Shown in pieces: positions 1 through 64,000 of a DNA stretch of 64,000 bases. This DNA comes from Escherichia coli (GTDB taxonomy: Bacteria > Pseudomonadota > Gammaproteobacteria > Enterobacterales > Enterobacteriaceae): NCBI RefSeq assembly GCF_003334255.1, contig NZ_QOWU01000015.1; one strand, written 5' to 3'. The position numbers were made by a program, and so were the translations under genes. The notes under the pieces are model-generated. The model ran no database searches, had not been told where the DNA came from, and saw only the letters and a list, made by a program, of their open reading frames with translations. Each line of letters begins with the position of its first letter. Within the stretch, counting starts at the first letter, position 1.

Positions 1-266
1 TTGCGCAAGAAAACAGCCAGCCAAATATCGTCCAGGTGGCAACGAATATTCTGGTGACCATGAATCTGGTGGGCATGGGGCTGGGCGTCACTTTGATACC
101 CGGTTATATGAATAATTTTAATACCGGACAGGTTGTTTTTCGTCCCATTGCCGGAAATGTGCCTTCCATTGCTTTACTGATGGCGTGGAAGAAAGGGGAG
201 ATGAAGCCGGCATTACGCGATTTCATCGCCATTGTGCAGGAACGTTTGGCAAGCGTAACGGCATAA
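1..266 (+). CDS. hcaR: LysR-family transcriptional regulator, C-terminal fragment (window edge)
   Basis: ORF frame open to window start; sits upstream of hcaT as in K-12 synteny; only the C-terminal co-inducer domain is visible. Confidence 0.7.
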   Translation, partial: AQENSQPNIVQVATNILVTMNLVGMGLGVTLIPGYMNNFNTGQVVFRPIAGNVPSIALLMAWKKGEMKPALRDFIAIVQERLASVTA

Positions 267-425
267 TTACGCATTATTTTTGCAACATGCGTCGCGGATC
301 GCAGTTTTTTAGTGCTTGTGAACTGGCGTTACAGACATCGGGAAGCAGGCTCGAATATTCTTATTTTTCAACTTGCACCAACATTCGATTAACCCCAGAC
401 TAACGCCTCCTGACGGGAGGGACTC

Positions 426-1565
426 ATGGTTTTGCAATCCACGCGCTGGTTGGCGCTCGGCTATTTCACATACTTTTTTAGTTACGGCATTTTTCTACCT
501 TTCTGGAGCGTCTGGCTTAAAGGGATTGGTTTAACGCCAGAAACCATCGGCCTGTTATTGGGGGCAGGTCTGGTTGCCCGTTTTCTCGGGAGTTTGCTCA
601 TCGCGCCCCGCGTCAGTGATCCTTCTCGCCTGATTTCCGCCTTGCGCGTGCTGGCAATGATGACACTTCTCTTTGCTGTCGCCTTCTGGGCGGGGGCGCA
701 CGTAGCGTGGCTGATGCTGGTGATGATTGGCTTTAACCTCTTTTTCTCACCGCTGGTACCGTTGACCGATGCACTGGCGAATACGTGGCAAAAGCAGTTC
801 CCGCTTGATTACGGCAAAGTGCGACTGTGGGGCTCGGTGGCGTTTGTCATTGGCTCGGCGCTGACGGGCAAACTGGTCACTATGTTTGATTATCAGGTGA
901 TCCTCGCGCTGTTGACATTGGGCGTGGCATCCATGCTGCTCGGCTTTCTCATCCGTCCGACGATTCAGCCACAAGGGGCAAGCCGCCAGCAGGAGAGCAC
1001 CGGTTGGTCAGCGTGGTTGGCGCTGGTTCGCCAGAACTGGCGCTTTCTGGCCTGCGTTTGTTTATTGCAGGGGGCACATGCGGCCTATTACGGTTTTAGC
1101 GCCATTTACTGGCAGGCAGTTGGCTACTCGGCCTCGGCGGTGGGCTATTTGTGGTCGCTGGGCGTAGTGGCGGAAGTCATTATCTTTGCGCTGAGTAATA
1201 AACTTTTCCGCCGTTGTAGTGCACGCGATATGCTGTTGATCTCGGCGATTTGCGGCGTAGTGCGCTGGGGCATTATGGGAGCAACTACGGCGTTGCCGTG
1301 GTTGATAGTGGTGCAAATTCTGCATTGCGGCACCTTCACGGTCTGCCACCTGGCCGCCATGCGTTATATTGCTGCTCGCCAGGGTAGCGAAGTCATCCGT
1401 TTACAGGCGGTTTACTCTGCCGTCGCGATGGGCGGCAGTATCGCTATCATGACCGTTTTCGCCGGTTTCCTGTATCAATATCTGGGCCACGGCGTGTTCT
1501 GGGTGATGGCGCTGGTGGCGCTTCCGGCAATGTTTTTGCGCCCGAAAGTTGTTCCCTCATGCTGA
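426..1565 (+). CDS. hcaT: MFS transporter, putative 3-phenylpropionate permease
   Basis: 379-aa ORF with multiple hydrophobic helices; position next to hcaR. Confidence 0.9.
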   Translation: MVLQSTRWLALGYFTYFFSYGIFLPFWSVWLKGIGLTPETIGLLLGAGLVARFLGSLLIAPRVSDPSRLISALRVLAMMTLLFAVAFWAGAHVAWLMLVMIGFNLFFSPLVPLTDALANTWQKQFPLDYGKVRLWGSVAFVIGSALTGKLVTMFDYQVILALLTLGVASMLLGFLIRPTIQPQGASRQQESTGWSAWLALVRQNWRFLACVCLLQGAHAAYYGFSAIYWQAVGYSASAVGYLWSLGVVAEVIIFALSNKLFRRCSARDMLLISAICGVVRWGIMGATTALPWLIVVQILHCGTFTVCHLAAMRYIAARQGSEVIRLQAVYSAVAMGGSIAIMTVFAGFLYQYLGHGVFWVMALVALPAMFLRPKVVPSC

Positions 1566-2837
1566 TTCGAGCATTTTGCGGATCTGCTCCTGTTGATGTG
1601 TTGTCAGTGTCAGGTCCGTATAGATCAGCGGTGGTGAAAAGAGCGGTAACGGCATGGTATAAGGAGCAATAATCAGTGCCGCGCCTCGCGGAGCGCCTGT
1701 CTGCAAAAATGCCTTTACCGACATATGCTTAATGTTGAGCGGCAGTAACGTTAGTTCGCGTAACTGCTGCTCAATCTGCGCTTCTCGCTCGCTATCATTC
1801 CCGGTCAGTAGAATAATCTGTTTTTCATGCAGATCGTTTTCCTGCATTAGCCAGGCACCGAAAATCACCGCGACCAGACCACTTTCCTCATCAGAAAGAT
1901 GGACGCCGTATTCACTTTCAAATCCGGCCAGCGCCGCGCGGGTGGTGCGCACCAGGCGTGGGTACAGTCTGGCGAACTCTTCCGGCAGGGTATTATCAAT
2001 ACCGATGGCAAACAAACTGCGATTTAACGCCTGGGCGAGGTGGGTATAAAGCTGATCGCATAACCCCTGTTCATCATAAAAACGAACATTTCCCAGCTCA
2101 CGAAAATGGTTTACCAGACGTTTGATAGACTGACGCAATTGTCTGTCTCGCTGATGCGCATCACGCAATGGATCGGGAACCCGCAACATGGAAAAAAGTA
2201 ATGCCATAAACAGTGGCTCATCAGGCGGTACAGGCTGGAGCGCCCGACGCTGCCAGTGGCGTCCAATTTCCTGCGCTACCTGAAATTCAAGGCAGGATTC
2301 CGCCCAGCGACGTTGGAGCGGATTAAACTGAGGCGTCATTCCAGCGTGGTGCTGCAGCAAACAATATTGCAGATACAGACACAGGAAATGAATATCGCGC
2401 GATTCAAAGCGTTTTTGCAGCCGTCGGGAGCAGAGATTCACTAACGCTTGTAGATTGGTATCGTCGTAAAAGTTACGCGCAATTCCGCGCCGCTTCAATT
2501 CACTCTTCAGGGCGGGGGTGAATTGGCTGGTAATAAATGACGGACACAGACGGAAACCACGTCGTAGCCAGTGAAATAAACACAAACGTTGGTTAAGCAC
2601 TGTACCTTCAACCCGGTAGCTACCGTCATAACCAGTCGTCAGTGTGAGTTGATGATAGCGCAGGATCTCCCGTCCTGTTTCGCTGATATCAAGACTGGCA
2701 ATATCATCATCCACACCATTAAGCTCGCTGAAGGTTGCCATGGTGGCGGTCAACCCCGGCTGAAAGAGCGTCAGCAAGATCTGGCAGCGGCGCTGGGGAG
2801 CCGAAAGGACAGATGGTGGAGCAAGCGTAGGCATCAT
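1557..2837 (-). CDS. csiE: stationary-phase inducible protein CsiE
   Basis: ORF 1557..2858 trimmed to recalled native start MMPTLAPP (426 aa); synteny. Confidence 0.9.
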   Translation of the reverse strand: MMPTLAPPSVLSAPQRRCQILLTLFQPGLTATMATFSELNGVDDDIASLDISETGREILRYHQLTLTTGYDGSYRVEGTVLNQRLCLFHWLRRGFRLCPSFITSQFTPALKSELKRRGIARNFYDDTNLQALVNLCSRRLQKRFESRDIHFLCLYLQYCLLQHHAGMTPQFNPLQRRWAESCLEFQVAQEIGRHWQRRALQPVPPDEPLFMALLFSMLRVPDPLRDAHQRDRQLRQSIKRLVNHFRELGNVRFYDEQGLCDQLYTHLAQALNRSLFAIGIDNTLPEEFARLYPRLVRTTRAALAGFESEYGVHLSDEESGLVAVIFGAWLMQENDLHEKQIILLTGNDSEREAQIEQQLRELTLLPLNIKHMSVKAFLQTGAPRGAALIIAPYTMPLPLFSPPLIYTDLTLTTHQQEQIRKMLESA

Positions 2838-3027
2838 CTGTAGATCTCCCATAAGCATAATTGATAAGAATAGCTAAAGTTTGCTCAAGGAAATGGCGAA
2901 GGGAATGCTAATCATCAGAAATGTTGGCAAGCGTCACAGAATTTTTCTCATCTTAAACTGTTCTGACCAGTGGATTAGCATGTCTTAAGGTGGTTTTGTG
3001 AATGATTATCGTGCTAGCGATCATGGG

Positions 3028-3882
3028 TTAGTTCTGCGGATTCAACGCGCTAAGGATAAAGTCCACCATCTGTTCGCGATAAACATCGCCGTGACGATCG
3101 GAAAAAGCATCAATGTGTTCGCCATCCGGGATTAGAATCAACCGTTTTGGCTCTTTTGCCAGGCTATACAACTTTTCGCTGTGCTGCCATGGGATAACGT
3201 GATCGGCTTTACCGTGAATGAGTAAAAGCGGGATCGGGCTGACGCTGGCGATGTAATTTTCGCCACTGTAACTCTCATCAAGTAAGTAGCCACTGCCGGG
3301 GATCATCTGGTTGGCGATGGTTGCATAAGAGGCAAATGTGGAGTCGAGGATCACCGCACGTATGCCTTCACGATCACCCTGACCAATAACAGCAAGAATA
3401 TTCGCCCCGCCAATACTCTGCCCGAACAGCACCAGCCGTTGTGGGTTTACATCACTGCGATGGCGCACCACATTGATGGCGCTTTGCGTATCGTCCAGCA
3501 ATCCGGCCTGGGACGGCGTGCCTTTTGATTTACCAAACCCGTGATAATCAAACATAAAAACGTTGAAATTACGCTCGGGTAACCAACTGACCAGCGGCCA
3601 GTGGGCGGACATATTTCCGGCATTGCCGTGAGCATGAATGATGGTTGCGATAGCGTTGTCAGCAGGGCCCGTCGAAGAAGGAATAAACCAGCCTTGCAGA
3701 CGAGTACCGTCCTTAGCCGTAAATTCGACGGATTCCGCCGACCAGGGGTCGGGACCGTAAAGTTTATCGTCAGGATAATAGAAGAAGTTGATGGCAACGC
3801 GCGGCACTAAATAAACGCAGAAGGCAACAACAAAGAGAATAAACAGAATTTTGAGAACGCGTTTGTTCACTGGCAGTGCCAT
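3028..3882 (-). CDS. yfhR: alpha/beta-hydrolase family esterase/peptidase, membrane-anchored
   Basis: N-terminal TM helix, GQSIGG nucleophile-elbow motif; start uncertain (ORF track extends to 3909). Confidence 0.85.
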   Translation of the reverse strand: MALPVNKRVLKILFILFVVAFCVYLVPRVAINFFYYPDDKLYGPDPWSAESVEFTAKDGTRLQGWFIPSSTGPADNAIATIIHAHGNAGNMSAHWPLVSWLPERNFNVFMFDYHGFGKSKGTPSQAGLLDDTQSAINVVRHRSDVNPQRLVLFGQSIGGANILAVIGQGDREGIRAVILDSTFASYATIANQMIPGSGYLLDESYSGENYIASVSPIPLLLIHGKADHVIPWQHSEKLYSLAKEPKRLILIPDGEHIDAFSDRHGDVYREQMVDFILSALNPQN

Positions 3883-4026
3883 AACCTTTCCTTGCGACTT
3901 CTTTATCATCCATTAATCGGGGAAAGATGGTGGGAGAGTGACGAAAGAAAGTAAAGCAGTGAGGAAGTATTTCGGAATAGCGCCTGAAAGGCGAGGGCGG
4001 GTGAGTGATATCACCCGCCTGAGTCA

Positions 4027-4830
4027 TTAACGCTTCAGAGCGTCGCTTAACTCGTCACGCATGTTCGCCAGCATGGCTTTAACAACGCGCGGGTTACCAG
4101 CAACGATGTTACCGGTCAGCATATAGTTATGACCACCGGTGAAGTCGCTGACGATGCCGCCCGCTTCACGAACCAGCAGCTCGCCTGCAGCGAAGTCCCA
4201 CGGGCGCAGACCGATTTCAAAGAAACCGTCAACACGACCCGCAGCGACGTAAGCCAGATCCAGCGCCGCAGAACCGGTACGACGGAAGTCTGCACATTCG
4301 TTGAATAGTTTGCCGACGATGTTGATGTAGGTAGTGGCGTACTGTTTGGCTTTGAACGGGAAGCCGGTCGCCAGAATAGTACCGTCGAGATCGCGAGCGG
4401 TGCTGCCGCGCAGACGGTAGCCGTTCAGCTGTGCGCCCTGACCGCGAGTGGCGGTGAACAGTTCGTTACGCATAGGATCGTATACCACAGCAACTTCGGT
4501 GCGGCCTTTGATACGAACAGCGATAGATACCGCGAAGTGCGGCAGACGTTTGATAAAGTTGGTAGTGCCATCCAGTGGATCGATAACCCATTGAACATCC
4601 TGATCAGTACCTTCAAGTTCACCGCTTTCTTCGGTGATGATGGTGTGCTGTGGGTAAGATTTACGAATCGTGTCGATAATCACCGCTTCGGCAGCTTTAT
4701 CTACGTTGGTCACGAAATCGTTACTGCCTTTCTGGCTCGCTTCTACAGCGTCCGGGGTTTCATAGTTTTTGGCAATTAAATTACCCGCCTTGCGCGCTGC
4801 GCGCACGGCGATGTTCAGCATCGGATGCAT
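4027..4830 (-). CDS. suhB: inositol monophosphatase family protein SuhB
   Basis: 267 aa; IMPase motifs (DPLDGT, WVIDPLDGTTNF); synteny. Confidence 0.95.
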   Translation of the reverse strand: MHPMLNIAVRAARKAGNLIAKNYETPDAVEASQKGSNDFVTNVDKAAEAVIIDTIRKSYPQHTIITEESGELEGTDQDVQWVIDPLDGTTNFIKRLPHFAVSIAVRIKGRTEVAVVYDPMRNELFTATRGQGAQLNGYRLRGSTARDLDGTILATGFPFKAKQYATTYINIVGKLFNECADFRRTGSAALDLAYVAAGRVDGFFEIGLRPWDFAAGELLVREAGGIVSDFTGGHNYMLTGNIVAGNPRVVKAMLANMRDELSDALKR

Positions 4831-4948
4831 CGGTCTCTCTCACTGGATGTTAAAGAACGGGAAAACGGCGCAGAGTATAGCAGCGAGATCGGCATCTGTC
4901 TTCGTTTTATGATAAGATGCGTGAATAATCTTTAGATGAAGAAAGACA

Positions 4949-5689
4949 ATGCTGCAAAATATTCGAATTGTGCTGGTGGAGACGTCACACACCGGCAATA
5001 TGGGTTCTGTTGCCCGTGCCATGAAAACAATGGGATTAACCAATCTGTGGCTGGTTAATCCACTGGTGAAACCCGACTCCCAGGCGATTGCCCTGGCAGC
5101 AGGGGCCAGCGATGTGATTGGTAATGCTCACATCGTCGATACGCTCGACGAAGCGTTAGCCGGTTGTAGCCTGGTGGTGGGCACCAGCGCACGTTCCCGC
5201 ACGCTGCCATGGCCGATGCTCGACCCGCGCGAATGCGGCCTGAAAAGCGTCGCTGAAGCGGCAAATACCCCGGTGGCGCTGGTGTTTGGTCGCGAGCGCG
5301 TCGGCTTGACCAATGAAGAGTTGCAGAAATGCCATTATCATGTCGCGATTGCGGCTAACCCGGAATACAGCTCGCTGAACCTGGCGATGGCGGTTCAGGT
5401 TATTGCCTATGAAGTGCGCATGGCCTGGCTGGCAACTCAGGAAAACGGCGAGCAGGTCGAGCATGAAGAGACGCCGTATCCGCTGGTCGATGATCTGGAG
5501 CGTTTTTATGGTCATCTGGAACAAACGCTGCTGGCAACCGGTTTTATCCGTGAAAACCATCCGGGGCAGGTGATGAATAAATTGCGCCGTCTGTTTACCC
5601 GTGCGCGCCCGGAAAGCCAGGAGTTGAATATCCTGCGCGGGATTCTGGCTTCTATTGAGCAGCAGAATAAAGGTAACAAGGCCGAATAA
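4949..5689 (+). CDS. trmJ: tRNA (cytidine/uridine-2'-O)-methyltransferase, SpoU/TrmH family
   Basis: 246 aa, SPOUT-type N-terminus; divergent from suhB. Confidence 0.93.
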
Positions 5690-5885
<196 letters not shown>

Positions 5886-5916
5886 GCCACGATAAAAAAA
5901 TGGCACTGAAGGTTAA

Positions 5917-5966
5917 ATACCCGACTAAATCAGTCAAGTAAATAGTTGACCAATTTACTCGGAAAT
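5917..5966 (+). promoter_or_regulatory. two adjacent IscR type-1 binding sites in the iscR promoter region
   Basis: ATACCCGACTAAATCAGTCAAGTAA and ATAGTTGACCAATTTACTCGGAAAT match the type-1 consensus ATAsyyGACTrwwwyAGTCrrsTAT; followed by TTGACC -35-like hexamer. Confidence 0.7.
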
Positions 5967-6049
5967 GTCAGACTTGACCCTGCTATGCAATACCCCCACT
6001 TTTACAATAAAAAACCCCGGGCAGGGGCGAGTTTGAGGTGAAGTAAGAC

Positions 6050-6538
6050 ATGAGACTGACATCTAAAGGGCGCTATGCCGTGACCGCAATGCTTGACGTT
6101 GCGCTCAACTCTGAAGCGGGCCCGGTACCGTTGGCTGATATTTCCGAACGTCAGGGAATTTCCCTTTCTTATCTGGAACAACTGTTTTCCCGTCTGCGTA
6201 AAAATGGTCTGGTTTCCAGCGTACGTGGACCAGGCGGTGGTTATCTGTTAGGCAAAGATGCCAGCAGCATCGCCGTTGGCGAAGTAATTAGCGCCGTTGA
6301 CGAATCTGTAGATGCCACCCGTTGTCAGGGTAAAGGCGGCTGCCAGGGCGGCGATAAATGCCTGACCCACGCGCTGTGGCGTGATTTGAGCGACCGTCTC
6401 ACCGGTTTTCTCAACAACATTACTTTAGGCGAACTGGTTAATAACCAGGAAGTGCTGGATGTGTCTGGTCGTCAGCATACTCACGACGCGCCACGCACCC
6501 GCACACAAGACGCGATCGACGTTAAGTTACGCGCTTAA
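6050..6538 (+). CDS. iscR: Fe-S cluster assembly transcriptional regulator IscR (Rrf2 family)
   Basis: 162 aa; Rrf2 wHTH; C-terminal Cys ligands ([13 protein letters not shown]). Confidence 0.97.
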
Positions 6539-6649
6539 TAAAAAGAATTCAGAATCAGGCCGGAGTGCTAAATACTCCGTAAACACGGTCGTACATCCAG
6601 CCGGTAGCCTGATTCCTTGCATTGAGTGATGTACGGAGTTTATAGAGCA

Positions 6650-7864
6650 ATGAAATTACCGATTTATCTCGACTACTCCGCAACCACGCCGGTGGACCCG
6701 CGTGTTGCCGAGAAAATGATGCAGTTCATGACGATGGACGGAACCTTTGGTAACCCGGCCTCTCGTTCTCACCGTTTCGGCTGGCAGGCTGAAGAAGCGG
6801 TAGATATCGCCCGTAATCAGATTGCCGATCTGGTCGGCGCTGATCCGCGTGAAATCGTCTTTACCTCTGGTGCAACCGAATCTGACAACCTGGCGATCAA
6901 AGGTGCAGCCAACTTTTATCAGAAAAAAGGCAAGCACATCATCACCAGCAAAACCGAACACAAAGCGGTACTGGATACCTGCCGTCAGCTGGAGCGCGAA
7001 GGTTTTGAAGTCACCTACCTGGCACCGCAGCGTAACGGCATTATCGACCTGAAAGAACTTGAAGCAGCGATGCGTGACGACACCATCCTTGTTTCCATCA
7101 TGCACGTAAATAACGAAATCGGCGTGGTGCAGGATATCGCGGCTATCGGCGAAATGTGCCGTGCTCGTGGCATTATCTATCACGTTGATGCAACCCAGAG
7201 CGTGGGCAAACTGCCTATCGACCTGAGCCAGTTGAAAGTTGACCTGATGTCTTTCTCCGGTCACAAAATCTATGGCCCGAAAGGTATCGGTGCGCTGTAT
7301 GTACGTCGTAAACCGCGCGTACGCATCGAAGCGCAAATGCACGGCGGCGGTCACGAGCGCGGTATGCGTTCCGGCACTCTGCCTGTTCACCAGATCGTCG
7401 GAATGGGCGAGGCCTATCGCATCGCAAAAGAAGAGATGGCGACCGAGATGGAACGTCTGCGCGGCCTGCGTAACCGTCTGTGGAACGGCATCAAAGATAT
7501 CGAAGAAGTTTACCTGAACGGTGACCTGGAACACGGTGCGCCGAACATTCTCAACGTCAGCTTCAACTACGTTGAAGGTGAGTCGCTGATTATGGCGCTG
7601 AAAGACCTCGCAGTTTCTTCAGGTTCCGCCTGTACGTCAGCAAGCCTCGAACCGTCCTACGTGCTGCGCGCGCTGGGGCTGAACGACGAGCTGGCACATA
7701 GCTCTATCCGTTTCTCTTTAGGTCGTTTTACTACTGAAGAAGAGATCGACTACACCATCGAGTTAGTTCGTAAATCCATCGGTCGTCTGCGTGACCTTTC
7801 TCCGCTGTGGGAAATGTACAAGCAGGGCGTGGATCTGAACAGCATCGAATGGGCTCATCATTAA
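6650..7864 (+). CDS. iscS: cysteine desulfurase IscS
   Basis: native start [16 protein letters not shown]; PLP-lysine motif [12 protein letters not shown]; SSGSAC active-site loop. Confidence 0.97.
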
Positions 7865-7891
7865 TCGGTATCGGAATCAGGAGAATTTATA

Positions 7892-8278
7892 ATGGCTTAC
7901 AGCGAAAAAGTTATCGACCATTACGAGAATCCGCGTAACGTGGGTTCCTTTGACAACAACGACGAGAACGTCGGCAGCGGCATGGTGGGGGCACCGGCCT
8001 GTGGCGACGTGATGAAGTTGCAGATTAAAGTCAACGATGAAGGTATCATTGAAGACGCGCGTTTTAAAACTTACGGCTGCGGTTCTGCTATCGCTTCCAG
8101 CTCCCTGGTCACCGAATGGGTGAAAGGGAAGTCTCTCGACGAAGCGCAGGCGATCAAAAATACCGATATTGCTGAAGAACTTGAACTGCCGCCGGTGAAA
8201 ATTCACTGTTCTATTCTGGCAGAAGACGCGATCAAAGCCGCCATTGCGGACTATAAAAGCAAACGTGAAGCAAAATAA
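7892..8278 (+). CDS. iscU: Fe-S cluster scaffold IscU
   Basis: 128 aa; conserved Cys in GAPACGD and LPPVK motifs. Confidence 0.97.
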   Translation: MAYSEKVIDHYENPRNVGSFDNNDENVGSGMVGAPACGDVMKLQIKVNDEGIIEDARFKTYGCGSAIASSSLVTEWVKGKSLDEAQAIKNTDIAEELELPPVKIHCSILAEDAIKAAIADYKSKREAK

Positions 8279-8294
8279 GAGTTGAGGTTTGGTT

Positions 8295-8618
8295 ATGTCG
8301 ATTACACTGAGCGACAGTGCAGCAGCGCGAGTAAATACCTTTCTGGCTAACCGCGGCAAAGGGTTTGGCCTGCGTCTGGGCGTGAGAACCTCCGGATGTT
8401 CAGGTATGGCTTATGTACTGGAATTTGTTGACGAACCGACGCCGGAAGACATCGTGTTTGAAGACAAAGGCGTGAAAGTCGTGGTCGATGGCAAAAGCCT
8501 GCAATTTCTGGACGGTACGCAGCTGGACTTCGTAAAAGAAGGCCTGAACGAAGGGTTTAAATTCACCAACCCGAACGTCAAAGATGAGTGTGGTTGCGGC
8601 GAAAGCTTCCACGTTTGA
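8295..8618 (+). CDS. iscA: Fe-S cluster A-type carrier IscA
   Basis: 107 aa from MSITLSD; C-terminal CGCGESF motif. Confidence 0.96.
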
Positions 8619-8631
8619 TGCGCATACCGAT

Positions 8632-8667
8632 AACCCCACCGTGGTCGCCTGCGCGTGGGGTTTGTTT
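8632..8667 (+). terminator. GC-rich hairpin followed by T-run between iscA and hscB (possible partial terminator/attenuator)
   Basis: ccccaccgtggtcgcctgcgcgtgggg followed by tttgtttt. Confidence 0.45.
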
Positions 8668-8713
8668 TACCTGATTCGCCGTTATCGCGGCGGATCGCAG
8701 CCCTGAGAATGTT

Positions 8714-9229
8714 ATGGATTACTTCACCCTCTTTGGCTTGCCTGCCCGTTATCAACTCGATACCCAGGCGCTGAGCCTGCGTTTTCAGGATCTACAACGT
8801 CAGTATCATCCTGATAAATTCGCCAGCGGAAGCCAGGCGGAACAACTCGCCGCCGTACAGCAATCTGCAACCATTAACCAGGCCTGGCAAACGCTGCGTC
8901 ATCCGTTAATGCGCGCGGAATATTTGCTTTCTTTGCACGGCTTTGATCTCGCCAGCGAGCAGCATACTGTGCGCGACACCGCGTTCCTGATGGAACAGTT
9001 GGAGCTGCGCGAAGAGCTGGACGAGATCGAACAGGCGAAAGATGAAGCGCGGCTGGAAAGCTTTATCAAACGTGTGAAAAAGATGTTTGATACCCGCCAT
9101 CAGTTGATGGTTGAACAGTTAGACAACGAGACGTGGGACGCGGCGGCGGATACCGTGCGTAAGCTGCGTTTTCTCGATAAACTGCGAAGCAGTGCCGAAC
9201 AACTCGAAGAAAAACTGCTCGATTTTTAA
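8714..9229 (+). CDS. hscB: Fe-S cluster co-chaperone HscB (J-domain)
   Basis: 171 aa; HPD motif in YHPDKF. Confidence 0.96.
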
Positions 9230-9245
9230 TTTCTGGAAGCTAAAC

Positions 9246-11096
9246 ATGGCCTTATTACAAATTAGTGAACCTGGTTTGAGTGCTGCGCCGCATCAGCGTC
9301 GTCTGGCGGCCGGTATTGACCTGGGCACAACCAACTCGCTGGTGGCGACAGTGCGCAGCGGTCAGGCCGAAACGTTAGCCGATCATGAAGGCCGTCACCT
9401 GCTGCCATCTGTTGTTCACTATCAACAGCAAGGGCATTCGGTGGGTTATGACGCGCGTACTAATGCAGCGCTCGATACCGCCAACACAATTAGTTCTGTT
9501 AAACGCCTGATGGGACGCTCGCTGGCTGATATCCAGCAACGCTATCCGCATCTGCCTTATCAATTCCAGGCCAGCGAAAACGGCCTGCCGATGATTGAAA
9601 CGGCGGCGGGGCTGCTGAACCCGGTGCGCGTTTCTGCGGACATCCTCAAAGCACTGGCGGCGCGGGCAACTGAAGCCCTGGCAGGCGAGCTGGATGGTGT
9701 AGTTATCACCGTTCCGGCGTACTTTGACGATGCCCAGCGTCAGGGCACCAAAGACGCGGCGCGTCTGGCGGGCCTTCACGTCCTGCGCTTACTTAACGAA
9801 CCGACCGCTGCGGCTATCGCCTACGGGCTGGATTCCGGTCAGGAAGGCGTGATCGCCGTTTATGACCTCGGTGGCGGGACGTTTGATATTTCCATTCTGC
9901 GCTTAAGTCGCGGCGTGTTTGAAGTGCTGGCAACCGGCGGTGATTCCGCGCTCGGCGGCGATGATTTCGACCATCTGCTGGCGGATTACATTCGCGAGCA
10001 GGCGGGCATTCCTGATCGTAGCGATAACCGCGTTCAGCGTGAACTGCTGGATGCCGCCATTGCAGCCAAAATCGCGCTGAGCGATGCGGACTCCGTGACC
10101 GTTAACGTTGCGGGCTGGCAGGGCGAAATCAGCCGTGAACAATTCAATGAACTGATCGCGCCACTGGTAAAACGAACCTTACTGGCTTGTCGTCGCGCGC
10201 TGAAAGACGCGGGTGTAGAAGCTGATGAAGTGCTGGAAGTGGTGATGGTGGGCGGTTCTACTCGCGTGCCGCTGGTGCGTGAACGGGTAGGCGAATTTTT
10301 CGGTCGTCCACCGCTGACTTCCATCGACCCGGATAAAGTCGTCGCTATTGGCGCGGCGATTCAGGCGGATATTCTGGTGGGTAACAAGCCAGACAGCGAA
10401 ATGCTGTTGCTTGATGTGATCCCACTGTCGCTGGGCCTCGAAACGATGGGCGGCCTGGTGGAGAAAGTGATTCCGCGTAATACCACTATTCCGGTGGCCC
10501 GCGCTCAGGATTTCACCACCTTTAAAGATGGTCAGACGGCGATGTCTATCCATGTAATGCAGGGTGAGCGCGAACTGGTGCAGGACTGCCGCTCACTGGC
10601 GCGTTTTGCGCTGCGTGGTATTCCGGCGCTACCGGCTGGCGGTGCGCATATTCGCGTGACGTTCCAGGTCGATGCCGACGGTCTTTTGAGCGTGACGGCG
10701 ATGGAGAAATCCACCGGCGTTGAGGCGTCTATTCAGGTCAAACCGTCTTACGGTCTGACCGATAGCGAAATCGCTTCGATGATCAAAGACTCAATGAGCT
10801 ATGCCGAGCAGGACGTAAAAGCCCGAATGCTGGCAGAACAAAAAGTAGAAGCGGCGCGTGTGCTGGAAAGTCTGCACGGCGCGCTGGCTGCTGATGCCGC
10901 GCTGTTAAGCGCCGCAGAACGTCAGGTCATTGACGATGCTGCCGCTCACCTGAGTGAAGTGGCGCAGGGCGATGATGTTGACGCCATCGAACAAGCGATT
11001 AAAAACGTAGACAAACAAACCCAGGATTTCGCCGCTCGCCGCATGGACCAGTCGGTTCGTCGTGCGCTGAAAGGCCATTCCGTGGACGAGGTTTAA
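9246..11096 (+). CDS. hscA: Fe-S cluster chaperone HscA (Hsp70 family)
   Basis: 616 aa from [10 protein letters not shown]; Hsp70 signatures [17 protein letters not shown]. Confidence 0.97.
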
Positions 11097-11097
11097 T

Positions 11098-11433
11098 ATG
11101 CCAAAGATTGTTATTTTGCCTCATCAGGATCTCTGCCCTGATGGCGCTGTTCTGGAAGCTAATAGCGGTGAAACCATTCTCGACGCAGCTCTGCGTAACG
11201 GTATCGAGATTGAACACGCCTGTGAAAAATCCTGTGCTTGCACCACCTGCCACTGCATCGTTCGTGAAGGTTTTGACTCACTGCCGGAAAGCTCAGAGCA
11301 GGAAGACGACATGCTGGACAAAGCCTGGGGACTGGAGCCGGAAAGCCGTTTAAGCTGCCAGGCGCGCGTTACCGACGAAGATTTAGTAGTCGAAATCCCG
11401 CGTTACACTATCAACCATGCGCGTGAGCATTAA
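11098..11433 (+). CDS. fdx: [2Fe-2S] ferredoxin Fdx
   Basis: 111 aa; Cys cluster [12 protein letters not shown]. Confidence 0.96.
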
Positions 11434-11444
11434 CAGAGGTTAGT

Positions 11445-11645
11445 ATGGGACTTAAGTGGACCGATAGCCGCGAAATTGGCGAAGCACTGTACGATGCGTA
11501 TCCCGATCTTGATCCGAAAACGGTTCGATTCACCGATATGCATCAGTGGATTTGCGATCTGGAAGATTTCGACGACGACCCGCAGGCATCCAACGAGAAA
11601 ATCCTCGAAGCGATTTTGTTAGTCTGGCTGGACGAGGCCGAATAA
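11445..11645 (+). CDS. iscX: Fe-S assembly protein IscX
   Basis: 66-aa acidic protein, last gene of isc operon. Confidence 0.93.
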
Positions 11646-11822
11646 TTTCCGCGTCATGCTTCACGCCGCAGATGCGTTGGCTGCGCTCGTTCACCCCAGT
11701 CACATAGTTATCTATGCTCCTGGGGCTTCACTCACTTGCCGCCTTCCTGCAACGCGAATCATTTAGCGGAAAAATCCTGGGGCTGCCAACTGGCGGCCCT
11801 TTTACAAAGAAGGATAACTAAA

Positions 11823-20855: not shown

Positions 20856-23168
20856 ATGCCTCGCTTGTTAACCAAACGCGGCTGCTGGATAACGTTGGCA
20901 GCCGCGCCCTTTCTCCTTTTTCTTGCAGCGTGGGGAGCAGATAAACTCTGGCCTCTACCGCTGCATGAAGTCAATCCCGCACGAGTGGTCGTGGCGCAGG
21001 ATGGTACGCCGCTCTGGCGCTTCGCCGATGCTGACGGCATCTGGCGTTATCCGGTAACAATCGAAGATGTTTCTCCACGTTACCTTGAAGCGCTGATCAA
21101 TTATGAAGATCGCTGGTTCTGGAAGCATCCGGGGGTGAATCCATTCTCGGTGGCGCGCGCAGCATGGCAAGATCTCACTTCGGGACGGGTTATTTCCGGT
21201 GGCAGCACGCTCACTATGCAGGTTGCTCGTCTGCTTGATCCTCACCCCAAAACATTTGGCGGCAAAATTCGCCAGCTCTGGCGCGCGTTGCAACTGGAAT
21301 GGCATCTGTCTAAGCGTGAAATTCTGACCTTGTATCTTAACCGCGCTCCGTTTGGCGGTACGTTGCAGGGGATCGGTGCGGCAAGTTGGGCTTATCTCGG
21401 AAAATCGCCTGCGAATTTAAGCTATTCCGAGGCGGCAATGCTGGCGGTTTTGCCGCAAGCGCCCAGCCGTCTTCGCCCGGATCGTTGGCCGGAGCGTGCC
21501 GAAGCCGCGCGTAATAAAGTGCTCGAACGGATGGCCGTGCAAGGTGTGTGGTCCCGTGAGCAGGTAAAAGAGTCAAGGGAAGAACCCATCTGGCTGGCCC
21601 CCCGACAAATGCCGCAACTGGCACCGCTGTTTTCGCGCATGATGCTCGGTAAAAGCAAAAGCGACAAAATCACTACTACGTTGGATGCCGGTCTTCAACG
21701 ACGTCTGGAAGAACTGGCGCAAAACTGGAAAGGGCGGTTGCCACCGCGCAGCTCACTGGCGATGATCGTGGTTGATCATACCGATATGCGTGTTCGCGGC
21801 TGGGTGGGATCGGTTGATCTCAACGATGATTCACGCTTTGGTCATGTTGATATGGTCAATTCGATCCGATCGCCAGGATCAGTGCTCAAACCGTTTGTTT
21901 ATGGTCTGGCGCTGGATGAAGGCTTGATCCACCCGGCATCACTGCTGCAAGACGTCCCCCGGCGCACCGGTGATTATCGACCAGGTAACTTTGATAGCGG
22001 TTTTCATGGCCCGATCAGCATGAGCGAGGCGCTGGTGCGCTCGCTGAACTTACCTGCTGTGCAGGTGCTGGAAGCCTATGGACCGAAACGGTTTGCGGCA
22101 AAGTTACGCAATGTTGGATTGCCGTTATATTTGCCCAACGGTGCTGCGCCGAATCTTTCACTCATTCTCGGCGGCGCTGGTGCAAAACTGGAAGATATGG
22201 CGGCAGCGTATACCGCGTTTGCTCGCCACGGCAAGGCAGGCAAATTGCGCTTACAGCCTGACGATCCGCTGCTTGAACGGCCTTTAATGTCGTCGGGGGC
22301 GGCGTGGATCATTCGCCGGATTATGGCTGATGAAGCGCAACCCTTGCCGGATAGTGCCTTGCCGCGCGTCGCCCCACTGGCATGGAAAACGGGCACCAGC
22401 TATGGCTATCGTGACGCCTGGGCGATTGGGGTTAACGCTCGCTATGTCATTGGGATCTGGACTGGCAGACCGGACGGCACGCCCGTTGTTGGTCAGTTTG
22501 GCTTTGCCAGTGCCGTACCATTGTTGAATCAGGTCAATAATATCTTACTGTCGCGCAGTGCGAATCTGCCGGAAGACCCGCGCCCGAACTCAGTCACTCG
22601 TGGCGTTATCTGCTGGCCGGGCGGACAGTCTTTGCCGGAAGGTGACGGTAACTGTCGCCGCCGCCTGGCAACCTGGCTGCTGGACGGGAGTCAGCCGCCA
22701 ACTCTATTACTGCCGGAGCAGGAAGGCATTAATGGCATTCGTTTCCCCATCTGGCTGGATGAAAATGGCAAACGTGTTGCCGCTGATTGCCCGCAAGCGC
22801 GACAAGAAATGATAAATGTCTGGCCGCTACCGCTGGAACCCTGGCTGCCCGCATCAGAACGTCGCGCTGTGCGCTTACCACCGGCCTCGACAAGTTGCCC
22901 GCCATACGGTCACGATGCCCAGCTCCCGCTGCAGCTGACAGGCGTTCGCGATGGCGCGATTATTAAACGTTTACCGGGCGCAGCGGAAGCGACTTTGCCG
23001 TTGCAATCAAGTGGAGGGGCAGGTGAACGCTGGTGGTTTCTGAATGGCGAACCGTTAACTGAACGCGGGCGCAACGTGACCCTGCATTTGACGGATAAAG
23101 GTGATTATCAATTGCTGGTGATGGATGACGTGGGGCAAATCGCGACAGTGAAATTTGTCATGCAATAG
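20856..23168 (+). CDS. pbpC: penicillin-binding protein 1C (bifunctional glycosyltransferase/transpeptidase)
   Basis: 770 aa; GT51 motif (EDRWFWKH, GGSTLTMQ), transpeptidase motifs (SPGSVLKP, KTGTS). Confidence 0.95.
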   Translation: MPRLLTKRGCWITLAAAPFLLFLAAWGADKLWPLPLHEVNPARVVVAQDGTPLWRFADADGIWRYPVTIEDVSPRYLEALINYEDRWFWKHPGVNPFSVARAAWQDLTSGRVISGGSTLTMQVARLLDPHPKTFGGKIRQLWRALQLEWHLSKREILTLYLNRAPFGGTLQGIGAASWAYLGKSPANLSYSEAAMLAVLPQAPSRLRPDRWPERAEAARNKVLERMAVQGVWSREQVKESREEPIWLAPRQMPQLAPLFSRMMLGKSKSDKITTTLDAGLQRRLEELAQNWKGRLPPRSSLAMIVVDHTDMRVRGWVGSVDLNDDSRFGHVDMVNSIRSPGSVLKPFVYGLALDEGLIHPASLLQDVPRRTGDYRPGNFDSGFHGPISMSEALVRSLNLPAVQVLEAYGPKRFAAKLRNVGLPLYLPNGAAPNLSLILGGAGAKLEDMAAAYTAFARHGKAGKLRLQPDDPLLERPLMSSGAAWIIRRIMADEAQPLPDSALPRVAPLAWKTGTSYGYRDAWAIGVNARYVIGIWTGRPDGTPVVGQFGFASAVPLLNQVNNILLSRSANLPEDPRPNSVTRGVICWPGGQSLPEGDGNCRRRLATWLLDGSQPPTLLLPEQEGINGIRFPIWLDENGKRVAADCPQARQEMINVWPLPLEPWLPASERRAVRLPPASTSCPPYGHDAQLPLQLTGVRDGAIIKRLPGAAEATLPLQSSGGAGERWWFLNGEPLTERGRNVTLHLTDKGDYQLLVMDDVGQIATVKFVMQ

Positions 23169-23316
23169 TCTGTTTTGTCCCTGATTGTTGCTAAAACTCA
23201 TTTTATTTTAAAAAAATGTTACCTTCATCAATAGTCAACGGCCCTGTTGCTCATTATAATCCGCGCCATCTCGTACGCTGGTACAGACAACAACAGAACA
23301 ATTTACAGAGGTAAAA

Positions 23317-23748
23317 ATGGCTATTGAACGTACTTTTTCCATCATCAAACCGAACGCGGTAGCAAAAAACGTCATTGGTAATATCTTTGCGCGCTTTGAA
23401 GCTGCAGGGTTCAAAATTGTTGGCACCAAAATGCTGCACCTGACCGTTGAACAGGCACGTGGCTTTTATGCTGAACACGATGGAAAACCGTTCTTTGATG
23501 GTCTGGTTGAATTCATGACCTCTGGCCCGATCGTGGTTTCCGTGCTGGAAGGTGAAAACGCCGTTCAGCGTCACCGCGATCTGCTGGGCGCGACCAATCC
23601 GGCAAACGCACTGGCTGGTACTCTGCGCGCTGATTACGCTGACAGCCTGACCGAAAACGGTACCCACGGTTCTGATTCCGTCGAATCTGCCGCTCGCGAA
23701 ATCGCTTATTTCTTTGGCGAAGGCGAAGTGTGCCCGCGCACCCGTTAA
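23317..23748 (+). CDS. ndk: nucleoside diphosphate kinase
   Basis: 143 aa; NGTHGSDS active-site region. Confidence 0.97.
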
Positions 23749-23808
23749 TAATTTCGTAAATGCCGCGTGCAAACGTGGCATCCGTGCGCCAGAATTTGTA
23801 CAATGCAG

Positions 23809-23850
23809 CGCCCCCGGACGAGCAGCCGCTCACCGGGGCGTTTCTTTTTT
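23809..23850 (+). terminator. probable intrinsic terminator downstream of ndk
   Basis: GC-rich stem (cccccgg...ccggggcg) followed by tttctttttt. Confidence 0.5.
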
Positions 23851-23897
23851 CAACCCTCCAGGGGCCATAACGTGTAATAACGAGGCCGGAATAGCAT

Positions 23898-25052
23898 ATG
23901 TCTGAACAATTAGTCACACCTGAAAACGTCACCACGAAAGATGGAAAAATCAACCTGCTGGATCTCAACCGTCAGCAGATGCGGGAGTTTTTTAAAGATT
24001 TAGGTGAAAAACCCTTCCGCGCCGATCAGGTGATGAAGTGGATGTATCACTATTGCTGCGACAACTTTGATGAGATGACCGACATCAACAAAGTGTTGCG
24101 CGGCAAACTGAAAGAGGTGGCGGAAATCCGCGCACCGGAAGTGGTTGAAGAACAGCGTTCATCTGACGGCACCATTAAATGGGCGATCGCCGTTGGCGAT
24201 CAGCGCGTCGAAACGGTGTATATCCCGGAAGACGACCGTGCCACGCTCTGCGTCTCTTCGCAGGTGGGGTGTGCGCTGGAGTGTAAATTCTGTTCCACCG
24301 CCCAGCAGGGCTTTAACCGCAACCTGCGGGTGTCGGAAATTATCGGCCAGGTGTGGCGTGCGGCGAAAATCGTCGGCGCAGCAAAAGTCACCGGTCAGCG
24401 TCCGATCACTAACGTAGTGATGATGGGCATGGGCGAGCCGCTGCTCAACCTGAACAACGTCGTTCCGGCGATGGAAATCATGCTTGATGATTTCGGTTTT
24501 GGCCTGTCTAAACGTCGCGTCACGCTTTCCACTTCCGGTGTAGTTCCGGCGCTGGATAAACTGGGCGATATGATCGACGTTGCACTGGCAATTTCCCTGC
24601 ACGCGCCGAACGACGAAATTCGTGACGAAATTGTGCCGATCAACAAAAAGTACAATATCGAAACGTTCCTTGCTGCGGTGCGCCGTTATCTGGAGAAATC
24701 CAACGCCAATCAGGGCCGAGTCACTATTGAATACGTGATGCTTGACCACGTTAACGACGGCACTGAACACGCGCACCAACTGGCGGAACTGCTGAAAGAT
24801 ACGCCGTGTAAGATCAACCTGATCCCGTGGAACCCGTTCCCGGGTGCGCCGTATGGACGCAGCTCGAACAGCCGTATCGACCGTTTCTCAAAAGTGCTGA
24901 TGAGCTACGGTTTCACCACTATTGTGCGTAAAACTCGTGGTGATGATATCGATGCTGCCTGTGGTCAGTTGGCGGGCGATGTTATCGACCGTACGAAACG
25001 TACCCTGCGTAAACGGATGCAGGGTGAAGCCATCGACATTAAAGCGGTCTGA
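23898..25052 (+). CDS. rlmN: radical SAM rRNA/tRNA A2503/A37 methyltransferase RlmN
   Basis: 384 aa; CxxxCxxC radical-SAM motif (CALECKFC). Confidence 0.96.
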
Positions 25053-25055
25053 TAG

Positions 25056-25100
25056 CCATTACGCCACGGTTACTTTATGTACCGTGGCGTAATGTTTTAT
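25056..25100 (+). terminator. long hairpin plus T-run after rlmN
   Basis: ccattacgccacggt...accgtggcgtaatg followed by ttttat. Confidence 0.55.
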
Positions 25101-25336
25101 GAATGAAGTATTAAGTTGCAATTGTCTGGTCAATATTAACGGTGCGTTTTTGCTGACTTTAAGGCAGTATGTAACGATGCAACAGTAAGTTAGCCTTAGT
25201 GAATGTGGGCTTTGTCACGAGCACACAGACGGTCTTATACTGTATGATAACGGTTAACTTAACGGATGTTTCGCGGTGTGGGTGAGCATGATGGTTCACC
25301 GGCATCTCAATTCTCATTTAAACGTACCTGCAGCGA

Positions 25337-26350
25337 ATGAATACTGAAGCCACGCACGACCAAAATGAAGCACTTACTACCGGCGCTCGCCTGCGTAATG
25401 CTCGCGAACAACTAGGACTTAGTCAGCAGGCCGTTGCCGAGCGACTTTGCCTGAAGGTTTCCACGGTACGCGACATTGAAGAAGATAAGGCACCCGCCGA
25501 TCTTGCTTCAACATTCCTGCGCGGATATATCCGCTCTTATGCGCGTCTGGTACATATTCCAGAAGAAGAACTGCTGCCAGGGCTGGAAAAGCAGGCTCCA
25601 CTTCGGGCTGCAAAAGTTGCGCCGATGCAGAGTTTTTCCCTCGGTAAACGCCGCAAAAAACGCGACGGCTGGCTGATGACCTTCACTTGGCTGGTGTTGT
25701 TTGTGGTTATCGGCCTGAGCGGTGCCTGGTGGTGGCAAGACCACAAAGCTCAGCAGGAAGAGATCACCACTATGGCCGATCAATCTTCGGCGGAACTGAG
25801 CAGTAATAGCGAGCAGGGGCAGAGTGTTCCATTAAATACGTCGACAACTACAGACCCGGCTACAACGTCCACGCCGCCAGCGTCTGTGGATACTACCGCA
25901 ACCAACACGCAAACACCTGCCGTAACTGCGCCAGCACCAGTTGTTGATCCGCAACAGAATGCGGTTGTTTCGCCTTCGCAGGCAAATGTTGATACCGCCG
26001 CGACCCCGGCACCAACGGCAGCAACAACGCCAGATGGTGCTGCGCCGTTGCCAACCGATCAGGCTGGCGTGACCACGCCGGTGGCTGATCCGAATGCGCT
26101 GGTGATGAACTTTACTGCCGATTGCTGGCTGGAGGTCACTGATGCTACCGGTAAAAAATTGTTTAGCGGTATGCAGCGTAAAGACGGTAATTTGAACTTA
26201 ACCGGCCAGGCACCGTACAAACTGAAAATTGGTGCGCCAGCCGCAGTACAGATCCAGTATCAAGGGAAACCTGTCGATCTGAGTCGTTTTATCAGAACTA
26301 ACCAGGTTGCGCGTCTGACCCTCAATGCCGAACAATCACCGGCGCAGTAA
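25337..26350 (+). CDS. rodZ: cytoskeleton protein RodZ (HTH, TM helix, Pro/Thr/Ala-rich linker)
   Basis: 337 aa; N-terminal HTH ([11 protein letters not shown]), single TM, low-complexity periplasmic linker. Confidence 0.95.
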
Positions 26351-26376
26351 CAGACGGGTAACGCGGGAGATTTTTC

Positions 26377-27495
26377 ATGCATAACCAGGCTCCAATTCAA
26401 CGTAGAAAATCAACACGTATTTACGTTGGGAATGTGCCGATTGGCGATGGTGCTCCCATCGCCGTACAGTCCATGACCAATACGCGTACGACAGACGTCG
26501 AAGCAACGGTCAATCAAATCAAGGCGCTGGAACGCGTTGGCGCTGATATCGTCCGTGTATCCGTACCGACGATGGACGCGGCAGAAGCGTTCAAACTCAT
26601 CAAACAGCAGGTTAACGTGCCGCTGGTGGCTGACATCCACTTCGACTATCGCATTGCGCTGAAAGTAGCGGAATACGGCGTCGATTGTCTGCGTATTAAC
26701 CCTGGCAATATCGGTAATGAAGAGCGTATTCGCATGGTGGTTGACTGTGCGCGCGATAAAAACATTCCGATCCGTATTGGCGTTAACGCCGGATCGCTGG
26801 AAAAAGATCTGCAAGAAAAGTATGGCGAACCGACGCCGCAGGCGTTGCTGGAATCTGCCATGCGTCATGTTGATCATCTCGATCGCCTGAACTTCGATCA
26901 GTTCAAAGTCAGCGTGAAAGCGTCTGACGTCTTCCTCGCTGTTGAGTCTTATCGTTTGCTGGCAAAACAGATCGATCAGCCGTTGCATCTGGGGATCACC
27001 GAAGCCGGTGGTGCGCGCAGCGGGGCAGTAAAATCCGCCATTGGTTTAGGTCTGCTGCTGTCTGAAGGCATCGGCGACACGCTGCGCGTATCGCTGGCGG
27101 CCGATCCGGTCGAAGAGATCAAAGTCGGTTTCGATATTTTGAAATCGCTGCGTATCCGTTCGCGAGGGATCAACTTCATCGCCTGCCCGACCTGTTCGCG
27201 TCAGGAATTTGATGTTATCGGTACGGTTAACGCGCTGGAGCAACGCCTGGAAGATATCATCACTCCGATGGACGTTTCGATTATCGGCTGCGTGGTGAAT
27301 GGCCCAGGTGAGGCGCTGGTTTCTACACTCGGCGTCACCGGCGGCAACAAGAAAAGCGGCCTCTATGAAGATGGCGTGCGCAAAGACCGTCTGGACAACA
27401 ACGATATGATCGACCAGCTGGAAGCACGCATTCGTGCGAAAGCCAGTCAGCTGGACGAAGCGCGTCGAATTGACGTTCAGCAGGTTGAAAAATAA
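26377..27495 (+). CDS. ispG: 4-hydroxy-3-methylbut-2-enyl diphosphate synthase IspG
   Basis: 372 aa; Fe-S Cys motif (ACPTCSR...GCVVNGPGE). Confidence 0.96.
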
Positions 27496-27605
27496 TAACG
27501 TGATGGGAAGCGCCTCGCTTCCCGTGTATGATTGAACCCGCATGGCTCCCGAAACATTGAGGGAAGCGTTGAGGGTTCATTTTTATATTCAGAAAGAGAA
27601 TAAAC

Positions 27606-28880
27606 GTGGCAAAAAACATTCAAGCCATTCGCGGCATGAACGATTACCTGCCTGGCGAAACGGCCATCTGGCAGCGCATTGAAGGCACACTGAAAAACGT
27701 GCTCGGCAGCTACGGTTACAGTGAAATCCGCTTGCCGATTGTAGAGCAGACCCCGCTATTCAAACGTGCGATTGGTGAAGTCACCGACGTGGTTGAAAAA
27801 GAGATGTACACCTTTGAGGATCGCAATGGCGACAGCCTGACTCTGCGCCCTGAAGGGACGGCGGGCTGTGTACGCGCCGGCATCGAGCATGGTCTTCTGT
27901 ACAATCAGGAACAGCGTCTGTGGTATATCGGGCCGATGTTCCGTCACGAGCGTCCGCAGAAAGGGCGTTATCGTCAGTTCCATCAGTTGGGCTGCGAAGT
28001 TTTCGGTCTGCAAGGTCCGGATATCGACGCTGAACTGATTATGCTCACTGCCCGCTGGTGGCGCGCGCTGGGTATTTCCGAGCACGTAACTCTTGAGCTG
28101 AACTCTATCGGTTCGCTGGAAGCACGCGCCAATTACCGCGATGCGCTGGTGGCATTCCTTGAGCAGCATAAAGAAAAGCTGGACGAAGACTGCAAACGCC
28201 GCATGTACACTAACCCGCTGCGCGTGCTGGATTCAAAAAATCCGGAAGTGCAGGCGCTTCTCAACGACGCTCCGGCATTAGGTGACTATCTGGACGAGGA
28301 ATCTCGTGAGCATTTTGCCGGTCTGTGCAAACTGCTGGAGAGCGCGGGGATCGCTTACACCGTAAACCAGCGTCTGGTGCGTGGTCTGGATTACTACAAC
28401 CGTACCGTTTTCGAGTGGGTGACTAACAGTCTCGGCTCCCAGGGCACCGTGTGTGCAGGCGGTCGTTATGACGGTCTTGTGGAACAACTGGGCGGTCGTG
28501 CAACACCGGCTGTCGGTTTTGCGATGGGCCTCGAACGTCTTGTATTGTTAGTACAGGCCGTTAATCCGGAATTTAAAGCCGATCCTGTTGTCGATATATA
28601 CCTGGTGGCTTCAGGTGCTGATACACAATCTGCGGCTATGGCATTAGCTGAGCGTCTGCGTGATGAATTACCGGGCGTGAAATTGATGACCAACCACGGC
28701 GGCGGCAACTTTAAGAAACAGTTTGCCCGTGCTGATAAATGGGGTGCCCGCGTTGCTGTGGTGCTGGGTGAGTCTGAAGTGGCTAACGGCACAGCAGTAG
28801 TGAAGGATTTGCGCTCTGGTGAGCAAACGGCAGTTGCGCAGGATAGCGTAGCCGCGCATTTGCGCACGTTACTGGGTTAA
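27606..28880 (+). CDS. hisS: histidyl-tRNA synthetase
   Basis: 424 aa; class II aaRS motifs ([16 protein letters not shown]). Confidence 0.96.
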
Positions 28881-28897
28881 GGAAGGAGAAGGACAGC

Positions 28898-29518
28898 GTG
28901 GAAATTTACGAGAACGAAAACGACCAGGTAGAAGCGGTTAAACGCTTTTTTGCTGAAAATGGCAAAGCACTGGCTGTTGGGGTGATTTTGGGCGTTGGCG
29001 CACTGATTGGCTGGCGCTACTGGAACAGCCATCAGGTTGATTCTGCACGCTCCGCTTCTCTTGCCTATCAAAATGCGGTTACCGCAGTGAGCGAAGGCAA
29101 ACCGGATAGCATCCCGGCGGCGGAAAAATTTGCTGCTGAAAATAAAAATACTTATGGTGCGCTGGCTTCTTTGGAACTTGCGCAGCAATTTGTTGACAAA
29201 AATGAACTAGAGAAAGCTGCCGCCCAGTTACAACAGGGGCTGGCAGACACGAGCGATGAAAATCTCAAAGCCGTGATAAATCTGCGTCTTGCTCGCGTTC
29301 AGGTACAGCTCAAGCAGGCTGATGCCGCGCTGAAAACCCTTGATACCATCAAAGGTGAAGGGTGGGCTGCCATTGTTGCCGACCTGCGTGGTGAAGCATT
29401 GCTGAGCAAAGGTGATAAGCAAGGTGCGCGTAGTGCATGGGAAGCAGGCGTGAAAAGCGATGTTACTCCGGCACTGAGCGAAATGATGCAGATGAAAATT
29501 AATAATTTGTCCATCTGA
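28898..29518 (+). CDS. yfgM: membrane-anchored TPR-like protein YfgM
   Basis: 206 aa, GTG start, single N-terminal TM helix; synteny. Confidence 0.92.
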   Translation: MEIYENENDQVEAVKRFFAENGKALAVGVILGVGALIGWRYWNSHQVDSARSASLAYQNAVTAVSEGKPDSIPAAEKFAAENKNTYGALASLELAQQFVDKNELEKAAAQLQQGLADTSDENLKAVINLRLARVQVQLKQADAALKTLDTIKGEGWAAIVADLRGEALLSKGDKQGARSAWEAGVKSDVTPALSEMMQMKINNLSI

Positions 29519-29528
29519 GAGGGACCCG

Positions 29529-30707
29529 ATGCAATTGCGTAAATTACTGCTGCCAGGACTGCTTTCCGTTACCCTTTTAAGCGGCTGTTCGCTGTTTAAC
29601 AGCGAAGAAGATGTGGTAAAGATGTCCCCATTGCCAACCGTTGAAAACCAGTTTACGCCGACCACGGCGTGGAGCACTTCCGTTGGTAGCGGCATTGGCA
29701 ACTTCTATTCCAATCTTCATCCGGCACTGGCGGACAACGTTGTCTATGCAGCGGACCGCGCTGGTTTAGTAAAAGCGCTGAATGCGGATGATGGCAAAGA
29801 AATCTGGTCTGTCAGCCTGGCCGAGAAAGATGGCTGGTTCTCTAAAGAGCCTGCATTACTTTCTGGCGGTGTGACCGTGTCTGGTGGGCATGTCTACATT
29901 GGCAGCGAAAAGGCGCAGGTTTACGCGCTGAATACCAGCGATGGTACTGTGGCATGGCAAACTAAAGTCGCGGGTGAAGCACTTTCGCGCCCGGTGGTCA
30001 GCGACGGTCTGGTGTTAATCCACACCAGTAACGGTCAGTTACAAGCGCTGAACGAAGCTGACGGCGCTGTCAAATGGACAGTTAACCTCGATATGCCTTC
30101 GCTCTCTTTGCGTGGCGAGTCTGCGCCGGCAACGGCTTTTGGTGCGGCCGTCGTGGGGGGCGATAATGGTCGCGTCAGCGCAGTGCTGATGGAACAGGGC
30201 CAGATGATTTGGCAGCAGCGTATTTCCCAGGCGACCGGTTCTACCGAAATTGACCGTCTGAGCGATGTTGACACGACTCCCGTCGTTGTTAACGGCGTTG
30301 TTTTCGCGCTGGCCTATAATGGTAACCTGACGGCGCTTGATCTGCGCAGTGGTCAGATTATGTGGAAACGCGAACTGGGTTCGGTGAATGATTTCATCGT
30401 CGACGGCAATCGCATCTATCTGGTCGATCAAAATGACCGGGTGATGGCGTTGACCATTGATGGCGGCGTTACGCTGTGGACACAAAGCGATCTGCTGCAT
30501 CGCCTGCTGACTTCTCCGGTGCTGTATAATGGCAACCTGGTGGTCGGTGACAGTGAAGGTTATCTGCACTGGATTAACGTCGAAGATGGTCGTTTCGTTG
30601 CCCAGCAAAAAGTTGATAGTTCCGGTTTCCAGACTGAACCGGTTGCCGCTGACGGCAAACTGCTGATCCAGGCAAAAGACGGAACCGTGTACTCTATTAC
30701 ACGTTAA
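29529..30707 (+). CDS. bamB: outer membrane assembly lipoprotein BamB (PQQ beta-propeller)
   Basis: 392 aa; lipobox LLSGCS; repeated propeller blades. Confidence 0.95.
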   Translation: MQLRKLLLPGLLSVTLLSGCSLFNSEEDVVKMSPLPTVENQFTPTTAWSTSVGSGIGNFYSNLHPALADNVVYAADRAGLVKALNADDGKEIWSVSLAEKDGWFSKEPALLSGGVTVSGGHVYIGSEKAQVYALNTSDGTVAWQTKVAGEALSRPVVSDGLVLIHTSNGQLQALNEADGAVKWTVNLDMPSLSLRGESAPATAFGAAVVGGDNGRVSAVLMEQGQMIWQQRISQATGSTEIDRLSDVDTTPVVVNGVVFALAYNGNLTALDLRSGQIMWKRELGSVNDFIVDGNRIYLVDQNDRVMALTIDGGVTLWTQSDLLHRLLTSPVLYNGNLVVGDSEGYLHWINVEDGRFVAQQKVDSSGFQTEPVAADGKLLIQAKDGTVYSITR

Positions 30708-30728
30708 TCGTCTCTGTCGTTCACTTTG

Positions 30729-30766
30729 AAAACGGCTCCTGGACAGGGGCCGTTTTCCTGTTTTTA
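30729..30766 (+). terminator. probable intrinsic terminator after bamB
   Basis: aaaacggctcctg-ga-caggggccgtttt followed by cctgttttt. Confidence 0.5.
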
Positions 30767-30824
30767 ACAACGACGCGAATATAGCGTGCGTTGTCTGATG
30801 ATTTATAAAAATGAGGCTTTAAAC

Positions 30825-32297
30825 ATGGTACCTGTGGTCGCGCTTGTCGGGCGCCCTAACGTAGGAAAATCCACGTTATTTAACCGTCTAACTCGCACCC
30901 GAGATGCGCTGGTTGCGGATTTCCCGGGTCTGACTCGTGACCGTAAGTACGGTCGTGCGGAAATTGAAGGCCGTGAGTTTATCTGTATTGATACCGGCGG
31001 GATTGATGGCACAGAAGACGGTGTAGAAACCCGCATGGCGGAACAGTCGCTGCTGGCGATTGAAGAAGCGGACGTCGTACTGTTTATGGTGGATGCGCGC
31101 GCGGGCCTGATGCCGGCAGATGAAGCGATTGCCAAACATCTGCGCTCCCGTGAAAAACCGACCTTCCTGGTGGCAAACAAAACTGACGGTCTGGATCCCG
31201 ATCAGGCAGTGGTTGATTTCTACTCGCTTGGTTTAGGTGAAATCTACCCGATCGCCGCGTCTCACGGTCGTGGCGTATTAAGTCTGCTGGAGCATGTGCT
31301 GCTGCCGTGGATGGAAGATCTCGCACCGCAAGAGGAAGTCGACGAAGACGCTGAATACTGGGCGCAATTTGAAGCGGAAGAGAACGGCGAAGAAGAAGAG
31401 GAAGACGACTTCGACCCGCAAAGTCTGCCGATCAAACTGGCGATTGTGGGTCGTCCGAACGTAGGTAAGTCTACACTCACTAACCGTATTCTTGGTGAAG
31501 AGCGCGTTGTTGTTTACGACATGCCTGGCACGACGCGTGACAGCATCTACATCCCAATGGAACGCGATGGACGTGAGTATGTGCTCATTGACACCGCTGG
31601 CGTACGTAAACGCGGCAAAATCACCGATGCTGTAGAGAAATTCTCCGTAATCAAAACGTTGCAGGCCATTGAAGACGCCAACGTGGTGATGTTAGTGATT
31701 GATGCGCGCGAAGGTATTTCCGATCAGGATCTCTCGCTGCTGGGCTTTATTCTCAATAGTGGGCGCTCACTTGTCATTGTGGTGAATAAGTGGGATGGCC
31801 TGAGTCAGGAAGTGAAAGAGCAGGTGAAAGAAACGCTGGACTTCCGTCTGGGCTTTATCGATTTTGCTCGTGTGCACTTTATCTCTGCCTTGCACGGCAG
31901 TGGTGTTGGTAACTTGTTTGAATCAGTACGTGAAGCGTATGACAGCTCCACCCGTCGTGTGGGGACCTCTATGCTGACGCGCATCATGACGATGGCTGTT
32001 GAAGATCACCAACCGCCGCTGGTACGCGGTCGTCGTGTGAAGCTGAAATATGCCCACGCCGGTGGTTATAACCCGCCGATTGTGGTGATTCACGGTAATC
32101 AGGTGAAAGACCTGCCTGATTCCTACAAGCGCTACTTGATGAACTACTTCCGCAAATCGCTGGACGTAATGGGATCGCCGATTCGTATTCAGTTCAAAGA
32201 AGGGGAAAACCCGTATGCGAATAAGCGTAACACCCTGACGCCAACCCAGATGCGTAAACGTAAGCGTCTGATGAAGCACATCAAGAAAAATAAATAA
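30825..32297 (+). CDS. der: ribosome-associated GTPase Der/EngA (two GTPase domains)
   Basis: 490 aa from [17 protein letters not shown]; second G1 motif [10 protein letters not shown]; acidic linker. Confidence 0.96.
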
Positions 32298-32366
32298 TTA
32301 TCCGTAAGTATTTTATCTGCCATTCCCTCTATGAATGTAGAGGGAATGGCTACCGGAGGAATTCAT

Positions 32367-33979
<1,613 letters not shown>

Positions 33980-34043
33980 TTATTCAGTCGATAGTAACCC
34001 GCCCTTCGGGGATAGCAAGCATTTTTTGCAAAAAGGGGTAGAT

Positions 34044-34067
34044 GCAATCGGTTACGCTCTGTATAAT
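34044..34067 (+). promoter_or_regulatory. guaB promoter -10 (TATAAT) with overlapping PurR-box-like sequence
   Basis: gcaatcggttac resembles the PurR half-palindrome; TATAAT at about 34062-34067. Confidence 0.4.
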
Positions 34068-34110
34068 GCCGCGGCAATATTTATTAACCACTCTGGTCGA
34101 GATATTGCCC

Positions 34111-35577
34111 ATGCTACGTATCGCTAAAGAAGCTCTGACGTTTGACGACGTTCTCCTCGTTCCTGCTCACTCTACCGTTCTGCCGAATACTGCTGACCTC
34201 AGCACCCAGCTGACGAAAACTATTCGTCTGAATATCCCTATGCTTTCCGCAGCAATGGATACCGTAACGGAAGCGCGCCTGGCTATTGCTCTGGCTCAGG
34301 AAGGCGGTATCGGCTTTATCCACAAAAACATGTCCATTGAACGCCAGGCAGAAGAAGTTCGCCGTGTGAAAAAACACGAATCTGGTGTGGTGACTGATCC
34401 GCAGACTGTTCTGCCAACCACGACGCTGCGCGAAGTGAAAGAACTGACCGAGCGTAACGGTTTTGCGGGCTATCCGGTCGTTACCGAAGAAAACGAACTG
34501 GTGGGTATTATCACCGGTCGTGACGTGCGTTTTGTTACCGACCTGAACCAGCCGGTTAGCGTTTACATGACGCCGAAAGAGCGTCTGGTCACCGTGCGTG
34601 AAGGTGAAGCCCGTGAAGTGGTGCTGGCAAAAATGCACGAAAAACGCGTTGAAAAAGCGCTGGTGGTTGATGACGAATTCCACCTGATCGGCATGATCAC
34701 CGTGAAAGACTTCCAGAAAGCGGAACGTAAACCGAACGCCTGTAAAGACGAGCAAGGCCGTCTGCGTGTTGGTGCAGCGGTTGGCGCAGGTGCGGGTAAC
34801 GAAGAGCGTGTTGACGCGCTGGTTGCCGCAGGCGTTGACGTTCTGCTGATCGACTCCTCCCACGGTCACTCAGAAGGTGTACTGCAACGTATCCGTGAAA
34901 CCCGTGCTAAATATCCGGATCTGCAAATTATCGGCGGCAACGTGGCAACAGCTGCAGGTGCACGCGCTCTGGCAGAAGCTGGTTGCAGTGCGGTTAAAGT
35001 CGGCATTGGCCCTGGCTCTATCTGTACAACTCGTATCGTGACTGGCGTCGGTGTTCCGCAGATTACCGCTGTTGCTGACGCAGTAGAAGCCCTGGAAGGC
35101 ACCGGTATTCCGGTTATCGCTGATGGCGGTATTCGCTTCTCCGGCGACATCGCCAAAGCTATCGCCGCTGGCGCAAGCGCGGTGATGGTAGGTTCCATGC
35201 TGGCGGGTACTGAAGAATCTCCGGGTGAAATCGAACTCTACCAGGGCCGTTCTTACAAATCTTACCGTGGTATGGGTTCCCTGGGCGCGATGTCCAAAGG
35301 TTCCTCTGACCGTTATTTCCAGAGCGATAACGCTGCCGACAAACTGGTGCCGGAAGGTATCGAAGGTCGCGTAGCCTATAAAGGTCGCCTGAAAGAGATC
35401 ATTCACCAGCAGATGGGCGGCCTGCGCTCCTGTATGGGTCTGACCGGCTGTGGTACTATCGACGAACTGCGTACTAAAGCGGAGTTTGTACGTATCAGCG
35501 GTGCGGGCATTCAGGAAAGCCACGTTCACGACGTGACCATTACTAAAGAGTCCCCGAACTACCGTCTGGGCTCCTGA
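34111..35577 (+). CDS. guaB: IMP dehydrogenase
   Basis: 488 aa from [13 protein letters not shown] (ORF-track frame); catalytic Cys loop [11 protein letters not shown]; tandem CBS domains. Confidence 0.96.
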
Positions 35578-35645
35578 TTCTCTTCGCCCGACTTCATGTC
35601 GGGCGATTTATATTATCTGTTTCACTTGCCTCGGAATAAGCGTCA

Positions 35646-37223
35646 ATGACGGAAAACATTCATAAGCATCGCATCCTCATTCTGGACTTCGGTTCTCAGT
35701 ACACTCAACTGGTTGCGCGCCGCGTGCGTGAGCTGGGTGTTTACTGCGAACTGTGGGCGTGGGATGTGACAGAAGCACAAATTCGTGACTTCAATCCAAG
35801 CGGCATTATTCTTTCCGGCGGCCCGGAAAGTACTACTGAAGAAAACAGTCCGCGTGCGCCGCAGTATGTCTTTGAAGCAGGCGTACCGGTATTCGGCGTT
35901 TGCTATGGCATGCAGACCATGGCAATGCAGTTGGGCGGTCACGTTGAAGCCTCTAACGAACGTGAATTTGGCTACGCGCAGGTTGAAGTCGTAAACGACA
36001 GCGCACTGGTTCGCGGTATCGAAGATGCGCTGACCGCAGACGGTAAACCGCTGCTCGATGTCTGGATGAGCCACGGCGATAAAGTTACCGCTATTCCGTC
36101 CGACTTCATCACCGTAGCCAGCACCGAAAGCTGCCCGTTTGCCATTATGGCTAACGAAGAAAAACGCTTCTATGGCGTACAGTTCCACCCGGAAGTGACT
36201 CACACCCGCCAGGGTATGCGCATGCTGGAGCGTTTTGTGCGTGATATCTGCCAGTGTGAAGCCTTGTGGACGCCAGCGAAAATTATCGACGATGCTGTAG
36301 CTCGCATCCGCGAGCAGGTAGGCGACGATAAAGTCATCCTCGGCCTCTCTGGTGGTGTGGATTCCTCCGTAACCGCAATGCTGCTGCACCGCGCTATCGG
36401 TAAAAACCTGACTTGCGTATTCGTCGACAACGGCCTGCTGCGCCTCAACGAAGCAGAGCAGGTTCTGGATATGTTTGGCGATCACTTTGGTCTTAACATT
36501 GTTCACGTACCGGCAGAAGATCGCTTCCTGTCAGCGCTGGCTGGCGAAAACGATCCGGAAGCAAAACGTAAAATCATCGGTCGCGTTTTCGTTGAAGTAT
36601 TCGATGAAGAAGCGCTGAAACTGGAAGACGTGAAGTGGCTGGCGCAGGGCACCATCTACCCTGACGTTATCGAATCTGCGGCGTCTGCAACCGGTAAAGC
36701 ACACGTCATCAAATCTCACCACAACGTGGGCGGCCTGCCGAAAGAGATGAAGATGGGCCTGGTTGAACCGCTGAAAGAGCTGTTCAAAGACGAAGTGCGT
36801 AAGATTGGTCTGGAGCTGGGCCTGCCGTACGACATGCTGTACCGTCACCCGTTCCCGGGACCAGGCCTTGGCGTTCGTGTTCTGGGTGAAGTGAAGAAAG
36901 AGTACTGTGACCTGCTGCGCCGTGCTGACGCCATCTTCATTGAAGAACTGCGTAAAGCGGACCTGTACGACAAAGTCAGCCAGGCGTTCACTGTGTTCCT
37001 GCCGGTACGTTCCGTTGGCGTAATGGGCGATGGTCGTAAGTATGACTGGGTTGTCTCTCTGCGTGCTGTCGAAACCATCGACTTTATGACCGCACACTGG
37101 GCGCATCTGCCGTACGATTTCCTCGGTCGCGTTTCCAACCGCATTATCAATGAAGTGAACGGTATTTCCCGCGTGGTGTATGACATCAGCGGCAAGCCGC
37201 CAGCTACCATTGAGTGGGAATGA
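35646..37223 (+). CDS. guaA: GMP synthase (glutamine-hydrolysing)
   Basis: 525 aa; GATase Cys (GVCYGMQ); PP-loop SGGVDSS. Confidence 0.97.
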
Positions 37224-37247
37224 TTTGACCCTGCACTATGAATGAAC

Positions 37248-37277
37248 AAAACCCTCTGTTACTACAGAGGGTTTTTT
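37248..37277. terminator. bidirectional intrinsic terminator between guaA and yfgI
   Basis: aaaaccctctgt-tact-acagagggtttttt. Confidence 0.8.
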
Positions 37278-37315
37278 ATCTTCAAGAATTATAGGATTGA
37301 AGTTACTAACATCGA

Positions 37316-37855
37316 TTAATTAAACCAGCTGTCCGATTTGTTCTCTTCTGCTTTGCCCACGCTTTTCATCAGATCGCGACCGCCTTCAGTCATATTTCTG
37401 TTGGCGTCAGCTTCAGATTGCACCACATCGGTTTGCGCAGCTTTGTGCTTCAGTTCCTGATCGATAAATTCGTTTTCTCGCTTAACGCGGGCTTCTTCTT
37501 TCGCCAGCGCCAGTTTTTGTTTCTGAATCTCTAAGCTGCGTAGCTCATCTTCATAACTTTGATCGCGTTTTTTGTCCGCAGAGGCTTCGGCGTCCAGTTT
37601 ATCCTGACGAGCTTTCTTATTTGCCGCTGCCGTTGCCGCTCTTTTGTTAGCGGCGGCCTGGGCATTTGCGCGACGTTGCTTCTCTTGCTGGATTTCCCTG
37701 TTGCGCTCCGCGACCCATTCGTCATGCTGCCTTTGCTCTTCATTTTTACCTTGCTGTTCCGCTTCTGCGACAGCAGAGAGTTGATCCTGCAATGATGAGG
37801 CGATAGCCGGATAGCTTAAGGAGGCTAAGATGGCGCAAAGAAAAACTTTCTTCAT
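37316..37855 (-). CDS. yfgI: secreted coiled-coil, K/E/Q/A-rich protein YfgI
   Basis: 179 aa; signal peptide then highly charged low-complexity sequence. Confidence 0.85.
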   Translation of the reverse strand: MKKVFLCAILASLSYPAIASSLQDQLSAVAEAEQQGKNEEQRQHDEWVAERNREIQQEKQRRANAQAAANKRAATAAANKKARQDKLDAEASADKKRDQSYEDELRSLEIQKQKLALAKEEARVKRENEFIDQELKHKAAQTDVVQSEADANRNMTEGGRDLMKSVGKAEENKSDSWFN

Positions 37856-37870
37856 GACTCCTCCTGATTA

Positions 37871-38389
37871 TTAGCTCTTTTCAGGACATTTGGTATTTGG
37901 CTGAATACGCGTTTCGTTATACGTCGTGGTAATAACAACGGCTAAACCTGTCGTAAACTGGCACTCTTTACCCACCTGGGTAGAGGTATACACTTTGGTG
38001 CCTTCCTTATAGGTTAAAGAAACACCTTCCACTAAGGTTTTATCATTCACCATAGAACCCGCTGCCGCGCCTACAGCTCCGCCGCCAACTGCACCTGCCG
38101 TCGTTCCGGAATTGCTGCCAGACCCGACGTTGTGGCCGATAACACCGCCAGCGACTGCGCCAATAAGCGCGCCGAAGGCTTGTGCGTTCCGTTTATTTTG
38201 GGAGTTGTCTACGGCAACTTTTGCGGGAAGAATGGAAATAATATTAACGGTTTTAGTTTCTTGTTTGGTATTCAGTTGATCGGTTTGATAAACATCGGCA
38301 GCATGATCGTCAGCATTTGACTGGCATCCTGCCAGAGTGAATGACGCTAACATTGCCACAGGCAGAAGACATTTTTTAAATTTCATCAC
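37871..38389 (-). CDS. yfgH: outer-membrane lipoprotein with glycine-zipper domain YfgH
   Basis: 172 aa; lipobox FTLAGC; GxxxG-rich segment. Confidence 0.85.
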   Translation of the reverse strand: MMKFKKCLLPVAMLASFTLAGCQSNADDHAADVYQTDQLNTKQETKTVNIISILPAKVAVDNSQNKRNAQAFGALIGAVAGGVIGHNVGSGSNSGTTAGAVGGGAVGAAAGSMVNDKTLVEGVSLTYKEGTKVYTSTQVGKECQFTTGLAVVITTTYNETRIQPNTKCPEKS

Positions 38390-38699
38390 TATTCCTTGTT
38401 ATACACATTACGAAAAATAAGACATTTAAGATCATCAAAAGAGGAAAGTAAATGTATTGCGTATAAAGGGATAGATTAAATTTATTAAAATTCACGCAGG
38501 GAATAATTTATAAAAATATATCATTACAACATATATATTAATTTTATATTTATTTCGCAGCCAAACAGGATAAACATCAGTCAGGATAAAGACGTAAAAT
38601 TTAAGATGAAAGAATATCTGCCGCTTTGATAATCCCAAACAGCAAAAGCATCCGACAGCGAAGTGCCGTTATGTTCTGTGAAAGTGGAGAAGGTAACCG

Positions 38700-38891
38700 C
38701 TAACGTTGTACCGGTGATTCGACGGAGAGTGTGGATTGCTGAGCTTCTTTTTTGCTCTGATGGTGCTGCCAGGCACCGACGGACGAGTAGATAAAACGGC
38801 CAAAGAAGAAGATAAAGCTGATGAGCAGTACGATACGGGTCATGCGACTGTTAAATCGGTGTCGTTTTCGCATACTGGTTGCCTGACTCAC
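38700..38891 (-). CDS. yfgG: small membrane protein YfgG
   Basis: 63 aa, one TM helix, flanked by AT-rich DNA. Confidence 0.8.
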   Translation of the reverse strand: MSQATSMRKRHRFNSRMTRIVLLISFIFFFGRFIYSSVGAWQHHQSKKEAQQSTLSVESPVQR

Positions 38892-39101
38892 AAAAGGTTC
38901 CTTGAAGTATGTCCCACGCTGTGGACGGTACTTACATTAAGGCACAACAGGACAAAATGGTCAATTCTTCGTTATGTAAAAAAGCGTCAGTGGATACATA
39001 TTTTAATGTTATGGAAGTTAATTTAATTATTTACAATGATGATGTAATAATGATGAATTAACATGATAAACGTAATAATTCATTAATCAGGGTTATTTTG
39101 T

Positions 39102-39115
39102 TTGATATATATCAA
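39102..39115 (+). promoter_or_regulatory. perfect FNR consensus box TTGAT-N4-ATCAA upstream of pdeF
   Basis: ttgatatatatcaa read directly from sequence, ~130 bp upstream of the pdeF start. Confidence 0.65.
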
Positions 39116-39242
39116 TTGGTACTTTCATATGACACTTAGAATCAATGCTCTCTATAGTGATGAATAATCATCATTCGAAGTCAGGTGGGATGCCTGTCTG
39201 AATACACCTCCTTCAGGATGTGGGGGATTCTGCTGAGCATCT

Positions 39243-41486
39243 ATGAAACTGAATGCAACTTATATAAAAATACGTGATAAATGGTGGGGGCTTCCGCTGT
39301 TCCTGCCTTCTTTAATCTTGCCCATTTTCGCCCACATTAATACTTTCGCGCATATTTCTTCCGGTGAGGTTTTTCTCTTTTATCTGCCTCTGGCACTGAT
39401 GATCAGCATGATGATGTTTTTCAGCTGGGCGGCATTGCCAGGGATCGCCTTAGGGATTTTTGTCCGCAAATATGCAGAGCTGGGTTTTTACGAAACGCTA
39501 TCATTAACGGCTAATTTTATTATCATTATCATTCTCTGTTGGGGCGGTTACAGGGTCTTTACTCCCCGGCGTAACAACGTTTCACATGGTGATACCCGTT
39601 TAATTTCCCAGCGTATATTCTGGCAGATTGTGTTTCCTGCAACGCTGTTTCTGATACTTTTCCAGTTTGCTGCATTTGTAGGATTACTGGCGAGCAGAGA
39701 AAATCTGGTCGGTGTCATGCCTTTTAACCTCGGGACTTTAATCAATTATCAGGCCTTACTGGTGGGTAATCTGATCGGTGTCCCGCTGTGCTACTTCATC
39801 ATTCGGGTAGTGCGAAATCCATTTTATTTACGTAGCTATTATTCGCAATTAAAACAGCAGGTTGATGCCAAAGTCACCAAAAAAGAGTTCGCGCTCTGGC
39901 TACTGGCATTAGGTGCTTTATTGTTGCTGTTATGCATGCCGTTAAATGAAAAAAGCACAATTTTTAGCACCAATTATACCTTGTCATTATTGCTGCCCCT
40001 GATGATGTGGGGAGCGATGCGCTATGGTTATAAGCTGATTTCGCTGCTCTGGGCGGTCGTGTTGATGATCAGCATCCACAGCTATCAAAATTACATTCCC
40101 ATTTATCCTGGCTATACCACGCAGCTGACCATAACCTCCTCCAGTTATCTGGTATTCTCTTTTATTGTCAATTATATGGCTGTACTGGCAACCCGTCAGA
40201 GAGCGGTAGTCAGACGCATTCAGCGGCTTGCGTATGTGGACCCGGTGGTTCATCTGCCAAATGTTCGCGCCCTGAATCGCGCGTTGCGTGATGCCCCCTG
40301 GTCTGCGCTTTGTTATTTACGCATCCCTGGCATGGAAATGCTGGTTAAGAACTATGGCATCATGCTGCGGATTCAATACAAGCAAAAACTTTCTCACTGG
40401 CTGTCACCCTTGCTGGAACCGGGTGAAGATGTTTATCAGCTTTCGGGTAACGATCTCGCGCTGCGACTGAATACAGAATCGCACCAGGAGCGCATTACCG
40501 CACTGGATAGCCATCTCAAGCAATTTCGTTTCTTTTGGGATGGCATGCCGATGCAACCGCAGATTGGCGTCAGTTACTGCTATGTGCGCTCGCCAGTGAA
40601 TCATATCTACCTGCTGCTGGGAGAGCTAAATACGGTCGCCGAACTTTCCATCGTGACCAACGCCCCGGAAAATATGCAGCGTCGCGGGGCAATGTATTTG
40701 CAACGCGAATTGAAAGATAAAGTCGCGATGATGAATCGACTACAGCAGGCGCTGGAACACAACCATTTTTTCCTGATGGCCCAGCCGATTACCGGTATGC
40801 GTGGTGATGTTTACCATGAAATTCTTCTGCGCATGAAAGGTGAGAATGATGAACTGATCAGCCCCGATAGCTTCTTGCCGGTCGCACACGAATTTGGTTT
40901 ATCGTCGAGTATCGACATGTGGGTCATTGAGCATACGCTGCAATTTATGGCTGAAAACAGAGCGAAGATGCCCGCTCACCGTTTTGCTATTAATCTGTCT
41001 CCAACCTCGGTATGTCAGGCTCGTTTTCCTGTTGAAGTCAGTCAGTTGCTGGCTAAATATCAGATTGAAGCGTGGCAACTTATTTTTGAAGTCACCGAAA
41101 GTAATGCTCTGACCAATGTTAAGCAGGCGCAAATCACCTTGCAGCATCTTCAGGAATTAGGCTGCCAGATTGCGATTGATGATTTCGGCACCGGCTACGC
41201 CAGCTATGCGCGGCTTAAAAATGTGAATGCCGATCTGCTTAAAATTGACGGCAGTTTTATCCGCAATATTGTGTCAAATAGTCTGGATTATCAGATAGTG
41301 GCATCGATTTGCCACCTGGCGCGAATGAAGAAAATGCTGGTAGTGGCAGAGTACGTTGAAAACGAAGAGATCCGCGAGGCGGTGCTCTCTTTGGGGATCG
41401 ATTATATGCAGGGTTATCTTATTGGTAAGCCGCAGCCGTTAATTGATACGCTGAATGAAATCGAACCCATTCGCGAAAGTGCCTGA
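39243..41486 (+). CDS. pdeF: c-di-GMP phosphodiesterase PdeF (MASE1 membrane domain, degenerate GGDEF, EAL)
   Basis: 747 aa; N-terminal multi-TM region; C-terminal EAL-type motifs. Confidence 0.93.
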   Translation: MKLNATYIKIRDKWWGLPLFLPSLILPIFAHINTFAHISSGEVFLFYLPLALMISMMMFFSWAALPGIALGIFVRKYAELGFYETLSLTANFIIIIILCWGGYRVFTPRRNNVSHGDTRLISQRIFWQIVFPATLFLILFQFAAFVGLLASRENLVGVMPFNLGTLINYQALLVGNLIGVPLCYFIIRVVRNPFYLRSYYSQLKQQVDAKVTKKEFALWLLALGALLLLLCMPLNEKSTIFSTNYTLSLLLPLMMWGAMRYGYKLISLLWAVVLMISIHSYQNYIPIYPGYTTQLTITSSSYLVFSFIVNYMAVLATRQRAVVRRIQRLAYVDPVVHLPNVRALNRALRDAPWSALCYLRIPGMEMLVKNYGIMLRIQYKQKLSHWLSPLLEPGEDVYQLSGNDLALRLNTESHQERITALDSHLKQFRFFWDGMPMQPQIGVSYCYVRSPVNHIYLLLGELNTVAELSIVTNAPENMQRRGAMYLQRELKDKVAMMNRLQQALEHNHFFLMAQPITGMRGDVYHEILLRMKGENDELISPDSFLPVAHEFGLSSSIDMWVIEHTLQFMAENRAKMPAHRFAINLSPTSVCQARFPVEVSQLLAKYQIEAWQLIFEVTESNALTNVKQAQITLQHLQELGCQIAIDDFGTGYASYARLKNVNADLLKIDGSFIRNIVSNSLDYQIVASICHLARMKKMLVVAEYVENEEIREAVLSLGIDYMQGYLIGKPQPLIDTLNEIEPIRESA

Positions 41487-41524
41487 ATAATGCGGGCCGA
41501 CATTTCTCGTCGGCCCGCAAAGTA

Positions 41525-45137
<3,613 letters not shown>

Positions 45138-45307
45138 TACCACTTTTACTCCGTTTTATTCACGGGACACTGCCTGGATATTATGGCGAGCAATATTGGC
45201 AGATGTCCAACTATGCCAGAAAAGGGGGAAAAAAACTGCTGGAGCTTGCGATTTACAGGTGAATTGAAAAACGCCAGCGGCAGAGCTGGCGCTTTAACTA
45301 CGGGGCA

Positions 45308-45945
45308 TTACTCGTCGGCAGCGTAGCCCTGCGGCGGCAGACGTTGACCATCCAGCCACGCGGCGTTTTCGTGCATTTTCAGACGACCATCGGCAAACCA
45401 GCTAATCACCAGTGGATAAATAGCGTGTTCCTGGGTTTGCACGCGGGCGGTGATGTCATCTTCCGTATCACCAGCAAATACCGGGACTTTCGCCTGTAAA
45501 ATAACCGGGCCACCGTCCAGTTCATCGGTGACGAAATGCACCGATGTACCGTGCTCTTCATCACCATTTTCCAGCGCCTGACGATGGGTGTGTAATCCGG
45601 GATATTTCGGCAGCAGAGAAGGGTGAATGTTCAGCAAACGCCCGGCATAGTGGGAGACAAACGCCGGGCTGAGAATGCGCATAAAACCAGCCAGCACGAC
45701 CATATCGGGTGCGTACATGTCGATTTCATGAATCAACTCCCGGTCATAGGCTTCACGACTGTCAAACGCGCTGGCGATGAGCGTATGCGTTGCAATACCC
45801 GCCTGGCGGGCGCGTTCAAGGCCGAACGCGTCGGCCTTATTGCTGAAAACTGCCCGTACGGTGCCTTTAATTTTGTTAGTTTTACAGGCGTCAATAATTG
45901 CCTGTAAATTACTTCCGTTGCCGGAAATAAGCACCACAATATTCA

Positions 45946-45946
<1 letters not shown>
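45308..45946 (-). CDS. purN: phosphoribosylglycinamide formyltransferase
   Basis: 212 aa; start overlaps purM stop. Confidence 0.96.
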
Positions 45947-47001
<1,055 letters not shown>

Positions 47002-47048
47002 TTACTTGCGGTAGAAAAATAAAATTCGGCGCAATTCTAACAGGGAAA

Positions 47049-47060
47049 GCAAACGTTTGC
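47049..47060. promoter_or_regulatory. PurR operator (perfect palindrome GCAAACGTTTGC) in purMN promoter
   Basis: exact match to PurR box core read from sequence. Confidence 0.8.
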
Positions 47061-47237
47061 GAGACTGCTTTACACAACCTTTTTGCACGTCTTTTCCCCA
47101 GGCGCGCGGCGAAAGAAGACTTGTGCCAGGGCAAAGGTTAGTTTTCGGATGGAATAATCTTCTTTCATAACCATTTGAATATAAAATAACTTTATCTCAA
47201 ACCGTTATCATTTTGACTAAAGTCAACGAAAATAATA

Positions 47238-47282
47238 TTGCCGCCTTGAAGAAAGGAGGTATAATCCGTCGATTTTTTTTGT
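47238..47282 (+). promoter_or_regulatory. upp promoter (-35 TTGCCG, -10 TATAAT) with GATTTTTTTTG initially transcribed tract
   Basis: hexamers and T8 run read from sequence; matches the UTP-sensitive reiterative-transcription element described for upp. Confidence 0.7.
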
Positions 47283-47307
47283 GGCTGCCCCTCAAAGGAG
47301 AAAGAGT

Positions 47308-47934
47308 ATGAAGATCGTGGAAGTCAAACACCCACTCGTCAAACACAAGCTGGGACTGATGCGTGAGCAAGATATCAGCACCAAGCGCTTTCGCGAACTC
47401 GCTTCCGAAGTGGGTAGCCTGCTGACTTACGAAGCGACCGCCGACCTCGAAACGGAAAAAGTAACTATCGAAGGCTGGAACGGCCCGGTAGAAATCGACC
47501 AGATCAAAGGTAAGAAAATTACCGTTGTGCCAATTCTGCGTGCGGGTCTTGGTATGATGGACGGTGTGCTGGAAAACGTTCCGAGCGCGCGCATCAGCGT
47601 TGTCGGTATGTACCGTAATGAAGAAACGCTGGAGCCGGTACCGTACTTCCAGAAACTGGTTTCTAACATCGATGAGCGTATGGCGCTGATCGTTGACCCA
47701 ATGCTGGCAACCGGTGGTTCCGTTATCGCGACCATCGACCTGCTGAAAAAAGCGGGCTGCAGCAGCATCAAAGTTCTGGTGCTGGTAGCTGCGCCAGAAG
47801 GTATCGCTGCGCTGGAAAAAGCGCACCCGGACGTCGAACTGTATACCGCATCGATTGACCAGGGACTGAACGAGCACGGATACATTATTCCGGGCCTCGG
47901 CGATGCCGGTGACAAAATCTTTGGTACGAAATAA
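47308..47934 (+). CDS. upp: uracil phosphoribosyltransferase
   Basis: 208 aa from [11 protein letters not shown]. Confidence 0.97.
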
Positions 47935-47949
47935 AGAATAAAAATAATT

Positions 47950-47979
47950 AAAGCCGACTTTAAGAGTCGGCTTTTTTTT
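47950..47979 (+). terminator. intrinsic terminator after upp
   Basis: aaagccgactt-taa-gagtcggctttttttt. Confidence 0.8.
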
Positions 47980-48019
47980 GAGTAAAGCGCCTATAACACA
48001 TAATACAGAGGATAATACT

Positions 48020-49309
48020 ATGACGCGCCGTGCTATCGGGGTGAGTGAAAGACCGCCACTTTTACAGACAATCCCGCTTAGTTTGCAACATTTGTTCGCC
48101 ATGTTTGGTGCAACCGTCCTGGTGCCCGTCTTATTTCATATTAACCCGGCGACTGTACTGTTATTTAACGGTATTGGAACGCTGCTGTATCTCTTCATCT
48201 GTAAAGGGAAAATTCCGGCTTATCTTGGTTCCAGCTTTGCCTTTATTTCACCGGTATTGTTACTGTTGCCGTTGGGGTATGAAGTCGCGCTGGGCGGCTT
48301 TATTATGTGCGGCGTGCTGTTCTGCCTGGTTTCTTTTATCGTGAAGAAAGCGGGGACCGGCTGGCTGGACGTGCTGTTTCCACCTGCGGCAATGGGCGCA
48401 ATCGTTGCCGTCATCGGTCTGGAGCTGGCGGGCGTAGCTGCCGGTATGGCGGGTTTACTCCCGGCTGAAGGGCAAACGCCAGACTCCAAAACCATCATCA
48501 TCTCTATTACCACCCTGGCGGTCACGGTTTTAGGTTCCGTGCTGTTTCGTGGTTTCCTGGCAATTATCCCGATTTTAATTGGCGTGCTGGTGGGGTACGC
48601 GCTCTCTTTCGCAATGGGAATTGTCGATACCACGCCGATTATTAATGCTCACTGGTTTGCGCTGCCAACCCTCTATACGCCGCGCTTCGAGTGGTTTGCC
48701 ATTCTGACTATTCTGCCAGCGGCATTAGTGGTTATTGCCGAACACGTAGGGCACCTGGTAGTAACGGCTAATATCGTCAAAAAAGATCTGCTGCGCGATC
48801 CAGGTCTGCACCGTTCGATGTTTGCTAACGGCCTGTCGACCGTGATCTCCGGCTTCTTTGGCTCTACGCCAAATACCACTTACGGAGAAAACATTGGCGT
48901 GATGGCGATCACCCGTGTTTACAGTACTTGGGTTATCGGCGGGGCGGCGATTTTCGCTATCCTGCTTTCCTGCGTCGGTAAACTGGCTGCCGCTATCCAG
49001 ATGATCCCATTGCCGGTGATGGGCGGCGTTTCGCTGCTGCTTTATGGTGTCATCGGTGCTTCCGGTATTCGTGTTTTGATCGAATCGAAAGTGGATTACA
49101 ACAAAGCACAGAACCTGATCCTGACTTCCGTGATTTTGATCATCGGCGTCAGTGGCGCGAAGGTAAACATCGGCGCGGCGGAGTTAAAAGGTATGGCGCT
49201 GGCGACCATCGTCGGTATCGGCTTAAGTTTGATCTTCAAACTGATTAGTGTGCTGCGCCCTGAAGAAGTGGTGCTGGACGCAGAAGACGCGGATATAACA
49301 GACAAATAA
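48020..49309 (+). CDS. uraA: uracil permease (NCS2 family)
   Basis: 429 aa from [13 protein letters not shown]; multiple TM helices. Confidence 0.96.
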
Positions 49310-49358
49310 TGTACCGACCGGGCAGTGTTGCTGCCCGGTTCAAACATCATGGGATTCT

Positions 49359-50105
49359 GTGGTAAACTTCTCGCGATTTTGTGAAATCCTGGTTGAGGTA
49401 TCTCTGAACACACCGGCACAGCTCTCTTTGCCACTTTATCTTCCTGACGACGAAACCTTTGCAAGTTTCTGGCCGGGGGATAACTCCTCTTTACTGGCCG
49501 CGCTGCAAAACGTGCTGCGTCAGGAACATAGCGGTTACATCTATCTCTGGGCACGCGAAGGCGCGGGGCGCAGCCATCTGCTGCACGCGGCTTGCGCGGA
49601 ATTGTCGCAGCGTGGCGATGCGGTGGGCTATGTCCCGCTGGATAAACGCACCTGGTTTGTTCCGGAAGTGCTCGACGGTATGGAGCATTTGTCGCTGGTC
49701 TGTATCGACAACATTGAGTGTATTGCAGGCGATGAGTTGTGGGAGATGGCGATTTTCGATCTCTACAATCGAATTCTGGAATCGGGCAAAACACGGTTGT
49801 TGATCACCGGCGATCGTCCACCGCGGCAGTTGAATCTGGGATTACCGGATCTCGCGTCGCGACTCGACTGGGGGCAGATCTACAAATTGCAGCCACTTTC
49901 TGATGAAGATAAGTTGCAGGCGCTACAGTTACGCGCGCGTTTGCGTGGTTTTGAACTGCCGGAAGATGTGGGGCGTTTCTTGCTGAAGCGGCTCGACAGA
50001 GAAATGCGCACGCTATTTATGACGTTGGATCAGTTGGATCGTGCGTCGATTACCGCGCAACGTAAGCTGACCATTCCGTTTGTGAAAGAAATTCTGAAGT
50101 TGTAG
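49359..50105 (+). CDS. hda: DnaA regulatory inactivator Hda (AAA+); reported native start is a CTG codon at about 49404
   Basis: Walker [11 protein letters not shown]; longest ORF starts at GTG 49359, in-frame CTG at 49404 precedes [18 protein letters not shown]. Confidence 0.93.
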
Positions 50106-50117
50106 ATAAGGTGTTTA

Positions 50118-50218
50118 TTGTCGGATGCGGCGCGAACGCCTTATCCGAACTACGCGAAGTTAATCCATAGTATTCGTAGGCCGGATAAGACGTGGCAAGC
50201 GTCGCATCCGGCAATGTG
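50118..50218. repeat. pair of REP palindromic elements
   Basis: tgtcggatgcggcgcgaacgccttatccgaactac ... gtaggccggataagacgtggcaagcgtcgcatccggca. Confidence 0.85.
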
Positions 50219-50242
50219 CTTCAACTAGCGATGGAGCACATC

Positions 50243-64000: not shown

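Follow-up and report, generated by a model that had tools for sequence, protein, structure and literature searches.

The FNR box upstream of pdeF (yfgF) in Escherichia coli: a known site, its conserved spacing and a conserved 5' leader

Considering that a perfect inverted repeat of the FNR type lies in the spacer between yfgG and pdeF (yfgF) of Escherichia coli, the question arises whether this repeat acts as an operator and, if so, for which of the two genes. The locus was investigated in the window, by which we mean the whole 64-kb stretch of DNA analyzed here; its identity to E. coli genomes reached 100%. In the RefSeq annotation of identical E. coli DNA, the spacer is flanked by guaB, guaA, yfgI, yfgH, and yfgG in one direction and by pdeF and ppx in the other. 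The regulated gene, pdeF (39243-41486, plus strand; open reading frame and RefSeq annotation), encodes a c-di-GMP phosphodiesterase of 747 amino acids. Pfam recognized a MASE1 domain (15-320) and an EAL domain (498-730) in this protein and returned no match for GGDEF, which is consistent with the degenerate GGDEF/EAL protein described in the first-pass annotation. Its neighbor yfgG (38700-38891, minus strand; open reading frame and annotation) encodes 63 amino acids and is divergent from pdeF. A 911-bp query was matched at 95-100% identity by 5,423 of 5,426 complete E. coli genomes, and 61 of these 5,423 covered less than 80% of the 911-bp region. The window runs opposite to the published K-12 coordinates, and positions (w) were converted as K12 = 2627088 + (39108.5 - w). 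The conversion was checked with the FNR site of guaB/xseA, which was predicted at 33956.5 and found at 33950-33963.

The repeat TTGATATATATCAA occupies positions 39102-39115 and, as read from the sequence, is a perfect palindrome centered at 39108.5. It matches TTGAT-N4-ATCAA at all 10 consensus positions, and its half-sites are of the FNR type (TTGA/TCAA). When TTGATNNNNATCAA was searched on both strands of the 64-kb window, these 14 bp were the single exact match, in agreement with the exact consensus box that had been reported there. The reported distance of about 130 bp to the start of pdeF (39243) was also accurate: we measured 134.5 bp from the center of the box and 128 bp from its end. 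About 0.07 exact TTGAT-N4-ATCAA boxes are expected per 64 kb, and at least one was present in 7 of 100 dinucleotide shuffles of the window; shuffling the 351-bp yfgG-pdeF spacer alone (66% A+T) gave a perfect box in 64 of 20,000 cases (0.3%). If one mismatch was allowed, two further sites appeared in the window, which is no excess over chance. Moreover, perfect consensus boxes without FNR in vivo exist, for example, within sucC, purU, and yehB (Myers et al. 2013, Table S6, PMC3688515). Because of these shuffle rates and of the perfect boxes that are unoccupied in vivo elsewhere, a perfect box is unusual but proves nothing alone. The window also contains the published guaB/xseA FNR ChIP-seq site TTGATCTCGCTCAC (33950-33963, minus strand), which was missed by the search for perfect boxes because it has two mismatches to the consensus.

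The FNR site of pdeF is already known, since it was published in 2010 and found again genome-wide in 2013; the observation is correct and ordinary. The passages of PMC3718329 that restate Lacey, Partridge and Green (2010) place the FNR box of yfgF, TTGAT--ATCAA, at -41.5 and name TAGAAT as the -10 hexamer. To the extent given there, the K-12 promoter is the same DNA as ours, with the same box, the same -41.5 position and the same TAGAAT, and no difference at the site. The same passages describe yfgF as activated by FNR and maximally expressed under anaerobic conditions (citing Lacey 2010, Microbiology 156:2873), and the counterpart of the promoter in Salmonella (Enteritidis) is listed with TTGAC--ATCAA and TACAAT (PMC3718329). 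In the RegulonDB curation, FNR is an activator of yfgF under anaerobiosis. Furthermore, PdeF was among 4 of 29 GGDEF/EAL proteins that were below detection in the cultures of PMC5635695, which the authors ascribed to anaerobic induction. Dependence of pdeF on FNR and on oxygen, which the first-pass annotation had proposed, has thus been demonstrated by published experiment (PMC3718329; RegulonDB; PMC5635695), with the caveat that wild-type cells in glucose minimal medium (GMM) showed no FNR-dependent change.

FNR occupancy has been demonstrated as well. In the FNR ChIP-seq data of Myers et al. (2013; PMC3688515), the kind of evidence that had been suggested as a check, a peak at 2627146 lies at yfgF/yfgG and was assigned to yfgF, and the predicted site beneath it, at 2627088, is exactly the 14-mer TTGATATATATCAA (PatSer 16.08, flagged at a ChIP-seq peak; Tables S5 and S6). 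In the same study, yfgF was listed with an FNR peak and no FNR-dependent change in wild type in GMM (Table S9), was absent from the wild-type aerobic/anaerobic expression table, and had no co-regulator given ("Unknown"). The large anaerobic sigma70 ChIP peak (2627279) maps to the yfgG promoter, not to that of pdeF (Myers et al. 2013). As there was no FNR-dependent change in wild-type GMM cultures, the size of the FNR effect on yfgF depends on conditions.

The hexamer TAGAAT, named as the -10 in PMC3718329, was found at 39137-39142 on the plus strand, 21 bp after the box, and it matches the -10 consensus at 5 of 6 positions. From its position, transcription of pdeF is predicted to start at 39149-39151 on the plus strand (+1 at ~39150). 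Since the box ends 21 bp before TAGAAT and the start would lie about 7 nt after this hexamer, the center of the box would fall at -41.5. In the place of a -35 hexamer, 16-18 bp upstream of TAGAAT, the sequences ATTGGT, AATTGG, and CAATTG match TTGACA at only 0-1 of 6 positions, and a promoter scan did not pair the TAGAAT -10 with any -35. A center at -41.5 together with a -10 that has no -35 points to a promoter of the class II activator-dependent type. The promoter scan also reported a sigma70-like ATGACA-18-TATAGT at 39129-39158 (plus strand), which matches the consensus at 10 of 12 positions and overlaps the FNR-dependent promoter; in the alignment it was present only in Escherichia and absent from the other genera.

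The conservation of this geometry was established in two independent samples, neither of which was selected by the box. For the first, pdeF orthologue loci were fetched by protein similarity, which gave 14 genome loci with upstream DNA from Escherichia spp., Enterobacter asburiae, two Phytobacter, six Kluyvera, and one other member of the Enterobacteriaceae. Outside Escherichia, PdeF was only 57-63% identical. All 14 loci had a box with 0-1 mismatch located 124-143 bp before the start codon, and TAGAAT or TAAAAT followed it at a distance of exactly 21 bp in each case. The second sample came from a metagenome scan keyed on an 18-mer of the pdeF leader; 42 of its 80 matches were unrelated chance matches or clonal, and 38 were pdeF loci. 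All 37 of these loci with enough upstream sequence carried a box (0-1 mismatch) 21 bp before TAnAAT. Salmonella, Citrobacter, and Klebsiella loci were captured by name in neither scan. The pooled data comprised 45 unique promoters, all of which conserved the box, as TTGAT-N4-GTCAA (26), TTGAT-N4-ATCAA (11), or TTGAC-N4-ATCAA (8), followed by TAAAAT (33), TAGAAT (6), TATAAT (4), or TACAAT (2) as the -10. In the alignment, TTGA, TCAA, and TAnAAT never changed, in contrast to the N4 core and the 21-bp spacer, whose sequences varied freely; boxes with at most one mismatch occurred elsewhere in the same loci at a background of 1.7e-5 per bp. Half-sites of the CRP type (GTGA/TCAC) were present in none of the 45 promoters. 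The neighborhood was also maintained: in tblastn searches YfgG was found at the same relative position in the 14 loci (74-98% identity) and was better conserved across genera (74-81%) than PdeF, and yfgG was always divergent from pdeF over a spacer of ~350 bp, an arrangement kept in all genera sampled. Relative to the literature, this wider footprint, in which 45 promoters share the 21-bp spacing without exception, and the connection with published H-NS data are the new elements.

With respect to H-NS, the first-pass annotation had described one long AT-rich region (38390-39242). The AT-richness is real, with a GC content of 0.25-0.34 over ~38300-38700 and 0.27-0.31 over ~38900-39200, but the region consists of two pieces, split by yfgG (GC ~0.48). 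The further suggestion that these flanks could be H-NS targets is supported by published experiments. An anaerobic H-NS ChIP-chip region (K-12 2626274-2628408, converted to 37788-39922 of the window; Myers et al. 2013, Table S3) extends over yfgH and yfgG, the two AT-rich spacers, and the FNR box, and reaches ~680 bp into pdeF. The aerobic H-NS region (K-12 2624400-2628963, window ~37233-41796; Table S3) also contains the site, and "HNS" is marked in the yfgG-pdeF spacer in the genomic SELEX of PMC3946193. In an hns stpA mutant, the FNR ChIP-chip signal at the site rose from 0.35 to 1.68 (log2), which was flagged as significant, and the FNR peak at yfgF was found in "WT and hns/stpA" (Myers et al. 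2013). The +O2/-O2 ratio of yfgF in this mutant was 0.23, in a table of genes that are regulated by O2 only in that background (Myers et al. 2013). Table S6 of Myers et al. (2013) gives the overlap with nucleoid-associated proteins as "None" at the yfgF/yfgG site, which conflicts with the H-NS regions in its own Table S3. Considering that FNR is already detectably bound in wild type, H-NS attenuates FNR binding at pdeF and does not mask the site fully. The simplest reading is that FNR binds and that H-NS and growth conditions limit the output. Expression of yfgF is also said to be highest in stationary phase and at 28 C.

Taking the geometry, its conservation, and the published data together, we consider it very probable that pdeF has a class II FNR-activated promoter and that the palindrome is its FNR operator. 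Under anaerobic conditions, FNR with its [4Fe-4S] cluster would dimerize and bind TTGAT-N4-ATCAA at -41.5, where it would stand in for the -35 element and bring sigma70 RNA polymerase to the TAGAAT -10, with a start near 39150. The contacts between FNR and polymerase at pdeF are assumed from general knowledge of class II FNR/CRP promoters. Oxygen would destroy the cluster and leave the promoter silent. The AT-rich, H-NS-bound tract would restrict the access of FNR, and because of this the output of pdeF would depend on conditions besides oxygen.

At nirB and narK, the FNR box is placed where the -35 element would be. These class II promoters resemble that of pdeF in combining a perfect or near-perfect box (TTGATTTACATCAA in narK) with FNR occupancy in vivo (PMC3688515); unlike such canonical promoters, pdeF was grouped by Myers et al. 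(2013) among the operons with a peak and no response in wild-type GMM. The promoters of hlyE and ttdR (Category 7, Myers et al. 2013) are similar to that of pdeF in another way: all have an FNR site positioned for activation in AT-rich DNA covered by H-NS, and their anaerobic induction is revealed or enhanced in hns stpA. In contrast to these H-NS-masked promoters, pdeF has FNR bound already in wild type. The pdeF promoter may be viewed as a clean natural case of a perfect FNR box throttled by H-NS. The site couples the sensing of oxygen by FNR to c-di-GMP turnover via PdeF and hence, in E. coli growing without oxygen, to motility, the properties of the cell surface, and tolerance of peroxide, a link established by experiment in 2010 and borne out genome-wide in 2013. 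What its renewed detection mainly shows is that a true operator can be recognized from sequence alone.

Other readings of the palindrome deserve to be weighed against this one. It could be a chance product of AT-rich intergenic DNA with no regulatory role, as would be allowed by the whole-window shuffles that held a perfect box and by the perfect consensus boxes, five or more, that lack an FNR ChIP-seq peak elsewhere in E. coli. However, the rarity of perfect boxes in the local shuffles, the fixed 21-bp distance to the -10 in 45 unique promoters of several genera with divergent flanks, the binding of FNR in vivo, and the published FNR-dependent expression leave chance with almost no probability. 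We give equally little credence to a CRP site: it is true that the inverted repeats recognized by CRP and by FNR are related and that some sites, such as that of hlyE, are used by both proteins, but TTGA...TCAA is kept in every one of the 45 promoters and GTGA...TCAC in none, and the box has an FNR-matrix score of 16.08 and is situated beneath the FNR ChIP peak. A different proposal accepts the operator and disputes the promoter. In E. coli, ATGACA-18-TATAGT could direct FNR-independent transcription, and pdeF might be expressed mainly from there (start at ~39165), with FNR bound ~56 bp upstream in a non-productive or modulatory position. This would agree with the 10 of 12 matching consensus positions, with the missing FNR-dependent change in wild-type GMM, and with genomic SELEX, in which RpoD holoenzyme alone selected the spacer and the same hexamer pair was proposed (PMC3946193). 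That assignment, however, is a best-match guess within the selected fragment; the two hexamers are not conserved beyond Escherichia, in contrast to the invariant TAnAAT at the class II distance; the published description is that of -41.5 and TAGAAT (PMC3718329); and a strong constitutive promoter would not be expected given that PdeF was below detection in the PMC5635695 cultures, which its authors put down to anaerobic induction. As the main source of pdeF transcripts, the second promoter is thus quite improbable.

The main target of the site might also be the divergent yfgG instead of pdeF, or the two genes together. The ChIP peak carries the label yfgF/yfgG, the strong anaerobic sigma70 peak sits at the yfgG promoter, yfgG was ~2.2-fold up anaerobically in wild type (Table S12 ratio 0.453; Myers et al. 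2013), and the arrangement of yfgG and pdeF is kept in all genera sampled. The yfgG promoter (38936-38964, minus strand) consists of the -35 TTGACC (38964-38959), 17 bp, and the -10 CTTAAT (38941-38936; PMC3946193), and its transcription start at 2627275 (PMC4447067) corresponds to window position ~38922. Both hexamers are within conserved blocks. Class I activation takes place from positions of about -61.5 to -92.5, but the center of the box is ~187 bp from the published yfgG start, well beyond this range. In addition, yfgG is not in the FNR-dependent Table S8 and the peak was assigned to yfgF (Myers et al. 2013), and the box is in register with the -10 of pdeF and not with the elements of yfgG. 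A role of the box at yfgG is therefore unlikely, and the operator of the class II pdeF promoter is still the reading that we adopt.

Downstream of this FNR-activated promoter, the pdeF transcript would begin with a 5' leader of ~93 nt (39150-39242, plus strand, counted from the predicted start). The leaders of the 45 promoters were compared as 43 unique sequences. The block CAGGTnGGATGCCTGyCT, CAGGTGGGATGCCTGTCT in the window (39182-39199, plus strand), varied in these 43 leaders only at the degenerate n and y. It contains a first GGA (39188-39190), and a second GGA follows 25-30 nt downstream, between the block and the start codon; two GGA were present in 43 of 43 leaders. At the start codon, G(C/U)ATCTATG was invariant, while the neighboring sequence and the first codons varied. 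Altogether ~65 nt (39180-39245) were near-invariant across genera in which PdeF is only 57-63% identical, and the leader is better conserved than PdeF itself. With a covariance model of the element, true leaders scored 58-80 bits and chance matches to the 18-mer at most 23 bits, and the window held one copy, at 39180-39245, with 65.2 bits.

Several structures were predicted in the leader. Directly after the predicted start, GUGAUGA-AUAA-UCAUCAU may form a hairpin (39156-39175, plus strand) that differs by clade: GUGAUGA/UCAUCAU in E. coli, CCGCG/CGCGG in Kluyvera, longer GC-rich stems elsewhere, all of unrelated sequence, and none in Phytobacter. This 5'-proximal hairpin may be a 5' stabilizing stem-loop. 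A second hairpin, CCUCC/GGGGG (39207-39211 with 39222-39226, plus strand), would carry the second GGA (39216-39218) in its loop; its arms change compensatorily among leaders (ACCCU/AGGGU, ACCCA/UGGGU, AUACCC/GGGUAU, CCUCC/GGGGG), and the second GGA was unpaired in the minimum free energy (MFE) fold of the local segment in 37 of 43 leaders. Moreover, (GR)GCAUCU, an invariant segment directly in front of the AUG, is the complement of the likewise invariant GGAUGC(CU); in the window, GAGCAUCU (39235-39242, plus strand) is complementary to GGAUGCCU (39188-39195). The GGAUGC/GCAUCU helix and the local hairpin CAGGU-nGGAU-GCCUG cannot form together; the helix occurred in the unconstrained MFE fold of 34 of 43 leaders, and its stability exceeded that of the hairpin by a mean of 3.6 kcal/mol. 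The first GGA was predicted to be base-paired in the most stable fold.

The fold of the single leader sequence was no better than its shuffles (z = -0.36), and the pairs that RNAalifold predicted from 11 leaders were all invariant, with no compensatory change among them. Pairs were also counted in MAFFT and covariance-model alignments, where the support for structure was weak: 86% of cells pair, compared with 27-55% when the partners are slid, and most pairs never vary. A covariation score of 0.066 was reached by 3 of 500 shuffles, but slides of -1 and -3 gave scores as high or higher. Since these slides match or beat the score, structure in the leader is not demonstrated. The conservation of its sequence is thus solid, and a conserved structure is plausible. 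Rfam gave no match to the leader (39150-39242) at E <= 5. Within 38300-39500, it returned four weak matches outside the leader (E 0.38-4.4), which belonged to eukaryotic snoRNA/lncRNA families or to RF03532, a bacterial cis-regulatory family placed at 38862-39082 with 16.5 bits against a gathering threshold of 100 bits. The leader element is absent from Rfam, and no mention of it was found in searchable papers and supplements.

Two GGA about 28 nt apart are reminiscent of leaders regulated by CsrA, such as those of the GGDEF/EAL genes dgcT/ycdT and dgcZ/ydeH (Jonas et al. 2008) and that of glgC. The second GGA of the pdeF leader agrees with the CsrB repeat CAGGAUG, as well as with the SELEX consensus RUACARGGAUGU (PMC7652899) at 7 of its last 8 positions, and in most leaders it is predicted to lie in a hairpin loop. 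Unlike those CsrA-regulated leaders, neither GGA in the pdeF leader overlaps the Shine-Dalgarno position. CsrA binding to yfgF/pdeF, or its regulation by CsrA, was found in none of the searchable papers and supplements, and the CsrA CLIP-seq and prediction supplements searched had no yfgF entry. The CLIP cultures were presumably aerobic, in which case pdeF would be silent and the CLIP result uninformative. We propose only tentatively that 39180-39245 is an undescribed cis-regulatory RNA of ~65 nt, conserved across Enterobacteriaceae, that exerts translational control through CsrA or through a switch that sequesters the ribosome-binding site; this is a real possibility that falls somewhat short of being probable. 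If true, translational control would be added on top of FNR and H-NS, and the breakdown of c-di-GMP without oxygen would be linked with the Csr system or with another signal. The leader is the only lead of this locus with some novelty, and it bears on post-transcriptional control of a c-di-GMP phosphodiesterase.

The AUG in the conserved block was also considered as the start of a conserved upstream open reading frame, which was rejected: a three-codon frame, MPV* or MPA*, was present in 27 of 43 leaders, and length and frame were variable in the rest. In E. coli and Kluyvera, the block AUG opens only the three-codon mini-frame MPV*. In ten of the Enterobacter-like leaders (metagenome loci such as L080, L111, L131, L143, and L158), it is in frame with pdeF with no stop between them, and it would add 17 codons (MPVFxYPLERKGxxRAS) if used.

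Some minor features of the locus were also recorded. Another palindrome, ACATATTTTAATGT at 38996-39009 (AACATTAATTAATGTT in Kluyvera and related genera), is conserved; it lies ~70-85 bp upstream of the yfgG transcription start and ~100 bp upstream of the FNR box. On the same strand as pdeF, RefSeq/PGAP annotates a "hypothetical protein" of 50 amino acids (WP_000017552.1) within the AT-rich spacer (38909-39061). Outside Escherichia, this reading frame had no intact counterpart, and the similarity there is that of the conserved yfgG promoter DNA; for this reason, we rejected it as a real gene, and the annotation is probably spurious. Two E. coli genomes carried insertion sequences at the locus. 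In strain SCPM-O-B-9504 (locus 356-1053), an IS1 lies in the AT-rich spacer between yfgH and yfgG, and the pdeF promoter is intact. In strain E5 (NZ_CP104521.1; 1453-2433, 2501-2666), the IS5-like ISKpn26 replaces yfgG and everything upstream of the pdeF -10, including the FNR box, and similarity to the window resumes at 39135; judged by its DNA, E5 is a natural knock-out of the FNR site.
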